The notes under the pieces: generated by a model | What the model saw: only the letters and a program-made list of their open reading frames with translations | Told to the model about the DNA's origin: nothing | Databases searched by the model: none | Shown here: positions 1 to 64,000 of the stretch, in pieces | Position numbering within the stretch: the first letter of the stretch is position 1 | Layout: every line of letters begins with the position of its first letter | Origin: an uncultured Nitrososphaeria archaeon | GTDB lineage: Archaea > Thermoproteota > Nitrososphaeria > Geothermarchaeales > JDFR-13 | Assembly (NCBI GenBank): GCA_964437705.1 | Contig: CAYTHX010000002.1 | Coordinates: 16,916 to 80,915 of the forward strand | Direction: 5' to 3' | DNA length: 64,000 bases | Made by a program: the position numbers and the translations under genes

Positions 1-476
1 AATCTTTCAGCTACAAGGAAGAAACTTAAATACGAATGCTTTAAAATATCCCTTAATTTCAGCACTCTAAATCTATATGTATCATCTCGATACCTTGCTT
101 CAAAATATGAAATATCATTTCTTAAGCAATAAATTAAACACTTCATAAGTGCTGCATACTCACAATCTTTCTCAGGAATAGATTCAACAGAAACTCCGCC
201 TTTCTTAATTAGGTAAGTGAGCCTAGATAAGTATGATCTATATGTTTTGTTAATTTGGGGAATAAGAGGTAAATCGATATTTCCACCTAAAGATTCCATT
301 ATTTTGAAGTAGAGTTCTGGGATTGTAGTTTCACCTAGCTCCAAAGCTCTATTAAAGATATATTGAGTTAACTTTATTTTATGCCCACCAATTTGCACTG
401 TTTTTAACATAGTAAGGGACAACTGAATATCTGCATCTGGCTTTGGCCTTATAATTCTCATCAAAGTACACCTCAT
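1..476 (-). CDS. hypothetical protein, 5' part of a gene running off the window edge
   Basis: Open minus-strand frame from the window edge. Hand translation reads MRCTLMRIIRPKPDADIQLSL... from an ATG at 474-476 (alternative ATG at 450-452). No recognisable motif. Not in the ORF track because it is partial. Confidence 0.35.
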   Translation of the reverse strand, partial: MRCTLMRIIRPKPDADIQLSLTMLKTVQIGGHKIKLTQYIFNRALELGETTIPELYFKIMESLGGNIDLPLIPQINKTYRSYLSRLTYLIKKGGVSVESIPEKDCEYAALMKCLIYCLRNDISYFEARYRDDTYRFRVLKLRDILKHSYLSFFLVAER

Positions 477-583
477 GCATTCAGCACAACCCTCTACCGC
501 TAAATACTAAGGGTATTTAGCCACCCATATATAATATTAATGTCTTGGTATTCTATGAATTTTTAATGCCACTTTAAAGTATA

Positions 584-1408
584 TTATGGAAGCTCTTTTT
601 CAGCTCTTCTTTTAGCATCAATAACTTTATCCATAACTTTCTTTGGCAATTTTACATCTTCGATCCTAGCTTCTACAGGTTTCATAACCATTAATCCAAT
701 ATTTGGTAGGATTTTAACTTCATGCATTACTAGGCTATGATTAGTTTGTCTCATTTTCTCGATTATTATATACCTCCTCAGTATACCTCCACGTACACTT
801 CTCCTAAACCTAATAATACCATCAGCAACATGCTCAATTCCAAATCCAAATGCTTCAGAAGTCGTTATTGCGTATTGACTTGTAGCCATGATCGTGAAAT
901 CCCACTTACTAAATATTTTCTTAAAGTAATATGCATACCTACGTGCCATTGCCGGCCTATCCAGCCAAAAAGCTGATAAAGAATCGATAACTACGCGAGC
1001 TCTACCATAACCTAATACCTTCTTAGCTTTGACAACCGCTTCAACGAGTTCATCGGGTGTTAAATTTCTAAGAGACCACTCTCCTTCTCCACCCATTAAA
1101 GCATCAATCAGAATTAACCTCCTCTTTTTTATGGCAGACTCAAAGTCTATGTTAAATTGTGATGCTTGATTAATTATGCTCTCTTTACTCTCCTCCGTAG
1201 TTACGTAAATATTCAGATCTCCATCCTCTATTCCCTTAGCAATATAGTGTATACATAGGATGGTCTTTCCAGTACCGGGCTCGCCAACAACTGCTATAAA
1301 GAACCCTCTAGGTATACCACCTTCTATTAAAGCATCAAGTGTTGGTACTCCTGTGGATAAACGCTCAATAGCCATTCCATTAAATAAATAGCGATAACTT
1401 TTATACAA
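584..1408 (-). CDS. KaiC-like / RecA-superfamily ATPase (single domain)
   Basis: Walker A GEPGTGKT, then a KaiC/RadB-like core (LDALIEGGIPRG, DSLSAF). 274 aa. Confidence 0.7.
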   Translation of the reverse strand: MYKSYRYLFNGMAIERLSTGVPTLDALIEGGIPRGFFIAVVGEPGTGKTILCIHYIAKGIEDGDLNIYVTTEESKESIINQASQFNIDFESAIKKRRLILIDALMGGEGEWSLRNLTPDELVEAVVKAKKVLGYGRARVVIDSLSAFWLDRPAMARRYAYYFKKIFSKWDFTIMATSQYAITTSEAFGFGIEHVADGIIRFRRSVRGGILRRYIIIEKMRQTNHSLVMHEVKILPNIGLMVMKPVEARIEDVKLPKKVMDKVIDAKRRAEKELP

Positions 1409-1435
1409 TCTTTTACTCTATAGAAAAATTTAACA

Positions 1436-2221
1436 TTAATATGAGGATAGTATTCTTTGGACAAGTTGACTACATGTTATAAACTCAGCATTAACTGCAA
1501 TACCGAATTTGATTATTTCCTCAAGAGCACGTATATTTCTACCTCTTCCTATGAGCTGTGGATGCATGGTTACACATAAATATTTAGTAGTATCAACTGC
1601 ATATCTAATTTCTTCAATAATTCTCGTAGAGAAATCCTTTGGATCAAGCATCCTCTCCTTGAGTATTGGCCAATCATCTAATCTCCAGTCTATAGGCAAC
1701 TCAACTATCTTTTCTTCACTAACTTCTAAAACATACGGCTCATCATCATCCATCAAGCTACTATCATATCTATAGCCAAGATCTTTGATGTATTCTAATA
1801 CGTCTTTAGACATACGCCAATATGGCGCTCTAAAACCCTTGTAATCCTTAGGCATATAGTTAGACAATAGACTATCCATCTTATTAAGAATAGAATACTT
1901 GTCCTTTTCTAGGTCAAGTTTTTCATGTAAATATCCATGCGCACCAACTTCATGACCAGATTTAATGATGCTAGAAACCGCCTCTGGATAATTTTCGGCA
2001 ACCCATCCAGGTACAAAGAAAGTAGCTTTAACATCATACTCATTTAATACTTTAAGTACATTATATACTCCTTTTTTGGCCCCAAATTTGCCGTAACTTA
2101 ATTCAACAAACTCCGCCTTCTTATGTACCTCAGCACTTTCAGCGTCAAAATCAAATGTTAGCAATAAAAATAATGATTTACCTTCTTGAAGAAGATTCTT
2201 CATCATATTAACACTCACCAC
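1436..2221 (-). CDS. polysaccharide deacetylase (CE4 family)
   Basis: CE4-like motifs FFVPGW and GHEVGAHGYLH. 261 aa. Confidence 0.6.
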   Translation of the reverse strand: MVSVNMMKNLLQEGKSLFLLLTFDFDAESAEVHKKAEFVELSYGKFGAKKGVYNVLKVLNEYDVKATFFVPGWVAENYPEAVSSIIKSGHEVGAHGYLHEKLDLEKDKYSILNKMDSLLSNYMPKDYKGFRAPYWRMSKDVLEYIKDLGYRYDSSLMDDDEPYVLEVSEEKIVELPIDWRLDDWPILKERMLDPKDFSTRIIEEIRYAVDTTKYLCVTMHPQLIGRGRNIRALEEIIKFGIAVNAEFITCSQLVQRILSSY

Positions 2222-3513
2222 TAACTAAACCTATCAATTATATCGCTAATTAAACTTAATTTTGGTTCACCACTGCCAATCACTACAGCTCTATTAATCG
2301 GCCAGATTACATCAGCTACACGAGCAACTCTAAGCAGGAACTTAATACTATTTAGATCCTCCAGTTTTATTGAAGATGGTATTGGTATCGATATTGCATC
2401 TCCAATCCTTAACTTTTTTCCTGATAGATTAATTTCCTCATTATTAAAGTAAACCTTATCAACCAATAAGTTTCCAGATAAACACTTTAGTATTATCTTA
2501 TTATCTTCTAACGCTACTGAGATATACTTTGATAGATTAGGGCTCCATCCGTGAATATTCACTAAAACCTTATAGTTCATCGTACCTTTTTTAACATCAA
2601 ATATAGATTCAACAGGTATGATAAAGTCAACGTTATATATTGCTAGGTACTTTTGTGAGTATTCCCTAAGTATGCCGCTATAAAACCTCTTAGATCCATC
2701 TATATCATCTGCTAAAACTTTAACTAACTCACCTATACTAGCCTCCAATAATGCATTATAGGTAGCCCCGATATGTTTAATTGCTTCTTCTCCAACTTTA
2801 CTAACAGGCTTACCAACATCAACTGGACTAATACTGCTGACAGTTGCTGAAATATATCCTAAAGCTTCCTTTAATTTATCTTTTATAAGGCCTAGTAAGT
2901 TAGTTATACCTCTCACGAGTCTACGATAGATATTTGGATGATAGATTTTAGAGAGCTCTTTAGCTCTTTGAATTCTCAATATTTCAGGTAAATCGTCAAT
3001 AAACCTTACAATTGAAATTACATTTTTTAATGACTCTCTATAGACCTTCTTTGATGCTAACGGCTGATCATCAAATGGAGAATAATCCACATCTTCAAAA
3101 CTCTCCTTTTCAAACCCATATACTAGCTTATGTAATTTGGCTGCCCTCTCAAGATAAATTCTTTTTCCAGTCTCCCTATAAACCCTAACTAAATATCCAA
3201 TAATCTTATGCGGATTCTCAATATTACCCACCGGAAATAATATTTCGAACCCTCCAGAGGACCTAGTTGGAATAATCATTTTACCATAATAAGCTTCATT
3301 TACACCATCACCATCCTCATCAGTATGAAATAGTACAACCCAACTACCGCTAAATAACTTTATAACCCTATCCCTACTTATCCTATCGACAATCAGCAAA
3401 ATTATTACTACAATAATTAGTATAGTAAGGAGTACATAGACCAGTGGTAATATTTGATTTAATATTGAAGCATTTAGTAAATCTATGTTTTGTATAGTTG
3501 ACATTTTATTCAC
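2221..3513 (-). CDS. hypothetical protein with N-terminal membrane anchor
   Basis: Hydrophobic N-terminal segment (ILPLVYVLLTILIIVVIILLIV), then a soluble domain with no recognisable motif. Its stop overlaps the start of the downstream gene. Confidence 0.4.
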   Translation of the reverse strand: MNKMSTIQNIDLLNASILNQILPLVYVLLTILIIVVIILLIVDRISRDRVIKLFSGSWVVLFHTDEDGDGVNEAYYGKMIIPTRSSGGFEILFPVGNIENPHKIIGYLVRVYRETGKRIYLERAAKLHKLVYGFEKESFEDVDYSPFDDQPLASKKVYRESLKNVISIVRFIDDLPEILRIQRAKELSKIYHPNIYRRLVRGITNLLGLIKDKLKEALGYISATVSSISPVDVGKPVSKVGEEAIKHIGATYNALLEASIGELVKVLADDIDGSKRFYSGILREYSQKYLAIYNVDFIIPVESIFDVKKGTMNYKVLVNIHGWSPNLSKYISVALEDNKIILKCLSGNLLVDKVYFNNEEINLSGKKLRIGDAISIPIPSSIKLEDLNSIKFLLRVARVADVIWPINRAVVIGSGEPKLSLISDIIDRFS

Positions 3514-3642
3514 CTATTAATTATTTATCGCCTCTTAAAAAGGTATCTAAAGAAATCGTTTCAATTATACACTACATTTTAATAAAAATTAACACCACAT
3601 TTTTTATATTAGAATTTTATATTTATTATGTGGTGAATTAAT

Positions 3643-3984
3643 ATGGTTGAAGCAAGAACAGGACCGGTGAGATTTAGTGGATATGCACTAAAGCTGAGAA
3701 GAGTATTTAACGCCGCATTTAAGGACAAATATAAGTCAGGAGAACTCGATCCTAATATAATTAATCAAGATGTATCCGAATTAAATAGGAAGATCTATGA
3801 AGTTCTTGTAGAGAAATTTGAAATTCCTAAGGAAGCTATTGTAAATATTACAGTAAACTATGATATTACGCCAGATAAACATCTAAAGATAGAAGATATC
3901 AATATTGAAATCTTTGATAAAGATGATATACTAAGTAGGAATGCGACCAAGGAGGTTAAAAACAAGTTAGGCTTAGAGACATAA
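3643..3984 (+). CDS. hypothetical protein
   Basis: 113-aa ORF in an otherwise intergenic space. No motif. Confidence 0.3.
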   Translation: MVEARTGPVRFSGYALKLRRVFNAAFKDKYKSGELDPNIINQDVSELNRKIYEVLVEKFEIPKEAIVNITVNYDITPDKHLKIEDINIEIFDKDDILSRNATKEVKNKLGLET

Positions 3985-4114
3985 TATCATTAAAACAAGC
4001 TACAAGTTAAACCTAAGCATAGAATCTAGGGTATATATGGAAAAAGTAGTATGGATAGTTTATTTTATAAAAGTAGAGAAGTTTATGAAAAAGTATTGGA
4101 GTAATATAAGTGGG

Positions 4115-4582
4115 TTATAGCCAGAAGTAGTCGTCATATTCCATAATCTTCTTTAAGTATATTTTTATATCGCTCCACCTAAACTTATCTCCTACTTCAC
4201 TAATTATTTTGTATAGCTCATCCACGCTACTTAATGTTGCACTTTTAAATATTCTATATGTAACTCCACGATTAGGCTTTTTTTCAAGAATATAACCTTC
4301 AGCATATACTCTGCATTCTGCTATGCTCTCTTTGCTTTCATCTGGAATTGCTTTAACAATAAAGACATAGTGTTTCCTCAGTCCATCTTTAAATTCTATT
4401 ATTACTGAAGCTTGGAATGAGCCTAATGAGATATATAGCTTTCTCAAGATTTCTCTATACCTAAGTCCAGCTTTAGGTTCTGGGACTCTACTAATGGCTC
4501 TTAGTTGCTCTGGATCTGATAAATCATTAGTTAACTCACCAACCATACCCATAATGTCCTTTTCCTCATGTATAATTTCCAA
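4115..4582 (-). CDS. hypothetical protein
   Basis: 155-aa ORF co-directional with the downstream threonine dehydratase gene. Confidence 0.35.
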   Translation of the reverse strand: MEIIHEEKDIMGMVGELTNDLSDPEQLRAISRVPEPKAGLRYREILRKLYISLGSFQASVIIEFKDGLRKHYVFIVKAIPDESKESIAECRVYAEGYILEKKPNRGVTYRIFKSATLSSVDELYKIISEVGDKFRWSDIKIYLKKIMEYDDYFWL

Positions 4583-4593
4583 TTCTCTACCAC

Positions 4594-5805
4594 CTATGTA
4601 TATGATATTAAGTTATAGCCTTTCTTTTCAATCTCTCTCACTAATGCTTCTTTATCACTTTCCGAAAAGACTTCTACAAGCAGGATTACTTTTGAGTATC
4701 TTGGTGACATTATTTTTGCGGCATAATCTATTGTGATATTTATTATATTTGCTCTATGTTTCGTTAATAGGTCTAAGAATTTCTCTAATTCACCAGGTTT
4801 ATCTACAAGCGCTACCTCTAGTCGTAGCATTCTTCCAGTTTTACCCATTCCCTCTAGAATTACTTTTGATAATAGTGGAGCATCAATGTTACCACCACTC
4901 ACTATAGCTACAACATTCCCCCTAGCTTTAACTACACCATCTAATAAGGGAGCTATACTTATTGCTCCAGCGGGTTCGGCTACAGTTTTAACTCTCTCCA
5001 TTAGTATATAAAGCGCGTATGCAATAGCATCATCATCAACAACCACTATATCGTCAACAGCCTCACGAACAATGTTAAATGGTATTTCACCTGGTGATGG
5101 CATTGCAATACCTTCAGCAATAGTAGGCTTAGGAGATATCGACTTAATTTCACCAGCTTCTACAGAAAGTTTCATGGATGGTGAAGCTTCCGTCTGTACG
5201 CCTACAACTTTTATGCTTGGTTTCTCCTTCTTTATATAGGCTGCTATACCAGCTATTAGTGCACCACCACCAATAGGCACAAGGATCATATCAATATTCT
5301 CTAAATCGTGTAATAATTCATACGCGATAGTACCATTACCAGAAATAACATCAATATCATTATATGGATGTAGGAAATAGGCATTTTCTTTTTTAGCTAA
5401 CTCTTGAGCATACTTGATAGCTTCGTTATATGTCTTTCCATAGATCTCAACTTTAGCACCATAATCCATTGTAGCATTAATCTTTATATGAGAGGTGTAT
5501 TCTGGCATTACAACCAAGACTTTCTTTTTAAGTATTGTTGCAGATAAAGCTGCACCTTGTGCATGATTACCATCTGAAGCAGTAATGACATAATCATTCT
5601 TTATTTTCTTCATCGCATAATACGCTCCTCTTAATTTAAATGACCCTGTACGCTGCATATTTTCCAGCTTTAAATATATATTAGCTCCAGTCATTCTGCT
5701 TAAATTGTTTGAGATACTTAATGGTGTCCATCTAGCAACCTCATATACAACATATGAAGCGTCTTTTACCCTTTTATAAACAGAGTTGATTAAATCTCGA
5801 CTCAC
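4594..5805 (-). CDS. threonine dehydratase (PLP-dependent, with C-terminal regulatory domain)
   Basis: PLP-lysine motif TGSFKLRGA and glycine-rich loop GGGALIAG, typical of the threonine/serine dehydratase family. 403 aa. Confidence 0.75.
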   Translation of the reverse strand: MSRDLINSVYKRVKDASYVVYEVARWTPLSISNNLSRMTGANIYLKLENMQRTGSFKLRGAYYAMKKIKNDYVITASDGNHAQGAALSATILKKKVLVVMPEYTSHIKINATMDYGAKVEIYGKTYNEAIKYAQELAKKENAYFLHPYNDIDVISGNGTIAYELLHDLENIDMILVPIGGGALIAGIAAYIKKEKPSIKVVGVQTEASPSMKLSVEAGEIKSISPKPTIAEGIAMPSPGEIPFNIVREAVDDIVVVDDDAIAYALYILMERVKTVAEPAGAISIAPLLDGVVKARGNVVAIVSGGNIDAPLLSKVILEGMGKTGRMLRLEVALVDKPGELEKFLDLLTKHRANIINITIDYAAKIMSPRYSKVILLVEVFSESDKEALVREIEKKGYNLISYT

Positions 5806-5907
5806 ACTCTAACCTCCATAAATAACATTATTTACATAAATAATTATGAAGTAACAACGTAGCTATAAAATATACCCTATATACCTCCAAGGTAATTATA
5901 GATATTA

Positions 5908-6588
5908 TTGATGTACCTCTTAGATTTAGGTTTGAAGGATTACTTAGAAGTATACCATTTAATGAAGAAAATTGTTAATTTAAGAATTTATGGTAAAATA
6001 GGGGACTTGCTAATTTTTGTTGAGCATCCATCAGTTTATACTGTTGGTAGAGATGGAGGTTCATATCCAGAGAGAATAGATGATATTCCAGTATATTATG
6101 TAGAGAGAGGTGGAGATATTACATATCATGGTCCGGGGCAAATAGTTGGGTATCCAATAATTAAGTTAGATGAAAGATCACTTTCAATTAAGGATCTAAT
6201 ACTTCTAATTGAGGAAAGTATTATTAATACTATGGAACACTATGGATTACAAGGATATTGGATTAAGGGTCACGCGGGTGTATGGGTTAACGGGAGGAAA
6301 ATCGCATCAATCGGAATCGCTGTGAGAAAATGGGTTACATATCATGGATTCGCATTTAATGTAAATAATGATTTAAAACCGTTTTTAAATATTAATCCAT
6401 GTGGTTTACCCCCAGAAATAATGACAAGTTTATCTAAGGAAGTTAATAGGAATATCGATATTAATGAAGTTAAACGGATACTCTTAGCTGAATTTTCAAG
6501 ATTACTCGGTGAAAAGATCAGTATTCTACCAATAAATAGGGCTTTATCTCTTATTTCGCAAAGTGTCATGGAGTCGGTGGGCCTATGA
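5908..6588 (+). CDS. lipB: lipoyl(octanoyl) transferase LipB
   Basis: RGGDITYHGPGQ motif and a conserved lysine region (AVRKWVTYHGFA). Divergent partner of lipA. Confidence 0.8.
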   Translation: MMYLLDLGLKDYLEVYHLMKKIVNLRIYGKIGDLLIFVEHPSVYTVGRDGGSYPERIDDIPVYYVERGGDITYHGPGQIVGYPIIKLDERSLSIKDLILLIEESIINTMEHYGLQGYWIKGHAGVWVNGRKIASIGIAVRKWVTYHGFAFNVNNDLKPFLNINPCGLPPEIMTSLSKEVNRNIDINEVKRILLAEFSRLLGEKISILPINRALSLISQSVMESVGL

Positions 6589-6593
6589 AAATG

Positions 6594-7490
6594 TTAATGT
6601 ACAGAGCTAGGATCTCCCTTTAATTTCCTTATAAATTCATCATAGTATTTTGATGCTAGATATGAGCTTCTGACTAACGGACCACTTATTACAAGCTTAA
6701 AGCCTAGTTTATATCCAATTTCTTCATAATATTTGAAAGTTTTTGGTTCAACATATTCAGCTACTGGGAAATGTTTTGTCGTAGGCTGTAGATATTGACC
6801 AATAGTTACAATATCTACACCAACATTCCTAAGATCCTCTAACGCTTTAATAACTTCATAGGGTTTTTCTCCAAAACCAACTAAAATTGAAGACTTAGTT
6901 ATCATACTATCATCTATATCTTTCACTATCCTAAGCACTTTTAGTGACCGTTTATATGCCGCCCGTCTGTCTCTAATTACTGGTGTAAGTCTCTCGACAG
7001 TTTCAATATTATGTGCATAAACGTCAGGTTTTGCGTCAACAACAGTTTTTATCGAATTATATGATTCTTGAAAATCTGGCGTTAGAACCTCAATTACTAC
7101 ATTATCTATGTGTTCTCTTACAGCTTTTATAGTTTTTGCATATTGACAAGCGCCTCCATCAGGTAAATCATCTCTATCAACCGAAGTAATAACCACATAT
7201 TTTAAGCCAAGTTCTCTTGCCGCAAGTGCTACCCTACTTGGCTCATCCTCATCTATAACACCGCTAGGATTACCTTTCTTAACACTACAAAACCTACAAT
7301 TCCGCGTACATATATCACCGAGAATTAAGAAAGTAGCCGTCCCAGACCCCCAACATTCATAAATATTAGGACATAACGCCTCCTTACAAATAGTATGAAC
7401 ACGATATTTACTTAGAATACTATCTACCCTATAGAACTCTGGCGTAGTCTTCATTCGAACCCTTAACCAATCAGGTTTTCTAGTAATCAT
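6594..7490 (-). CDS. lipA: lipoyl synthase LipA (radical SAM)
   Basis: N-terminal cluster CKEALCPNIYECW, radical-SAM CTRNCRFCSV, and the RSSY C-terminal motif. Confidence 0.9.
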   Translation of the reverse strand: MITRKPDWLRVRMKTTPEFYRVDSILSKYRVHTICKEALCPNIYECWGSGTATFLILGDICTRNCRFCSVKKGNPSGVIDEDEPSRVALAARELGLKYVVITSVDRDDLPDGGACQYAKTIKAVREHIDNVVIEVLTPDFQESYNSIKTVVDAKPDVYAHNIETVERLTPVIRDRRAAYKRSLKVLRIVKDIDDSMITKSSILVGFGEKPYEVIKALEDLRNVGVDIVTIGQYLQPTTKHFPVAEYVEPKTFKYYEEIGYKLGFKLVISGPLVRSSYLASKYYDEFIRKLKGDPSSVH

Positions 7491-7814
7491 AAATCAATAA
7501 ATAAAATAGAAACTACCATAACAATAAAGAGTATCTATACAAATAGTCATATCAGAAAACTTTTAATTCCATATTTTTAGGATTCTTAGTATTACATATA
7601 CTAGTAACAAAATGTGTTTTAATTCCTTTCTTATGGTTTCCGTTTTTAATCGCTTGTTTCCAATACTTCATTTAGGGTTTATAATTTTGTCACATTTTTC
7701 TGGTAAATAACGTCATTATGTGATCTCTTCTTTAGAACAATAACTTTTTACGTTAGTTACCGTTACTGTTTCTATTAAAAGCCTAGTGAAAAATCTTTAT
7801 ATGTTATATAATTA

Positions 7815-7840
7815 ATTCTTTATTATTTAAAGAGACTACA
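7815..7840 (+). promoter_or_regulatory. putative archaeal TATA/BRE promoter for the ferredoxin gene
   Basis: ttattatttaaagag lies about 30-45 nt upstream of the ATG at 7865. Confidence 0.25.
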
Positions 7841-7858
7841 ATTTTTTAGTAGTGGTGA

Positions 7859-8182
<324 letters not shown>

Positions 8183-8240
8183 ATTTTTATAATTGTTCTT
8201 TCTTTTTTTACTTTCCTTTTTCTTAATTAAGCTTAAAGGG
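8183..8240 (+). terminator. T-rich tract, probable archaeal intrinsic terminator
   Basis: ttcttttctttttttactttcctttttctt immediately after the ferredoxin stop. Confidence 0.3.
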
Positions 8241-8249
8241 AGGTTTAGC

Positions 8250-9008
8250 TTAGTATATATATTTTGGTTTCTCTCTATCCTCTTCTTCTCTTCTCATTAA
8301 TAAGCTTTTAGTGGCTAATGCCATCTGCTTCTTAAACTTTTCTGCTTCTTCATTTAATTCCTTTAGATCTAGTTCAATTTTTAAGATTTTGGATAATGCT
8401 TTTAGTACGGCTATTGGCGCTATTTTATCTGCACCACTAATTAGATATGTTTCTCCAAGTAAGCATACTCCGTCTATTCCAAATTTCTTTGCATATCCAA
8501 GAAGTAATCCATTTATTCCAGAAATTGCACCCTCACCCATAAGTGGCTTGACACCATTAAGACGTAACATTTCAACTAAATCAGGAGTAGTTGCTACGCC
8601 ATAAACATCAACTTCCTCCTTAAAGTATGAAATTGGTGTAGCTGCTAATGTATAAATTATTTTTACTCCTAATTTTGATACAGCCTCTATAGCTTTAATA
8701 GCAACTATATGTTGCCATTCTGGCGTAGCTGGTTGAGACTGACCAGTAAATAGTATTACATCTCTATTGCCTATACTTGCAAGAAAGAAAGAATATATTT
8801 CCTCGGGAATCTCTTCAACAAGTCCATTATGTACAGAGACAGCTGGAACACCTAGATATGGACTTTTTATTGAACTAATTTTTGATGCATTTGAAATCTT
8901 TATTAAATAGTCTAGTGCCTGTTTTCCAGTTAGGCCCATACCAGGCAAGCCAGCTATCATAATTGGATTCTCTAACTTCCCTTTAATTGCTAATTCTATT
9001 TCAAACAC
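8250..9008 (-). CDS. PAC2-family (proteasome assembly chaperone-like) protein
   Basis: IAGLPGMGLTGKQALDYL resembles the N-terminal archaeal PAC2/PbaA motif. Size about 250 aa. Confidence 0.45.
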   Translation of the reverse strand: MFEIELAIKGKLENPIMIAGLPGMGLTGKQALDYLIKISNASKISSIKSPYLGVPAVSVHNGLVEEIPEEIYSFFLASIGNRDVILFTGQSQPATPEWQHIVAIKAIEAVSKLGVKIIYTLAATPISYFKEEVDVYGVATTPDLVEMLRLNGVKPLMGEGAISGINGLLLGYAKKFGIDGVCLLGETYLISGADKIAPIAVLKALSKILKIELDLKELNEEAEKFKKQMALATKSLLMRREEEDREKPKYIY

Positions 9009-9281
9009 CTTGTTCCCTCCTAATACTATTCAATAAGATAACCATATAATAAATTAACTACATACCTCTTGATTAAAAGTTTATGTTTACGTAATATGCT
9101 TGCTCCTCACTAGCCCATTAAGAAGACTCAAACCAGAAATTTAAGGGAATGCAGATTACTGATTTTTTAATCCATAATTAATTGCTATTGTTGATGCATT
9201 GATTGCTTTACTCGATAAGTTAACTATATAAATAGATATGATTGCTCTAGCTAATAATTATCTCCAGTTTTAAGCATTAAA

Positions 9282-10262
9282 GTGGCGACCACAATAAATA
9301 ATTATTGTATCAATATGAAAGTGGAGTTTAAAGCGTATTTAACTGGAATCTTACCTAGAGATGACTACTCAATTGACATTTTTAAGAAATTTGAATGGGG
9401 AATTATTGATGAGAAAACATATAGGGAAACTGTAAATAAGTTGGTTTGTAAGTGGGTCGATATTCAAGTTAGTAATAAACTAGATTTTATACATGATCCT
9501 CAAGTTGATTGGTTAGACTTATTCAGATTTTATTCCTTAATTGATGGCATTTCTGCTGGTCCTTTGACAAGGTATTTTGAGAATAACTACTTCTATAGAA
9601 AATTGATTATATCTGAGAAAGTTGATTATGAAGAAGGTGTGTTGAGCTTTTATACTCATCATGAGCTTTTACCCGACGATTTTCCCTGGAAAATTACATT
9701 ACCAGGGCCCTATACTATGTATAGGTTATCAGCAGTTAATTTAGACAAAGAAGAAGCTATCGATGTTATTGGGAAACTAGTCGCGGGTGCTGTGGAAGAG
9801 GCATTTAATTTAGGGTACTCATTAGTAGATTTACATGAACCTAGTCTTGCATATGATAACTACGTTGATGAGGATCTAGTTTTACAGTTATATAGATACA
9901 TAAAGAGACTTAAACTGCCGTTTCATATTCAGACGTTTTTTGGCTCTATATTTGATAAAATGCCATTAATGTTGAAGCTTAATGCTACATTTTCTATTGA
10001 TATTTTTGAAGGTGTAGATGATAGCGTAAAAATTCCTGTCGATAGAATAATTATTGGTGTTATAGATTCTAGGAATACATTGATGGAGAGGTTTCATTAT
10101 ATATCCAAATATGTCTCTCTAATAATTGATAACTCATTGGTAGATACTGTTTACCTAACTACAAATTGTGATCTCGACTTTCTACCCTATAAGTCTGCTA
10201 TTGAGAAAGTTCTATTACTAAATGAGTTTAAACGGAGGTTTACTCTGGAATGGGGAAGGTAA
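9282..10262 (+). CDS. methionine synthase MetE N-terminal-domain-like protein (split MetE, part 1)
   Basis: 326 aa of UroD/MetE-fold type with no Zn ligands. Overlaps the next ORF by 13 nt in another frame. Confidence 0.5.
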   Translation: MATTINNYCINMKVEFKAYLTGILPRDDYSIDIFKKFEWGIIDEKTYRETVNKLVCKWVDIQVSNKLDFIHDPQVDWLDLFRFYSLIDGISAGPLTRYFENNYFYRKLIISEKVDYEEGVLSFYTHHELLPDDFPWKITLPGPYTMYRLSAVNLDKEEAIDVIGKLVAGAVEEAFNLGYSLVDLHEPSLAYDNYVDEDLVLQLYRYIKRLKLPFHIQTFFGSIFDKMPLMLKLNATFSIDIFEGVDDSVKIPVDRIIIGVIDSRNTLMERFHYISKYVSLIIDNSLVDTVYLTTNCDLDFLPYKSAIEKVLLLNEFKRRFTLEWGR

Positions 10263-11317
10263 TTAGAACTCAAGAGATTGGTAGCTTAAGAAAACCACCA
10301 AAACTAATGGAAATGTGGAAATCCTATCTTAACAAAAAAATCACTTTTGATGAATTATTACCAGAAATTAGAAGAGTTTCAGTTGAGAATATTAAAAAAT
10401 TAGAGGAGATTGGTTTAACGTATGTGTATGATGGAGAGATGCATAGATGGGAGATGTATTATCACCCTGTGACTAATATCTATGGGTTTGAGTTAGTTGG
10501 TCAAGTAAGGGTTATGGAGAATAGATATTTTGTAAAGGCAGCTGTTCGAAAACCTATAAAGTTCCTTAAAAACTACTATTTAGACGAATTTCTATTTATA
10601 AAGAAAATCGCAAAAACTATCGTGAAGATTCCAGTTACAGGCCCCTATACAATTGCAGATTGGACTTTTAATGAGTACTACGTTGAAAAGTGGTTTAAAA
10701 CTTTAGATGATATGAAAATTATCAGGTTTAATGCAAAGAGAGATTTAGTATATGATTTGGCAGAGAAAGTTATCAATCCCATATTAAAAGAACTTGCCTC
10801 AAATGGTGCTGAAAGAATTCAAATAGATGAGCCGGCAGCAACTACACACCCATCGGAGATGGGGGTTTTTGTCGATGGATTTAACTTAGCTGTAGATGGG
10901 GTGGACGCGACCGTAACTGTCCATATATGCTACAGCGATTACTCAATACTTACCCCATATATACTCGAGATGAAGACAAAACATTTTGCACTAGAATTTG
11001 CAAATAGAGATTCTTGGAAACTAGGGACAAGTGATAAGGATAGGCCCGGCTATAGCTACTTAAGGGAACTATATATCGAGTATGGTTATGATGGTGAGAT
11101 TGGATTAGGTGTTATTGATGTACATACCGATGCAATTGAAAGTCCAGAATTAATTAGGGATAGAATACTATATGCTGCTAAATTTGTAGATCCAGAGAAA
11201 ATTGTTGTTAATCCTGATTGTGGCTTAAGAACTAGAAGAAGAGAAATTGCGTTTAAAAAATTGGAGAATATGGTTAAGGGTGTGGAACTAGCTGAGAAGG
11301 AACTCGGATTACTTTAA
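10250..11317 (+). CDS. metE: cobalamin-independent methionine synthase catalytic (C-terminal) domain
   Basis: IQIDEPA, HICYSD (His-x-Cys) and NPDCGL zinc-ligand motifs of MetE. Confidence 0.75.
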   Translation: MGKVIRTQEIGSLRKPPKLMEMWKSYLNKKITFDELLPEIRRVSVENIKKLEEIGLTYVYDGEMHRWEMYYHPVTNIYGFELVGQVRVMENRYFVKAAVRKPIKFLKNYYLDEFLFIKKIAKTIVKIPVTGPYTIADWTFNEYYVEKWFKTLDDMKIIRFNAKRDLVYDLAEKVINPILKELASNGAERIQIDEPAATTHPSEMGVFVDGFNLAVDGVDATVTVHICYSDYSILTPYILEMKTKHFALEFANRDSWKLGTSDKDRPGYSYLRELYIEYGYDGEIGLGVIDVHTDAIESPELIRDRILYAAKFVDPEKIVVNPDCGLRTRRREIAFKKLENMVKGVELAEKELGLL

Positions 11318-11392
11318 TTAAGTAGTGGAAAAGTTAATTTATCCCTAAAAGCTAAAGGACTATCCTGATTTTATGGAAAAATAAGGTTATTT

Positions 11393-12898
11393 TTAGATAA
11401 ACTGTAGGAATAGTTCAGCCGCCTTTATAGCTAAGTTGTAGAATGGCTGTGGATAGAATCCATATATCAACATTATCGCGATTAACAATATAAGTGATAT
11501 TTTAATCCATATAGATTCTTTTGCGCCTTTTTCAAGCACTACTTCAGTTGGTTCTGCAAAGAATACTCTCTGTAGCAGCCATAAATAGAAGATAACGGCG
11601 AGAACACTATTTAGGACACCTAGTACTGCTAGTCCCCATAAGCCAGCTTCTATAGATGAGTATATTAAGAACCATTTACTCCAGAATCCTGGTAATGGTG
11701 GCATACCAGCTAAGCCGAGCAATGCAATAATTAACGAAGCAGCAGTTAGAGGCATAACCTTACCTAATCCCTCAATATCACTTATTCTTCTGGTTTTAAG
11801 TGTATGGATTATTGCACCTACTGCTAAGAATGCCAATCCCTTACCTAACGCGTGACTAAATGTATGTAGGATTGCAGAGGATATTCCAGATATTTGACTA
11901 CCATAGATTGCAGCTGAAATCCCAATCAGTATGAACCCTATATTTGTTATACTGCTATATGCTAGTAGACGCTTTATATCCTCTTGCAGCAAGGCTAAGA
12001 GATTAGCTACAGTCATTGTTAATGCAGCAACTACCGCCATCGAGATACCTAAGCTATATGAGAGGTTACCTGCAGCTGGAACTACAAACCTAATGATACC
12101 TAATATGCCAGCTTTAATGACAATTCCAGACAAGACTGCACTTATAGGGCTTGGTGCTGCTGGGTGGGCATCTGGAAGCCAAGTCCAGAATGGGAAAAAT
12201 GCAGCTTTGATCCCGAAGCCTATCAGCAATAGGCTTAATACAAATACTAGAAGAGTTATTGGCGCTGTTGGCAACATTTTTATAATTAAGTGAATATTTA
12301 GACTACCGGTAATTCCATACACGAATGAGATGCCGTATAGCATAATTAGCGATCCTAATCCACTCATTAGTAGATATTTAACACCAGCTTCCACTGGTTC
12401 ATCTAGGTGGTACCTAAATGCTACTAGGACGTAGCTGCTAATTGCCATTAGTTCCCATAAGACAAAGAATGTAAAGAGATCAGCAGCATATGTTAATCCA
12501 ACTAATCCTGTAGTCATTAATTGCAATAGTAGATAGTAACTTGGTAAGTGCTTATCATGCTCCATATATGATACTGAGTGTATAGCTGCTGCTAAGGATA
12601 CAATTAAGAAGATTATTGTAAAGAACAAACCCATCAAGTCTATAACTAGTCTAGAATCTATCGGGGAGCCAATAACTGCAATCTCTATGGGACCATTATT
12701 TAACACGTAATCAATATTTAAGATTGAGAGTATTAATGATATTAAGAATGATATTGCTGCCCACACTCCAAGGTACTTAACCCTATCCTTTAATATAAAA
12801 TTGATTAAGGGAGTTAGTACAATAAATATGACTAATGATATTAGTGGGTATAGTCCCCTATCAATCTGGCCTAATAATCCACATAACATGCATGTCAT
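11393..12898 (-). CDS. nuoN: NADH-quinone oxidoreductase subunit N
   Basis: 14-TM antiporter-like subunit. Last gene of the nuo operon, overlapping nuoM. Confidence 0.8.
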   Translation of the reverse strand: MTCMLCGLLGQIDRGLYPLISLVIFIVLTPLINFILKDRVKYLGVWAAISFLISLILSILNIDYVLNNGPIEIAVIGSPIDSRLVIDLMGLFFTIIFLIVSLAAAIHSVSYMEHDKHLPSYYLLLQLMTTGLVGLTYAADLFTFFVLWELMAISSYVLVAFRYHLDEPVEAGVKYLLMSGLGSLIMLYGISFVYGITGSLNIHLIIKMLPTAPITLLVFVLSLLLIGFGIKAAFFPFWTWLPDAHPAAPSPISAVLSGIVIKAGILGIIRFVVPAAGNLSYSLGISMAVVAALTMTVANLLALLQEDIKRLLAYSSITNIGFILIGISAAIYGSQISGISSAILHTFSHALGKGLAFLAVGAIIHTLKTRRISDIEGLGKVMPLTAASLIIALLGLAGMPPLPGFWSKWFLIYSSIEAGLWGLAVLGVLNSVLAVIFYLWLLQRVFFAEPTEVVLEKGAKESIWIKISLILLIAIMLIYGFYPQPFYNLAIKAAELFLQFI

Positions 12899-14370
12899 GG
12901 ATTCAACACCTCCTTAACAAACTCCAAGCCGGGAATCACATACTTTAATAGTAGTGAGGGATATATTCCTAAGATTACTGCCGTAACTGCTAATATAAAC
13001 ATGGGTATTAGCATTGGTAGTGGTGGGTCCTTGGCATCCTTTAAGGCTTCATTTAAAGGTCCAAAGAAAACTCTTCGAATGAAGTATGTCATATATGCTG
13101 CTGAAATGCCTGTTGATAAAACAGCGAATGCAAGTAGTAAGTACTTATATGGAGACACGGATTCATACCCGCCTAGAAATATCAGGAATTCGCTGATAAA
13201 GCTTGATATTCCTGGTAGTCCAGCTATACCCATAGCACCAACTACAGCTAAGCTAGCTGTTATAGGCATTTTTGTAGCTAACCCACCTAGCTTTCTCATA
13301 TCTCTGATACCAACTTGGTGAATTAGTACTCCAGCGACCATGAATAGGAGACCCTTTAGTAGGCCGTGGTTAAAGATATGGAAAATACTACCTTCTATCC
13401 CTGTTTGTGTTGCTGCAGCTACTCCAAAGAACATGTAGCCCATCTGGCTTATACTACTATACGCGAGAAGCCTCTTGACATCATTCTGTGTTAATGCCAT
13501 TAATCCGCCATATAGCATGGATATAAGTGCTAATGTCATTAAAATTGTAGTTCCAGTACATGTATTCCATTTTGAAGATGTTATTGGTAAAACTATTCTT
13601 ATCAAGGCATATAGTCCTATCTCAATCATTACTCCACTCAATATTACACTTATAGGTGTTGGTGCTTCCGCGTGTGCTTCAGGTAACCAGCCATGTAATG
13701 GGACAATAGCCATTTTTACGCCAAAACCTGCGACAAAGGCTGTTAGTAGCAGTAAAAGCTCACGTGAACCGACATATGACCTTACTAGTACCAGATCCTT
13801 AAACTCGAAACTTCCAATTAGAGATCCAACATATAGAATTCCTAGTAGAATTAATATTGAACCTAGCTGTGTATATAGGAAGTATTTATATGCTACTCTT
13901 CTTCTATCACCATATCCCCATCCAGCAATTAGTAGGTAGCTTGGAACAAGCATTAATTCCCAAAAGAAGAAGAACTGTATCAAGTTTGTGCTTGCCACTG
14001 CTCCAAGCATGCCAGCAACATAGAGCATATAATATGCATAGTATGCTTCATGTCCCTCTTCATGCTCAAGGTATGTTACTGAATATATTGCTGCTAATGC
14101 TGTTACAAATAGTATTATTAATGCTATTGCATAACTAACGCCATCTAGTAGGAAGCCTAGCGAGACCCTTATATAATCTGTTTCTATCCACTTGAAATAC
14201 TCAAATACACTATGGTTCCTTAGTAACTCGCCTCCAAGAGATAGTAGGTATAATAATGTTATCCAAATAGGTATCGATGCTACGTAGCCACCTTTGGATT
14301 TGATATACTTACTTATCACATATACTATAGGGGAGAAAAGTATTATCATAGCTATACACGCTATAAGCAT
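12895..14370 (-). CDS. nuoM: NADH-quinone oxidoreductase subunit M
   Basis: Antiporter-like subunit with conserved WLPEAHAEAPTP and SSISQMGY motifs. Confidence 0.85.
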   Translation of the reverse strand: MLIACIAMIILFSPIVYVISKYIKSKGGYVASIPIWITLLYLLSLGGELLRNHSVFEYFKWIETDYIRVSLGFLLDGVSYAIALIILFVTALAAIYSVTYLEHEEGHEAYYAYYMLYVAGMLGAVASTNLIQFFFFWELMLVPSYLLIAGWGYGDRRRVAYKYFLYTQLGSILILLGILYVGSLIGSFEFKDLVLVRSYVGSRELLLLLTAFVAGFGVKMAIVPLHGWLPEAHAEAPTPISVILSGVMIEIGLYALIRIVLPITSSKWNTCTGTTILMTLALISMLYGGLMALTQNDVKRLLAYSSISQMGYMFFGVAAATQTGIEGSIFHIFNHGLLKGLLFMVAGVLIHQVGIRDMRKLGGLATKMPITASLAVVGAMGIAGLPGISSFISEFLIFLGGYESVSPYKYLLLAFAVLSTGISAAYMTYFIRRVFFGPLNEALKDAKDPPLPMLIPMFILAVTAVILGIYPSLLLKYVIPGLEFVKEVLNP

Positions 14371-16416
14371 TTAGCCACCACCTCCTATGATTAAGGTTAA
14401 GAGTACAAGCAGCAGTAGACCTAAGATTATGTATATTATATTTACTCGTAGGTAACCAGTTTGTATAGGTCTAAATGTATTTGATAATTTTGTGTATAAT
14501 CCCTTTATTAGGTCACCAGCGCCATTGCACTCAATAAATGCGAATATCCCTTCTGCTAATAGCATTAGTCCATCTACAAATATCTTGTAGTATATTGTAT
14601 TGATATACCACCTCTCGTATAAGAATCTCCATAATTTACTTAATGTATTTGATTTTGAAACTAGCTTTTTGTAGTCTACTGTTCTTTTGATATACATACT
14701 ATATGACGGGTATAGGCCTATTATAATAATTATTGCTGTTAATGCTATGAATGGAGAGGCGAATGTATGAATAATAAATGTCCCTATATCAACTGGATGA
14801 ACATGTATTCCTAAATATTTACTCATCGGATTTAAGAAGAATTCATGGAGACCGGATAAAAGAAATCCGCCTATTAGACTTCCAAACGCAAGTATATATA
14901 GTGGTATCATCATAAATGGTCCTGGATCATGTAAGTGGTTGTGATGATGCTCAGAGTGTTGATGCTCATGCGGATACTCCCCGAAGAAGGTAAGCCCTAA
15001 AAGCCTGAAGCTGTAGAATACTGTGAGTATAGCTGTTATTGTTAATAGTATAAATAGTCCTAACCTTCCCTCAGCATATAGTGCATGTAGGATACTATCT
15101 TTGCTGAAGAAGCCGTTGAATGGTGGAACTCCGGATAGTGCTAGTAATCCTACTAGCATAACAGCATAAGTCTTTGGTAGGTATTTCTTAAGACCACCTG
15201 CATCTTTTAGTAAGTAACTGCCTATTGCGTGGCCAATTGAACCAGCGCTTAAGAATAGAAGAGCTTTAAATACTGCATGGCTATAGAGATGTGAAATTCC
15301 AGCTAGATAGCTTTCTATAAATAGGTGTTCTTCCTCCATGCATAGTCCAGCAGCACCAATAATAGATATCATATATCCAAGCTGACTTATAGTTGAGTAT
15401 GCAAGTACCTTTTTAATTTGATCTGCAACCATACCCATGGTTGCTGCTAGAAATGCCGTGAATGCGCCTATCCAAGCTACCGTTAAGAAGAATATATGTA
15501 ATGAGGGGGCTATTAATTCTCCAACATGATGGTAAGCTAAGTAAAGTATCGGAGTTACTCTCGCAACTAGGTATACTCCAGCCTTAACCATCGTTGCTGC
15601 GTGTATTAATGCGCTAACAGTTGTTGGTCCAGCCATTGCTTCTGGAAGCCATACATGAAGTGGAAACTGTGCAGATTTGCCTATTGGGCCTAAGAACATA
15701 AGTATGAGTGTTATAGCTAGTAGGCCATCCCTCGCTAAGGATACTATCCATGTAAAGTTACTTGATAACTCCATAAAGTTCAGTGTTCCTGAATATAGGT
15801 AGATTACAATTATTGAGATTAGTAGACCGACATCTCCTATTCTTGTTACAACGAATGCCTTCATTCCAGCATGAGATGGGGGATATGGTCCGATCCAGTA
15901 TTTTTTCTCATCTTTATAGTAATATCCGATTAGTGCGTAACTTGCGAAGCCTACGCCCTCCCATCCAAAGAACATAGGTAGGAAGCTATCTGCTAATACC
16001 AGTAGCTCCATGGACCCTATGAATATATTCATGAGCATCCAATACCTTGTTATTGATTCGTCTCCATGCATGTATTCAATTGAGTATACCATTATTAGAA
16101 AGCCTATCCATGCAACAATATTTGCCATAAATACACTTAATGGATCAATTAATACACCTACTGATAGACCACCCCATGGTAGTGGTAACCAATTTTCGAA
16201 TGTCCAGTCATAGGGAATTGAGTGTTTAGCTCCATTTATAATTACTACGCCGTTAAATACATCTGGAATCATAGATGCAGACAAAATTGCAGATATGAAA
16301 ACGGCACCTACAGCAATTATATCCCTCAGTTTGTGGCTAATCTTTTCGGTTATTGGATGTGTAAATGCAGCTATAAATGGGATTATCCATATTAGCCATG
16401 GAGCATACGATATCAT
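14371..16416 (-). CDS. nuoL: NADH-quinone oxidoreductase subunit L (long form)
   Basis: WLPEAMAGPTTVSALIHAATMV motif. 681 aa with a C-terminal extension. Confidence 0.85.
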   Translation of the reverse strand: MISYAPWLIWIIPFIAAFTHPITEKISHKLRDIIAVGAVFISAILSASMIPDVFNGVVIINGAKHSIPYDWTFENWLPLPWGGLSVGVLIDPLSVFMANIVAWIGFLIMVYSIEYMHGDESITRYWMLMNIFIGSMELLVLADSFLPMFFGWEGVGFASYALIGYYYKDEKKYWIGPYPPSHAGMKAFVVTRIGDVGLLISIIVIYLYSGTLNFMELSSNFTWIVSLARDGLLAITLILMFLGPIGKSAQFPLHVWLPEAMAGPTTVSALIHAATMVKAGVYLVARVTPILYLAYHHVGELIAPSLHIFFLTVAWIGAFTAFLAATMGMVADQIKKVLAYSTISQLGYMISIIGAAGLCMEEEHLFIESYLAGISHLYSHAVFKALLFLSAGSIGHAIGSYLLKDAGGLKKYLPKTYAVMLVGLLALSGVPPFNGFFSKDSILHALYAEGRLGLFILLTITAILTVFYSFRLLGLTFFGEYPHEHQHSEHHHNHLHDPGPFMMIPLYILAFGSLIGGFLLSGLHEFFLNPMSKYLGIHVHPVDIGTFIIHTFASPFIALTAIIIIIGLYPSYSMYIKRTVDYKKLVSKSNTLSKLWRFLYERWYINTIYYKIFVDGLMLLAEGIFAFIECNGAGDLIKGLYTKLSNTFRPIQTGYLRVNIIYIILGLLLLVLLTLIIGGGG

Positions 16417-16419
16417 TAC

Positions 16420-16737
16420 CTACCACCTCAACCTCCTTAAAATATCTACATCTAAACTTCGATACTTCCTATATACAACTAATGTTAATGCTAATCCGAC
16501 GCCAACCAAGGCACCATCTAATAAGATTGAAGTGATTACAATTGCATGTGGAAGTGGATCTAGAAAACCTGGAAACTTAATTAGCGACAAAGTGATAAAG
16601 TTAATATTCACTCCTGTAGCTATGATTTCTAAGCCAATTAGCATTCTTAGTAAATTCCTCTTGGCAACCATAATATATATTCCTAATATAACTAGTATGA
16701 AAGCCGTAAATATTAGTGACATTTCAGGCTTTATCAT
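16420..16737 (-). CDS. nuoK: NADH-quinone oxidoreductase subunit K
   Basis: About 100 aa, three TM helices (LIGLEIIATGVNINF). Position in the operon fits. Confidence 0.75.
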   Translation of the reverse strand: MIKPEMSLIFTAFILVILGIYIMVAKRNLLRMLIGLEIIATGVNINFITLSLIKFPGFLDPLPHAIVITSILLDGALVGVGLALTLVVYRKYRSLDVDILRRLRW

Positions 16738-17006
16738 CTTTTCCTCACCTCAACAACATAAATTAATACTCCAGCTAGAGCGGCAAACAGAACTAATGAC
16801 TGGAATATTGTATCGTAAAGTCTTTCACGCCATAAATATATAGACTCAAGCATTGATGCATTCTCAAATGATATTTTAATAGATGCAGGTGTTGATGTTG
16901 AAAGTATATTTATAGGGATGCTTGCTAAGATGTATCCCCCTATAATTAACAATACTACTACCACTACTGAACCAGCTATAGATATTTTATTCATCACTTC
17001 TACCAC
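16734..17006 (-). CDS. nuoJ: NADH-quinone oxidoreductase subunit J, C-terminal part (split or frameshifted)
   Basis: 90-aa TM protein between nuoK and the other nuoJ piece. It overlaps that piece by 20 nt in a different frame. Confidence 0.55.
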   Translation of the reverse strand: MVEVMNKISIAGSVVVVVLLIIGGYILASIPINILSTSTPASIKISFENASMLESIYLWRERLYDTIFQSLVLFAALAGVLIYVVEVRKR

Positions 17007-17235
17007 CTCTCGTCATTATAAATACCATTATAAAGAAAACCATTATTGCACCAGAAAATACAGCAAATTGTACTATTGCAACATATATAGCTCCTAACAT
17101 GTAAAATAAGATTCCAGTAATAACGGTGATTATGAATAGTGACAATACAGCATAACCTAAGTTTTTATGTTCGCATGCTATTATTGCTAGAATAATCAGT
17201 AGTATATCAATTATATATATAGCGAGATCCATCAT
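16987..17235 (-). CDS. nuoJ: NADH-quinone oxidoreductase subunit J, N-terminal part
   Basis: 82-aa TM protein directly downstream of nuoI. It gives a full-length NuoJ only when combined with 16734..17006. Confidence 0.55.
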   Translation of the reverse strand: MMDLAIYIIDILLIILAIIACEHKNLGYAVLSLFIITVITGILFYMLGAIYVAIVQFAVFSGAIMVFFIMVFIMTRGGRSDE

Positions 17236-17732
17236 GTGACTCTCCTCCTTATATATCGAATACCATATTTAGCATCTATTACAGGTTCTAATTCATATTT
17301 TAACTCGGGAAGAATCTCCTTGATATTAGGTTTAACTGATAACTTTTTAGGGTCATATATTAAGTCATCTCTCGATTCACTAGTAACTTCAACTATGGGT
17401 GTATGTACTAATGCTCTTCTTGGACAATACTCAACGCATAGTCCACAATAGCAACATCTTCCATAGTCTATTCGAGGATGGGTATATTTACTACCTTCAA
17501 CCTCAACCATTTTTATCGCATTAACAGGACATATCCATGCACATACTCCACATCCAATACATTTATCAATATAAAGAACATGCCTACCTCTAGTTCTTTC
17601 AAAACCTTTCTGTCTTTCAAATGGATACTTATGAGTCATCGGAGGCTTAATATTATGTTTTGCAACTTCTACTACAGGTACTACAATCCTACTTAAGAGA
17701 GATTTACTTTTACCCAAGCCTAACCACCCCAT
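17232..17732 (-). CDS. nuoI: NADH-quinone oxidoreductase subunit I (2x[4Fe-4S])
   Basis: CIGCGVCAWICP and CCYCGLCVEYCP. Confidence 0.85.
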   Translation of the reverse strand: MGWLGLGKSKSLLSRIVVPVVEVAKHNIKPPMTHKYPFERQKGFERTRGRHVLYIDKCIGCGVCAWICPVNAIKMVEVEGSKYTHPRIDYGRCCYCGLCVEYCPRRALVHTPIVEVTSESRDDLIYDPKKLSVKPNIKEILPELKYELEPVIDAKYGIRYIRRRVT

Positions 17733-18751
17733 AGACCTGGGAAATAATACTTAAGGAGGATCGTAATTACTAAATTGATAAATGATAGAGGAATCAATAC
17801 ACGCCATCCTAATCTAACTGCTTGATCCACTCTTAGCCTTGCATAACTGATTTTAACTGTTAGTATAACTACCATTACTATGAATAGCTTAATTAATGTC
17901 CAGAATATTCCAGAAATAGTTTCATTCCCAAATATATTAGGTCCATTATATCCTCCAAGGTATAGTACGACTAATAATAGTGACCAAGCTAACCAATTTA
18001 TGTAGTCTGCTTCCATCATTAATAGGTATAGTGGACCCGTATACTCAGTTTTGACCCCAAATACGAGCTCGACCTCTGCGACAGGGAAGTCCATAGGTAT
18101 TCTTTCTGTCATCCCAAGATAACCGATTAAGAATACAATAAAGCCTAGTATTTGGGGAATTATAAACCAGATTTTTCTCTGAGCTTCAACTATACTTACT
18201 AGATCATATGTACCAGCAAGTATTACGACTCCTAAGACTGAGAGCACTATAGGAATTTCTGCAGCTACATCCATATATATTGTTCTTAACGCACCAATAA
18301 TCGTGAACTTATTATTTGAAACCCATCCAATTAGCATTGATAGAACTGGGTATATAGTTGCTAGTGCTAGGAATAGTATTAAGCCATTTCCACCTGCATC
18401 GTAGAGAATATAATCTTTAGCATATGGTATTAGTACTACTAGTATTGCTGGAATTACTGGTAATATTATCGGTAGAAGGAAGAATAATAGTCTTAGTGAG
18501 AATCTAGGCACAATAAACTCTTTAGTTATTAGCTTAATTGCATCTGCAATTAACTGAAGCCAACCTAAAACTTTACCACAGTGAACAGGACCCATTCTAA
18601 CCATTAATCTAGCTAAGTATTTTCGCTCGAACCATACAGCGAAAATTAAAAATCCAAAGATGAATGCTAATCCTGGGAAAACTGTAATCATGAAGAGAGT
18701 TTTAAAGTTAGCTTCTACAAATTTTAATATACTCTCTATCATGTTAATCAC
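17720..18751 (-). CDS. nuoH: NADH-quinone oxidoreductase subunit H
   Basis: Multi-TM protein with the ND1 signatures MQLRxGP (here RMGPVHCG) and RLRVDQ. Confidence 0.85.
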   Translation of the reverse strand: MINMIESILKFVEANFKTLFMITVFPGLAFIFGFLIFAVWFERKYLARLMVRMGPVHCGKVLGWLQLIADAIKLITKEFIVPRFSLRLLFFLLPIILPVIPAILVVLIPYAKDYILYDAGGNGLILFLALATIYPVLSMLIGWVSNNKFTIIGALRTIYMDVAAEIPIVLSVLGVVILAGTYDLVSIVEAQRKIWFIIPQILGFIVFLIGYLGMTERIPMDFPVAEVELVFGVKTEYTGPLYLLMMEADYINWLAWSLLLVVLYLGGYNGPNIFGNETISGIFWTLIKLFIVMVVILTVKISYARLRVDQAVRLGWRVLIPLSFINLVITILLKYYFPGLWGG

Positions 18752-19875
18752 CTATCAGCATCTAAAAACCAAGGATCTAGAGAGTAAAATATTGGTGGGA
18801 TATCAGCAAATCTTATTTCCTCAATCTTTGGTAGCATTTCAATTAGGAATATATTTCTAAAACTCGGTGCACTTATTTTAACTCTATATGGCTTATCCCT
18901 ACCATCTGACACTACATAAACGCCTAATTCGCCTCTTGCACTTTCAACTCTAGCATAAACTTCACCTCTAGGTACATTTTGTGGAACAGTTTTCTTGACT
19001 GGTCCTTCAGGCATGTTATCAAGGGCTTGTTCGATGATATCTAAGCTTACATACATCTCCTTAACTCTAACAGCACCTCTCGCATAAGAATCGCAATCTT
19101 TCTCAGTTACTATCTTAAAGTCTAACTCTTCATAAGCAGCATATGGCTCATTTTTCCTAGTATCATACGCTACGCCAGAAGCTCTTAATGAGGGGCCTGC
19201 CGCTCCCCACTCAATAGCTTTATCTCTAGGAATAACACCAACTTTTCTGGTTCTAATCTCAAATAAAAAGTTATCTATCCACGCATCCATGTATGTATCT
19301 AGCCTATCTCTAAAGAATTTTATCGCCTCCTTAGCTTTCTCCCTAAATCCATGTGGTAAATCTGCTCTTACACCTCCAGGAACGATAAAGCTGTAACTCC
19401 ACCTAGCGCCGGTTAACATTTCCATAAGATCTAAGAAGGGCTCTCTATCAGCCGTTGTCCATAAGAAAACAGCTGGATTCCATGCAGTAGACTCTGCTAG
19501 GAGACCTAAAGCATATGTGTGGCTTATAATCCTATTCATCTCTAGGACTATAGTTCTAATGTATTGTGCTCTTGGTGGTGCTTCTATTCCTAATAACTCC
19601 TCGATGGCCCTGACATATGCCATAGCTACGTGGGACGTATCAAGCATTACCATTCTTTCCATTGGTATAATTCCTTGTAGCCACCTGCGGTTTTCAAGTA
19701 TCTTCTCAATACCCCTATGACTATATCCAATATCAACTTCAACATCATATACTATTTCCCCATCAGTAGTTACTACTATTGTTCCTTGGCCACTTATTGG
19801 GTGCTGCGGACCTATTCTTACCCGCATTAATCCTCCTTCTAACTCCTTAACTTCTTCAATTGTCATTATACCCAT
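18748..19875 (-). CDS. nuoD: NADH-quinone oxidoreductase subunit D (49 kDa)
   Basis: RVRIGPQHP and ERxxGH motifs with a NiFe-hydrogenase large-subunit-like fold. Confidence 0.9.
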   Translation of the reverse strand: MGIMTIEEVKELEGGLMRVRIGPQHPISGQGTIVVTTDGEIVYDVEVDIGYSHRGIEKILENRRWLQGIIPMERMVMLDTSHVAMAYVRAIEELLGIEAPPRAQYIRTIVLEMNRIISHTYALGLLAESTAWNPAVFLWTTADREPFLDLMEMLTGARWSYSFIVPGGVRADLPHGFREKAKEAIKFFRDRLDTYMDAWIDNFLFEIRTRKVGVIPRDKAIEWGAAGPSLRASGVAYDTRKNEPYAAYEELDFKIVTEKDCDSYARGAVRVKEMYVSLDIIEQALDNMPEGPVKKTVPQNVPRGEVYARVESARGELGVYVVSDGRDKPYRVKISAPSFRNIFLIEMLPKIEEIRFADIPPIFYSLDPWFLDADR

Positions 19876-19885
19876 ATTTCATCAC

Positions 19886-20362
19886 CTACTTCTCAACTGT
19901 ATAAGGCTTTAATGAGAAATCTTTTCTCAGTGGATAACCTTCTTTCTCATAATCCCAATCCTCTGGAAGTAGAAGTCTCTTTAACTTTGGATGCCCCTTA
20001 AAGTCTATGCCAAACATCTCCCACGTTTCTCTCTCAAATTTCTGTACACCCCTCCATACCTCAACTAAGCTTTGAATAGTAGGGTTCTCTCTACTTATAT
20101 CAGTCTTCAATATTAGTACTATATTTTTATCTGACGACCATATAATCCAAAAGACCTCAAATACATTATTCTTCATGTAGTCAACAGCGCCTGCAGATAT
20201 AGGCATATCAAAACCTTCGTTCTTAAGGTAATAAGCTACATCTACAATCCTATCTGGACTAACTTTAACTACTATCCTATTATCTTTAGGTATCTTAAAT
20301 TCTAATATAGCGTCCCCAAACTCACTTTTTAATTTCTCTTCTAACGAGACCAACTTTCTCAC
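19886..20362 (-). CDS. nuoC: NADH-quinone oxidoreductase subunit C (30 kDa)
   Basis: ERExWEMFGI motif. Confidence 0.8.
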   Translation of the reverse strand: MRKLVSLEEKLKSEFGDAILEFKIPKDNRIVVKVSPDRIVDVAYYLKNEGFDMPISAGAVDYMKNNVFEVFWIIWSSDKNIVLILKTDISRENPTIQSLVEVWRGVQKFERETWEMFGIDFKGHPKLKRLLLPEDWDYEKEGYPLRKDFSLKPYTVEK

Positions 20363-20840
20363 CTAAAATCTTCTTTCTAAGAGTTAATGCTCCATGTAAT
20401 ATTGCCTCAGGTTTAGGTGGACAACCAGAAATATATACATCAACTGGTAGGTAATCCTCAACTTTAACAACTGAATAGCTATCATAAAACGGTCCTTTAC
20501 TAATTGTACATACACCAATATTAACTACATATCTTGGTTCTGGCATTTGCTCATAAAGACGAATGGCACGTATCATCATTTTTCTAGTAACATTACCAAC
20601 AAAGAAAATTGCATCCGACTGCCTAGTTGAGGCCATAGGTAAGATTCCCCATCTCTCCATATCATACCTAGGCCCACATACCTGCATAAACTCTGGGCTA
20701 CAGCATCCTGTTACATAGTGTATTGGCCAAATGCTAAACGACCTACCCCAATTGAATATCTTTCTTATAGGTTTAGGTAACTTTCTATATAGCCCTTCAA
20801 ATTTTTCGAGGTATTTACTCAATTTTTCTCGCCTCCTCAA
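20322..20840 (-). CDS. nuoB: NADH-quinone oxidoreductase subunit B (20 kDa, N2 cluster)
   Basis: GCCSPEFMQ, GxCxxxxGPF and SGCPP cluster ligands. Confidence 0.9.
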   Translation of the reverse strand: MRRREKLSKYLEKFEGLYRKLPKPIRKIFNWGRSFSIWPIHYVTGCCSPEFMQVCGPRYDMERWGILPMASTRQSDAIFFVGNVTRKMMIRAIRLYEQMPEPRYVVNIGVCTISKGPFYDSYSVVKVEDYLPVDVYISGCPPKPEAILHGALTLRKKILGEKVGLVRREIKK

Positions 20841-21186
20841 GCCCTTTTACGAAGAAGTATATTCCGACAGCAATAATCACTATATAAATTATAACTGGTA
20901 GTGGATTCAGAGCTTCAATAAAAATTCCAAGACTGGCCATCAGTATCCAGCTTAGAGCATCAAGTACAAAAAATGCTACTGCATACCCGAAATATCTCAT
21001 AGCTCCTAAAATCCTAACGTCTGCAGGTCGAAAATCAATTTCTTGTCCACATTCAAAAGTGTCCTCCTTTACTTTACCTCCAATCTTACCAACAAGAATA
21101 TATGCAATAACTGGGACAACAAGCCCAGATACAAAAAATGCTACTATAAATACCCATAACCAGATATGTGAGGTAAACTCTATCAA
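20815..21186 (-). CDS. nuoA: NADH-quinone oxidoreductase subunit A
   Basis: 123-aa, 3-TM protein with ECGQEI, at the head of the membrane-arm genes. Confidence 0.7.
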   Translation of the reverse strand: MIEFTSHIWLWVFIVAFFVSGLVVPVIAYILVGKIGGKVKEDTFECGQEIDFRPADVRILGAMRYFGYAVAFFVLDALSWILMASLGIFIEALNPLPVIIYIVIIAVGIYFFVKGLEEARKIE

Positions 21187-21204
21187 GTGTATCCCCCCTA
21201 TAAC

Positions 21205-22263
21205 TTAAACTTCTTCAACTGGTTCTATCAATACGTATTTAGACTCATAAAGCTCTCTTACGATCTTTTCTGCTCTTACACTTCTAGCAATTAAGTAAGT
21301 ATTTCCGCCTATTTTACCTATACTTATATCCGCGAAATATCCATACTTATCGTCTACACTTGAAATAGCACTATGTAGTTCAGCATTTAAATCTTTAAGT
21401 AAAATATCTGTTTCTCCATTATTTAGGTAGAACTTAACTCCTTCCTCCGATGCTTCATAACTTTTTACTAGATTTATGTTAACTCCCTTCTCTTCTAAAG
21501 CTTTCCTTAAACTACTTAGTGCATAGTATTTCGTTCCAAATACTGTAAGTGTGAGGTATACTGTTTCCTCGATTCTGGTACTCCCTCCCCATCCAAGTCT
21601 CATTCTCCATATAGCCCTTATATGGGTTGGTGGAGCAAAATAACATATTTTAGGAGTATATGCAGCATGGAAGAAAGAGGCATAAAGTTCATCAGCAGCT
21701 GCGCGAAGAGCTAATCCCGTAGGTACAGTAGTTATCCAAAAACACACGCTATCTAATTCGTCTTTATTTTTAATTACGATAGGTTTCGGTATTATATGTG
21801 ATAATACCATTAACTTTTCTGTAAATCCATTTTTAAAGCCTACTGTAGCTATTGCATCAACATAGTCTTTCTCCAGTAAAAACTTCATTATTTCTTTAGC
21901 TAGGCTAATTGGACTTATATTCTCTGTAGACTTGTATATAGCTCTAAAAATACCTAATTCTCCCTTTCTATAGTTCTCACCAAATATTACTGATAGTTTA
22001 TCCTCAGATAGATTATTAAAGCCTTTAAATTCGTCATCAGTAGTCATCGGACACGCATTATAACAGTATCCGCATCTTATACATACAGCCACTAATCTAG
22101 GAGATTCATCCATCATCTGCAAAGCATTCGCTGGACATACCGCAACACACGTTCCACAACCTATACATTTACCAGCACGTAAAACATCTTTTAATAAATT
22201 CGCAAAGATTGGCCTTGGAGTTATTGGTCCATACTGAGTAGGCCATAGTGCTCTTTTACTCAA
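21205..22263 (-). CDS. FpoF/FrhB-like protein (2x[4Fe-4S] ferredoxin domain fused to an F420 hydrogenase/dehydrogenase beta-subunit-like domain), first gene of the nuo cluster
   Basis: N-terminal CIGCGTCVAVCP and CIRCGYCYNACP. The remaining ~280 aa match the FrhB-type N-domain pattern (GIFRAIY...ATVGF). The size (352 aa) and domain order are those of FpoF. Confidence 0.5.
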   Translation of the reverse strand: MSKRALWPTQYGPITPRPIFANLLKDVLRAGKCIGCGTCVAVCPANALQMMDESPRLVAVCIRCGYCYNACPMTTDDEFKGFNNLSEDKLSVIFGENYRKGELGIFRAIYKSTENISPISLAKEIMKFLLEKDYVDAIATVGFKNGFTEKLMVLSHIIPKPIVIKNKDELDSVCFWITTVPTGLALRAAADELYASFFHAAYTPKICYFAPPTHIRAIWRMRLGWGGSTRIEETVYLTLTVFGTKYYALSSLRKALEEKGVNINLVKSYEASEEGVKFYLNNGETDILLKDLNAELHSAISSVDDKYGYFADISIGKIGGNTYLIARSVRAEKIVRELYESKYVLIEPVEEV

Positions 22264-22412
22264 TACTCTACACCATCCTGCACTCTATAGTACTATATTA
22301 TATAGATTAATAGCAAAGCGATTTATTTTTGTTATATGTATAGATTTATACAGTAATTTTTTGTTTAAGATTATTATTTTCTATTTATACCTATTACAAA
22401 TATTACAAAATA

Positions 22413-23009
22413 ATGATCGTGATCGAGCATTTAATGGAAAAATTATGGAGGTGGCTTTATCTAGAGTATAAGAATGCATTGGGATTTTCTAGTGATATTA
22501 TCATTGCAAACTTGCCTAGGCGATATCATCACTTATTTCCTCGCAATAGAATCTTTGAAAAAAGCGTTCTGGACATGTATCCTAGCGATCGAATCATAAT
22601 ACTTGATCCAAAAGCAAGGGAGACTTTGTCACATGATAAAATTAATACTAATGATGTTATTGTTGTTGGTGGAATTCTAGGTTTTGATCCACCTTTAGGT
22701 AGAACTTATAAACTTCTTACTTCAAGAATAAAGGATGCTAGGTCATATAATATTGGGGAGAAGCAATTATCTATTGATGGAGCAGTTTATGTTGCACTTA
22801 GAATTTTACATGGAGAAAATTTTTGTGAGATTAAATTTATTGATGATTACTATATACTGACTAATGTTGGAAGTATTGTTAAGCTACCATATAGATATCC
22901 TCTTATAAATGAAAAACCAGTCATTTCAAAGGAGCTCCTTAGGTTAATCTATATATATGGTTTACCATTTGGGGGTTATGGTGAGTCTATTTGGGGAGAG
23001 GTAAGGTAA
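22413..23009 (+). CDS. hypothetical protein (possible SPOUT-like fold)
   Basis: Glycine-rich VIVVGGILGF segment and no other recognisable motif. Overlaps the start of the next gene. Confidence 0.35.
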   Translation: MIVIEHLMEKLWRWLYLEYKNALGFSSDIIIANLPRRYHHLFPRNRIFEKSVLDMYPSDRIIILDPKARETLSHDKINTNDVIVVGGILGFDPPLGRTYKLLTSRIKDARSYNIGEKQLSIDGAVYVALRILHGENFCEIKFIDDYYILTNVGSIVKLPYRYPLINEKPVISKELLRLIYIYGLPFGGYGESIWGEVR

Positions 23010-23491
23010 TACAAGTTGTAATATATGATTGTGATAATACAATATGGACTCACTATGACGTTAGTATATTGAAAAGGCCGTTTAAAAAAATTGATGACAT
23101 GGTGATCGACTCGGTAAATGAAGTTGTGAAGTTAAACCCAGGTTTAGTAGAGACTTTAAAGATACTTAGGGAGAAGAATATCAAGATTGGGGTAGCTAGC
23201 TTTAATATACCAGAAGCAGCTATTGATATCCTGAAACTATTTAGTATCTATGATTTAATAGATTATCCTGTAATTGAATATCATCCATACAAGGATAGGA
23301 TGATTAAAAAGATTATTAAAATGGCATCTAGAGACTTAGGCAAGGTTATCAAGCTTAATAATGTGATATTTATTGATGATGATGAGTGGACTATTAAATA
23401 TGTATCTAGACGGCTTCCAAAATTAATAATATTAAGATATGGATATGATATAAAGAATCATGCTGAGGTCCTAAATTATATTGACCCTTAA
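22991..23491 (+). CDS. HAD-superfamily magnesium-dependent phosphatase-1 (MDP-1)-like
   Basis: HAD motif I DCDNTIW near the N-terminus and a C-terminal IDDD motif. Confidence 0.6.
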   Translation: MGRGKVIQVVIYDCDNTIWTHYDVSILKRPFKKIDDMVIDSVNEVVKLNPGLVETLKILREKNIKIGVASFNIPEAAIDILKLFSIYDLIDYPVIEYHPYKDRMIKKIIKMASRDLGKVIKLNNVIFIDDDEWTIKYVSRRLPKLIILRYGYDIKNHAEVLNYIDP

Positions 23492-23565
23492 TTTACTTAT
23501 CAGTAAAAAAACTATTTATATTTATAAGGACTAAATATTTCTGTTTTGGAGGTGTATATTAATAT

Positions 23566-23832
23566 ATGATTAGATTAGGCGCACCTGAGATTTTAGTTAT
23601 ACTTATCCTTATTGTTCTGTTAATTTGGGGACCTAAGCAAATACCAAAATTAGCTAGATCATTAGGTTTAGCTAAGAAAGAGTTTGAGAAGGCGGCTAAA
23701 GGTGAGGTTGAGGAAGAAGAAGAAACTACTGATGAATTGATAAAGTTAGCTAAAGAATTGGGTATAGATACTGAGGGTAAAAGCAGAGAAGAAATTAAAA
23801 AGGAAATCTTAAAAAAAACTAAGAAGGATTAA
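23566..23832 (+). CDS. tatA: twin-arginine translocase subunit TatA/E-like
   Basis: N-terminal TM helix followed by an amphipathic helix (GAPEILVILILIVLLIWGPKQIPKLARSLGLAKKEF) and an acidic tail. Confidence 0.7.
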   Translation: MIRLGAPEILVILILIVLLIWGPKQIPKLARSLGLAKKEFEKAAKGEVEEEEETTDELIKLAKELGIDTEGKSREEIKKEILKKTKKD

Positions 23833-23837
23833 TATTT

Positions 23838-25517
23838 TTACTCAAATTCAGATTCTGGTTCAGGTCCTCCGCCTCTCTCCTTGCCTTTCTCTTCCTTTAG
23901 CTTAGAGGCTGCTATCAGGTCGTCAATTCTTAGTATCATTGCTGCTGCTTCTGTAGCTGACTTAATTATTTGTTCCTTGACAAGCAATGGTTCTAAAACT
24001 TCGTTCTTCATCATATCTTCGACTTTTCCTGTATATACGTTTACACCTGCCCATACTTCGTCATTAGCATGTCTGGCCTTTAGCTCGACTTCAATGTCAA
24101 TTGTGTCTAGTCCAGCATTCTCAGCTAGTGTTAGTGGTATGGCTTCTAGAGCTTCTGCGAATTTCTCAGCTGCTAGTTGTTCTCTTCCAGAGAGGGATGA
24201 CGCCCACTTTCTGATTACTCTAGCGGCTTCTGCTTCTGGAGCACCACCACCTGCTACAATAGCTGGCTTAATTAGTACGTCTCTGACTACACATAGAGCA
24301 TCATGGAGACTTCTCTCAGCTTCGTCAACTACTCTCTCGCTACCACCCCTTATTAGTATCGTGACTGATCTTGGATTCTTACATCCTTCAACAAATATCA
24401 TTTTATCTTCTTCAACTTTTCTCTCTTCAACTAATTCTGCCTCTCCTAGGTCAGCTTCAGATAAGTCTTCTAAGTTTGTAATTATTCTTGCTCCGGTAGC
24501 TTTTGCGAGCTTCTCCATATCTGACTGCTTAATTCTTCTAGCAGCTAGTATTCTTGCTTTGGCTAGGTAATGCTGAGCTATATCATCGATTCCCTTTTGA
24601 CAGAAAACTACATTTGCACCTACAGACTTAATTTTATCAACCATCTCTTTAAGCATCTTGTTCTCTTCTTCTAGGAATAATCTCATTTGTTCTGGTGATG
24701 TAATGTTGATTCTAGCGTCAAACTCTGTTTTCTCAATTTCAAGTGGTGCATTGATAAGAGCAATCTTTGCTTTTTCAATTCTCTTTGGCATTCCACTATG
24801 TACCACTTCCTTATCTAACACGATACCTCTAATTAACTGAGTATCTCTTATACTTCCACCAGGCTTCTTTTCGATTTTAACGTCATCAACATCAACTTTG
24901 ACTCTACCATCAACTTCCTCCTTAACTGTTAGTATAGCTTCAACGGCTAATTCAGCTAAGTACTCCTTATCAGTTGCAACTAGCTTTGAACCCATTGCTG
25001 TTGAAGCAATTTTCTTAAGTAGCTCTTTATCATTAGGATCGACCTTCTTAGCAATTTTATTTAGTGTTTCTAATGCCTTTTCTGCAGCTTTCTTATATCC
25101 ATCAATTATTATAGTTGGGTGGACATCTTTGTCAATTAGCTCGTCTGCTTTGTCAAGTAGTGCACCTGCCAGTACTACTACTGAAGTTGTTCCATCACCA
25201 ACTTCTGCGTCTTGAGCTTTAGCTAGCTCTACCATGATCTTAGCTGCTGGATGTTCAACTTCCATCTCTTTAAGCATCGTAGCACCGTCATTTGTAATTA
25301 CGACGTCTCCAAGACTATCAACTAACATTTTATCCATTCCTTTAGGACCTAAGGATGACTTTACAATATCAGCTACAATTTTGGCCGCTAATATAAGTCT
25401 TTTCTGAGCTTCTCTACCTTTACTTCTTGTGGTACCCTCTTTTAGTATTAGTATAGGTTGACCTGAAGCAGTAACTGCTGGGATTGCTGTGGCGGATGCG
25501 GTAGACATAGAAATCAC
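23838..25517 (-). CDS. ths: thermosome subunit (group II chaperonin)
   Basis: [25 protein letters not shown] and the GGGAPE motif. 559 aa. Confidence 0.95.
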
Positions 25518-25759
25518 CTCTTCGCTAATCTCAACTTATTTTCCATATATAAATTCGGAATTCTATTTATATGTTTTACTTTATACTACATCTAAAATAT
25601 ATAATTGATATTTATATCACGCTTATGCTAAAATAACTTGCTAGTAACTTATAAATACTTATAAATTGTCCTTTACGTCTAATAAATGATAAGTTGGGGT
25701 GAATAAATATATTAGATGTAAACAAGTTTATACAGAGTCTAATTGGGCAAAAAATCATC

Positions 25760-25981
25760 GTGAAGCTAAGAGGGGGAGTTATAAGCGGAATACTACTAGA
25801 CTCCACACCAACAGGTGGATTGCTTCTAGAAAATGTTGAAATATTAGAGGATAAACGTGGTAGGTTATCAATTAGTCGTGGATTTGAGTATTTTAAAGAT
25901 AAGGTTTTTATTAGAGGAGATAATATAATAGCGATTATGCTTAAGCCTGGTGAAGAAAGTGATATAGTCCATCAAGAATAA
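25760..25981 (+). CDS. Sm-like (LSm/SmAP) protein; true start uncertain
   Basis: Sm1-like VKLRGG and Sm2-like IRGDNII segments. The in-frame upstream codons encode an N-terminal helix (LDVNKFIQSLIGQKIIV), but there is no canonical start codon between the TGA at 25700 and the GTG at 25760. Confidence 0.5.
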   Translation: MKLRGGVISGILLDSTPTGGLLLENVEILEDKRGRLSISRGFEYFKDKVFIRGDNIIAIMLKPGEESDIVHQE

Positions 25982-26573
25982 AGTATGCTGAGAAGTATAG
26001 CATTAGTAACCCAAGTGCATACCTAAATATCTTAAACGGTTTGCCAGTTAACTTCCTTAAGGCGGAATATCCTAAAAAGGCAAGTAGTGCTAACCAGAAG
26101 TAGTCCATCCAAACATGAAATACGTAGAATACAGGCATCAATCCTATACCAACAGTACTTACAATATCAAGTATTAATTTAGCTCCTACGGTTAACCACC
26201 AAATTATGAAGTATGGATTTAACCCCGTTAGAGTAATTCCTGTTAATAGTGCACTTTTTCCTCCGAATACATCTATATCCTCAGAAATCTCCTTTGATTT
26301 GAAAATTGAAATTGTAAAGTATAGGAGAGCTAAGCCACCTAAAATTGATAGTGTCCACTGTATGCCACTCATTAGCGAGATGTTAATTAAACCATATCCA
26401 ATTAGTAAGTATAGAGGGAATTCGAATATTGTATGTCCAATCGCTACTCCTAATCCACCCCTCCAGCCGCTTCTATTACCTATTGCAATAGTCGAAATCG
26501 AGAGAGGGCCTGGTGCTAGCGCTCCCGAAGCAGTTATTAACTGAATTTCAATGATTAGTGCTATTATATTCAT
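25941..26573 (-). CDS. LysE/RhtB-family amino-acid exporter
   Basis: Six-TM protein with N-terminal GALAPGP(L) and a LysE-type translocator pattern. Confidence 0.65.
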   Translation of the reverse strand: MNIIALIIEIQLITASGALAPGPLSISTIAIGNRSGWRGGLGVAIGHTIFEFPLYLLIGYGLINISLMSGIQWTLSILGGLALLYFTISIFKSKEISEDIDVFGGKSALLTGITLTGLNPYFIIWWLTVGAKLILDIVSTVGIGLMPVFYVFHVWMDYFWLALLAFLGYSALRKLTGKPFKIFRYALGLLMLYFSAYFILDGLYHFLHQA

Positions 26574-26625
26574 AATAAGAATAGTTAGTACTTACATAAT
26601 TTTTAAGGTTACTTAATCTAATTTA

Positions 26626-27579
26626 GTGAGAAAAATGAAAATTAATACTCTAATTTTAATGGGTGGCTTTGCTAAGAGAATGTGGCCGGTTACTAAGAAG
26701 TATCCTAAAGGACTTTTATTTCTTGGAAGACGAAAAATTTTAGAGATAATTATTAGTAAAATCCTAAATCTACAAAATATGTTAAAGGGAGAAATTTACA
26801 TTTCAACAAACCAGTGTTTTGCTGAGCAGATAAGTAAATGGTTAGAAAGTATGGGCTTAAATGTAAAAATTATTGTAGAAGAGGCCCGTTCTGAAGATGA
26901 AAAATTAGGTGCAGTAGCTGGTTTACATTATGATCTTAGGCATATGTCAAGTGCTGATGGATATCTTGTTATCGCAGGAGACAACTATTTTGAGGACAGC
27001 TTAATAGACCTTGTATCTAAGTACCTAAAAGTTAAAAAGCATATTATAGCACTTTACAAGCTAGATGATATTCAGCTGGCAACTAAGTATGGCGTTGCAA
27101 CTATAAGTGACGACCTAATAGTTAATGTAATTGAAAAGCCTAAAAAACCTATTGGAGACTTAGTCTGTACAGCAATTTATATATTTACAAAAAAATTACC
27201 AATGCTACTAGGAAGTTATCTAAGTGAAAGCACTCTTAGAGATAGACTTGGGGATTTTATTTCTTGGCTTGTTAAGAAAGAACAAGTGTATTGGTATATG
27301 CTTAGGGGAAAATGGATCGATATTGGCGGTGTACATGAATATTTATCCCTCTTAAGAGAAAAGTTTTGCGGCATACATGTAGCGTGTGGAGCTAAGATCT
27401 TGAATTCCTCATTTCATGATACGGTAATCTTAGATAAAGGAGTTAGCGTTATTAACTCTAAGGTTAGGAATAGCGTTATATTGGCAAACACTGAAATTAA
27501 GGATTCAGTTATTTGTAATTCCTTAATTGGAGTACGTAGAAGAATTGTGGGTAAAAACGTGAATAACGCTATTCTGTAG
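26626..27579 (+). CDS. sugar-phosphate nucleotidyltransferase with C-terminal left-handed beta-helix
   Basis: LILMGGFAKRMWP (GxGxR NTP-transferase motif). The C-terminus has hexapeptide-like repeats (VINSKVRNSVILANTEIKDSVI). Confidence 0.6.
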   Translation: MRKMKINTLILMGGFAKRMWPVTKKYPKGLLFLGRRKILEIIISKILNLQNMLKGEIYISTNQCFAEQISKWLESMGLNVKIIVEEARSEDEKLGAVAGLHYDLRHMSSADGYLVIAGDNYFEDSLIDLVSKYLKVKKHIIALYKLDDIQLATKYGVATISDDLIVNVIEKPKKPIGDLVCTAIYIFTKKLPMLLGSYLSESTLRDRLGDFISWLVKKEQVYWYMLRGKWIDIGGVHEYLSLLREKFCGIHVACGAKILNSSFHDTVILDKGVSVINSKVRNSVILANTEIKDSVICNSLIGVRRRIVGKNVNNAIL

Positions 27580-28069
27580 AGTTTAGTTTTAAAGACATCT
27601 CATATGCGTCTTCTCCATCTTTATAATATCCACGCTTTATTTGTGACACGGAAAATCCAAGTTTTCTATACAAGTTTATAGCTTCACTATTTGATATTCT
27701 TACCTCTAGGAAAACATCTACACAGTGATAGACATCCCTTAAAGCTTTAATAGCTTCTTTAAGTAGCTGTGTACCTATACCTTTACGTCTATACTCTGGA
27801 AGTACAGCAAATGAGACTATATGTCCTCTTTTAATTCTATGGATTGGGAAGGATAATATAATCGCATCTTCAACTCTACACATTATATAGCCAATAACTT
27901 TATTATCAAGTTTTGCTACTAAGAAACTTTCTGGGTATCTCTCAAGTAAATATTCGAAGAAAAAGCGTGGATAGTTTTCAGGTAAGGTTCTTAGATTTAT
28001 GTTTATAACCTGATCTAAATCTTCCTTCGTGGCACGTTCAATTCTATATTCCAACTCAGGTTTAGCCAC
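27569..28069 (-). CDS. GNAT N-acetyltransferase (Ard1/NatA-like N-alpha-acetyltransferase)
   Basis: Acetyl-CoA-binding motif RRKGIGTQLL. The size (166 aa) matches archaeal Ard1. Confidence 0.7.
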   Translation of the reverse strand: MAKPELEYRIERATKEDLDQVININLRTLPENYPRFFFEYLLERYPESFLVAKLDNKVIGYIMCRVEDAIILSFPIHRIKRGHIVSFAVLPEYRRKGIGTQLLKEAIKALRDVYHCVDVFLEVRISNSEAINLYRKLGFSVSQIKRGYYKDGEDAYEMSLKLNSTE

Positions 28070-28177
28070 GAAAATTCCCCTACCCAGATTCCAATCAAGA
28101 TATTTTTATTCAGGGTATTATTAAACCTAATGGTAAAGAGGAGGAAATTTATAATATTTATGGGAGGGTAGTATAAA

Positions 28178-29287
28178 GTGTATATTGAAGGTAGCGAGGA
28201 TGTATTAGCAAAATTAGATGAAGTAATTAGTATAGCTAGTAAATATTTCACGGTCATTGATTATTACATTTCAGATAATACTGTAACGATAAGAGTTATA
28301 TGTGAAGATATTAAGAGAAGATTTTTGGATTTCTATAATGAGATTAAGAGGTTGGAGATAGTACCATTTTTAGATAAGGTTGATGATTACTTTGAAATTA
28401 AAATTGCAAAGTATATTCCTCGAGAGAAAAGCGACGTAAAGAAGCCTATTGCTTTACTTTTAGCTACAATTGGCACGGTTACTATGGATGGATGGATGCG
28501 AAGTGTGAATCCATATCTATATTATGCAGTACCAGGTTATAATCCAGTCTTTATGACGATTCTATTTACAGTTGCTCTTCTTGGGATAATTGGTATACAC
28601 GAATTAGGGCATAAACTTGCATTACATATTTATGGTATTAAGGCTAGCTGGCCATACTTTATACCCGGAATTCCTGGTGTATTTCCAACATTTGGAGCAG
28701 TAATTACTCAGGAGGAAATACCTCCAAATAGGGATAGGTTATTTGATATGGGAGTATCTGGACCAATTGCAGGATTTATCACAACAGTTATTGTATCAGC
28801 TTACGCTGTATTAACGGCTCCTGTTGTATCTATAGATACACTCAAACAGTGGCATGCAAAAATAGGTGGTGAAATAATGCCATTCCCTGTGCCTATATTA
28901 TATTCATTGCTCCAGGATATTTTGAGACCATTAAAGGAGGGGTATGTAGTACTTGTAGATCCAATAACATGGGCAGCGGTTGTTGGGATGCTTATTACAG
29001 CCTTAAATATCTTTCCAGCATGGCAGTTAGATGGTGGACATCTAGCTAGAGCAGTTTTAGGACCAAAGTACCATAAATACTCAACATTGATCTCAATATT
29101 TATACTATTTTTAGTTGGGTATTACTTTATGGCTTTATTTATATGGTTTATGTACATTATGAGTAGAGGAGTCACAATTAGACCATTAGATGATGTTTCA
29201 TCAGTATCACTTAGCAGAAAAATAATTTTTATAATTTCATGGATACTTGCATTTCTATGTTTACCACTACCTAGCTTCTCACTATAA
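28178..29287 (+). CDS. site-2 protease family (M50) intramembrane metalloprotease
   Basis: HELGHKLALH (HExxH) within a TM helix, a distal LDGG motif (QLDGGHL), and multiple TM segments. Confidence 0.7.
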   Translation: MYIEGSEDVLAKLDEVISIASKYFTVIDYYISDNTVTIRVICEDIKRRFLDFYNEIKRLEIVPFLDKVDDYFEIKIAKYIPREKSDVKKPIALLLATIGTVTMDGWMRSVNPYLYYAVPGYNPVFMTILFTVALLGIIGIHELGHKLALHIYGIKASWPYFIPGIPGVFPTFGAVITQEEIPPNRDRLFDMGVSGPIAGFITTVIVSAYAVLTAPVVSIDTLKQWHAKIGGEIMPFPVPILYSLLQDILRPLKEGYVVLVDPITWAAVVGMLITALNIFPAWQLDGGHLARAVLGPKYHKYSTLISIFILFLVGYYFMALFIWFMYIMSRGVTIRPLDDVSSVSLSRKIIFIISWILAFLCLPLPSFSL

Positions 29288-29310
29288 ATCAGCTTAGCCA
29301 GCTTAGAATA

Positions 29311-30279
29311 CTACTTCATATTTACGTTTAGCACATCCTCAATAACTGTTACCATCCTCTTTTTCCTTGATGGAATTCTTTTTATAACACTATTTAAATC
29401 ACTAATCACCTTCAATCCTAAGTACTTTAAGAGACTTTTTGGATATCCAGATAGTAGATAATGTGTAAATGGAAAATCACTAGCTAAGTTTTTAAATAAA
29501 TATATTATGAGATCAGCATACGTAGATACATCTTCCTTTTTGATTCTAGCGATTTTTGTCGGGTCTATACTTAAATCTCTTGATGCATCTCCAATCATTA
29601 GTAAATATTCAATTTCATTTCCATATATCCAAAAGACTTTGATAAATGATATTAAGATATTTATGATGTTTGCGTCATATGGATATCCTCCTACACTACC
29701 TATTGTTAGAGGTGAAATACCTACCTTCATATCCCACTTCTCCTTATATTTTTCAATACCTCTTAGCCATGCTTTAACTCCTAAGCCACATTCTACATCT
29801 ATTGGTGAATCACCGCTAAAAATAAAATCAATTGTATAGATATCATTTGGAAATACTTTCACGGCTCTATCTACAAGCTTTTCTACTTCAGTTTTAACAT
29901 TATTAGCACTTAAAATAACTTCCTTAATTGTATTCCATTCTACATTTAGGTAATGTGCTGTTACCGATCCTCTATAGCTAAGAAGTGGATCTTGGCGAAT
30001 TATAGAGACTACAGTATTGTAGTTCTCACTGTTCTCTTTATATTCGATCCCAGTTTCGTTAAGAGCAGATTTAATGACCTTCTTCTCCTCCCTTGTTAAT
30101 GTAGGGTCAATACATATAACTGGCTCGTGAATCTCACTTAAAAAATTAGTAATTTTTTGTATAACTGTATTTCTTGATCCTCTTGATGGATGAATTCGTG
30201 GAGATATTCTAAGGTCTATAGGATCTGGTAAATCAACTGGGCACTCCGTATCATCATAGGGAAGCCATATTTCCACCAA
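29311..30279 (-). CDS. hypothetical protein
   Basis: 322-aa ORF with no recognisable motif. Confidence 0.4.
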   Translation of the reverse strand: MVEIWLPYDDTECPVDLPDPIDLRISPRIHPSRGSRNTVIQKITNFLSEIHEPVICIDPTLTREEKKVIKSALNETGIEYKENSENYNTVVSIIRQDPLLSYRGSVTAHYLNVEWNTIKEVILSANNVKTEVEKLVDRAVKVFPNDIYTIDFIFSGDSPIDVECGLGVKAWLRGIEKYKEKWDMKVGISPLTIGSVGGYPYDANIINILISFIKVFWIYGNEIEYLLMIGDASRDLSIDPTKIARIKKEDVSTYADLIIYLFKNLASDFPFTHYLLSGYPKSLLKYLGLKVISDLNSVIKRIPSRKKRMVTVIEDVLNVNMK

Positions 30280-30326
30280 AATTACACCACCAATTAAATT
30301 TCCGTATTAAATAATAATTATATTGT

Positions 30327-30932
30327 ATGCTGTGGAGGAAAAAGGGTATAAGAATGCTTGGTATCGCTGAAAGCTTTTATAAAGGTGGGAAAAAGAGCAT
30401 TTTAGTTGGTATAGTGCAGAGGGCAGATTTAATTATTGATGGATTCTCAATTGCATTTCCAACTCTAGGTGGTTTAGACGCCACAGATAAAGTATTGGAA
30501 ATATATGATAGCTTACATAGGGAGGATATTAACGTTATAGGTCTTTCAGGTACGGTTATTAGCTGGTTTAACGTTATTGACTTAATAAGGATTCATAGAG
30601 AAACTAGATTACCAGTTATATCAATTACATATGAAGAATCAGAAGGTCTACTTATGTATTTTAGAAAGTATTTTCCTAATGACTGGCAGAAAAGATGGGA
30701 GATACATTGCAGGAATGGGGAGAGATTAAAAGTTAAGTTAAAAACAGGTTATGAGATTTTTATACGTCCTATTGGCGTAAGTATAGATGAGGCAGTATTT
30801 ATTTTAAATAGATTTTTGGTTGAGGGAAAACATCCTGAACCAATTAGAATTGCTCAGTTAATTGCACATAAACTTTCAAGAGAAATATTACCGATCATCA
30901 ATAAGTATTATTCAGAACATACTCATAGCTGA
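30327..30932 (+). CDS. UPF0215/DUF99-family protein
   Basis: N-terminal LGIAESF...GIVQRADLIIDGF pattern typical of archaeal DUF99 proteins. Confidence 0.5.
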   Translation: MLWRKKGIRMLGIAESFYKGGKKSILVGIVQRADLIIDGFSIAFPTLGGLDATDKVLEIYDSLHREDINVIGLSGTVISWFNVIDLIRIHRETRLPVISITYEESEGLLMYFRKYFPNDWQKRWEIHCRNGERLKVKLKTGYEIFIRPIGVSIDEAVFILNRFLVEGKHPEPIRIAQLIAHKLSREILPIINKYYSEHTHS

Positions 30933-30997
30933 TAACTTCTAGTTAGATTTTTAAGGCTATAAAATGAACTATATAGATATTATATTATAGGGGTTAG

Positions 30998-31321
30998 TTG
31001 GTGGGAAATGTGAAAATTATCGATCCATATAAGGATAAAACAGATCAATATTGTACGGCTTTTTGTAAGTTTTTTAGGTGTCAGCGAAGAGCTTTGATAA
31101 TTAAACGAGATCGTAGGATATGTAGACTTACAGGTGACGACTGTAATCCACGTAACTGCGTATATGCTAGCTGTGTAATAAATAGATATATACCGAACCA
31201 AGGTTTGTGCGGCTTAATGATTAAGCGTAAAACGAGAGACTTGACACCAGAAAAGCTTGTAGAGCTACCAGAGGATAGATTTAAGGGTAAGATTAGGGGA
31301 GATAAGGATTTACTATATTAA
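30998..31321 (+). CDS. small cysteine-rich basic protein (putative metal-binding)
   Basis: 107 aa with 9 Cys (CTAFCKFFRC, CRLTGDDCNPRNCVYASC). No family recognised. Confidence 0.3.
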   Translation: MVGNVKIIDPYKDKTDQYCTAFCKFFRCQRRALIIKRDRRICRLTGDDCNPRNCVYASCVINRYIPNQGLCGLMIKRKTRDLTPEKLVELPEDRFKGKIRGDKDLLY

Positions 31322-31364
31322 ATTAAGGATAAATAAGCATCATTCTACATGTCAGTAAGACGTT

Positions 31365-33125
31365 CTACTTTGGCGCAACAATCTTATTTTCAAGACAAAG
31401 TTTTTTTACTGTAACTTCAAATGACTCAGTCGTGAATAATGTACTTAAGAAAACATCAACTTCGTACTTGCTTATTCTATATTGCTTCCATGTATCCCTA
31501 TCCCTAACTGTGACTGTATCGTTTTCCAATGTTTCTTTATCAATAGTTATTGCTACGGGAATCCCTATTTCGTCAACTCTAGCATATCTTCTCCCAATGC
31601 TATCTTTATCATCATAAAGAATCATGAACCCCTTAGACTCTAGTCTATGCTTAATGTCAATAGCTTCTTTAATTAATTTCTCCTCACTAACTAGTGGAAA
31701 TACTGCACAATCATATACCCTTACTGGAATAGGCAGTGATAGTACAATACGTCCATTCACTTCCCGGTAACTATACTCCAATACAGCATACGCTATTCTA
31801 TCAAGTCCAAAACTTGGTTCTACAACATGCGGTACTAACTTTTCAACATATACGTCTTTAACACTCTCCTTAATATCGAAGAAATTCTTTCCTAATTTAA
31901 CCCCAGCAATTTCTGTATACCCTTTTTCAAGGAGCTCATTTTTCCATGTATCATCCCTATGTAAGGCTTTCATTATATCCCTAATTTTTTCTCCAAATTT
32001 CCTCTTAATCTCATCCGCTTTTGGTACTATGCTTACCTCCTTAACTTTTTTAGGAACTTTAAGCTTTTTGTCGACATATAAATCCATTCCACTATGCTTT
32101 ATATGTGCCTGTAGGTCATAATCACCACGATATGCATGCCCCGAGACCTCAACCCAACCCCACCTACTTAAATATACCTCTTGGTCGAAAGTTTGTGTTG
32201 CATAATGTGCACGCTCTCCCTCAAGCTTTTCCCTAAATCTCTGCTTCTCAGCAGGTATACCTAATTTCTCCATAAACTTCTTAGCTAACACCATGAAATA
32301 AGCCATCCACTCATTAACTATAATTTTCTTATCAAGAGCTTCTTGAACAGACATCGTCTCGTAACCCTCCGTCTTTCCAACTCTAATCAATGCTTCATGT
32401 AATAGATTCAATTTTTCCTCCCTATACTGGTCTATATACGGACATACTGGGTCACTCGGGTCGATGAACATTTCTAGCTCCATCATATCAAATTCCCTAA
32501 GCCTAATAGGACCTTGCCTAGGAGAAATTTCATTCCTAAATCCTCTACCAATCTGAGCAATTCCTATTGGAAAACGCCTTCTCATAGCTTCATATACTCT
32601 CTTAAACTCTGTAAACATCCCCTGTGCAGTTTCAGGTCTCAAAAAACCTTTTGCCTCAGTATATGGCCCTATAGTAGTCTGGAACATCGTCATGAAGTAC
32701 GTAGCTTCACCAAGCTCACCTCCACACTGTGGACACCTAACATTATTATCCTGAATTATCTTTTCAATCTCACTTGGTTTTAATGCTTCACTGATCTCAA
32801 TGCCATGTTCGCTAAGTAACGTATCAGCTCTATACTTATTACCACAACTTAAGCAGGAAACCATGATGTCTTTGAAGCTATCAACATGTCCAGAAGCTTT
32901 AAACACGATATATGGTGCAATATTTGGCGAATCTATTTCTACAAACCCATGTTTGTACACAAAGTACCTTCGCCATAAATCCTTGATCTTATTCTTTAAT
33001 ATTACTCCGAGCGGCCCCCATGTTAGTAAACCTGCTACACCGCCATATATTTCATATGCTGGCCAAAAAAATCCTCTCCTCATACATAATCTTTGTACTT
33101 TTTCGGCTTTGTCAGGCTGACTCAA
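31365..33125 (-). CDS. glyS: glycine--tRNA ligase (archaeal/eukaryotic type, class II)
   Basis: N-terminal RRGFFWPAYEIYGGVAGL, class II motifs (FRNEISPR; GLDR), and a C-terminal anticodon-binding domain. Confidence 0.9.
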   Translation of the reverse strand: MSQPDKAEKVQRLCMRRGFFWPAYEIYGGVAGLLTWGPLGVILKNKIKDLWRRYFVYKHGFVEIDSPNIAPYIVFKASGHVDSFKDIMVSCLSCGNKYRADTLLSEHGIEISEALKPSEIEKIIQDNNVRCPQCGGELGEATYFMTMFQTTIGPYTEAKGFLRPETAQGMFTEFKRVYEAMRRRFPIGIAQIGRGFRNEISPRQGPIRLREFDMMELEMFIDPSDPVCPYIDQYREEKLNLLHEALIRVGKTEGYETMSVQEALDKKIIVNEWMAYFMVLAKKFMEKLGIPAEKQRFREKLEGERAHYATQTFDQEVYLSRWGWVEVSGHAYRGDYDLQAHIKHSGMDLYVDKKLKVPKKVKEVSIVPKADEIKRKFGEKIRDIMKALHRDDTWKNELLEKGYTEIAGVKLGKNFFDIKESVKDVYVEKLVPHVVEPSFGLDRIAYAVLEYSYREVNGRIVLSLPIPVRVYDCAVFPLVSEEKLIKEAIDIKHRLESKGFMILYDDKDSIGRRYARVDEIGIPVAITIDKETLENDTVTVRDRDTWKQYRISKYEVDVFLSTLFTTESFEVTVKKLCLENKIVAPK

Positions 33126-33181
33126 GAAGCACCACCTAACCTATAATAAAAATATTGCCCAAAAAATATTTGGATATATGA

Positions 33182-33517
33182 ATGAGAGAGTATAGGAAAG
33201 GTTATAGATTTGAGAGAAGAGTACGAAAATACCTAGAGAAACTTGGATATATCGTATTTAGAGCTGCAGGCTCAAAGCCCATTGACTTAATTGTTATCAC
33301 ACGGAGAAAAGGATTTATTATAGAGTGTAAGGTGAGTAGGAAATATTTACGTAAAAATGATATTAGTAGGTTAATGTATATTCATGAAAAAACTGGTCTT
33401 ATACCAGTTTTTGCCTATCGCGAAAATAATGAAATAAAGTTTCTGAATTTGCTTGATAATAAGATTTTCAATTTTCCACATGCAGAGTCACTTGACAAAT
33501 TTATAGGCACATTTTAA
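33182..33517 (+). CDS. Hjc-like PD-(D/E)xK nuclease (Holliday junction resolvase family)
   Basis: Conserved acidic and lysine residues in Hjc-like spacing (YRFERR; AAGSKPIDLIVI; IIECKVS). At 111 aa it is shorter than canonical Hjc. Confidence 0.5.
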   Translation: MREYRKGYRFERRVRKYLEKLGYIVFRAAGSKPIDLIVITRRKGFIIECKVSRKYLRKNDISRLMYIHEKTGLIPVFAYRENNEIKFLNLLDNKIFNFPHAESLDKFIGTF

Positions 33518-33570
33518 CAATTAATAGTTTTAATTTAAGTATATATCCTAGGATAATTCACGACGACTTT

Positions 33571-34089
33571 TTGGTATTAATTGGTGAGATTAAGGTGAAG
33601 ATTGGTGTAATTTCTGATACTCATGATAATAGGGATTGTATTCTTAAGGCTATAGAGATATTTAATACAGAAAAGGTAGATTTAGTACTACATTGTGGAG
33701 ATCACATTGCCCCATTTACACTTGAATGGTATAAAGGTTTAAATGCTAAAATGATTGGTGTAAAAGGGAACTTAGATGCTGAATACCAACTGCTTAAGGA
33801 GAAATATGAAAGCCTAGGATGGGAGTTTCATAGATTCTCCGCTGTAATTACATTAGAGAGAAAGAAAATTATATTATTACATGGTGTTGATGAAAATGTA
33901 ATTAAGGGATTAATTCATAGTGACGAGTATGACATTATTGTGAGAGGACATTTACATAAGATAATTAATGAATGGCATAAGGATACATTACACTTCTCTC
34001 CCGGAGAGGCTTGTGGATACCTAACACAAAAAAGAACTATAGGTATTATTGAGCTGCCAGAGATTTCAGCTGAAATTATCGAGATTTAG
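33571..34089 (+). CDS. metallophosphoesterase (YfcE/MJ0936 family)
   Basis: GVISDTHDN, GDHIAP, GNLD and GHLH motifs. Confidence 0.7.
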   Translation: MVLIGEIKVKIGVISDTHDNRDCILKAIEIFNTEKVDLVLHCGDHIAPFTLEWYKGLNAKMIGVKGNLDAEYQLLKEKYESLGWEFHRFSAVITLERKKIILLHGVDENVIKGLIHSDEYDIIVRGHLHKIINEWHKDTLHFSPGEACGYLTQKRTIGIIELPEISAEIIEI

Positions 34090-35260
34090 TTTGAAATCTT
34101 AGCTTAAACAATTTATATAATATTTCAATTTCTTTGGGAATTTTTACTCTAATAATATCCCCTAAGAATTTTTCACCTAATACTTTTAACGCTAAGTCCA
34201 TTAACAGGTCACTCTTTAATACTGGGTCCATCATTACTCTTATTTTATACCCATTTTCTAAGGGGGAGAGTATTTCTTGCCTCCAAAGCTCATCATATTT
34301 ATATATATCATTTGGATGATTACTGATCACTTCTCCACATATTGATCCAGCTACTACGGCTGTAGGTACACCGGCACCTATAGATGCTACAGTCATGTTT
34401 GCAGAATCACCAACAAGCAAAACATTACCGTACACAGCTGACTTTAATGGTGGTCCTACAGGTACTAATCCGCCAATATATGATAAGGGAGTTCCAGATT
34501 TAATCATGCTCTTAGCTACAGGATGCTCTGATCTTAAATTTTTAATATATATATCTAAATCTGGTTTGGGATTATATGGCTTTCTTACGCCTAGCCCTAC
34601 ATTAGCGATAGAACTTCCTCTTGGTATTATCCAAGCATATGCTCCCGGTGCGTACTTTAAACCTGAAAACATATATATGGTATCTTCATCTATAGAAGCG
34701 TTTCCCATAACAACTTGATAAACACGACTAATATTATATTCAGAATTTTTTGGCTTAATAGGAATATAATTGTCCAAGTTGGAAATAGCGCCTGCAGCGT
34801 AAACCAAGTATTCATAATATATCCAGCCATCAAAATACTTACCAGTAACATATACCCTGCTCTTTTCTAGATCGATAGATAATGCCTTTGTAGATAGAGC
34901 AATTTTAGCGTTATTCTCTCCAGCGAGCACTGCTATCCACTTATCAAACCTCTCTCTATCAACAACACAACCATCAAATCTGAGATCATATCTATCTCCA
35001 GAGGGGGAAAACATCGAAATTTTCCTAATACTTGTCAGAATTATCTCTTTAGGTATACTCTTTAGCAACTTAATATGTTTAGCATTAGGCAAAATGTTAT
35101 TATATTCACTCCTCGCTGGAAGAAATTCTCCACACTGAATAGGAACACCAATTTCTCTTCTTTTCTCAATAACTAACACGTCAATCCCATGTTTAGCTGC
35201 AGAATATGCAGTTGATAATCCAGCAGGACCACCACCAATTATTAATAACTCAACTTTCAT
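34076..35260 (-). CDS. geranylgeranyl reductase family FAD-dependent oxidoreductase
   Basis: FAD-binding IIGGGPAGLSTA and a conserved C-terminal GDSA motif (LLVGDSANMTVASIGAG). Confidence 0.75.
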   Translation of the reverse strand: MKVELLIIGGGPAGLSTAYSAAKHGIDVLVIEKRREIGVPIQCGEFLPARSEYNNILPNAKHIKLLKSIPKEIILTSIRKISMFSPSGDRYDLRFDGCVVDRERFDKWIAVLAGENNAKIALSTKALSIDLEKSRVYVTGKYFDGWIYYEYLVYAAGAISNLDNYIPIKPKNSEYNISRVYQVVMGNASIDEDTIYMFSGLKYAPGAYAWIIPRGSSIANVGLGVRKPYNPKPDLDIYIKNLRSEHPVAKSMIKSGTPLSYIGGLVPVGPPLKSAVYGNVLLVGDSANMTVASIGAGVPTAVVAGSICGEVISNHPNDIYKYDELWRQEILSPLENGYKIRVMMDPVLKSDLLMDLALKVLGEKFLGDIIRVKIPKEIEILYKLFKLRFQTKSR

Positions 35261-35468
35261 GTTATCTAACCTAAACTAATTATGACGATTCTATACCTAA
35301 TTATCCACAATATATGTATAAATAACTAGAAAGTATTAGAAATCATAAGCATCTATATTAAACTAGGAATTAGTGTTTTAATTAATTTATCTCTTCTAAT
35401 GTATTTAGGAATACTTAATTAAATTAATGCTTAGATATTTTTAGTTGTAAAACGGGTTATCATTTACG

Positions 35469-36587
35469 ATGACAAGTATAGATAAAGCTGTAGAGAATCT
35501 GAGAAGAAGATTTGAGAGAAAAATTGATAGTTATATAAAGAAGGATAAGTTGGTATTGAGAGACCTGTTTTATATACTAAATTACCTGATTTTTAAGAAG
35601 AATAAGGAAAGAGTTTTTAATATACTTGAATTGATTTCACACTATCAAATTTTAAAGCCAACATATATGAGATTTATGTATGGGTTAGGAGATCCGAGAA
35701 GTAGATTTAATTGGACACAGTTAAGTAATATAACTCATGACTATCTTGGTGGATTTCCAACATATGTGAAGGGTAATAATGCATTTATATATGGGAGGTA
35801 TCCAGATATAGATTCTACAGCTTTATCGGTAGCTATATTAGCTAAGGGTATTACTTTACTAGGAGATGAAAAGATATACTCTAAATACCGTAATAATATT
35901 GTATATGGAATTAAGTATTTAGAGTCGAGAGATGCAAATAATAATGGACTTTTAGAGCAATTAGAGAATGAGGATTGGATGCATTCGATGTTAAGATGTG
36001 GTTCAATTACCTATAGTAATGCTACCGCTCTACTAGCGTTAGATTGGATTATAAGTGCTGCAATAAGTGTTGGTGATAACGAAATTTTGCGGGATGCTAA
36101 GCTTTTTAGAGGTAAGCTACTAAATGCTATATCTGAATTACTATATCTAGACGAGTACTTTATTGAAGGTATAAGTTGCTATGGCTGCCTAATATTAAGA
36201 TACTCAATTGATACTGTTTTATTAGGCTTAACTTCTGTATCTAAATACTTGCAAAATAAAATTGCTAGTCATTTACAAGTGATTGGAGAACGGCTTTTAC
36301 ATAATGGTTTACTAAAGAATATTGATACTACACAGAAGAATACAAGACCAGAAACAGTTAATCCAGGTAGATTATTTAATGGCGGTATATGGACACTTTA
36401 TAACTTACTTTATTTATATTCATGTTTAAGGCATAAAGTTGAACCAGTTATAGATGTAAAGTTACTCTATAATAATGCTAGTTTTATGTGGTTAGATCAT
36501 AAGCTAAAGGGTTATAATGATAATTATCTTCCATCAATAGCTGTTGCATTATATATCTATGAACTTTTTGGTGAAAAATTAAGATAA
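35469..36587 (+). CDS. hypothetical protein (possible alpha/alpha-toroid glycosidase-like fold)
   Basis: 372 aa with a weak resemblance to the six-hairpin glycosidase / GDE C-terminal region (NNGLLEQLENEDWMHS). Low certainty. Confidence 0.3.
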   Translation: MTSIDKAVENLRRRFERKIDSYIKKDKLVLRDLFYILNYLIFKKNKERVFNILELISHYQILKPTYMRFMYGLGDPRSRFNWTQLSNITHDYLGGFPTYVKGNNAFIYGRYPDIDSTALSVAILAKGITLLGDEKIYSKYRNNIVYGIKYLESRDANNNGLLEQLENEDWMHSMLRCGSITYSNATALLALDWIISAAISVGDNEILRDAKLFRGKLLNAISELLYLDEYFIEGISCYGCLILRYSIDTVLLGLTSVSKYLQNKIASHLQVIGERLLHNGLLKNIDTTQKNTRPETVNPGRLFNGGIWTLYNLLYLYSCLRHKVEPVIDVKLLYNNASFMWLDHKLKGYNDNYLPSIAVALYIYELFGEKLR

Positions 36588-38162
36588 CTCCCTCCTCATC
36601 ATATCACGTAGGTATATTTCCTTCAACTCATTAATAGTAGTTACATCTTTGGGATCTTTATCCAGCCTAAACCTAGTTACTCTTGCAAATCTAAGGGCAT
36701 AGCCACTTTTATACTTTGGGCTTTTTTGAACTTCATTAAAGGCTACTTCAACTACAATTTCTGGTTTGACCCATATTCTATATCCTTCATCGGCAATTTT
36801 TAGTTCTAGTAGTTTTCTAGTCATCCACTCAAATTCCTCGTCAGTTAAACCTTTGAATGTTTTTCCTACAATCAAAAATTCACTATTTTCTGGATCATAA
36901 ACTGCTAGGTAGTAATCGCTCAGCCAATTCCTTCTTCTCCCATGTCCCCACTCAGCACCAACAACGACGACATCGATAGTCTCTACTTCTTTAACTTTAA
37001 TCCAATTTGCGCCTCTTACACCCATAACATATGGTGCATCAAGCTTTTTCACCATCACACCTTCATGTCCAGCCCTGATAGCTCTCTCATAGAAATCTTT
37101 AGCAACACTTATATCGTCTGTAACTATTCTCTCAGCTAATAAACTGCTAGGAACTATAGATGTTAGGTATTCATAACGCTTATAATATGGTTCATTTACC
37201 AGCAACTTACCATTTAAATATAAGATGTCAAATAAGTAAAGCTTAATAGGGATTTTTTTAACTATAATTTCGAAGTCCTTAATTCTTTTAAATCTTTTCA
37301 TAAGCTCTTGGAAAGGCCGTGGATTTCCTTTTTCATCAATAGCGATAACCTCGCCTTCTAAGATTACATCACGTACCTTAAGAGTTTTCTTTATGACATC
37401 AGTAACCTCAGGCAAGTTTTCGGTTACATCTGTAAGCCTCCTTGAAAACACCTTAACTTCTCCACTCGCATAATGTATCTGTACCCTAACTCCATCATAT
37501 TTAACTTCTACCGCAGCTCTACCTCCAGCTAACTGCATAGCTTCTTCTATCGTATCTGCTGAAGTTGCAAGCATAGGTCTAATCGGATTAAAAAGCTTAG
37601 GTTTTACATTATCCAGATTAAGCTCTTTTTTACTTAACTTTTCAGCTAACTCACCTATATCACCTATTAGCAAATACGCTTTCCTCAATTTTTCAATATC
37701 TACCTTAGCTACGTCGGCTAACGCCTGTAGAACCAAGCCGACTTCCGCTCCTATCCTCATCTCTCCTGATAGTGATCTAATTAAAAATTCCCTCTCTATG
37801 TCGCTCATTCTACTTAAGAGTGAGGACAGTATATCGACTCTTTTCCTTTGAACATCAGCGCCACTAATTGACGCTACTCTATTAAGTTCTCTGTAAACTT
37901 CTTTTATGGTTGGAGGACCAAGTGGAATTAATGTTTGTATTTTACTTGATATAGCCTTTTTAATTGTAGAGTATCCTATATATAGTGCTTTATTTTCTGA
38001 TTCTGGCAGTACTTTACCTGTTAGTAGAAGAACGAATGGCTTCCACTCATCTGGATTAATCTTTCTAAGAAAATTTGATATTATTCTTCTTTTTTCAAGT
38101 GTAGATGACGTTTCTTCTAGAGACCTACATAACTTAGCAAACTCTAGAAAACTAGTCTCCAA
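36579..38162 (-). CDS. lig: ATP-dependent DNA ligase
   Basis: Adenylation motif KYDGVRVQIH and motifs III-VI (EGEVIA; LYLFDILY; EGVMVK). 527 aa. Confidence 0.9.
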   Translation of the reverse strand: METSFLEFAKLCRSLEETSSTLEKRRIISNFLRKINPDEWKPFVLLLTGKVLPESENKALYIGYSTIKKAISSKIQTLIPLGPPTIKEVYRELNRVASISGADVQRKRVDILSSLLSRMSDIEREFLIRSLSGEMRIGAEVGLVLQALADVAKVDIEKLRKAYLLIGDIGELAEKLSKKELNLDNVKPKLFNPIRPMLATSADTIEEAMQLAGGRAAVEVKYDGVRVQIHYASGEVKVFSRRLTDVTENLPEVTDVIKKTLKVRDVILEGEVIAIDEKGNPRPFQELMKRFKRIKDFEIIVKKIPIKLYLFDILYLNGKLLVNEPYYKRYEYLTSIVPSSLLAERIVTDDISVAKDFYERAIRAGHEGVMVKKLDAPYVMGVRGANWIKVKEVETIDVVVVGAEWGHGRRRNWLSDYYLAVYDPENSEFLIVGKTFKGLTDEEFEWMTRKLLELKIADEGYRIWVKPEIVVEVAFNEVQKSPKYKSGYALRFARVTRFRLDKDPKDVTTINELKEIYLRDMMRRELS

Positions 38163-39351
38163 GTTGATACACCTCAGATGCTAACTCATTAAACATTTTT
38201 ATAAAACTGTCTTCTGAGCTTGATGGTATCGTTGCAGCACCTAAAGTTTGATATCCGTATCCTAAGCCTCCAACTTGATATGCTACCGCCTCAGCTAAAG
38301 CTACGACTGACTGGGCATTATTGGAAAGGATGAGAGTTTCTAGGTATCTAGGTACACGAATTGCAACATTTGTCCATGTTTCACGTAAATTGCCTAAACC
38401 AGGTATTTTTTTCTGTCGCCTCATTAGCCCAAGAATGTACTTATTTTTAAATACTAACCTACCTTGAAATCTCACATAACTTGTAAAGCTATCAAAAACC
38501 CTGGTTCCCATAGAATTAAATATACCTGTATCCATAAACCATTGAACTCTTTTTAATTGGAATAATCCCTCTTTTTCTAGGGCCTCAATCCCTCTCTTAT
38601 ATGCATCTTGTCTTACTATCTTATACCTACTTGCGTCCTCTTTAATCATTCTAAAATCTTTAAATATTAAGGCTTCAACAACTCTTAAAGGACCATCTGC
38701 GTAATAGCCTACTGAGGATGCGAGAGTTATATCCTTATATAGACTTGTAATTTCCCTACTATACCCTTTAACATGTATATGAAATGACATCTTATCCCCT
38801 CGAATTGCTCTTCTCGCTACACCAAGCAACTCTGCCTCAGCAAAGGCACGCCAGTTAAGACCTTTAAATTCCCCCTTGACCTCTCCAATACCAATTAGTG
38901 ATATCCAAGCTACATCTTTATCTTTGCCGAATCGATGCTTATAAATAAAATAAAGAATTGTTGATGTTGTTGCGTAATCTCCACTTAGCTTAAACTTTGT
39001 CGGATTTATATAAGGGATATTATGTGGGACTTCAATTACCTCCTCATGATGATCAATTATATATACACGTCTTCTCATTTTCTCCGGAATCATCACATGT
39101 ATGGGGCCGCCAAGATCCAGAAACATGTACTGATTGTAGTCCTCTCTAAATATCATCTCTAAGGCTTCAGGAAAAACTTTATCAAGACAAACGAGAGTAT
39201 ATTCATTATTTAATTTCTCAGCTAGATATGAAGCTATAGCTGCTGCGGCTACTCCATCAGCATCATCACTAAAAATTATCATTAGTGATGAATCTTTTTC
39301 GAGCTTTTCAGATACTGTATTAATTGCTGTAGTGAGTGATGATTCAGACAC
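38152..39351 (-). CDS. DHH-family phosphoesterase (RecJ/Cdc45-like)
   Basis: DHH motifs (DDADGVAAA; IDHHEE). The gene overlaps the ligase start and follows polB3 on the same strand. Confidence 0.6.
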   Translation of the reverse strand: MSESSLTTAINTVSEKLEKDSSLMIIFSDDADGVAAAAIASYLAEKLNNEYTLVCLDKVFPEALEMIFREDYNQYMFLDLGGPIHVMIPEKMRRRVYIIDHHEEVIEVPHNIPYINPTKFKLSGDYATTSTILYFIYKHRFGKDKDVAWISLIGIGEVKGEFKGLNWRAFAEAELLGVARRAIRGDKMSFHIHVKGYSREITSLYKDITLASSVGYYADGPLRVVEALIFKDFRMIKEDASRYKIVRQDAYKRGIEALEKEGLFQLKRVQWFMDTGIFNSMGTRVFDSFTSYVRFQGRLVFKNKYILGLMRRQKKIPGLGNLRETWTNVAIRVPRYLETLILSNNAQSVVALAEAVAYQVGGLGYGYQTLGAATIPSSSEDSFIKMFNELASEVYQLGD

Positions 39352-39374
39352 AACTATCCCCTGAAATCTTTAGC

Positions 39375-41687
39375 TTAAAAGAGAAATCTATCCATGCTGA
39401 AGTGAAGACCAGAGGCGATTGACTCTAAGTCACTTTTTGATATCCCCATCGGTTCTAATACCCTAGCAGATACTGGAATTACCTGCCTATATATGTAGTA
39501 ATCCCAGTCTATATCCTCTTTCTTCGCCATTGTATAATGTATTGCTCTCTTGTATAGTGGTCCAGAACCCTTTAAGATTACATATCCTATGAACATTCCC
39601 TTCTTGATCTTCCAGCCTTTTAATGCCAACTCTTCAGCTACCGCTAGGTGAGGAGACATAGCTTTATACTCATCTAGACGCTTAGTTATCTGCTCCCATA
39701 TTACAAGCTCATCAATAGGAACTTCACCACGATCTAGCTTCCTAACTCTTTCCCTAAAGTAATCTAAAATCTTATCCTTAGATGCTCCTGTTAAAACCAG
39801 TTTAATCAGATTATACTGAGTTTCCTTAGCATAATTACACCAATCTCTTCTAACATACTCTAAACCAACTACATCTATCTTATCGTCTATAGTTAAGCCT
39901 GCATATCTTTTTTTGGCCTCTGTAAACAATAGAACTTTATATATTTTGTCGATTTTAGCTTCTAAACCTAATTCTTTACTTATCCATGTAAGTAAGGCTT
40001 CAACCTTCTCCTTATCATAGTTTACAAATAGGCTATCGGTATCACCGTAAAGAATATGAAGACCTAATTCCTCAGCTTTTCTCTTACTACTACTTATTGT
40101 TTCTCTCCCTAGGTATGTAACTAACTGAGCTCCCTCCCAGCTGTAGTATCGTGCATTAATCCACCCCATATAACCATACATTGCATTAGCAAGAATCTTT
40201 AACACTCTTTGATGAGCATCTAAAATTCTATATGGAGCAGAGCCCTCTGGAAACTCCTTCATTTTACTTCTGACTTTGTTCCTCTCATCGACTAATCTCT
40301 TTATAATTTCCGGAAATAATCCTTTAATGCTCTGCTTTACTCCGACACCAATTTCCTCAAAGTATTTTACATCATCTTTTTTCTCATATACTATAGTATC
40401 TGGTGAGATGTTATACTTCATTATTAGTGTTGGATACATTGACTTGAAGTCTATAACACATACATTTCTATGAATACCGACTTTAGGCGGTAGTACAAGG
40501 CCTCCTAAGTATGTTCCCTTACCTTTACCCTTAACCTTAATTATAAGCTCTCCCCTCTTAACAGCATTTTTCATAATATAGTTTTCTACTTGAAAACCTG
40601 CAGATGATGATAGTACATAGTCAGCAGGCATTCCAGTAATTGCGGATAAACTAAATATTTCTTCCTTTAATAGCATAAATGCGTCATATATGGTTTTAGC
40701 TCTCCATAGACTATACTTTAGTAGCTCATCCCTGTTATTTTTCCACGCATCATAATATAGTAGTCTATCAAATACTCTACCTGGTTGTGATATACCAAGG
40801 AAATATGCTAGTTCTTCTAGCGTCTTTCTCTGCAGAGAGGGGTTGTTATTGACATAATCCTTTAGGTCAATATTTAATCTTCCAGGGATCGAGAAGTGTC
40901 CATAAAGACTTTGATGTGGTTCGTCACCTCTATATCCGATTTTGAGCGGAATATTCAACACTTTTGACCTCTCAAGTAGGTATGGCCACACAATACTATT
41001 GCCTTCAAATGAAACAATTACATGAGGTGAGTAACTTTGGACATCATTAACTAAAGATTTTAAAATCTCTTTATCATCATTCCTCAGAACATATTGCTTA
41101 TAACCATTAGCAGTATATAAAGTTACTGCTAAAATCGGATCACTCTCTGGATCTGCTTCTCCAATTGGAGAAGCAGTAACTAGGTCGATTGATAAAATTT
41201 TTAATGGTGGATACTCTACTTCTTCAGATAATAATTGAATATCCCGCAGAATATTTATATTACTCTCCACATCATACGTAACTTTGTACCAGCTTGAGGG
41301 AGAAACATCTCTTATTAATAAATACTTATTTGAAAATCTTATATCATCTTCATAAAAAGTTACATCTCGGTAATTAGCTTCAATTATGCGAACAACGTTT
41401 TCTAAATCCTTTGGGGGACCACGAATTAGTAATACTTCTTTATCTCTGCCAACAAGTTTTCTCTTAACTATATCCGCGGTTAAACCTGCAGATTCCCTAA
41501 GTTTAACAAGATCATAGATTTTTCTAAGTGTATTTATATCTGCATCTACATATACCCAATCTCTATGGCCAGGATCATATATATTAATGACAATGCCATT
41601 CTCATCTACCATCCATAAGCAAATTACATCCTTACCGCCTAATTCCTCCGTAGTTAAGTCTAAAAACCATAACTTTTTAGACAACAT
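39375..41687 (-). CDS. dpo3: family-B DNA polymerase (PolB3/Dpo3-like)
   Basis: Exo motifs and pol motifs A-C, including YGDTDS. The size (770 aa) matches Sulfolobus Dpo3. Confidence 0.85.
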   Translation of the reverse strand: MLSKKLWFLDLTTEELGGKDVICLWMVDENGIVINIYDPGHRDWVYVDADINTLRKIYDLVKLRESAGLTADIVKRKLVGRDKEVLLIRGPPKDLENVVRIIEANYRDVTFYEDDIRFSNKYLLIRDVSPSSWYKVTYDVESNINILRDIQLLSEEVEYPPLKILSIDLVTASPIGEADPESDPILAVTLYTANGYKQYVLRNDDKEILKSLVNDVQSYSPHVIVSFEGNSIVWPYLLERSKVLNIPLKIGYRGDEPHQSLYGHFSIPGRLNIDLKDYVNNNPSLQRKTLEELAYFLGISQPGRVFDRLLYYDAWKNNRDELLKYSLWRAKTIYDAFMLLKEEIFSLSAITGMPADYVLSSSAGFQVENYIMKNAVKRGELIIKVKGKGKGTYLGGLVLPPKVGIHRNVCVIDFKSMYPTLIMKYNISPDTIVYEKKDDVKYFEEIGVGVKQSIKGLFPEIIKRLVDERNKVRSKMKEFPEGSAPYRILDAHQRVLKILANAMYGYMGWINARYYSWEGAQLVTYLGRETISSSKRKAEELGLHILYGDTDSLFVNYDKEKVEALLTWISKELGLEAKIDKIYKVLLFTEAKKRYAGLTIDDKIDVVGLEYVRRDWCNYAKETQYNLIKLVLTGASKDKILDYFRERVRKLDRGEVPIDELVIWEQITKRLDEYKAMSPHLAVAEELALKGWKIKKGMFIGYVILKGSGPLYKRAIHYTMAKKEDIDWDYYIYRQVIPVSARVLEPMGISKSDLESIASGLHFSMDRFLF

Positions 41688-42179
41688 AATTCTCCAATAA
41701 ATATATTTTATTTATTGCTTTTTTGGTAATTAGGTATTTGTATCTTAGCTTAAATTCATATTGAGACATTATGATTTTCAAAATCATGGATCACTACAAC
41801 TATTCTTCCCTATATCCTAAGATTCTTAATTAGGATTATTTTTCACTCCTATATTCTACTCAAAACTATACACAGGAAATATCTATGGATTAAGATTGTA
41901 GACTTCTATGTTTTCACTATATACAGTCTATTATAGCACTACAATATTCATTACTAATTATCAGCTAATAAGTTCTATTTCCTAGGATTACCCTCATAAT
42001 TGATATCCTATATTGTAGTTACCTTTCTGTTTTTATCTATTCACTTAAACACTATATTTAAGAGAATGAGAAATCAAGTCTGAATATAATTGTTATTCTA
42101 AAATTATTGACTATATTCCTGAGATCTCGTACTTCAATATGAACTATATCAAGCTTTTATAAGTATTCTAGATTTAAAG

Positions 42180-42932
42180 TTGAACGCTACACAAAACCTC
42201 GAAAAATATATTTATATCGTTTTATTATTCACTAATCGCTATATAGAATATTTTGACTGTATAATGACGCAGCTTATACCAGAGAAAGATAAAGAGATTA
42301 TTAAAAGTGAGTATTGGAGTAAGTTAACGAATAGAGTTAGGTTAATATACTTTGATACTAGACGCGAAGACTGCCAGTATTGCAGTACCATTAGGAATTT
42401 ATATAGAGAGCTTACAGACATGAGTGACTTACTAGACTTAGATATTGTTTACTTCGAGGATAATCCTGAGCTTGCTAAGAAGTATGAAGTATCTGCAGCG
42501 CCTACTGTCGTATTAAAAGGTGCTAATAAAGGACTACTAAAATTTTACGGTTTACCAGCAGGTTCTGAATTCCCTAATTTTATAGATATTATTGTTAAGG
42601 TATCGAATGGGGCTACAGATCTGAATAGGGAAATCATCAATAAAATTCATAAGATTATTCGAGATAAAGTTAAAATTAAAGTTTTTATTACACCAACTTG
42701 TCCATATTGCCCAAGAATGGTTAGTTTAGTATTTCAGTTTGCTATAGTAAGTGAATATGTTGATGCCGAAGCGTGGGAAGCTGTAGAATTTCCTGAGGAA
42801 TCTAGACGGTATGATGTTAAAGCAGTTCCTAAAACAATTATTAATGAAGACTTATCATTTGAGGGTCTAGTATCTCCTGAATACCTACTACACTATATTT
42901 ATCATGCATTATATGGTGCGGAAAGTAAATAA
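42180..42932 (+). CDS. protein disulfide oxidoreductase (two thioredoxin-fold units)
   Basis: Two CxxC active sites (CQYC and CPYC) in tandem thioredoxin-like halves. Confidence 0.7.
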   Translation: MNATQNLEKYIYIVLLFTNRYIEYFDCIMTQLIPEKDKEIIKSEYWSKLTNRVRLIYFDTRREDCQYCSTIRNLYRELTDMSDLLDLDIVYFEDNPELAKKYEVSAAPTVVLKGANKGLLKFYGLPAGSEFPNFIDIIVKVSNGATDLNREIINKIHKIIRDKVKIKVFITPTCPYCPRMVSLVFQFAIVSEYVDAEAWEAVEFPEESRRYDVKAVPKTIINEDLSFEGLVSPEYLLHYIYHALYGAESK

Positions 42933-42934
42933 TC

Positions 42935-43786
42935 ATGTCCAGAGGGAGTTTAATTAGAAAAGCTGCTGAGGAGATTTATGGACCTGATAAAGCAAAACTA
43001 GCTATTCGAAGTTATGATATTATTGGAGATATAGCCGTTATTAAGGTTCCTGACGAATTGATGGATAAGAGATTTGAATTTGGAGAAAAAATTATTGAGT
43101 ATATTAAGGGCATTAATACTGTATTTAGACAAAAAAGCCCAGTTAAAGGCAGTTATAGGCTAAGAGATTTAGAGTTTTTAGCTGGACAATATAAAACTTT
43201 AACATTACATAAGGAATATGGATGTAAATTTTACGTTGATGTTTTGAGAACCTATTACACACCTAGACTCTCGACTGAAAGATGGAGAATAACTAATCTT
43301 GTAGGTAGCGATGAAGTTATTGTTAACATGTTTGCTGGTGTTGGTCCATACTCGATACTTATAGCTAGGTATAAGCCAGTTAAGGAGATTTATAGTATCG
43401 ATATAAATTATGAAGCATATAAATTGCATGGAATTAACGTTAGAATAAATAAGGTTAGTGATAAGGTTATGGTTATGCTTGGAGACGCAGGTGAAGTGAT
43501 TAAAACTAATTTAGTCGGAGTTGCAGATAGAGTTTTAATGCCTCTACCAGAATTAGCTTTGGAGTATCTTAGTTATGCAATATTATCTTTAAAACATGTT
43601 GGATGGATCCATATTTATCTACATATTTCATATCAGAAGAGAGAAGAGGATGCCTTAAAAAGAGCTGCTGAAATCGTAAGAAATGCACTTAAAGGATATG
43701 AGTTACTTGATCTATACGTGCATAGAGTTAGGGAGGTTGGAACTAGACTACTTCAAGTTTGTGTTGATGCTAAAATCCAAAAATAA
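42935..43786 (+). CDS. tRNA (guanine37-N1)-methyltransferase Trm5/Taw2-family (class I SAM MTase)
   Basis: Met-10+-like domain with SAM motif NMFAGVGPYS and an NPPY-like D/N-rich region. Confidence 0.7.
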   Translation: MSRGSLIRKAAEEIYGPDKAKLAIRSYDIIGDIAVIKVPDELMDKRFEFGEKIIEYIKGINTVFRQKSPVKGSYRLRDLEFLAGQYKTLTLHKEYGCKFYVDVLRTYYTPRLSTERWRITNLVGSDEVIVNMFAGVGPYSILIARYKPVKEIYSIDINYEAYKLHGINVRINKVSDKVMVMLGDAGEVIKTNLVGVADRVLMPLPELALEYLSYAILSLKHVGWIHIYLHISYQKREEDALKRAAEIVRNALKGYELLDLYVHRVREVGTRLLQVCVDAKIQK

Positions 43787-43885
43787 GAAATAGTTTTAAT
43801 TTTTTAAGGAGGAAATAATTTCTACTCAGCAGAGTATCGTAAATATATAAATATATTTTGATACCTAAAGTATATTTGAATAATC

Positions 43886-44221
43886 GTGAATACGAGGTGG
43901 TGGTTTAATATAAGTTCGGATATATGCCCAATATGTGGGCTACCTAAGGACCTTTGTATCTGCGGTACTTTGAAGTTGGAGGAAACAAGAATAAAGGTGA
44001 GGAAGGAGATTCGAAGGTTTAACAAGCCAGTTACAATTATAGAGGGAATAAACGAGAAAGATCATGATCTAGAAAAAATTGCTAAGAAATTAAAATCTTG
44101 GTTAGCATGTGGTGGTACAGTTAAAGATGGAAAAATTATCTTAATGGGTGATCATAAGGATAGAATTGTTGAATACTTAGAGAAACTTGGTTTTAGTAGA
44201 GAAAGAATTGAGGTTATATAG
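43886..44221 (+). CDS. sui1: translation initiation factor SUI1 (aSUI1/eIF1)
   Basis: Zn-ribbon-like N-terminus (CPICGLPKDLCIC) and a SUI1 core (RRFNKPVTIIEGI...GGTVKDGKIILMGDH). Confidence 0.8.
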   Translation: MNTRWWFNISSDICPICGLPKDLCICGTLKLEETRIKVRKEIRRFNKPVTIIEGINEKDHDLEKIAKKLKSWLACGGTVKDGKIILMGDHKDRIVEYLEKLGFSRERIEVI

Positions 44222-44410
44222 TTGAAAAAACGTAAGCGGCGAATTAAAGTTTGTCCAGTATGTCATAGCCCAGAGATAAAGTTATCTAGTGCTTTCAACG
44301 GATGGCTCACACCAGAGATATACGTATGTATGAAATGTGGTTACAGAGGGCCAATAGTCTTAGAGCTAGAGGTTTTAGGCGATGTGGAAAACGCTGATTC
44401 AAGCAGTTAG
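44222..44410 (+). CDS. small C4 zinc-ribbon protein
   Basis: CPVCHS...CMKCGY. Starts at the stop codon of sui1. Confidence 0.4.
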   Translation: MKKRKRRIKVCPVCHSPEIKLSSAFNGWLTPEIYVCMKCGYRGPIVLELEVLGDVENADSSS

Positions 44411-45398
44411 AAAAATCATAGCAGTATTATCACTGATTCTACTACCAATATATTTTCTAAGTATTTTCTTGACTGTAGATGGTTATGTTCTTGCATTTAA
44501 AAGCAGTCCTCCTGAAAGTATCTTTTATAGGGTATTTTATTTCCCCATGTATATCGGCCCTATACCATTTTATATTCCAATTTATATGGTATACACACCA
44601 AGACTATCAGAGCTCATGTTACTCCTGCTAACTATATATACTATATGTTTGACATCAACTATATTTAAGGAGTGCAATATTCTTAGAGCATTAAAGTGGG
44701 GTGTCAATCCTTTTAAGAATGCGTTTATATCAACTACAGCATTAACTAACGCAAGCATACTTCTCATCCTGTTAATTCAATTTATACAGGAAAAAGCAGG
44801 TATAGAAACTGGTGAAATAAAAGCTGAAAATGAACTATTAAAATACATCTCTATTGCTCTTGCACCACTAATAGAAGAAATCGGCTTTAGGATATTTCTT
44901 ATCGGAATTATTTCTCTTATAATTACCATTGTGATACTTGGTATTCATAACCTTAGGATAAAGGAAATTATAGAATTCTTATTGTTCCCTAGATCAGCAC
45001 GAAAAAGGGTTTATATGGAAACCGGTAAGGATTCATTAAGGATACCGCTAATTTTACTGGTAATTATTACCTCTATAATATTTGGTGTTATACACTACCT
45101 ATATGGAGGCGGATGGGAAATCGGTAAAATATCTACAGCTACAATAGCCGGTTTACTACTTGGATATCTTTACGTAGTATTTGGGATAGATGCATCAATA
45201 TTATCTCATTATACATTTAATCACTTCCTTATGACATACTACTATATTAGTAGAGTGAATAAACTTGTTGGCCTTATAGATTTCATAATCTTAGTTCAAG
45301 GATTCATAGCTATTATATACGGCATAATAATTATTATTGTAAGAGGATGGGAAAATGAAGTATCGATTAATGGACCTTCTAGCGTGTCCGAAGTGTAA
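44382..45398 (+). CDS. CPBP-family (CAAX protease-like) intramembrane metalloprotease
   Basis: EExxxR motif (EEIGFRIFL), FxxxH (FGVIHY) and a distal His (HYTFNH), with multiple TM helices. Confidence 0.65.
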   Translation: MWKTLIQAVRKIIAVLSLILLPIYFLSIFLTVDGYVLAFKSSPPESIFYRVFYFPMYIGPIPFYIPIYMVYTPRLSELMLLLLTIYTICLTSTIFKECNILRALKWGVNPFKNAFISTTALTNASILLILLIQFIQEKAGIETGEIKAENELLKYISIALAPLIEEIGFRIFLIGIISLIITIVILGIHNLRIKEIIEFLLFPRSARKRVYMETGKDSLRIPLILLVIITSIIFGVIHYLYGGGWEIGKISTATIAGLLLGYLYVVFGIDASILSHYTFNHFLMTYYYISRVNKLVGLIDFIILVQGFIAIIYGIIIIIVRGWENEVSINGPSSVSEV

Positions 45399-45723
45399 AA
45401 ACTTTCCATTAAAGTTGACTATATATGAAATTAAGGAATATCCAGATAGGAAATTTAAAATTTCAAAGTGTGAATTGTATTGTAGCTATTTAGATAAGTG
45501 GATTAATAAAGAGAAGATAGATACACCCTGTGATGAATGCATAAAAAAAGAGATTGTTGGCGGATTACTACAGTGTGAAAAATGTGGTGAGTGGTATCCA
45601 ATTTATGATGAAATCCCTATGATGCTATTTGGAGAGTTGAGGGATAAGAAGCTAGAAGCTATGTTTATATCAAAGTATAAGGATAAGCTTCCAAAGGAAA
45701 TTTTAGAACAGCTAAAGCAATGA
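45355..45723 (+). CDS. Trm112-like zinc-ribbon protein
   Basis: LLACPKCKNFPL ... LQCEKCGEWYPIYDEIPMM, the Trm112 signature. Confidence 0.5.
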   Translation: MKYRLMDLLACPKCKNFPLKLTIYEIKEYPDRKFKISKCELYCSYLDKWINKEKIDTPCDECIKKEIVGGLLQCEKCGEWYPIYDEIPMMLFGELRDKKLEAMFISKYKDKLPKEILEQLKQ

Positions 45724-46515
45724 CCTAAGCTTATCTACAGATGACAATAACATGTGGGTTCTTTCTATAGATATAGGTTTACTGATGTTTCCATCTTCAT
45801 GTAGGTATGTACCTACAATACCACCATCAGCAATTAGTAAGTAAGTATATATATTGATAGGATTTAGACCGCTACCGATGAATACTGGTACATTAACGGC
45901 ACACTTAACTTTAAATACATCAGTTATTTCGGGTGGTACTCCAGTTTTAATGCCAGTTATTATTAAAGCATCAGCGCCTCCTCTATTAACTGTCTCATCT
46001 GCACATAATATTATATCATTTGGATATATTTGTATTCCATGCTTCGTATTTATATCAGCCATAATGTAAATATACTTTACGTCACGATAAACCTCTCTAA
46101 TTCTAAAAAGCTCGTGTGCAACCGCTTCAATAAAACCTTCAGCAGTTGCTGCTACGCCAATTAAGTAATTAACTCTTATAAAATCAGCATCGGTAGCTAT
46201 AGCAATATCCATCGCAGAAAGAGCATCATTTCTCAAAATATTGATACCTAGCGGCTTAGTAAATATGGAACGAACCTCGCTAATTACTTCAATTAACAGT
46301 TCCTTTTTCCACGACTCAATATTCCCTTTTGAGAAGGGTTTGTCTCCAAAATTCTCAATTATAATACCATCTATTTCAGTATCCATAAGTTTATCAATAG
46401 CATCAACTGCATAACTAACTATATTTTTACTAGCACTTGCTTTTAACCTAGGTAGATGTATAACACCAATAATGGGCTTCTTCTTTTCAAAAAGCTTCAG
46501 AAAACTTTCACTCAT
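45712..46515 (-). CDS. BtpA/SgcQ-family TIM-barrel protein
   Basis: N-terminal KPIIGVIHLPRL resembles the BtpA motif. 267 aa. Confidence 0.55.
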   Translation of the reverse strand: MSESFLKLFEKKKPIIGVIHLPRLKASASKNIVSYAVDAIDKLMDTEIDGIIIENFGDKPFSKGNIESWKKELLIEVISEVRSIFTKPLGINILRNDALSAMDIAIATDADFIRVNYLIGVAATAEGFIEAVAHELFRIREVYRDVKYIYIMADINTKHGIQIYPNDIILCADETVNRGGADALIITGIKTGVPPEITDVFKVKCAVNVPVFIGSGLNPINIYTYLLIADGGIVGTYLHEDGNISKPISIERTHMLLSSVDKLRSLL

Positions 46516-46622
46516 GACTCATATAAAATATCGTTTTATGATTAATTAATTTAGATTACTCATTTTTAGTCTTAAGATTAAGTCTAAAATTTTGATGCTA
46601 CTTTATTATTGTAGGTGGTTAC

Positions 46623-47270
46623 TTGAGAGTTATAGTAGATATTCATGAACCTAAAGAGATTATAGAGAAATTAGAGAGACTCCTAGTGCCAACTATGGTT
46701 AAAAGTATCACACCAGGCGACTATATCATTGGAGACGTCGGAATTGAAAGGAAAAGCATATATGATTTCCATCAGTCAATTATTAAACGTAGAATTTTTG
46801 AACAGATCGCGAGACTTAATGAGGCGTATGGTAGAAGCATACTCATTATCGAGGGAGACTTAAATCAACTCTACAAGGAGAGAGATTATAGACCGTATAT
46901 TGGAGCTATCGTAGCAATTACTGTCGATTTAAAAACACCAATTATATTCACTAGAAATAAAGATGAGACAGCTTATGCATTGAGAAGTATATGGAGTAGA
47001 ATGGTAAAGAAAGGGGAAATTACAACCATTAGGTATAAACCTAAAATTCTTGATGAGAATGAGAGAAAGCTATTTATTTTGCAGGGTTTTCCTGATGTAG
47101 GGCCGAAATTAGCTGAGAGAATATTACTAAGATTTAGAACACTTAAAAACTTTTTCAACGCCTCAATTGATCAGTTAATGAATGTAGAAGGAATTGGAGA
47201 GAAGAAAGCAGAGGAAATCTACAAATTAATTAACTCACCTTATAAGCCTAAAGGAATAAAATTACTTTAA
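46623..47270 (+). CDS. xpf: short archaeal XPF (ERCC4 nuclease + HhH2)
   Basis: ERCC4 motif GDYIIGDVGIERKSIYD and a C-terminal tandem helix-hairpin-helix (GFPDVGPKLAERIL...VEGIGEKKAEEI). Confidence 0.75.
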   Translation: MRVIVDIHEPKEIIEKLERLLVPTMVKSITPGDYIIGDVGIERKSIYDFHQSIIKRRIFEQIARLNEAYGRSILIIEGDLNQLYKERDYRPYIGAIVAITVDLKTPIIFTRNKDETAYALRSIWSRMVKKGEITTIRYKPKILDENERKLFILQGFPDVGPKLAERILLRFRTLKNFFNASIDQLMNVEGIGEKKAEEIYKLINSPYKPKGIKLL

Positions 47271-47391
47271 TCAAAAATTAGAAGCTACCTAAGCTTAAAG
47301 TAACTATTATATAAAGTATTAAAATATCTTGAGGGAAATTTATGGTTTCTCTTTAATTAAAAGATATAAGAAATGATTGAGATAATCAAGG

Positions 47392-48063
47392 TTAAGTTAT
47401 TAGTGGCAAGATTTCCTTGTATATAAATTGAATAAACTGCTCTTCATCGATATTTGAGAACATGGCTAATACACAATTTCTAGTTATACCAACAATATAT
47501 CCATATTTTGTAAATTCGAATACTACGTACCAGATTTTTCCGTGCTCAAGGTACATTGTATAGAGACTAGTATTTGTTAATGCATCACCATATAAGCTTA
47601 ACTTCTTGATATTAGGGATATCTACGTTATCAAAGAATATTACTTTGGAAGCCTCAGGATTAGTTTCATGCAATGCCTTTAAAACTTCATGTGTAATTTG
47701 CGCTTCTACAACCTCTCCAATTTTAATGAATAACGCTTCGCTAACTTTATTGGCAATGTAATTTGCTAATAACTTCTTCTCCAAGATAATTAAGTAAATA
47801 ATATCCTTGTATCTTTTGAAAAATAATTTTGACTCCCTAGTAACTGGTACTTTCTTTTCTTCGCCCCTATAATTAACTACAATAACTTTGTCCATATAGA
47901 ATTTACATCTTAATTCATCACCCATAAACTTGAAGTCTCCAAAATTTGACTTTAACGTTAAATCATCAGCTTCTTCTTCCTCTTCAAAATTTTTTAATTT
48001 CTCAGCTATCAGATCAAAATCCATGTCTTGTTTAAGTTTAAAAATCTTTGCTGCTAGTACCAA
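47392..48063 (-). CDS. hypothetical protein
   Basis: 223 aa with an acidic stretch (EEEEEADD). No motif. Confidence 0.35.
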   Translation of the reverse strand: MVLAAKIFKLKQDMDFDLIAEKLKNFEEEEEADDLTLKSNFGDFKFMGDELRCKFYMDKVIVVNYRGEEKKVPVTRESKLFFKRYKDIIYLIILEKKLLANYIANKVSEALFIKIGEVVEAQITHEVLKALHETNPEASKVIFFDNVDIPNIKKLSLYGDALTNTSLYTMYLEHGKIWYVVFEFTKYGYIVGITRNCVLAMFSNIDEEQFIQFIYKEILPLIT

Positions 48064-48108
48064 ATTTAATTCACCATAAAATATTTTTGAAAAACTCTAT
48101 ATTTTGCA

Positions 48109-48831
48109 TTATATCTCCTCGGCACTTAGCCATAGAGACTCGAAATAGTGTCTAGCTAAATATATTAATTCCATGTGATTTGACCATATCGCAATTATAT
48201 CCTTTCCGGCTCCAAGGATTATCACGGCCTCCCTCGTATCTGAAATAGCACCTCCACCAAACATGCTATCTCTAACACGTACACATTCCTTAATAAGCTT
48301 AAATGAGTGAACAAGAGATTTAACAGTCAATACCCTAACTTTTATCCCTCTTTTCTTAAGAGCCTCAATTATTGGAATTATACCCTCCAACCTTATGTGA
48401 AGTGCTAGTAAAAGTTCTTCATTAGTATATCTGATCATATCAATCAATTTTTCACGGACATTATTTTCCCCATAGATTAACCATATATCTGGCTTTTCCG
48501 CGCTTAATCGACTTTCAAAAATAGGTTGTAAATTGGTAATAATTGTATCTGCATTACTATCTAGTTCTAAGATAATTTTATGTTTAGCTTCCATAATAGC
48601 CTCCCTAGGAGGCTTAGGCTTGAATACTATGGTGCTACCCTCCTGCAGTTTGTACACCCAGCCTTTCTGAACTAAGCCATTTAAGATAGAATATACCTTG
48701 GAGAAGGGGATGTTTGCTAGTAATGAAACCTTTTTAGCACTTAGAGAACCATGCATAACTAACGTTAAGTAAGCCTTAGCTTCATTTGGTGATAAACCAA
48801 ATTTACATAGAGATTTTAGAAGATCACTCAT
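48109..48831 (-). CDS. TrmB-family transcriptional regulator
   Basis: N-terminal HTH (LSPNEAKAYLTLVMHGSLSAKKVSLLANIPFSKVYSILNGLVQKGWV) plus a C-terminal sensor-like domain. Confidence 0.6.
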   Translation of the reverse strand: MSDLLKSLCKFGLSPNEAKAYLTLVMHGSLSAKKVSLLANIPFSKVYSILNGLVQKGWVYKLQEGSTIVFKPKPPREAIMEAKHKIILELDSNADTIITNLQPIFESRLSAEKPDIWLIYGENNVREKLIDMIRYTNEELLLALHIRLEGIIPIIEALKKRGIKVRVLTVKSLVHSFKLIKECVRVRDSMFGGGAISDTREAVIILGAGKDIIAIWSNHMELIYLARHYFESLWLSAEEI

Positions 48832-48987
48832 TACTTAATCATAATAATGAATGCTTTTCTAGCTACTTTAGTATTTTAGAGAATAAAACTAAAAATTATT
48901 AACATTTCAGTATATTGATATCAATATTTGGCGTTGCTAATTTTACTACTTACCTTAAATAAGAAGTAATACAATTATTGATAGAGA

Positions 48988-49671
48988 ATGGATATTGGAA
49001 CTATAGCTCTAAGAAGATTAGAAATAATATCAAAAGAGTTACGTAGTAAATTTCCATTTGTTATTGGTCTAAAACTCTCTGGATCATTAGCAGAAGGCCA
49101 TTATTTTTATCTGCAATTTGGAGACGAGTATATATCATCAGATTATGATGTTGTTGTACTAGTGAATAAATATCCAAGCGAAAGGGAAATTGAAGAAATT
49201 CATCATATAATTTCTAAGCCTATACTTGGCGTTCCAGAGGAAAAACTGATACTACGAGATTTAGATATAAAGATATTAACAACTGAATATCCATATAAGG
49301 GTGTTGGGGTTAAGGTAGCTTCTATATATGATTCAGATATTAATGTACAGAGACATTTAGTGAGTGGAAAAATAGTTTTTGGTAAAGAAGTATTTGAGGA
49401 AGTGAAACCTAAATCTGATTGGATACTTAGACAATTAGCTCATAGAATTACTAAGAGGAAACGTATAATAGACTCTTTTATTGAACTAGGATATTTGGAT
49501 AGGGTAGCTACAATATATGGTATAAAAGAAGTTTCTGAAAAAATAAAGAAAACTATAAGAAAATTTAAGAATTATCATATAATGTCAGATAGTGATATTG
49601 AAAAATTAGTTTTAGAAGTTGATAATATTAAAAAAAGTTTATGTGAGAGGATAGATTATACAATCATGTAA
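48988..49671 (+). CDS. minimal nucleotidyltransferase-fold protein
   Basis: GS...DxD pattern (LSGSLAEGHYFY...SDYDVVVLV). Confidence 0.45.
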   Translation: MDIGTIALRRLEIISKELRSKFPFVIGLKLSGSLAEGHYFYLQFGDEYISSDYDVVVLVNKYPSEREIEEIHHIISKPILGVPEEKLILRDLDIKILTTEYPYKGVGVKVASIYDSDINVQRHLVSGKIVFGKEVFEEVKPKSDWILRQLAHRITKRKRIIDSFIELGYLDRVATIYGIKEVSEKIKKTIRKFKNYHIMSDSDIEKLVLEVDNIKKSLCERIDYTIM

Positions 49672-49683
49672 TATTTTAGTTAA

Positions 49684-50952
49684 CTACTTTTTAACCCAGC
49701 CTCTGTCTAACATCGCTCTATATACTCTTTGTACCGCAACTACGTATGCAGCATCCCTCATATGAATCTTCTTTTCCTTACTTACTTCATACACATCGTA
49801 GAATGCTTTAGTCATTTTCTGATCTAATTTTCTATGTACTTCCTCAAGAGACCAGTAATCTCCAGTAATATTCTGTACCCACTCAAAATATGATACTGTT
49901 ACACCACCAGCATTACAGAGAAAGTCTGGTATTTGTAGAACACCCTTCTCATATAGTATTTCATCTGCTTCAGGCGTTACTGGACCATTAGCAACCTCTG
50001 CTACAATCTTAGCCTTAACATTATCAGCATTATCCTTAGTGATTACATTTTCAATAGCTGCTGGGGCTAGTACATCCACCTCAAGCTCTAATAATTCTTT
50101 ATTTGTTATATTTGTAGCACCTGGGAAGTCTACTACACTACCATGTTCTCTCTTCCATTTTAAAACCTCATCGGCATTAAGGCCGTCAGCATTATATATT
50201 CCACCCTTTGAGTCGCTGACAGCGACAACTTTCATACCGAATTCCTCACTCATAATCTTAGCCATATAGTAACCAGCATTTCCATATCCTTGCACAGCGA
50301 TTGTTGATCCTTTCAATTCTAAGCCAGAAATTTTTGCTGCTTCCCTAGTTGTATATGCAGCACCCCTAGCTGTAGCATCTATTCTACCTAGGCTACCTCC
50401 TACACTTAGTGGTTTACCAGTGATTATTCCGAAAGCAGGATCTCTTCTTCGTGCAATCGTCTCATATTCATCCATCATCCAAGCCATAATTTGAGGATCT
50501 GTATATACGTCTGGAGCAGGAATATCTGAATATGGACTTATAATATCATAAATTGCTCTAATATAGCCTCTAGATAGTAATTCTTTTTCACGATCGCTCA
50601 TTTCTTTAGGATTACAAATTACTCCTCCCTTACCACCACCATATGGCAGATTTACAACAGCAGTTTTCCAAGTCATCCATGCTGCCAGAGCTTTAACTGT
50701 GCTTAATGTTTCTTCGGGATGATACCTAATACCACCTTTAGTTGGTCCTCTAGCCCAGTTATATTGAACTCTAAATCCTGTAAATACTTTAACTGAACCA
50801 TCATCCATTAATACCGGAATAGTAACGATTAAAACTCTTTGAGGCTGCTTTAAAAACGCCAGTGCTTCATCACTAATCTCCATATACTGTGCTGCTCTCT
50901 CAAGCTGCTTAACAGCAATCTCAAAAGGATCCAGACTCAAAAAGCAACACAC
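49684..50952 (-). CDS. gdhA: glutamate dehydrogenase
   Basis: Catalytic lysine box (GGGKGG), a Rossmann motif GYGNAGY, and [11 protein letters not shown]. Confidence 0.9.
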
Positions 50953-51290
50953 CTCCTCAAAAAGAATAATCGCTAGGGGGCATATATCCTTACGTATGAA
51001 AAGTCTATACAGTTTTATTTAGTAAAATAAATTTACCTTTAATAACTATGTTACTGCAAGAAAAAAGTTACATTTATATAAAAATATTTCTAAAATGCTT
51101 ATGCTATTTAAAAATAAAGTTAACATTTATATGCATGGATATTTGTTTAAAATTTTTCATAAATTTTTTAAATATACTAATTATTAAATAAGTTACGAGG
51201 TTTTTAACGCTTCCTAATATATAGCTTTCTTAATGTGATTATCTTGGTAACAATATTTTTATTAGATTGTGTTAATATGGATTTGAAGAA

Positions 51291-51893
51291 GTGTTGATAG
51301 ACTGGATAAGGAAATTGCGGGAATACTTACGCATAACTGGTGGAGATAGAATTTCAAGACGATACTTTGTTATGAATTCCTTTGATGGTGTAGTCACTAT
51401 TTTAGGCGTGTTAGTGGGGGCATTAACTACAGGAGTCACTAAACCAGAGATTATAATTGGTATTAGTGTTGGTACTACGATAGGAATGATGATATCAGGA
51501 TTCTCTGGAACGTTTATTGCTGAAAAGGCAGAAAGAGAAATAGATTTGGCAAATTTGAAACATGCTTTATTAGTTAAGGATTTAAAGGGTACTATATATG
51601 AAAGAGCTATTAAAGCAACTGTCTGGTGGGTATCATTTGTCGACGCAATTTCACCACTTATTTCTGGGATAATAGCATTGATACCTGAAATTCTGGCTTT
51701 ATATAGCTTTTTAGACGAATATACCGCAATCTTTGCCTCAATATCAGTAATTCTTATATTCCTCTTTGTATTAGGTGTATATCTATCAAAAATTACAAAT
51801 AAAAACTTACTTAAGGGAGGGCTTACATTATTACTAGTTGGTATAGGAACAACGTTAGTAATAATCTTTTTATTAGGAGGTATTAAATTATAG
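51291..51893 (+). CDS. VIT1/CCC1-like integral membrane protein
   Basis: Several TM helices and an N-terminal NSFDGVVTILGVLVG resembling the VIT-family motif. Confidence 0.4.
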   Translation: MLIDWIRKLREYLRITGGDRISRRYFVMNSFDGVVTILGVLVGALTTGVTKPEIIIGISVGTTIGMMISGFSGTFIAEKAEREIDLANLKHALLVKDLKGTIYERAIKATVWWVSFVDAISPLISGIIALIPEILALYSFLDEYTAIFASISVILIFLFVLGVYLSKITNKNLLKGGLTLLLVGIGTTLVIIFLLGGIKL

Positions 51894-51909
51894 ATTTTAT
51901 TGGAGCTAA

Positions 51910-52209
51910 ATGGTGATTGGTAGGGTGGGATTTAGAGAGGGAGATAATGTAAGGATAAGACATTTAATCCTTGACGTGTTAAAACCACATTATCCGGGTA
52001 TTGTTGAGTTGAGCAAAGCGTTAGCAGGCGTAGATGGTGTAGATAGAGTAACCATAGATATTGTTGAGATGGATCAAGATACTGAGAGCGTTAAAATCGA
52101 AATTGAGGGTAATAATATTAATGTTGAGAAACTCATAAAAAGAATTAAGGAAATGGGAGCTTCTGTCCATAGTATTGACTCAGTTACAACCGAAATATCA
52201 AAGGTTTAA
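51910..52209 (+). CDS. small conserved archaeal hypothetical protein (DUF211-like)
   Basis: 99 aa. Its stop overlaps the Lhr start (ATGA). Confidence 0.35.
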   Translation: MVIGRVGFREGDNVRIRHLILDVLKPHYPGIVELSKALAGVDGVDRVTIDIVEMDQDTESVKIEIEGNNINVEKLIKRIKEMGASVHSIDSVTTEISKV

Positions 52210-55052
52210 TGATGACAACAAGTGCCGGGGGTACTCTACATCCCTATATTAAGAAACTTATAGATGAAATTGGATTTAAAACCCTTACTGAGCCTCAAAA
52301 ACGTGCAATTCCTTTGATACTCTCTGGAAAAAATGTACTAATAATTGCGCCTACTGGTAGCGGAAAGACCGAGGCAGCTTTAATACCTATTTTTAGTCAG
52401 TTGATAAGTGGTAATTATAAACCGATTGCTGTGGTCTACATTACACCTCTAAGAGCATTGAATCGAGATTTAATTGACCGTATAAATTGGTGGGCTTCTA
52501 GACTAGATATTGAAGTAGCAGTAAGACATGGAGATACAGTTAAAAAGGAAAGAAGAAGACATGCACTTAAACCGCCCGAAATTATGATCACTACCCCAGA
52601 GACATTCGCCATGCTACTTAATACGAAAATTATGAGTAAGCATCTATCTAATGTAAAGTGGGTTATAGTTGATGAGGTACATGAGTTAGTGGATAGTAAG
52701 AGAGGAGCTCAGTTATCGATTGCTTTAGAAAAGCTTAGGGAGATGACTAATGATTTTCAGATAATTGGCCTGTCAGCAACTGTAGGTTCTCCGGAAATTG
52801 TAGGCAAGTTTCTAGTTGGTGCTAATAGAGAAATGGAAATTATAAATATTGATGTTACAAAGAGAATGAGATTTCAAATATTGTACCCTACTCCAACTGA
52901 TGAGGATTATAGGTTAGCTGATGAACTATATACATATCCAGCTGTCGCTGCTAGAATACGAGCAATTATAAATCTAGTTAATAAACATAGAGCAACATTG
53001 ATATTTACAAATACTAGACCCATGGCTGAGATACTATCAAGTAGAATTTTACTGTTAGATGAGAATTTTCCTGTAAGTATTCATCATGGTAGCTTATCAG
53101 CAAATGTTCGAATGAGAATAGAGCGTATGCTTAAGGATAGTAGAATTAAGGGGGTTGTATGTACATCATCACTAGAATTAGGGATCGACATTGGAAATAT
53201 AGATCTAGTTATTCAATACAACTCCCCTAGACAAGTAACTAGACTCATTCAGAGAGCTGGTAGAAGTGGCCACTGGATAGAAAGAGAGTCTAAGGGCGTA
53301 ATTATCGTTCAAGATTCAGATGATGCTCTTGAGTCAATTGCTATAGTTGAGTATGCTAAAAGAAATATTCTGGAAAAACCGATAGTTCCGAGTAAACCTT
53401 TAGATGTACTGTCGCATGAAATTGCTGGATATCTTATAGCTAACAGAGTAGTAAGTGCCAAGAAAATTTATGATGTAATACAGAGGAGCTATGTTTATAG
53501 AGACCTCACTTATGATGAGTATAAGAGACTACTCGATTTTCTAAGTAATTTGGTCGACCGATATATAATTTATGATGAGTCTTCTGATCTGATATATCGT
53601 GGGAGAATAAGGAGATTATTTGAGTATTATTTTGAAAACTTGTCGATGATTCCTGAGATTAAGCAATATTTAGTAGTTAATGAAGAGGATGGATCACCTA
53701 TAGGGATACTTGATGGAGAGTTTGTAGCGGAGTACGGTGAACCAGGATTTAAATTTATTATGACTGGTAGACCATGGCGTATTGTACATGTTTATCGTGA
53801 TAGAGTTTATGTAAAGCCAGATGATGATCCGATAGGGGCGATTCCTTACTGGGTCGGGGAAGAAATTCCGGTGCCTTATCACATTGCACAAAGAGTTGGT
53901 GAGATAAAGCGTAAACTAGAAGAGTTAGTAAGGAATAGCGTGGATAATCCTGTCCGGGTACTTTCTAGCGAGTTAAATGTTACTCAAGATCTACTGCGTA
54001 AAGCGTTAGAACCTTACGTAGAGCAGCTAAATGCTTCTCTACCGATTCCAACAGATCGCCGGATAGTTATGGAGAAGTTTCAGGATAAGCTGATTATTCA
54101 TGTTCATGGTGGTACATTAATAAATAGAGCACTGGCCATCCTTATATCACAGTTAATTTTTGAGGAGTTTGGTGAATCAGTGTATTCTTCAAGCGATCCT
54201 TATAAGATTATAATATCTACTCAGACTGTTCAGCCTAATGACGTTGAAAGAATGCTTCTAGAGGTTACTTTGGATAATGCTGAGAAGCTCATAAGAGCTG
54301 GGATTGAAAATACGCCCTACTTTAGATGGAGATTAATACATGTTGCTCGTAAAATGGGGCTAATATCTAAGGACGTGACTTTAGATCCCACAAAAACTGA
54401 GCAACTAGTATTATCATTAAGGGGTACCCCAGCATATGATGAAGCATATAAGGAGAGTATAGAGAGAGATAGGGATATTAGGGGAGCATTAAATATTCTA
54501 AGGAGAATAATTAACGGTGAGCTTACTATCGAGGTTATACCGAATAAACTTAGCCCAACACCTCTTATGGAGCACTTCCTAAAGTATTCTAGTATAAAGT
54601 TAGAGCCAACTAGAGTTGATAAGTTAAAGATGCTAAAGATACTGAGTATACGAGTAAGGCTCTTAAATGAAGTTGTTACCCTAGCATGTTTATCATGCCT
54701 GAATTATATTGATGAAATGAGAGTTAGGGATCTTCCTGATGATATATTATGTCCTAATTGTGGATCGAGAAAAATTGGCGTCTCAAAGGAGCTTTTGGAT
54801 GATGTAATGAGAGTTATATCAATAGCTAAAGTAGGTGGAAGGAATGTAGAGGGAGATAGTATATGGAAGGAGCTCAATCAAACTTCAAAATTAATTGAAA
54901 AGTATGGTAAAGCGGCTGCTATAGTTATTTCTTCGGGATTACCAATAAATAAGGCTAAGGATATACTATCTAGGGAGGGCAGAGTTTCTGGTAGATTATT
55001 TAGGCTTATTCTTGAGGCCGAGAAGAAAAGTCTTCTCGAGAAGTACCAATAA
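52209..55052 (+). CDS. lhr: Lhr-like large ATP-dependent helicase (SF2, DEVH box)
   Basis: APTGSGKTEAAL, ITPLRALNRD, DEVHEL and QRAGRSGH motifs. The C-terminal region has a 4-Cys zinc site (CLSC...CPNC). 947 aa. Confidence 0.8.
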   Translation: MMTTSAGGTLHPYIKKLIDEIGFKTLTEPQKRAIPLILSGKNVLIIAPTGSGKTEAALIPIFSQLISGNYKPIAVVYITPLRALNRDLIDRINWWASRLDIEVAVRHGDTVKKERRRHALKPPEIMITTPETFAMLLNTKIMSKHLSNVKWVIVDEVHELVDSKRGAQLSIALEKLREMTNDFQIIGLSATVGSPEIVGKFLVGANREMEIINIDVTKRMRFQILYPTPTDEDYRLADELYTYPAVAARIRAIINLVNKHRATLIFTNTRPMAEILSSRILLLDENFPVSIHHGSLSANVRMRIERMLKDSRIKGVVCTSSLELGIDIGNIDLVIQYNSPRQVTRLIQRAGRSGHWIERESKGVIIVQDSDDALESIAIVEYAKRNILEKPIVPSKPLDVLSHEIAGYLIANRVVSAKKIYDVIQRSYVYRDLTYDEYKRLLDFLSNLVDRYIIYDESSDLIYRGRIRRLFEYYFENLSMIPEIKQYLVVNEEDGSPIGILDGEFVAEYGEPGFKFIMTGRPWRIVHVYRDRVYVKPDDDPIGAIPYWVGEEIPVPYHIAQRVGEIKRKLEELVRNSVDNPVRVLSSELNVTQDLLRKALEPYVEQLNASLPIPTDRRIVMEKFQDKLIIHVHGGTLINRALAILISQLIFEEFGESVYSSSDPYKIIISTQTVQPNDVERMLLEVTLDNAEKLIRAGIENTPYFRWRLIHVARKMGLISKDVTLDPTKTEQLVLSLRGTPAYDEAYKESIERDRDIRGALNILRRIINGELTIEVIPNKLSPTPLMEHFLKYSSIKLEPTRVDKLKMLKILSIRVRLLNEVVTLACLSCLNYIDEMRVRDLPDDILCPNCGSRKIGVSKELLDDVMRVISIAKVGGRNVEGDSIWKELNQTSKLIEKYGKAAAIVISSGLPINKAKDILSREGRVSGRLFRLILEAEKKSLLEKYQ

Positions 55053-55551
55053 CTCTCTCTGCTCCAATAAATAGCCTAACAAGCCTCTCTAAATTAAATT
55101 CAATCTTACTTCTTAAGCCGATTTTTAGTGAATCATCTTCCCTCTCAAGATAACCTAGTCTAATAAATTTCTCTATAGCTCTCTCAACTCTCCATCTAGC
55201 AATTTTATTAGAAATTATATCAATAAGATCTTTCTCTGCAGCTTTCCCACCTCTTGAGAGAATATAGCTTAGTGATACAGCTAAAACCGCCATCTCATCT
55301 ATACGCCATCCATAAGTTTTAATTTCACGTGTTAACTTTTCATCCTTAACTACAACAGCGTAATGCTTTGTATCACCTTCCTCAATACATTTAATTTGTA
55401 AACCTAGTGGCTCAAGATCCTCCTCTAAAACCTTAAGTATCTCCTCATAATGCTCACCCAAATATTTTCTCAGCTCCCACTCCTTAGCCCCAGGATATTT
55501 ATGTCTCTTAAAGAGAAGTAATGCTGCAGCCTTCTTTAGCTTATCCTTCAA
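55006..55551 (-). CDS. ScpB-like (kite) winged-helix protein
   Basis: N-terminal AALLLF, like the ScpB EALLF motif. Two predicted winged-helix halves. Overlaps the scpA-like stop. Confidence 0.5.
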   Translation of the reverse strand: MKDKLKKAAALLLFKRHKYPGAKEWELRKYLGEHYEEILKVLEEDLEPLGLQIKCIEEGDTKHYAVVVKDEKLTREIKTYGWRIDEMAVLAVSLSYILSRGGKAAEKDLIDIISNKIARWRVERAIEKFIRLGYLEREDDSLKIGLRSKIEFNLERLVRLFIGAERVIGTSREDFSSRPQE

Positions 55552-56278
55552 CTTTACTCCTCCTCACCCAAGTAGCTACTGATTGTAAGTTCTCGACCAC
55601 AATATTTTCAACAGGCTTTACATAAATTTTATCCTCAAAACGCCTATACATCATTACAACCCTTCCCTCAGTTATTAAAAAACTAAGCAGATACGCTCTT
55701 TCAACTGGGTTACCCTTACTATTAATAAAGTTGTAGTAATCAACCCACTTACCCTTAGAGGTAAAAATCAATTCCTGATATAACTCATCGAGTTTCTCAT
55801 GAATATTTAATGGAATAATGAAATCTCTTGTTAACTCAGCCTTAGGTAGTTCATAAACTATATGTTTAATTTTTCTTTCATCAATTGGTTTAAGCTTGTT
55901 AAAATAATCTAGAGCATACTCTATCAAAATATTATCAGATACCTCTATCTCGACGACTGGAGTCCAAACTGACCTCAGAATTTCGGCGATTGCTTCGATC
56001 GATAACTGTTGAGTTCTTAGCTCAACTAATATTGGCTCTATATACAACCCTAGGCCTCTTGATTTTAATAACTCATATTGGCAAGATAAGATTATCGTTA
56101 AGCCGTATAAAGCTCTTATATCTTTAATTATGTCGTCTAAACTCTTTAGCTTCTTAAATAAGCTACTTATCGAATCTAAATACTTACTTATATCCACATC
56201 TAAAGGGTCAACTTTACCTTCCAATACCTTAATAGATAAATCGATTAACCTCTCATAAAGCTGATTATTCTTCAACAT
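55541..56278 (-). CDS. ScpA-like kleisin
   Basis: N-terminal VDPLDVDISKYL, like the ScpA PLDLLL...IDI motif, with a C-terminal winged-helix-like end. Overlaps the SMC-like stop. Confidence 0.55.
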   Translation of the reverse strand: MLKNNQLYERLIDLSIKVLEGKVDPLDVDISKYLDSISSLFKKLKSLDDIIKDIRALYGLTIILSCQYELLKSRGLGLYIEPILVELRTQQLSIEAIAEILRSVWTPVVEIEVSDNILIEYALDYFNKLKPIDERKIKHIVYELPKAELTRDFIIPLNIHEKLDELYQELIFTSKGKWVDYYNFINSKGNPVERAYLLSFLITEGRVVMMYRRFEDKIYVKPVENIVVENLQSVATWVRRSKVEG

Positions 56279-58079
56279 CCACAGCCTCCTCTAGTCTATA
56301 AGCCGTTGAGTACTCCCCAGTTTTTTGAACGACTATAATATTAACATCCTCGACATTTCCAGATATGTATCCAGGCGTTATTACTATATATTGTTCATCT
56401 CTATCCTTCATTATGTTAATTAGGTAATTCATAATTACTTCTCTATTTCTTGGGTCCATATGGACATCGAATTCATCGACGGCTCTTAATGGTGATTTTA
56501 TGAAACTTTGTAGGGCTATTAGAAAGAGCATTATCGCTGTTGTTCTTTCTCCACCACTTTGAGTGTATGCATCCAAGACTTTTTCTTCGCCGCCTCTGAA
56601 ACCAACCACTAACTCTAAGCCAGCATTATCTATGTCGTCTATGTTTATTATCCGGGCATATCCCCTAGCTCCAATTCCAGTTAGCAATTTTGAGTATTCT
56701 TCTGAAACCTTTGATATAATGGATATTATGTTTTTACGCCATATTTCTATTCTTTTCTCTAGTTCCCTCTCAGCCTTAATTCTATTTGCTTTAGCTTCTT
56801 CAACCTTTCTTTTTAGGTCTGTATATAAGCCACGGTAGTACTTATACGTCTCCTCAATGCTATCATCAACATCCTTATAAACCTTAAGTAAAGCATCTAC
56901 TTCCCTAATTTCAGATATAATTTCAGTAGGCTTCCTCTTAGTTTGTATTTCCGCCCCAGATGCCTTCGCGTCTGCCAAAGATTTCGTAAGCTCTCTATCT
57001 AATCGTTTTAGCTCAATCTCTAATCTCCTAATTTCAGCTTCTAACTGTGTAGATTTATAGTTTAAGACACCTTCACTAATCTTACACTGAACATACTCCT
57101 TATATTTACCCTTAAGGACATCAATTGTTTTTTCAAGAGACCTTCTAGTTCTTACCAGGTGAGACTCATCTAGAACCTCCCTACCCAATTCATATGCTAA
57201 ATGCGTAGCCTCCTCCAATAAGCTGCGCATTCTGATATATAAGTTATTTATTTCCTCCTCAATATTCCTAGCTTTAACTTTATAACTATCACGCTCTCTA
57301 ATAACATCCTCAAGCTCCTCTTTTAATGAATATAGTTGACTATTTAATTTATCATACTCATCCTTTAACCTAAAATATTTACTCCAATATAGTTCCCTTA
57401 CTAAGTACTCCCTTCTAGCAATTAATTCTCTTTTTCTCAATAATCTCTCATACTCTCTCTTATATTTAGATAACATGCCCTCAGTTTCATCAAGTAACTT
57501 GCTAATCTCCTCTTCGTCCTTTAGCGCTTTCTTCAACTGTTCCCTAGACTTAATAATTTTCTCTCTATACTCTTTTAATCCTACAGCCTCCTCAAACATT
57601 TCCAGTTTTAACTTAGGGTCAACTAAACCAAATGCTTCAACCATATTTTGATGCATTATAATTAGTGGATTATCAGGATTAAGCCCAACATTTCGGAGCA
57701 TAACTTGAACTTCAGCTTTTGTTATACTTTTATGATTAATTTGGAAAATATACTGACCGTCCCTACGCAAAATTCTAGTTAAAACTATTTCATCTTTATT
57801 TATATATGGAATAGGCCTTTTCCCATCCCTAATCGAATTATCAATTCTAATTGTAACCCTACCGTACTCTTCACCCCATCTTATTAATTCACCTAACTTT
57901 CTAGATCTCTCAGTATATGTTTGGCCAAGAGCCACTGATAATGCAAGTAATATACTCGATTTTCCAGCGCCATTAGGTCCAATTATTAAGTTTAGACCTG
58001 GCGAAAATGGTATCCTAGCATATTTATACGACATAAAATTTTCGATTATTAACTCCTTTATGAAACACTTCTTAGTCAT
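56265..58079 (-). CDS. SMC-like ABC ATPase without hinge (short coiled coil)
   Basis: Walker A GPNGAGKSS, about 350 aa of heptad-rich coiled coil, signature QSGGERT, Walker B AVDEFDVHMD, and an H-loop. There is no CxxC zinc hook. Confidence 0.7.
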   Translation of the reverse strand: MTKKCFIKELIIENFMSYKYARIPFSPGLNLIIGPNGAGKSSILLALSVALGQTYTERSRKLGELIRWGEEYGRVTIRIDNSIRDGKRPIPYINKDEIVLTRILRRDGQYIFQINHKSITKAEVQVMLRNVGLNPDNPLIIMHQNMVEAFGLVDPKLKLEMFEEAVGLKEYREKIIKSREQLKKALKDEEEISKLLDETEGMLSKYKREYERLLRKRELIARREYLVRELYWSKYFRLKDEYDKLNSQLYSLKEELEDVIRERDSYKVKARNIEEEINNLYIRMRSLLEEATHLAYELGREVLDESHLVRTRRSLEKTIDVLKGKYKEYVQCKISEGVLNYKSTQLEAEIRRLEIELKRLDRELTKSLADAKASGAEIQTKRKPTEIISEIREVDALLKVYKDVDDSIEETYKYYRGLYTDLKRKVEEAKANRIKAERELEKRIEIWRKNIISIISKVSEEYSKLLTGIGARGYARIINIDDIDNAGLELVVGFRGGEEKVLDAYTQSGGERTTAIMLFLIALQSFIKSPLRAVDEFDVHMDPRNREVIMNYLINIMKDRDEQYIVITPGYISGNVEDVNIIVVQKTGEYSTAYRLEEAVDVEE

Positions 58080-58175
58080 TTTACTACCAAGTTCTCTAGA
58101 TACTATAATTATTATTTAAGTTATTTGTATTCGGTTCATAATCTAGTAGTCTACAACTCAGTTAATTATTATCAG

Positions 58176-59069
58176 TTACGTAGTTAGTTCAGGCAAATTG
58201 CTCGCTTCACTTTCATATAACTCTTTTCTATGTGCTTCCAATAGAAGAGGGCTTAATCCCATAAATTCTGCTGCAGTACCAACCCAAATCCTCCTTACCT
58301 TAGCAGCTTCATACACATCGATAACCCAACTTAACCAATTTGCATCGCGAAGTAAATGATGGTCAATTATAAAAACCCTTAGGTTTGTTAAATCATTTAA
58401 TGATGTCAAGTGTGCAAGAGATTTATTTAACTCTTCCTCGGGATACCTGCTTCCCAGTAGATAGGTCATAGGTCCATCTATATATATTACATTAGGATTC
58501 ATCTCATACATAAACTCGACTTGTTCTTTTAAAGGTGGACCTTCAACATCACTTGTAAACAAGAAAGAATGTTTACCATCGTAAACATATACTTCTAAAA
58601 CATATCCTAATTTTGTATTAATCCCGTGTGGGACAGGCTTAGAGAACTTTATAACAGTATCTTCAAATTTAAACTCTTTACTATCTGCGATCTCAATTCT
58701 ATCTGCATAATTCTCTATTTGTTTGATAAAGTATAATCCCCTTCTACTCTGATTATAATTTATATTTTCCATTGGATCTTTCAATAACACAACTTTGTCT
58801 TTATATATAACGTCGGTATACCGCTTAGGATTATGATGATCATAATGATAATGAGTAACAATAATAACATCACTTCTCTCCGCGTAGTATACAATACGTT
58901 TCCAGTCCTCCTCCAACTTCTCTAGCTCTACTGGGTGGGGAGGTAAACCAAATCTTCTAGGTGCTAATGCCACACCTGGATCAATAAGGATATTAACATC
59001 TTTAGTTTCTACGTAGGTAGCCATACTACGCGTTCCAAATGATTCTCCAGTAATAAAGGTTAGCCTCAA
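58176..59069 (-). CDS. metallo-beta-lactamase-fold hydrolase
   Basis: HYHYDHH (HxHxDH) motif. The gene lies 96 nt upstream of, and co-directional with, the SMC-like gene. Confidence 0.7.
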   Translation of the reverse strand: MRLTFITGESFGTRSMATYVETKDVNILIDPGVALAPRRFGLPPHPVELEKLEEDWKRIVYYAERSDVIIVTHYHYDHHNPKRYTDVIYKDKVVLLKDPMENINYNQSRRGLYFIKQIENYADRIEIADSKEFKFEDTVIKFSKPVPHGINTKLGYVLEVYVYDGKHSFLFTSDVEGPPLKEQVEFMYEMNPNVIYIDGPMTYLLGSRYPEEELNKSLAHLTSLNDLTNLRVFIIDHHLLRDANWLSWVIDVYEAAKVRRIWVGTAAEFMGLSPLLLEAHRKELYESEASNLPELTT

Positions 59070-59134
59070 TACTAATAATACAAATTACTAACTGAAGAAA
59101 TATTTATTTGTTCCTGCCAATTCACACCCACTGA

Positions 59135-59689
59135 TCATGGGATCTCATACTTCCTTAAGCTATTTTTATCTATTGTAATAAAATGACCCTCCGAGATATA
59201 GAGAATAGGCCTATAGTTTTCAACTTCCCAATGTGTAGTATACAGATTATCATCTTTAACATAAGCATCTACGACATCACCTATAAATAAGTCATGATCA
59301 CCAGTTTTAACCACATTTATAACTTTACACTCAACTACACCCAGCGCTTCCTTAACAACTACTATATTTAATTTTCTAGCCCTAGTTGGAGTTAACTTAA
59401 CAACTTTAAATTTATCATCATAATCCTTTCCAGATAAAGTACCAGCTAAATATACATTTTCAACGTACTTAAAGTCCATTATATTTATAGCAAACTCTCT
59501 ACTAGACTTTACAATACTATACGTAAACCTCTCTGGAGAAATAGCTACAGCGACCCTTGAAGGTACATACGATACAGGCATCACCCAAGCAGCAGTCATA
59601 ACAGCATTCTTACCATTAAAACTAGATGTTACTAAAACAGTTAATCCTGGCTGTATAAGTCTAATCTGATCAATCGTTATTGACTTCAT
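59135..59689 (-). CDS. flavin-reductase-like FMN-binding split-barrel protein
   Basis: 184 aa with a weak resemblance to the flavin reductase-like domain. Confidence 0.35.
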   Translation of the reverse strand: MKSITIDQIRLIQPGLTVLVTSSFNGKNAVMTAAWVMPVSYVPSRVAVAISPERFTYSIVKSSREFAINIMDFKYVENVYLAGTLSGKDYDDKFKVVKLTPTRARKLNIVVVKEALGVVECKVINVVKTGDHDLFIGDVVDAYVKDDNLYTTHWEVENYRPILYISEGHFITIDKNSLRKYEIP

Positions 59690-59867
59690 AGCTTACTCAA
59701 AACCAAATAAATACTGATGACAAAAAAAATAAAGATTACTTAATGGAAATTCGGATAATTCAAAGCAACATATCAATCCACCCCAATAAACTTGCTATAC
59801 TATAACAACCTCTCTTTATGTAACTTTTCCCTCTTTATCACTACTTTTACTTAATAATTCCTTTTTG

Positions 59868-59940
59868 TGGGTTTTTATAAAGGATTTAGGGACGCAAAGT
59901 TTATGTCTGAGGGACGCTGTCCAGAGGGTTTATAAAGCTA
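59868..59940 (+). promoter_or_regulatory. two TTTATAAA TATA-box-like elements
   Basis: tttttataaagg (59871-59882) and gtttataaagc (59927-59937), each preceded by G-rich BRE-like sequence, upstream of the GC-rich structured island. Confidence 0.3.
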
Positions 59941-60027
59941 ATATTTTATGGATGAGTCTGCCTAACCTCTGCTGGGCGTGGCGAGGAAATCGCGTAGTCA
60001 CGCTCAGTATGTTAGGTAGATGATTTT

Positions 60028-60223
60028 GCCCCTCATGTTGATCAGGTGGTCACGTGAGGGGAACTCACCCAGCCCCTCATAATCAGGTGGTTATGAGAGG
60101 TTTGGGTGGGGGGTTGGTTGGGGGATATAGCCCTTTGGGATGAAGCCTACATCAATCAGGCGGTTGATGTAGGTAGACTCACCCTACGCCCCTACAATCA
60201 GGTGGTTGCAGAGGCGTAGGGCG
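60028..60223 (+). repeat. four tandem imperfect hairpin repeats sharing the loop AATCAGG(T/C)GGTT
   Basis: Hairpins at 60028-60061, 60073-60100, 60146-60173 (perfect 10-bp stem CCTACATCAA/TTGATGTAGG) and 60187-60223. The linkers ACTCACCC (60063, 60177) and GGGTGGGG (60104) could pair with each other. Confidence 0.6.
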
Positions 60224-60375
60224 GGAGTCAACATACAGAGTACAAGGAGCAGAGTGTTAAAGTACAGAGTGTAGGAGTATGTGTCCCCCTCTCCAGACTA
60301 GATTTTGGGGGTAAAACCCCACCCTCCCAAAACTACGAGGGAGTGGGAGGGTAATTTCGGTCTGAGGGGAGAGGT

Positions 60376-60954
60376 ATGAGAAAAGCTCGAACAATTGAGG
60401 AATATCAGAAAGCACTAGAACTCCTCTATAAGTATAAATATAGTATACGGAAAGTGGCAAGAGAATTAAATATCCCGAGAACAACAATTCAACGTTGGCT
60501 CAAAGGTTCCAAACCAATACTATCATGGACACCAAAGCCAACACCAGAATTAGCATATGTAATTGGTGTATTGATGGGAGATGGACATTTACATCTACGT
60601 AAGAAAAACCACTATAGTATTGAACTAGAAGTTAAAGATTTAGCGTTTGCCTGTGAATTTAGTAGAACATTAGCAAAAGTACTCAATAAGCCATTTAGAA
60701 AACCATATTGGAGAAAAGATAGACATAGATGGACAGTATACTACTACTCGAAAGCATTCTACATATGGTTTAAGGAGCAAACCCTGAAAACATTAAAGAA
60801 GTATATAGAGCACGATAAAGAAACTGTTGGAGCATTCCTAAGAGGAATCTATGACTCAGAAGGAAGTAACTGGAGATGCAAAAGGATATCGGTATACAAT
60901 ACTAGTTTAATGCTTCTAAGGTATATCCAGTACCTATTAAATAAGGTATTTTAA
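60376..60954 (+). CDS. HTH + LAGLIDADG homing-endonuclease-like protein (I-DmoI-like), apparently truncated by a frameshift
   Basis: N-terminal HTH (RKVARELNIPRTTIQRWLKG), a first LAGLIDADG motif (LAYVIGVLMGDGHL) and a second (FLRGIYDSEGS). Confidence 0.65.
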   Translation: MRKARTIEEYQKALELLYKYKYSIRKVARELNIPRTTIQRWLKGSKPILSWTPKPTPELAYVIGVLMGDGHLHLRKKNHYSIELEVKDLAFACEFSRTLAKVLNKPFRKPYWRKDRHRWTVYYYSKAFYIWFKEQTLKTLKKYIEHDKETVGAFLRGIYDSEGSNWRCKRISVYNTSLMLLRYIQYLLNKVF

Positions 60955-61156
60955 TATTATTGCAAGAGGCCCATATGTGACAACTAGAGCAGGACAAAAA
61001 CGTATATGGAAAAACACGGTGTTTACAACGAGAAAAAACTGCTATACAATAGTAATCCGCAGAGGATTCTTCGTATACAAATTCCTAAAGGAAATAGGAT
61101 TCAGTATACCAAGAAAACAGCTAGGACTAAAGAAAATTAGAGACCTCTTGGGATAA
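60941..61156 (+). pseudogene. displaced C-terminal segment of the LAGLIDADG gene in the +1 frame
   Basis: In the other frame the reading continues IRYFNIIARGPYVTT...YTIVIRRGFFVYKFLKEIGFSIPRKQLGLKKIRDLLG to the TAA at 61154-61156. The segment is collinear with the I-DmoI C-terminal subdomain. Confidence 0.45.
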
Positions 61157-61207
61157 CCCCCCACCAACCCCCTTTTTCTCACACAGAAACAAAAAAATTT
61201 TTAACCC

Positions 61208-61224
61208 CCCCATATATAAGTAAT
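61208..61224 (+). promoter_or_regulatory. tRNA promoter TATA box
   Basis: catatataagtaat is centred about 25 nt upstream of the tRNA 5' end. Confidence 0.4.
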
Positions 61225-61236
61225 ATATACGGGTAG

Positions 61237-61337
61237 AGCCGGGTCGTCTAGCGGCCAAGGATCCCAGGCTCTGGATCGCCCCGTAAGGGGCTAGGGGAGC
61301 CCTGGGGACCCAGGTTCGAATCCTGGCCCGGCTACCA
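61237..61337 (+). tRNA. tRNA-Gln (anticodon CUG) with a ~25-nt intron after position 37 and encoded CCA
   Basis: Hand-folded cloverleaf. Acceptor AGCCGGG/CCCGGCU (A1-U72), discriminator A, CCA at 61335-61337. D-arm GUCU/GGAU. Anticodon stem CCAGG/CCUGG with loop CUCUGG and CTG at 61271-61273. Intron about 61275-61299, containing a CCCC-GUAA-GGGG hairpin. T-arm CCAGG-UUCGAAU-CCUGG. Confidence 0.75.
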
Positions 61338-61442
61338 ATCACTTCTCTTTATTTGAATGGAAGGATATAATACCTATTTGCTCAGGTAAGCTATTTTTAA
61401 AATAATTCCTTAAGGTAAATGATAGCTTATTATTTGGTTATA

Positions 61443-62363
61443 CTATATTTCTCTACTTTTTAGGGATATAAGTAGGTATTTTAATATATTCTTTGCTTCG
61501 TTATTGAGTGGTAATTGCTCTAGAATCTTTATTGCATTATCTATTTTCTGGGAAATCATTTGATTAGCGATTTTTAATGCTTCATCTATATTGATGTTGT
61601 TTTCTTTACATAAGATTCTAACTAGATTTGGTTTGTTTACATCATGGTTAACTGGTTTTCCTAGTATAGACTTATCACCAATTATATCTAATACATCATC
61701 TCTAAATTGGAAGGCATAGCCGAGTTCTTTACCGAACTCTCCAAAGATTTGTAGGGATTTTCTGTCTATACCTGCTAGCATTGCACTAACTCTGGCGATA
61801 TGTTCAAAGTATGATGCTGTTTTAAAATAGACGATATCTAGGTAATCATCAATATTTATCGACTGATTTTCCAGTTCTAGTGATTCCCCCATACACATCT
61901 TTATCCCTGCATGTAAAATCTCTCTTATAATTTCACCACTTAATTCGCTAGCTATATAATTCGACATTAATATTAGTGCGTCTCCAGCTAAAATAGCCAA
62001 CTCCTCACCATATTGCTTATGTACAGACACGGTACCTCTGCGAAAATCTGACCTATCAATAATGTCATCATGAATTAGAGAAGCTGTATGTCCAAATTCT
62101 ATCGCTACAGCAAGTCTTAATGACCTTTCATTTTCGACACCTAATCCCCTACTTATTAATAAGCTTAGTAACGGTCTAATAAGTTTCCCTTTACCAATTA
62201 AGTGAGATACAGCTGATTTTAGGATACCATCTAACGGAAATTTATTTAAATGGAAGTTTAGTGCTGATAATATCTCGAGAATATAATTGATGATCGTATT
62301 TCTATATTTATCGCTAATATTTTCAAGGTTAAGTAAACGTCTAAATGGCTCTGGTATTTGCAT
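61443..62363 (-). CDS. polyprenyl diphosphate synthase (geranylgeranyl diphosphate synthase-like)
   Basis: First and second aspartate-rich motifs (LIHDDIIDRSDFRRG and FQFRDDVLD). Confidence 0.85.
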   Translation of the reverse strand: MQIPEPFRRLLNLENISDKYRNTIINYILEILSALNFHLNKFPLDGILKSAVSHLIGKGKLIRPLLSLLISRGLGVENERSLRLAVAIEFGHTASLIHDDIIDRSDFRRGTVSVHKQYGEELAILAGDALILMSNYIASELSGEIIREILHAGIKMCMGESLELENQSINIDDYLDIVYFKTASYFEHIARVSAMLAGIDRKSLQIFGEFGKELGYAFQFRDDVLDIIGDKSILGKPVNHDVNKPNLVRILCKENNINIDEALKIANQMISQKIDNAIKILEQLPLNNEAKNILKYLLISLKSREI

Positions 62364-62598
62364 AACCGATTATCACCATAAATACCTTAGCTTATAATAT
62401 ATTTGCATTTCTCATTAATATTTAAGGTGCATTATTTTTTCTAACTGTAACTTTATAAAGTATTAAAACTTTTTGATTATCTTCTTTTCTTTATTTTTAT
62501 TGTTATTGAAGATGTCTAGGGAGAGATAAGAACGTAATATGGCAGATTAGGGATAACTATTACACAGATGAAAGATAATATATCCATAGTATGGCTGT

Positions 62599-63318
62599 AT
62601 GTTAGATTTTTATTGTCTAAAATCCTTCTGTTTTTTGATGTTAGAAATAACTGCCTTACATTTAATTACTCCGCTTTTCAGAGCTACGTTTATGGCGATT
62701 CTAATCATAATTCTATTTTATATTGTTAAGTTCTTTATTGATGGCTATAGGTATGTACACTCAAAGTCCTTGCTAATCCTGATACTATCGTTTTTAATGT
62801 TTATTTTGGGTGCATTATCCAACTTAGTAATGAGTAGCTATGGATATGTATTAATACACTTTTATAACTTGAAATATGAGGGTTTTTTATATCATCATGT
62901 AGGTAATATTATATATACGATATTTGAGATAGCAGGTTTCTTTATACTTATATTATTTAATTTTCTTGCTAAGAAAACTGGTAGCGAAGCGGTATTAATG
63001 ATATTGCCAGCATTTTTTGCAGATATACTTTATAATATTGAAGTAGCAATTAATGTAATTGTACTAGCGGAGCTAATTATATTCTTAGTGAATGTTGTTG
63101 TGTCGCTTCCTACAAAGGTATATGTGGGTAAATTTATGGTTATTACTGGTTTATCATTATTAATACTAAGTAGACTTTTAATGCTGTTTCCATTCTTCCC
63201 AACTACTGATATGTTTTCAAGTATGATAGAGGTAGCGGGATTCTCCGGATTAGTAATACTAAGACAAGACGTAAGTCTATTCGTTAAAACGACTACAATT
63301 AAAGGGGAGGAGGTTTGA
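62599..63318 (+). CDS. hypothetical polytopic membrane protein
   Basis: 239 aa, predicted to be almost entirely TM helices. Confidence 0.4.
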   Translation: MLDFYCLKSFCFLMLEITALHLITPLFRATFMAILIIILFYIVKFFIDGYRYVHSKSLLILILSFLMFILGALSNLVMSSYGYVLIHFYNLKYEGFLYHHVGNIIYTIFEIAGFFILILFNFLAKKTGSEAVLMILPAFFADILYNIEVAINVIVLAELIIFLVNVVVSLPTKVYVGKFMVITGLSLLILSRLLMLFPFFPTTDMFSSMIEVAGFSGLVILRQDVSLFVKTTTIKGEEV

Positions 63319-63599
63319 AATATAGGCCGGACATACTTATCATCAGAGATATATTAAATGCTATAGATGAAGATGGAACTACGATTTCGACAATTGTTTA
63401 TAGAGCAAATATTCCGCATGATAGATTAAAGAACCGATTAAAACAAATGATAGATTCAGGTTTAGTTTATGAAGTTGATGAAGGAGATAGGAAGAAATAT
63501 TATTTAACTAAGAAGGGATGGGAAGCTAGGATAAAGATTAATGAGATGGTCATTTTTTTACAGGAGCTTGGGTTAATAGATTATAGAGGCTCCCGATAA
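63315..63599 (+). CDS. winged-helix DNA-binding protein
   Basis: 94 aa with a wHTH-like core (ILNAIDEDGTTISTIVYRANIPHDRLKNRLKQMIDSGLV). Overlaps the stop of the upstream membrane-protein gene. Confidence 0.45.
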   Translation: MKYRPDILIIRDILNAIDEDGTTISTIVYRANIPHDRLKNRLKQMIDSGLVYEVDEGDRKKYYLTKKGWEARIKINEMVIFLQELGLIDYRGSR

Positions 63600-64000
63600 T
63601 TTCGGCATACTTCTTATCGTTTATAGTTATAATAAAGGCATTAATTTCATCGAGGTTATCGCTAATTTCTATATGATTAGAAATAAGTTTTGCTGGATAA
63701 ATACCTTCTTGCAGATTTATATTGATAGGTAAGATTGGATAAGTTTTTACTAAAAAGTTAAATAATGATAAGTATAGTGGTCTAGCTGCATATAATGCCG
63801 CGATTAATCCCCTTACATAGTTAAGATCGCAGGTAATATACAAGTAGTTTTTCTTAATCCTGATATGTATATTTTCTAAGCCATTATTTACAGCATTTAA
63901 CTCTTCTTCAAAAATGAAATTTGTTTTTTCAAGTAACTCGTTATATCCTAGTACAAGAAGAAAATCACATAATTTTTCTACTTCATTTATATCCTTAATA
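63550..64000 (-). CDS. hypothetical protein running off the window edge
   Basis: The ORF-track start at 63843 is a TTG. The same frame stays open upstream to the window edge (...FIFEEELNAVNNGLENIHIRIKKNY-LYITCD...). Confidence 0.35.
   Translation of the reverse strand, partial: IKDINEVEKLCDFLLVLGYNELLEKTNFIFEEELNAVNNGLENIHIRIKKNYLYITCDLNYVRGLIAALYAARPLYLSLFNFLVKTYPILPININLQEGIYPAKLISNHIEISDNLDEINAFIITINDKKYAEIIGSLYNLLTQAPVKK

Follow-up and report, generated by a model that had tools for sequence, protein, structure and literature searches.

The GC-rich island that precedes a homing endonuclease gene in the 64,000-nt stretch of DNA analysed here (the window) is, with a probability of roughly 0.55, the structured 5' untranslated leader of a mobile-cassette mRNA of ~1.2 kb that encodes an I-DmoI-like HTH-LAGLIDADG endonuclease. 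Judged from their sequences, the island, the ORF and a C-rich 3' arm belong to a single cassette (Table 1), and cassettes of this type, with a related folded RNA, adjoin tRNA genes in numerous thermophilic archaea. All positions are those of the window, and L-numbers (L001 etc.) are labels of the related loci that were compared. The RNA spans 430 nt in the window and more than 1 kb in relatives.

Table 1. Features of the cassette and of its tRNA-proximal flank, in window positions.
Feature	Position	Strand	Basis or remark
TATA box TTTATAAA, likely cassette promoter	59929-59936	+	conserved in relatives
Conserved motif ATATTTTATGGATGA	59941-59955	+	between TATA box and hairpin A; aligns to R1 positions 1-8
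Hairpin A (hpA), 5'-terminal	59956-60021	+	fold; 26 pairs including 5 G.U
Hairpin 1 (hp1), tip GAUC-AGGU-GGUC	60029-60061	+	aligns to R1 hairpin
Hairpin 2 (hp2), tip AAUC-AGGU-GGUU	core 60073-60100, extended 60064-60110	+	CUCACCC/GGGUGGG pairing lengthens stem
G-rich 5' arm	60109-60128	+	90% complementary over 20 nt to 61153-61172
Hairpin 3 (hp3), tip AAUC-AGGC-GGUU	60145-60174	+	perfect 10-bp arms 60146-60155 / 60164-60173
Hairpin 4 (hp4), tip AAUC-AGGU-GGUU	core ~60187-60216, extended 60177-60229	+	ACUC/GAGU lengthens stem
ORF-proximal three-way junction	60286-60374	+	CCUCUCC (60288-60294) pairs with Shine-Dalgarno-like GGAGAGG (60368-60374)
HTH + double-LAGLIDADG homing endonuclease gene	60376-61156	+	Pfam LAGLIDADG_3, HTH_23
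C-rich 3' arm	61153-61172	+	pairs with 60109-60128; just past stop codon
TTTTT, likely archaeal terminator	61173-61177	+	read from sequence; directly after 3' arm
AT-rich motif ATATATAAGTAATATATA (also given as ATATATAAGNAATATATA)	61212-61229	+	between cassette and tRNA
tRNA-Gln(CUG) gene, 25-nt intron	61237-61337	+	Rfam tRNA model 43.6 bits; aragorn -i

The GC content is ~50% at 59950-60375 compared with 35% across the window. In 200-nt windows it was 0.49-0.53 over 59900-60399, versus 0.29-0.375 on the flanks and a window mean of 0.346. A minimum-free-energy fold, which the earlier note had proposed as a check, gave -206 kcal/mol for a 440-nt island stretch, far more stable than its shuffles (-150 ± 6 kcal/mol; z -8.9; none of 100 shuffles equal), so that the structured GC-rich island described there was borne out by both measures. 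A control GC-rich spot at 7900-8200, which lies in a Cys-rich ORF, yielded a fold z-score of only -0.7. The island had also been thought to lack a known RNA family, and this held: no Rfam 15 family matched it at gathering thresholds in a scan of the whole 64-kb window, only tRNA and chance-level matches were obtained at E<=10 over 59600-61700, and group I and II intron families matched neither the window at E<=10 nor eleven related loci at E<=0.01. Blastn of the leader found no second match within the 64 kb, unlike a dispersed palindromic repeat of the REP/MITE type, of which many scattered copies would be expected. Box C/D or K-turn motifs were defined as RUGAUGA plus CUGA forming tandem sheared G.A pairs beside a closing stem; three GAUGA copies each lie immediately 5' of a hairpin and hairpin A is followed by GA, while no closing C-stem could be drawn and Rfam snoRNA matches were at chance level. 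A CRISPR array had been discounted before, and rightly: only the 12-nt hairpin tips repeat, their starts are unevenly spaced (41, 73 and 42 nt), and the sequence between them consists of hairpin stems and linkers, not of unique spacers.

All four hairpins that had been described previously were recovered in place, preceded by a larger fifth one, hairpin A, by which the count of four has to be extended. Their shared 12 nt, formerly taken for a common loop, are indeed a conserved motif, but they form a conserved 4-bp stem tip (A-U, A-U, U.G, C-G) capped by an AGGY tetraloop and not an open loop. AATCAGGYGGTT occurs in exactly three copies in the 64 kb, all of them inside the island, and the fourth tip copy, GATCAGGTGGTC, sits in hp1 and carries two compensating changes. 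The tips end in tetraloops in the window versus pentaloops in relatives, which puts the pairing register off by one column in a joint single-hairpin alignment. The linkers that had been proposed to pair over long distances are present as well, ACTCACCC at 60063-60070 and 60177-60184 and GGGTGGGG at 60104-60111; however, the ACTCACCC copies pair locally, lengthening hp2 and hp4, and the long-range helix is formed by the G-rich and C-rich arms. The 5' halves of the hairpins are duplicated at a distance of 115 nt, and a strain variant (L002) is without ~115 nt that carry hp2, the G-rich arm and hp3. The four hairpins thus look like two copies of a two-hairpin unit, although Tandem Repeats Finder did not report a 115-nt period.

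Relatives at ~50% protein identity have the same layout, in which a TATA box, a 5' hairpin, two or three hairpins with related tips, a G-rich arm, the ORF, a C-rich arm and a T-run follow each other. In the helices of these relatives 97.9% of the cells are paired. Within an alignment of only four independent sequences, compensatory changes were detected at 24 of 63 base pairs, compared with 9.3 ± 2.2 in shuffled alignments (0 of 500 reached 24) and 1-7 in slid controls; the counterpart of hairpin A (helix 1) contributes changes at 7 of its 11 pairs. There were 45 G.U versus 3 A.C cells, and the opposite-strand reading of the same helices was only 83% paired. The compensatory changes and the excess of G.U over A.C indicate that the sense-strand RNA is the selected entity. 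In five elements the sense strand folded more stably than the antisense strand every time (-203/-166, -139/-99, -159/-150, -146/-100 and -106/-86 kcal/mol).

These data bear directly on the proposal, raised in the earlier note, that the repeats are a protein-binding array. In such an array, double-stranded DNA would offer operators or recombination sites to a host factor or to the endonuclease's HTH, and the hairpins would be incidental. The 12-bp motif is present in four direct copies with the start distances given above, the protein bears a transposase- or resolvase-type HTH, and ATATTTTATGGATGA, conserved between the TATA box and hairpin A, could be an operator; moreover, I-TevI represses its own promoter. 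However, the flanking stems vary among the copies yet remain complementary, and 24 pairs are compensated in orthologues. The strand asymmetry in G.U and A.C cells is unexpected for a duplex site, and the U.G pair of the tip would be a C.A mismatch on the opposite strand. An array of this kind is considered improbable.

To compare the window with its relatives, a covariance model (R1) was built from L087, L088, L090, L091 and L093, and the window sequence was left out. R1 matched the island at 59948-60123 on the plus strand over its full length (model positions 1-182 of 182; 37.1 bits, E 2.4e-10), and this was the sole match on both strands of the 64 kb. Both features by which the HEG-leader RNA family was defined, a full-length R1 match and a G-rich/C-rich arm pair with a T-run, are thus found in the window. 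A novel structured RNA, as suggested before, is consequently upheld in the form of a conserved, covarying sense-strand structure without an Rfam family. The earlier note had named missing conservation, missing covariation or an Rfam hit as arguments against it; conservation and covariation are present and the Rfam match is absent.

Could the island nevertheless be GC-rich by chance, a product of misassembly or a repeat in decay, in each case without selected structure? Of the six metagenome contigs with the neighbouring gene, five break off within the island or at its edge, and the endonuclease gene is already frameshifted in this strain, both of which would fit such an origin. On the other hand, the same island sequence is found at 98-100% identity in independent assemblies, and the contig ends coincide with strain indels and differences in hairpin copy number. 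Since chance is excluded by the z-score of the fold, by the covariation and by the match to a covariance model built independently, we consider this explanation negligible.

The 200 nt upstream of the ORF were unusually structured (z<=-3) at 7 of the 12 loci with close homologues and at 16 of the 64 with distant ones, whereas ORF-internal windows reached this threshold at 0 of 12 close and 2 of 64 distant loci. No GC-rich leader is present in L171, L172, L007 and L092 (45-49% protein identity), which implies that the endonuclease does not need the leader.

In the predicted transcript, a 5' and a 3' segment are connected by the long-range helix between the two arms. It was present in the minimum-free-energy fold of the 1228-nt predicted transcript at 75 °C, and compared with shuffles its z-score was -5.2 in the window and -5 to -8.5 across the window, L088-L091 and L168-L170. 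Pairing was scored with an 18-nt 3'-arm query, as RNAduplex runs of the whole 500-nt leader against a 130-nt tail over-extended and were uninformative. The cognate arm was the best partner in four of six elements, the window included, with a mean of -31.2 kcal/mol for cognate versus -24.7 kcal/mol for non-cognate arms. C-rich arms that match the G-rich arm of their own element were found in L087-L093 and L168-L170, and a C-rich stretch followed by a T-run past the stop codon is recurrent across the family. L167 is without a G-rich arm, while L168 has one; the losses in L002 and L167 mean that the long-range helix and the second unit are dispensable or that these copies are decaying. Pairing of the arms would close a thermostable RNA core from which the ORF protrudes as a loop, an arrangement shared with endonuclease ORFs in introns.

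This intron-like layout, with the ORF between paired 5' and 3' segments, and the fact that the closest solved relative of the protein is I-DmoI, which is encoded within an rRNA intron, raise the question of whether the cassette is the relic of an archaeal bulge-helix-bulge or group I intron with an I-DmoI-like endonuclease that landed outside a gene. A relic of this kind had been listed in the earlier note. Here a bulge-helix-bulge motif was defined as a 3-nt bulge, a 4-bp helix and a 3-nt bulge at the junctions, together with an interrupted host gene. Instead, the helix is interrupted only by a single 1-nt bulge and a single mismatch, Rfam group I/II matches are absent even at E<=10, and the cassette has a conserved TATA box and a T-run of its own. 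The orthologous empty site is a 150-nt spacer in which no gene is interrupted. The same organisation at many tRNA-flanking sites argues for a maintained design and not for a one-off relic, and an intron origin is thus very improbable.

For the leader reading that we prefer, the position of the promoter is essential. Two TATA-like boxes had been noted upstream of the island, and TTTATAAA was indeed located at 59874-59881 and 59929-59936. The latter is the conserved one and lies at equal distance upstream of hairpin A in L087, L088, L091, L093, L169 and L092. Based on the usual archaeal spacing between TATA box and start, transcription is predicted to begin at ~59956-59960, which would be ~25 nt past this box at the foot of hairpin A. 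ATATTTTATGGATGA, of which L088 and L090 have near-identical copies and L087, L091, L093, L169 and L092 very similar ones, represents either a DNA element close to the promoter or the very start of the RNA at its 5' end. In the window clade, neither a TATA-like box nor a T-run of at least 5 nt was seen between the hairpins and the ORF. The island reaches from the conserved TATA box to the start codon, and a covarying helix links it to the 3' UTR, a position that agrees with the structured leader of the LAGLIDADG gene considered before. Directly upstream of the start codon, the two inner hairpins of the three-way junction are kept in L167-L170 (82% DNA identity over 52 nt). For the Shine-Dalgarno window a pairing probability of 0.88 was obtained, compared with 0.58 ± 0.17 in 40 control ORFs, which places it above their 90th percentile, whereas values of 0.36-0.60 in L088, L091 and L093 are within the control range. 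Sequestration of the Shine-Dalgarno sequence was rejected as a general mechanism because it fits only part of the family.

The gene downstream of the leader is predicted to encode an I-DmoI-type LAGLIDADG homing endonuclease with an additional N-terminal HTH. LAGLIDADG_3 (PF14528) was matched with an E-value of 6.5e-11, and the best matches in the PDB were I-DmoI chains (E 2e-8, profile positions 66-213). Both LAGLIDADG motifs were found (GVLMGDGHL and LRGIYDSEGS); D69 of the first motif, like D160 and G163 of the second, does not vary among 21 sequences, whereas the Glu of the second motif does. The gene is frameshifted in this strain by a 1-nt insertion near 60947, which splits it into the ORFs 60376-60954 and 60977-61156. 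The window allele accordingly stops after 192 of 259 residues and its frame is not intact; an intact 259-aa allele is present in L001. As in I-DmoI and the archaeal intron-encoded monomeric LAGLIDADG enzymes, there are two motifs per chain, and as in I-DmoI-type systems a GC-rich RNA carries the ORF as a loop that is closed by 5'-3' pairing. Unlike I-DmoI, the window gene is free-standing outside an rRNA intron, with its own promoter and terminator, lies beside tRNA genes behind a 430-nt leader of repeated hairpins, is without a bulge-helix-bulge splice motif and encodes ~50 extra residues with the N-terminal HTH. LAGLIDADG domains are joined to an HTH in WhiA as well, and a weak Pfam LAGLIDADG_WhiA match (E 0.008) was obtained below the cut-off. 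WhiA, a bacterial protein that is not known to be mobile, has a C-terminal HTH and has lost catalysis, whereas the present protein has its HTH at the N-terminus and retains the acidic residues in both LAGLIDADG motifs.

As mobile DNA, still active or formerly so, the cassette settles next to tRNA genes, presumably by homing. A tRNA gene lies within 250 nt of 12 of 13 close homologues, related cassettes adjoin tRNAs of at least nine isotypes, and one contig carries two paralogous cassettes beside different tRNAs. At the orthologous locus L177/L178, which comprises polyprenyl synthase, tRNA-Gln and flavin reductase, the cassette is absent and tRNA-Gln and flavin reductase are only ~150 nt apart, with no host gene in this spacer. 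The cassette thus combines presence/absence polymorphism at an orthologous locus with paralogous copies elsewhere, by which we define a mobile cassette. tRNA-Gln is a resident neighbour, as its orthologue is also found at L177, where the site is empty. When the window flanks were aligned to L177, scores were no better than those of shuffles and insertion junctions were not found. Within the 1.12 Mb of DNA that was compared, the AT-rich motif ATATATAAGTAATATATA is confined to four distinct loci, always between cassette and tRNA. In the window it occupies the place where the TATA box of tRNA-Gln would be expected. A display, in the hairpin loops, of the codon that the adjacent tRNA reads would suit the window (CAG, Gln) and L088 (AGG, Arg), but it was rejected because of mismatches in L093 (Pro), L091 (Ile), L087 (Trp) and L167 (Phe). 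In viral contigs only distant LAGLIDADG relatives (<=30% identity) were found; a scan of these contigs for two spaced tips was far too permissive (at least 120 unrelated matches) and was disregarded. The host had been assumed to belong to the Sulfolobales, which is contradicted by a thermosome 89% identical to its counterpart in a Candidatus Geothermarchaeota MAG.

It is also possible, though rather unlikely, that the island acts as an RNA in its own right, either as a stable ncRNA or as the core of an RNP mobile element, and that the ORF is merely lodged in one of its loops. The 5'/3' helix loops the ORF out in the way endonuclease ORFs are carried by structured RNAs, and the conserved tips with their U.G wobble suggest specific recognition. 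A related 5' module was found in clades whose proteins are only ~34% identical (L142, 23.5 bits, E ~3e-5). In this distant clade (L142, L157) a GC-rich stretch of ~1.1 kb ends at its own C-rich run and T6-T7 before the ORF and its leader, and by its sequence it looks like an independent RNA rather than a leader. In addition, RF02984 (DUF3800-X) matched directly upstream of the LAGLIDADG ORF in L122 (44.1 bits), L150 (40.3 bits) and L157 (46.3 bits), above the gathering threshold of 38.2; this orphan motif without assigned function belongs to a class judged likely to be self-functional (Weinberg et al. 2017, PMC5737381). The core of DUF3800-X, GGAUGAUG-hairpin-GAUGG, resembles GGAUGA-hairpin A-GAU(U)GG of the window family. 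However, the GGATGA motif of the window may precede the transcription start, and DUF3800-X spans 73 nt compared with the 430-nt domain in the window. DUF3800-X did not match the window even at E<=10, and no DUF3800 gene was seen near the loci that bear it. Against an independent RNA in the window clade speaks that no terminator or promoter was seen between the hairpins and the ORF, that natural variants delete large parts of it and that it matches no ribozyme or intron family. The empty site, moreover, is without RNA and without ORF, so the RNA has no independent locus.

According to the leader reading, the RNA would fold into hairpin A followed by four hairpins arranged as two two-hairpin units, each with a variable stem below the conserved tip AAUC-AGGY-GGUU and its U.G wobble. 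The three-way junction would come next, with the Shine-Dalgarno sequence paired within it, and the G-rich segment between the units would pair with the C-rich segment past the stop codon, directly before the terminating U-run. Such an RNA may act in cis, protecting both ends of the mRNA at high temperature and restraining or timing the expression of a potentially toxic endonuclease, and the conserved tips may be contact points for a protein, possibly for the endonuclease itself. Phage homing endonuclease genes (I-TevI; T4 seg and mob) are throttled by RNA hairpins or autorepression, and some phage endonuclease genes sit among tRNA genes. The cassette resembles them as a selfish endonuclease gene with a cis RNA structure at the ribosome-binding site and a dose-restricting logic. 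However, the phage enzymes are GIY-YIG or HNH proteins from another domain of life and are controlled by single short hairpins, whereas here a 430-nt multi-hairpin domain and a 1-kb closing helix are found and sequestration of the Shine-Dalgarno sequence is clear in only a part of the family. Hgc RNAs are high-GC ncRNAs of AT-rich hyperthermophiles that were found by GC-content screens, and here, too, a GC-rich island in an AT-rich thermophile genome flags a structured RNA. Unlike them, the window RNA is attached to a protein ORF and to mobile DNA, and it matches no Rfam Hgc family.

Homing endonuclease genes are usually described inside introns and inteins, or as free-standing genes in phages, and no description of the present cassettes was found in the literature searched. 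The cassettes suggest that free-standing archaeal LAGLIDADG genes travel with a large covarying RNA of their own and settle beside many kinds of tRNA. They add an RNA family that is absent from Rfam, and LAGLIDADG genes provide a gene context for the orphan Rfam motif DUF3800-X. More speculatively, and in our view doubtful, the RNA and the HTH-LAGLIDADG protein could constitute a previously unrecognised class of archaeal mobile element in which the RNA is a working partner, either as an RNP with the endonuclease that aids recognition or integration beside tRNA genes or as a new self-processing RNA. If the RNA is merely a stabilising leader, it would be a tidy new example of a known theme. The cassettes raise the question of how a protein-only endonuclease so consistently flanks tRNA genes, and of what an RNA of 0.4-1 kb gives to a selfish gene of a hyperthermophile, be it survival of the mRNA, control of dosage or something more active.

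The island, a GC-rich non-coding stretch at about 59950-60375, was analyzed together with the gene that follows it. GC content over 59900-60399 was 49-53% (200-nt windows) compared with 29-37% on either side and 34.6% in the whole window, confirming the GC-rich patch in AT-rich DNA that the earlier note had pointed out. The four tandem hairpins described there (hairpins 1-4) were found in place, as were two TTTATAAA TATA-like boxes upstream, and a larger hairpin (hairpin A) lies 5' of the four hairpins. All three exact copies of the motif AATCAGGYGGTT in the 64 kb lie inside the island; hairpin 1 has a fourth that differs by two pairing-preserving changes (GATC...GGTC). The supposed 12-nt loop is really a stem tip with a tetraloop, four conserved pairs (A-U, A-U, U.G, C-G) closing AGGY. 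The linkers, ACTCACCC twice and GGGTGGGG, are present, but the long-range pairing suggested for ACTCACCC is local instead: it pairs with GGGUGGG and with GAGU, lengthening hairpins 2 and 4, and the real long-range helix is the closing helix listed in the table. Copies of the hairpin 5' halves are spaced 115 nt apart, and the four hairpins resemble a duplicated two-hairpin unit; Tandem Repeats Finder reported no 115-nt period. GATGA repeats stand just 5' of hairpins 1 and 3 (60019 and 60139).

In the minimum-free-energy fold that had been proposed as a check, the 440-nt stretch reached -206 kcal/mol compared with -150 +/- 6 for dinucleotide shuffles (z -8.9). Since a control GC-rich patch (7926-8175, GC 0.53) was unstructured, with z values of -0.7 and +0.2, GC content alone does not produce the fold signal. 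This patch, the window's other one of comparable GC, is a 105-codon Cys-rich, ferredoxin-like ORF. At gathering scores no Rfam family matched in the whole window, and at E<=10 the locus matched nothing except a tRNA, in agreement with the first reading, which had been unable to match it to RNase P RNA, SRP RNA, rRNA or C/D-box or H/ACA sRNAs; no Rfam family covers the island.

Coordinates of features in the window and in loci holding homologues (L-numbers)
Feature	Locus	Position	Strand	Remark
Thermosome gene	window	23838-25517	-	89% identity to Candidatus Geothermarchaeota MAG ex4572_27
Flavin reductase gene	window	59135-59689	-	flanking gene
Hairpin A	window	59956-60021	+	larger than, and 5' of, hairpins 1-4
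Hairpins 1-4	window	60029-60061; 60064-60110; 60145-60174; 60177-60229		
Closing helix	window	60109-60128 with 61153-61172	+	20 nt, 90% complementary, spanning the entire ORF
HTH and double-LAGLIDADG gene	window	60376-61156		directly downstream of island; Pfam LAGLIDADG_3 (E 6.5e-11) and HTH_23
C-rich 3' arm	window	61153-61172		begins at stop codon
TTTTT	window	61173-61177		immediately after C-rich 3' arm
AT-rich motif	window	61212-61229		
AT-rich motif	L167 and L168; L169; L170; L094	3899; 3897; 1337; 516		
tRNA-Gln(CUG) gene	window	61237-61337	+	25-nt intron; 60 bases past TTTTT
Polyprenyl synthase gene	window	61443-62363	-	flanking gene
GC-rich (65-70%) hairpin-dense stretch	L142; L157	~1450-2610; ~1440-2557		AT-richer context, apparently non-coding
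DUF3800-X (RF02984)	L122; L150; L157	2692-2760; 2720-2789; 2688-2759		above gathering score; directly upstream of LAGLIDADG ORFs
ORFs after cassette (Peptidase_M19 half, Cas4 and Cas1 entry)	L157	3817-4362; 4551-5156; 5460-6431		

Conservation and covariation, likewise proposed as a check, were analyzed on an alignment of five relatives that excluded the window. Two-sided changes were obtained in 24 of the 63 consensus pairs (97.9% of cells paired), with only four independent sequences behind these counts, compared with 9.3 +/- 2.2 for shuffled columns (none of 500 shuffles reached 24) and 1-7 pairs when partners were slid by 1-3 columns. The earlier note had also considered a protein-binding array, in which the repeats would act as a double-stranded DNA operator. 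This is contradicted by specific tests, as the helices hold 45 G.U cells against 3 A.C or C.A cells and the conserved tip U.G becomes a C.A mismatch on the opposite strand, both of which favour RNA over duplex DNA. Read as sense RNA, the same helices are 97.9% paired; read as antisense, 83.2%. The sense strand gave the better fold in all elements tested. Together these patterns show selection for an RNA structure on the sense strand. A chance patch and the relic of a mobile intron, the latter suggested at first reading, were contradicted by specific tests as well. When a covariance model built from these five relatives (R1) was searched against the 64-kb window, a single full-length match was obtained at 59948-60123 (+) (37.1 bits, E 2.4e-10). 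R1 also detected L170 (24 bits) and the start of the GC-rich region of L142 (23.5 bits), whose protein is only 34% identical.

The downstream gene encodes an N-terminal HTH followed by two LAGLIDADG motifs. Its closest solved relative is I-DmoI (E 2e-8), a homing endonuclease encoded by an intron in archaeal 23S rRNA. The window allele is frameshifted by a 1-nt insertion near 60947 (TTAAATAAGG compared with TTAAAAAGG in L001, a 98.9% identical metagenome contig with an intact 259-residue gene). Because alleles truncated to 192 or 126 aa recur across several independent assemblies, the frameshift is real decay and not a sequencing error, and the endonuclease gene is decaying in this population. 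Several metagenome contigs break within the island, at strain indels or hairpin copy-number differences. The tRNA-Gln(CUG) gene was missed by default ARAGORN and the window-wide Rfam gathering scan and was found only with laxer filters or aragorn -i. The host had been taken for a member of the Sulfolobales; its thermosome, 71-73% identical to those of Nitrososphaeria MAGs, places it in Candidatus Geothermarchaeota (Nitrososphaeria).

Close relatives of the protein are few, with 23 among 5.8 billion clusters. Among homologue loci taken from genome and metagenome collections, the closest (L087, L088/89/90, L091, L093 and L167-170; 45-55% protein identity, on low-GC thermophile contigs) keep the order TATA box, ATATTTTATGGATGA, 5' hairpin, two or three hairpins with related tips, G-rich arm, ORF, own-matching C-rich arm and T-run. 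Tips are alike within an element and related between elements (AAUC-AGGY-GGUU in the window, AAUCC-UAGAC-GGGUU in L088, AUCGC-CUGGW-GUGGU in L091), L167-170 carry a different repeated hairpin (CCGG-CAAAG-CCGG), and an ORF-proximal three-way junction is common to the window and L167-170. The element ATATTTTATGGATGA, located between TATA box and first hairpin (59941-59955 in the window; also in L087, L088, L091, L093 and L169), is conserved even in L092, a locus lacking a GC-rich leader, and may be an operator or promoter-proximal element. Structured upstream regions (z<=-3) were found in 7 of 12 close homologues and in 16 of 64 distant ones, compared with 0 of 12 and 2 of 64 for ORF-internal windows; the RNA is therefore a frequent, not an obligatory, companion of the gene.

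For the predicted 1228-nt transcript at 75 C, the minimum-energy structure pairs 60109-60124 with 61158-61172. Scored against shuffled leaders, the 18-nt 3' arm gave z values of -5 to -8.5 in the window, L088-L091 and L168-170. Arm sequences vary among elements, and the cognate arm was the best partner in four of six (mean -31.2 compared with -24.7 kcal/mol for non-cognate arms). Distant homologues keep the C-rich stretch and T-run (e.g. AACCCACCCCTTTTT), and a partner was mostly not detected there in the 18-nt 3'-arm search. L002, a strain variant, is shorter by ~115 nt (hairpin 2, G-rich segment and hairpin 3), a loss that arose by recombination between the ACTCACCC repeats. As both L002 and L167 are natural variants missing the G-rich arm, the closing helix is not indispensable, or these copies are decaying. 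The best-supported reading is that the island is a cis-acting mRNA structure.

A rival reading, in which the RNA can be transcribed separately and may have a role beyond mRNA protection, appears unlikely; a stronger version, with RNA and protein making up a novel type of mobile RNP, is more doubtful still. The former is favoured by the distant clade (L142 and L157), where a ~1.1-kb GC-rich stretch starts past its own TATA box and ends at its own C-rich run and T6-T7, before a further 240-nt ORF leader. This stretch is a candidate large structured RNA, with no Rfam match besides DUF3800-X further downstream. Also in its favour, the proximal leader in L122, L150 and L157 matches DUF3800-X, an orphan motif near DUF3800 genes for which no function was proposed (Weinberg et al., 2017; PMC5737381). 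The L157 ORFs that were scanned included no DUF3800 gene, so the name may reflect a neighbouring mobile-element gene and not the true partner. Of Peptidase_M19, the L157 ORF right after the cassette (the unit of leader RNA, ORF and 3' arm) matches the C-terminal half alone (profile positions 155-319), so that gene may have been split by the cassette or by a larger element; Cas4 and Cas1 genes follow.

At an orthologous site in a related genome (L177 and L178; flavin reductase 69% identical) the gene order is the same, the cassette is absent and tRNA-Gln(CUG) lies ~150 nt from the flavin reductase gene. Insertion junctions could not be mapped by aligning the flanks to this empty site, the flanks being too diverged. 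The ORF is followed within 250 nt by a tRNA gene in 12 of the 13 distinct loci at >=44% protein identity and in 20 of the 62 at 30-44%. These 32 tRNAs comprise many isotypes, and 30 are on the opposite strand, tail to tail; the rare same-strand cases include the window and L105. In L172 the ORF runs into sequence antisense to tRNA-Asn. The 28-kb contig Ga0190367_1000509 carries two paralogous cassettes ~7 kb apart (L168 and L169; proteins P0002 and P0003), beside tRNA-Phe and tRNA-Ala. A DUF87/TrwB-like ATPase and an Eco57I-like N6 methyltransferase next to them suggest an integrated plasmid-like region. Within 1.12 Mb of fetched DNA, four distinct loci alone have an 18-nt AT-rich motif, [AT]TATATAA[AG]NAATATATA, always between cassette terminator and tRNA, whichever the tRNA strand. 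This motif may mark the end of a cassette, or it may be a homing site or a promoter/terminator in shared use. Long G/T-rich low-complexity tracts (TTTTGGTTTTTGGTTTG...) occur 5' of cassette-neighbouring tRNAs in L007, L092, L094, L170 and L172, and a complementary A/C-rich tract upstream of the cassette in L167 (2482-2720).

Free-standing homing endonuclease genes and structured leaders are known kinds. Full-text searches of open-access papers found neither HTH-LAGLIDADG cassettes next to archaeal tRNA genes nor the leader RNA of such cassettes described; the combination, the size, the closing helix and the tRNA-flanking habit are not known.

As a cis-acting mRNA structure, the island would present a 5'-terminal hairpin followed by a stack of very stable hairpins, and the closing helix would anchor the 3' end, as far as the U-run, to the leader, with the ORF looped out of a closed core. 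The conserved tips suggest that a factor may be bound. Predicted pairing probabilities for the Shine-Dalgarno region are 0.73-0.88 in the window, L087, L167 and L169, and in the last two the start codon is predicted to be paired as well. Values for L088, L091 and L093 (0.36-0.60) fall within the control range (0.58 +/- 0.17), so translational masking is not general. In a hyperthermophile, such a closed structure would shield both mRNA ends against exonucleases, and it could limit or time translation of a DNA-cutting enzyme.

Follow-up and report, generated by a model that had tools for sequence, protein, structure and literature searches.

A recently broken HTH-LAGLIDADG gene beside tRNA-Gln in a Nitrososphaeria archaeon, a probable decaying copy of a tRNA-flank homing element

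The HTH-LAGLIDADG gene at 60376-61156 of the window, by which we mean the whole 64,000-nucleotide stretch of DNA analyzed here from an uncultured Nitrososphaeria archaeon, is a young, recently broken pseudogene and not a case of programmed frameshifting. Intact alleles, frameshifted alleles, and alleles carrying both a frameshift and a nonsense mutation coexist in one natural population, so that the decay of the gene was caught in progress. It is one member of a large family, unnamed and mostly archaeal, of free-standing HTH-LAGLIDADG genes, and the locus as a whole is quite probably a homing element in decay, of a type that occupies the flanks of tRNA genes. All coordinates given below refer to the plus strand of the window.

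The frame-0 part of the gene (60376-60954) starts with ATG, ends with the TAA at 60952-60954, and encodes 192 aa comprising an HTH (approximately residues 7-43), a linker, LAGLIDADG domain 1, and the start of domain 2. Pfam matches of this product to HTH_23 (residues 12-43, E 3e-6) and to LAGLIDADG_3 (two stretches, E 6.5e-11) confirmed the ORF with an HTH and two LAGLIDADG motifs that had been recognized in the initial annotation. The motif LAYVIGVLMGDG (residues 59-70), which includes D69, belongs to domain 1, and FLRGIYDSEGS (residues 154-163 for FLRGIYDSEG), which includes E162, belongs to domain 2. In the alignment with I-DmoI, D69 and E162 were separated by 93 residues, compared with 96 for D21 and E117 of that enzyme, and the I-DmoI-like spacing was thus borne out. 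The continuation in the +1 frame (60941-61156) consists of 71 codons and a TAA (61154-61156). It codes for the remainder of domain 2 as well as a conserved IGFSIxRKQ motif at the C-terminus, and agrees fully with residues 193-259 of the intact allele P0024. Truncation at residue 192 costs about half of domain 2.

The 71-aa downstream fragment alone had no Pfam match. Joining the two parts into a protein of 259 aa extended the second LAGLIDADG_3 match from positions 2-45 to positions 2-82 of the 82 in the profile and raised its score from 42.8 to 50 bits. Since homologues of about 260 aa run through the junction in the alignment (consensus YLLKKYFNIxATGPYL), the joined frames are not a chance product; the continuation to 61156 is the missing C-terminal half, and the full length of about 260 aa estimated beforehand agrees with both the repaired protein and its homologues. 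An AF2 model of the repaired 259-aa protein had a pLDDT of 92 and a pTM of 0.81, and its predicted fold consists of two alpha-beta-beta-alpha-beta-beta-alpha domains arranged as a DNA-binding saddle. The top PDB matches of this model in Foldseek were chains of I-DmoI (target-normalized TM 0.70, E 5e-8, probability 1.0), so that a search with the fused protein, which had been suggested at the outset, both completed the second domain match and gave I-DmoI as the best structural match.

The known settings of LAGLIDADG enzymes in archaea are rRNA introns and inteins. With I-DmoI and other monomeric two-motif archaeal enzymes, including intein domains such as PI-PfuI, the protein shares two LAGLIDADG helices whose Asp and Glu ends lie approximately 95 residues apart, and I-DmoI is the closest in predicted fold. 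However, the sequence identity is only about 18-20%, the gene lies in neither an rRNA intron nor an intein, and beyond the LAGLIDADG core the protein has a conserved W/P-rich linker and an N-terminal HTH, while the gene has a putative promoter, a leader, and a likely terminator of its own.

The lesion was located by alignment to an intact allele and with a nine-allele variant table. It is a single inserted T at 60942 that changes TTAAAAAGG to TTAAATAAGG and shifts the frame 10 nt upstream of the stop codon, with the ancestral residues at this place being K-R-Y instead of N-K-V. The break had originally been placed in the TTTT run, which was off by approximately 10 nt. The intact allele (L004/L005) represents the same locus, with 99% identity over 1.75 kb and the same gene order, and lacks the inserted T. 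Seven of the nine assemblies, namely the window and six others produced by three different pipelines, carried the frameshifted allele, and two were without it. Among the frameshifted haplotypes, L097 had a second lesion, W41stop (TGG to TAG at 60497), at a Trp that is kept in 64/66 relatives; the other six frameshifted assemblies had no further lesion. Because only three substitutions separate the haplotypes, decay is documented by just this one extra stop. The intact allele one base apart in the same species, the W41stop haplotype, and the homologues, every examined one of which is a single ORF of about 260 aa, bear out the earlier reading of the locus as a decaying homing endonuclease gene, and also supply intact copies of the kind that the initial annotation had suggested looking for in related genomes.

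Two readings would leave the gene functional, and both had been put forward in the initial annotation. Assemblies err most often by single-base indels, and the gene might thus really be intact. However, the extra T lies within an A-run and is therefore not a homopolymer length error, and it occurs on at least four distinct haplotypes from several assemblies and is therefore not a sequencing error, so that we regard the chance of an artifact as practically negligible. The other reading is a programmed or tolerated +1 frameshift, whereby in AAG GUA UUU UAA the tRNA-Phe would slip from UUU to the overlapping UUU and translation would go on to AAU AUU, yielding the full-length enzyme. The E. coli prfB site has a re-pairable P-site codon, a stop codon in the A site, and an upstream SD-like sequence. 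The site in the window resembles prfB-type sites in having a slippery codon followed by a stop (UUU U in the P site, UAA in the A site) and an SD-like purine run upstream (UAAGGUAUUUUAAU, with AAGG 2 nt upstream), and it is also the shifted allele that is commoner, most of its copies being otherwise undamaged. In contrast to prfB-type sites, the arrangement is not conserved, arose by a recent 1-nt insertion, and coexists with an intact allele of the same species that differs by exactly one base. No homologue requires a shift, and one frameshifted haplotype has the W41 stop upstream of the site. The slippery run is the ancestral coding sequence TAT TTT AAT, in which the insertion made the stop, and the frameshift site is consequently accidental. 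Since all strong homologues are single ORFs, the gene is a young pseudogene, and programmed frameshifting is quite unlikely. As a lesser possibility, the window copy could be partly alive through accidental prfB-like +1 slippage, because the insertion made the slippery UUU-UAA and some full-length protein could still arise.

The pseudogene is part of a unit of approximately 1.3 kb, comprising a promoter, a structured leader of about 430 nt, the ORF, and a C-rich trailer with a T-run, in which the endonuclease gene is the sole ORF of substance. A putative archaeal promoter with an RNA-start motif was read from the sequence at 59929-59956, with TTTATAAAG at 59929-59937 and TGGATGAG at 59949-59956, and a further copy of TTTATAAAG is found at 59874-59882. 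A TATA-like box followed by TGGATGA(A/G) is also present 5' of homologous genes (L086, L089, L091, and L007), and the TTTATAAAG box may function as a promoter. The leader (59949-60375) has a GC content of 53%, compared with 34.6% for the window, and a predicted fold of -206.7 kcal/mol (z = -9.4 relative to shuffled sequences). Its gene-proximal part shows nucleotide-level conservation when compared with the leaders of homologues that are 55% identical. The "structured island" previously noted upstream of the gene is thus the conserved mRNA leader of the element. No Rfam family was found for the leader, the best hit being a chance match to SgrS (E 0.84).

Four hairpins between 60041 and 60206 present the loop sequence ATCAGGYGGT (60041-60050, 60082-60091, 60155-60164, and 60197-60206), for which 0.09 matches were expected. 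Their loops are conserved and their stems differ, and L091 and L010 likewise have CAGGTGKT loops in their leaders. Between these hairpins lies the G-rich arm (60109-60128) of a long-range helix with the trailer (61153-61172). The two arms form the inverted repeat I1, which has a length of 20 nt, 90% complementarity, and a distance of 1024 nt between the arms, and an equivalent complementarity of leader and trailer, formed by other sequences, was also found in L086/L089 (16/16) and L091. Duplex energies calculated across loci as a control for this helix discriminated little, since the arms are all G- or C-rich. No BHB splice motif was recognizable by eye in the leader-trailer helix.

In the minimum free energy structure of the proximal leader (60288-60378), an outer stem encloses two hairpins. 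The outer stem is formed by CCTCTCCAGAC (60288-60298) and GTCT..GGAGAGG (60360-60374), and it covers the Shine-Dalgarno-like GGAGAGGT. Inside it are the hairpin P1 (GGGGGTAAAACCCC, 60307-60320) and the hairpin P2, in which ACCCTCCCA (60321-60329) pairs with TGGGAGGGT (60344-60352). The pairing of P2 is maintained in L086 and L089 through changes from C-G to U-A and from A-U to G-C, and P2 is the only hairpin with clean compensatory changes. In L086, GAGGAGGGGGTATGG is sequestered by a perfect 15-nt complement; the outer stems of the window and L086 are analogous and cannot be aligned column for column. The proximal leader may accordingly have a role in translational control. At the other end of the unit, the trailer (61153-61186) comprises the C-rich arm at 61153-61172, which overlaps the stop codon, and T5 plus CACACA at 61173-61186. 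It is likely a terminator, and it is kept in homologous units. Between the trailer and the tRNA gene, the AT box ATATATAAGTAATATATA was read at 61212-61229. Near-identical AT boxes abut the tRNA in L086, L089, and L092, and the box could be either the TATA box of the tRNA-Gln gene or the end of the unit.

A search for homologues yielded 338 representatives at E<=1e-30, mostly as single full-length matches, and at E<=1e-10 the family numbers more than 2500 members. The window species itself was not among the hits when species-representative genomes were scanned. The catalytic acids were invariably present among the 66 family representatives compared, with D69 in 66/66 and an acidic residue at position 162 in 66/66 (E in 56, D in 10). 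The contexts of the genes vary, their distribution is patchy, and some genomes carry several copies. Frameshift, nonsense, and possible start-codon lesions were observed among the family copies. Between the paralogues P0002 and P0004 the dN/dS was 0.165, and this one measured pair is under purifying selection. Weak sequence matches were obtained to I-DmoI and to intein segments of archaeal RNR, PolD, RFC, and IF2. NCBIfam held no model for the family, giving only matches to intein segments far below threshold, the search of viral contigs returned just seven distant matches covering the LAGLIDADG core alone, and PADLOC did not assign the gene to any defence system.

The tRNA gene beside the pseudogene, already proposed in the initial annotation, proved to be real. 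It is a resident tRNA-Gln(CTG) gene (61237-61337) that contains a 25-nt intron, encodes its CCA, and lies 80 nt 3' of the stop codon. The gene was called by ARAGORN when introns were allowed and by Rfam with permissive filters (61237-61334, 43.6 bits); default ARAGORN and the whole-window Rfam search at the gathering threshold missed it. Across the family, 22 of the 47 species-level loci have a tRNA gene at most 450 nt downstream, which in 20 of them is on the opposite strand, and only 2/47 have one upstream. With an assumed chance rate of 1.2%, the downstream excess has a binomial P of about 6e-30. All five metagenome contexts examined also had a tRNA neighbor. The neighboring tRNAs are of more than 12 identities, and the usual arrangement is tail to tail with the tRNA 3' end, at positions that are not orthologous. 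The window represents the minority arrangement, in which the tRNA is on the same strand with its 5' side towards the gene. This family-wide link to tRNA genes was not among the expectations of the earlier annotation.

Comparisons between loci indicated that the units move. By protein search and contig look-ups, a relative (L094) was found to have the polyprenyl synthase, the orthologous tRNA-Gln, and the Lactamase_B gene without the unit, which is also absent from L095/L096; in the empty-site relative, the neighboring protein is only 61% identical to that of the window. A metagenome scan for empty sites with the neighboring polyprenyl synthase gave one contig and nothing new, and there was no unit-free allele of the window species among eight flavin-reductase contigs, seven of which end inside the island. 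Between L086 and L089/L090, an identity of approximately 80% extends over 1356 nt, including leader, ORF, and trailer, and the shared stretch ends at tRNA-Phe in one and at tRNA-Ala in the other. The loci L020 and L027 have common flanks and the same tRNA-Met, and carry intact genes that differ (46% aa identity) and point in opposite directions. Their identity starts at the tRNA 3' end, and the swapped segment of only about 0.9-1.0 kb consists of the endonuclease gene alone. In L011 and L022, the units are 79% identical, and the trailer and tRNA-Cys are 100% identical. Units have thus spread to the side of different tRNAs and replaced one another at the same tRNA. Of the suggestion that the locus is the remnant of a mobile element, mobility was upheld; rather than a piece of an integrase-type island, the element is a small unit with a single endonuclease gene, located next to a resident tRNA gene.

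Systematic closeness to tRNA genes would also be compatible with a domesticated, WhiA-like regulator of the neighboring tRNA gene or of its own leader, as had been considered previously, in which case the truncated product with the HTH and domain 1 may still work. WhiA likewise has an HTH joined to a two-domain LAGLIDADG scaffold and was matched weakly in Pfam (E 4e-4) and Foldseek. The repeated CAGGTGG motifs upstream of the gene and the purifying selection on the paralogues (dN/dS 0.17), which would also fit a host function, are in line with such a role. However, WhiA is a conserved single-copy protein with a C-terminal HTH that has lost the catalytic acids, whereas the acids are invariant here, the HTH is N-terminal, conserved synteny is lacking beside tRNAs of so many identities, the gene is missing in related genomes and multiplied to several paralogues in others, and copies are decaying through the lesions described above. 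A regulator is therefore unlikely. Even less probable is that the gene is a border gene remaining from an integrase-type element that had entered the tRNA gene. Archaeal plasmids and viruses usually integrate at tRNA genes, and P0002 and P0004 flank a DUF87/TrwB-like ATPase and an Eco57I-type methyltransferase. Nevertheless, the chromosomal genes on either side enclose neither an integrase nor other cargo in the window, direct repeats of a tRNA segment (att) are missing at the ends of the unit, and the far-side gene in eight other loci was a housekeeping or unknown gene and in none an integrase (the five identified ones being TIM, RidA, tRNA_bind, 2-hydroxyacid dehydrogenase, and aEF-2). The small size of the segment exchanged between L020 and L027 also argues against this reading, which we consider very unlikely.

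The reading as a decaying tRNA-flank homing element would work as follows. The intact protein is presumably a site-specific DNA endonuclease, with the HTH extending target recognition, and the nuclease would cut unit-free alleles in or next to the tRNA gene, a target suggested by the position of the units and by the boundary of the L020/L027 swap at the tRNA 3' end. Repair would then copy the unit in, which amounts to intronless homing as in T4 SegB and the yeast WHO elements. The leader would hide the ribosome-binding site and probably keep expression low. After fixation in the population the nuclease would no longer be selected and would decay, and this is the state seen in the window. The gene of T4 SegB is a free-standing endonuclease gene among or next to tRNA genes, and the recognition site of the enzyme includes the conserved TpsiC motif of tRNA (PMC2330249), providing a precedent for tRNA targets; in contrast, SegB belongs to the GIY-YIG superfamily and is phage-borne, whereas the present family is of the LAGLIDADG type and lies on archaeal chromosomes, and its targeting of tRNA genes is inferred only. 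The yeast WHO elements, which home beside FBA1 and whose target site underwent repeated homing, allele replacement, and pseudogene formation, also encode free-standing LAGLIDADG-type nucleases with an extra DNA-binding domain, and directly adjoin the conserved host gene that these nucleases cut (PMC7282813). They differ in that WHO and HO are eukaryotic, retain remnants of an intein and a C-terminal zinc finger, and have the protein-coding target FBA1, while the window gene has an N-terminal HTH and a tRNA neighbor.

More tentatively, and with less than even confidence, we propose that the units may constitute a new class of archaeal mobile elements, in which HTH-LAGLIDADG units of approximately 1.3 kb home into the tRNA flank, usually at the 3' end, with the tRNA gene as the target and different lineages competing for the same site. 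Their mRNA might be closed by a covarying leader-trailer helix, as in ORF-bearing archaeal introns, and maybe processed or circularized.

In itself, the frameshift is one of the normal steps through which selfish endonuclease genes pass. It is outweighed by the family to which the gene belongs, an abundant, unnamed, and free-standing lineage with an added HTH and a systematic position at the side of tRNA genes. The leader over the ribosome-binding site offers a testable case of how the expression of selfish genes is controlled in hyperthermophiles. If tRNA genes are the targets, the family would join the integrases as a second agent that turns archaeal tRNA loci into hot spots of genome change, and would bear on proposals that introns in tRNA genes and the splitting of these genes protect against such elements. 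It would also be a source of thermostable nucleases with long recognition sites and a modular extra DNA-binding domain.

The gene is read on the forward strand in two frames. Frame 0 runs from an ATG at 60376 to a TAA at 60952-60954 (192 codons), and the +1 frame, open from 60941, ends with a TAA at 61154-61156. The 192-aa product matched the Pfam profiles HTH_23 (E 3e-6, residues 12-43) and LAGLIDADG_3 (E 6.5e-11), and a sequence search of solved structures gave I-DmoI chains as the only significant matches (best E 0.004, residues 60-190). On the same strand, 80 nt downstream, a gene for tRNA-Gln(CTG), interrupted by a 25-nt intron, follows at 61237-61337. The frames, the Pfam and I-DmoI matches and the tRNA gene thus confirmed the initial annotation of a split HTH-LAGLIDADG endonuclease gene beside tRNA-Gln. 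The 71-aa downstream piece alone gave no Pfam match; joining the pieces lengthened the second LAGLIDADG_3 match (profile positions 2-45 before, 2-82 of 82 after) and raised its score from 42.8 to 50 bits. Used as a protein query, the joined sequence retrieved 15 relatives (P0002-P0016) that are 242-326 aa long, with 44-55% identity at 90-98% query coverage. Since their alignment runs across the junction (YLL-K-K-Y-F-N-I-x-A-T-G-P-Y), the +1 frame is the true continuation of the gene.

An intact 259-aa member of the window protein's own 90% cluster, P0024, is encoded on the 45-kb contig L004, which has the gene order of the window (Flavin_Reduct, island, gene, tRNA, polyprenyl synthase). Pairwise alignment of the two showed 99% DNA identity over 1.75 kb, and the differences within the gene were three substitutions and one extra T at 60942 (TTAAAAAGG -> TTAAATAAGG); the ancestral residues 189-191 are K-R-Y. 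The frame is therefore broken by a shift, as had been annotated, but 10 nt upstream of the TTTT run in which the shift had been placed.

Decay, sequencing error and a programmed +1 frameshift had all been proposed for this locus, and nine copies of it were compared. The extra T is present on haplotype A (window, L001, L002, L003, L097) and on haplotype B' (L098, L099), where all other gene variants are as in the intact allele, and is absent from haplotype B (L004, L005). Because the T-bearing copies vary among themselves (at 60104, 60196, 60497 and other positions), they are separate sequences and not one repeated artefact, and a sequencing error was ruled out by the presence of the T on distinct haplotypes. 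In L097, G60497A converts TGG (Trp41, kept in 64 of 66 relatives) to TAG, and the gene was consequently called as a 126-aa fragment. This allele series, from intact to frameshifted to frameshifted plus nonsense, indicates loss of function rather than a programmed shift, bearing out the proposal of a decaying homing endonuclease. The shift did create GUA-UUU-UAA with AAGG two bases upstream, and a slippery codon and stop of this type with an upstream AAGG are elements of prfB-type +1 sites, so occasional slippage in the frameshifted allele is possible. However, this site arose by accident through the insertion and was found in no homologue, which also argues against programmed frameshifting. 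At the P0009 locus (L092, ~850-875), the conserved start context GGTATG is altered; the upstream frame is open and codes for the family N-terminus KGYRDYTYEDYKKAM, with no in-frame start codon in the ~45 nt examined, and the gene call begins at an internal Met. Possibly this copy is decaying too.

The repaired protein was modeled with AlphaFold2 on a 21-sequence alignment (pLDDT 92, pTM 0.81), giving a three-helix HTH (7-42), a linker of lower confidence and two alpha/beta LAGLIDADG domains. In a Foldseek search of the PDB, I-DmoI chains ranked at the top (E 5e-8, TM 0.70 relative to target), followed by PI-PfuI, the WhiA N-terminal domain, I-SceI and I-Tsp061I. In the model, domain 2 loses its final strands and helices through the stop at residue 192, which makes a nuclease fold unlikely for the 192-aa product. 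In a profile search over 1.84 billion cluster representatives, 8269 relatives passed E<=1e-3, 2504 of them also passing 1e-10 and 338 passing 1e-30; the top 150 mostly have lengths of 240-320 aa and span the HTH and both domains. All 66 representatives surveyed for catalytic residues (28-48% identical to the window protein) have D69 and either E or D at position 162, whereas WhiA, a domesticated LAGLIDADG-plus-HTH regulator, has lost the residues matching these acids. NCBIfam has no model for the family; its only matches were below threshold and fell on intein segments of archaeal replication and translation proteins. The family was not found described in the literature searched.

The genomic context was surveyed at 47 loci of species-representative genomes (L006-L052). 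A tRNA gene lies within 450 nt downstream of the match at 22 loci, on the opposite strand in 20 of these, and within 450 nt upstream at only two. Under an assumed chance rate of ~1.2% per locus (~46 tRNA genes per 1.7 Mb), the downstream excess has P ~6e-30. A tRNA gene is also adjacent in all five metagenomic contexts examined (window/L004, L086, L090, L091, L092), and the neighbouring tRNAs comprise Pro, Asn, Ala, Ser, Met, Cys, Arg, Gly, Thr, Ile, Phe, Trp and Gln. The window copy departs from the usual arrangement, with its tRNA on the same strand and the tRNA 5' side toward the gene. At eight loci checked, the gene on the other side was never an integrase and was a housekeeping gene in five (TIM, RidA, tRNA-binding protein, 2-hydroxyacid dehydrogenase, aEF-2); no tRNA-derived direct repeats were found around the window unit. 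One more tRNA-adjacent case is a second family copy in L025 (2508-3160), missed by the locus scan, which ends at an opposite-strand tRNA-Pro. With introns allowed, aragorn found the intron-containing tRNA-Gln as the only tRNA gene in window 1-64000; tRNA and Rfam scans with standard settings missed it, a caution for automated annotation of this genome.

The paralogues P0002 (locus L086) and P0004 (L089) lie ~8 kb apart on one contig, and their loci share ~80% nucleotide identity over 1356 nt, consisting of ~380 nt 5' of the ATG, the ORF and ~135 nt 3'. The shared stretch terminates at the 3' ends of two other-strand tRNA genes, tRNA-Phe and tRNA-Ala. For the ORFs, dN/dS was 0.165 and dS 0.94; identity is 84% in the leader (391 nt) and 77% in the trailer (125 nt), which makes both better conserved than synonymous sites. 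The non-coding parts thus appear from this alignment to be constrained, although gene conversion between the two copies is another possible explanation of their conservation. The contig (JGI 3300022470, Ga0190367_1000509) carries both copies in the same orientation, separated by ~7 kb with tRNA-Phe and an Eco57I-type N6 methyltransferase/restriction gene, and a DUF87/TrwB-like ATPase lies just outside the pair, upstream of P0002. Given a GC content of ~35%, as in the window, and the same samples, L086/L089 may come from the window's organism.

Sequence comparison showed that the window and the P0002/P0004-type units have in common a TATA-like box followed by TGGATGA, a proximal leader GGGGGTAAAACCCC followed by a 9-bp hairpin, a C-rich box directly after the stop followed by T5 and CACACA, and an AT box adjoining the tRNA. 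Therefore, the "structured island" of the initial annotation (fold z = -9.4) is the leader of the endonuclease transcription unit. Pairing in the 9-bp hairpin (60321-60329 with 60344-60352) survives C-G to U-A and A-U to G-C changes in the paralogues. In the window, and more clearly in L086, a complementary stretch upstream pairs with the Shine-Dalgarno-like sequence and the start codon, and this pairing may restrain translation. A G-rich leader arm (60109-60128) is complementary to the C-rich trailer (61153-61172) at 18 of 20 positions, and complementarity is retained with different sequences in L086/L089 (16/16) and L091. This long-range helix, complementary in three sequence versions, encloses the whole ORF and overlaps the stop codon; it is similar to the stems that close ORF-bearing archaeal introns and to those of rRNA processing, and no bulge-helix-bulge motif was recognised in it.

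Four hairpins at 60041-60206 have unlike stems and the same loop, ATCAGGYGGT (4 matches vs 0.09 expected), and similar loops with CAGGTGKT occur in the leaders of two distant members, L091 and L010 (0.33/kb in leaders vs 0.023/kb elsewhere). The AGGUGGU of the loop is similar to a Shine-Dalgarno sequence and could be a protein-binding or ribosome-standby site. The box TTTATAAAG occurs twice, 55 nt apart (59874-59882 and 59929-59937), and GTCTGAGGG occurs near the start codon (60355-60368) and 5' of the leader (59900-59913); these repeats may reflect duplication of part of the promoter or of the leader end. The 14-nt, 86% complementarity between leader 60064-60077 and the tRNA-Gln intron (61286-61299) is probably chance in G/C-rich RNA. 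In 7 of 8 other assemblies, contigs from both sides end inside the island (59923-60200; L001-L003, L005, L097-L099, L101-L107); in one sample two island-side contigs, assembled at k = 141, have a 140-nt overlap, and island haplotypes differ by several small indels. The contig ends and indels make the island an apparent microdiversity hot spot, and no unit-free allele was seen among these contigs.

The distribution of the unit is non-orthologous. In L094, a relative whose polyprenyl synthase is 61% identical, the polyprenyl synthase, orthologous tRNA-Gln and Lactamase_B are present and the unit is absent, as it is in the more distant L095/L096; the tRNA-Gln is thus resident and the unit a newcomer. 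The L094 tRNA-Gln(CTG) (6936-7047), mislabelled tRNA-Pro by aragorn, has besides its anticodon-loop intron a 19-nt insertion in the D-loop region, likely a second intron. Within single binned populations, one tRNA flank was found with different family members. L020 and L027 (Thermococcus MAG JALSNG01) have in common one flank (124 nt, 100%) and a tRNA-Met together with the region upstream of it (231 nt, 99.6%), between which lie different intact members (46% aa identity) in opposite orientations; identity restarts at the tRNA 3' end. In L011 and L022 (MAG CAKZUF01), the units are 79% identical and the last ~140 nt (trailer and tRNA-Cys) 100% identical. Both patterns fit repeated unit replacement at a fixed point beside a tRNA gene.

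Cleavage by the intact protein would be directed at tRNA genes, or at DNA beside them, in genomes that lack the unit, and the unit would then be copied in by recombinational repair. In the homing-cycle model, the nuclease gene of such an element is expected to degenerate next, once the element is fixed. A direct precedent for a free-standing nuclease at tRNA genes is T4 SegB, a GIY-YIG enzyme in a tRNA cluster whose 27-bp site includes the tRNA TpsiC motif (PMC2330249). Another is provided by the yeast WHO elements, LAGLIDADG-type nucleases with an added DNA-binding domain that home beside FBA1, replacing its 3' end (PMC7282813). The window locus is a young pseudogene of a LAGLIDADG endonuclease. 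The split gene by itself is ordinary; of moderate interest is its family, which is free-standing, with an N-terminal HTH and a conserved structured leader and trailer, and is located systematically at tRNA genes.
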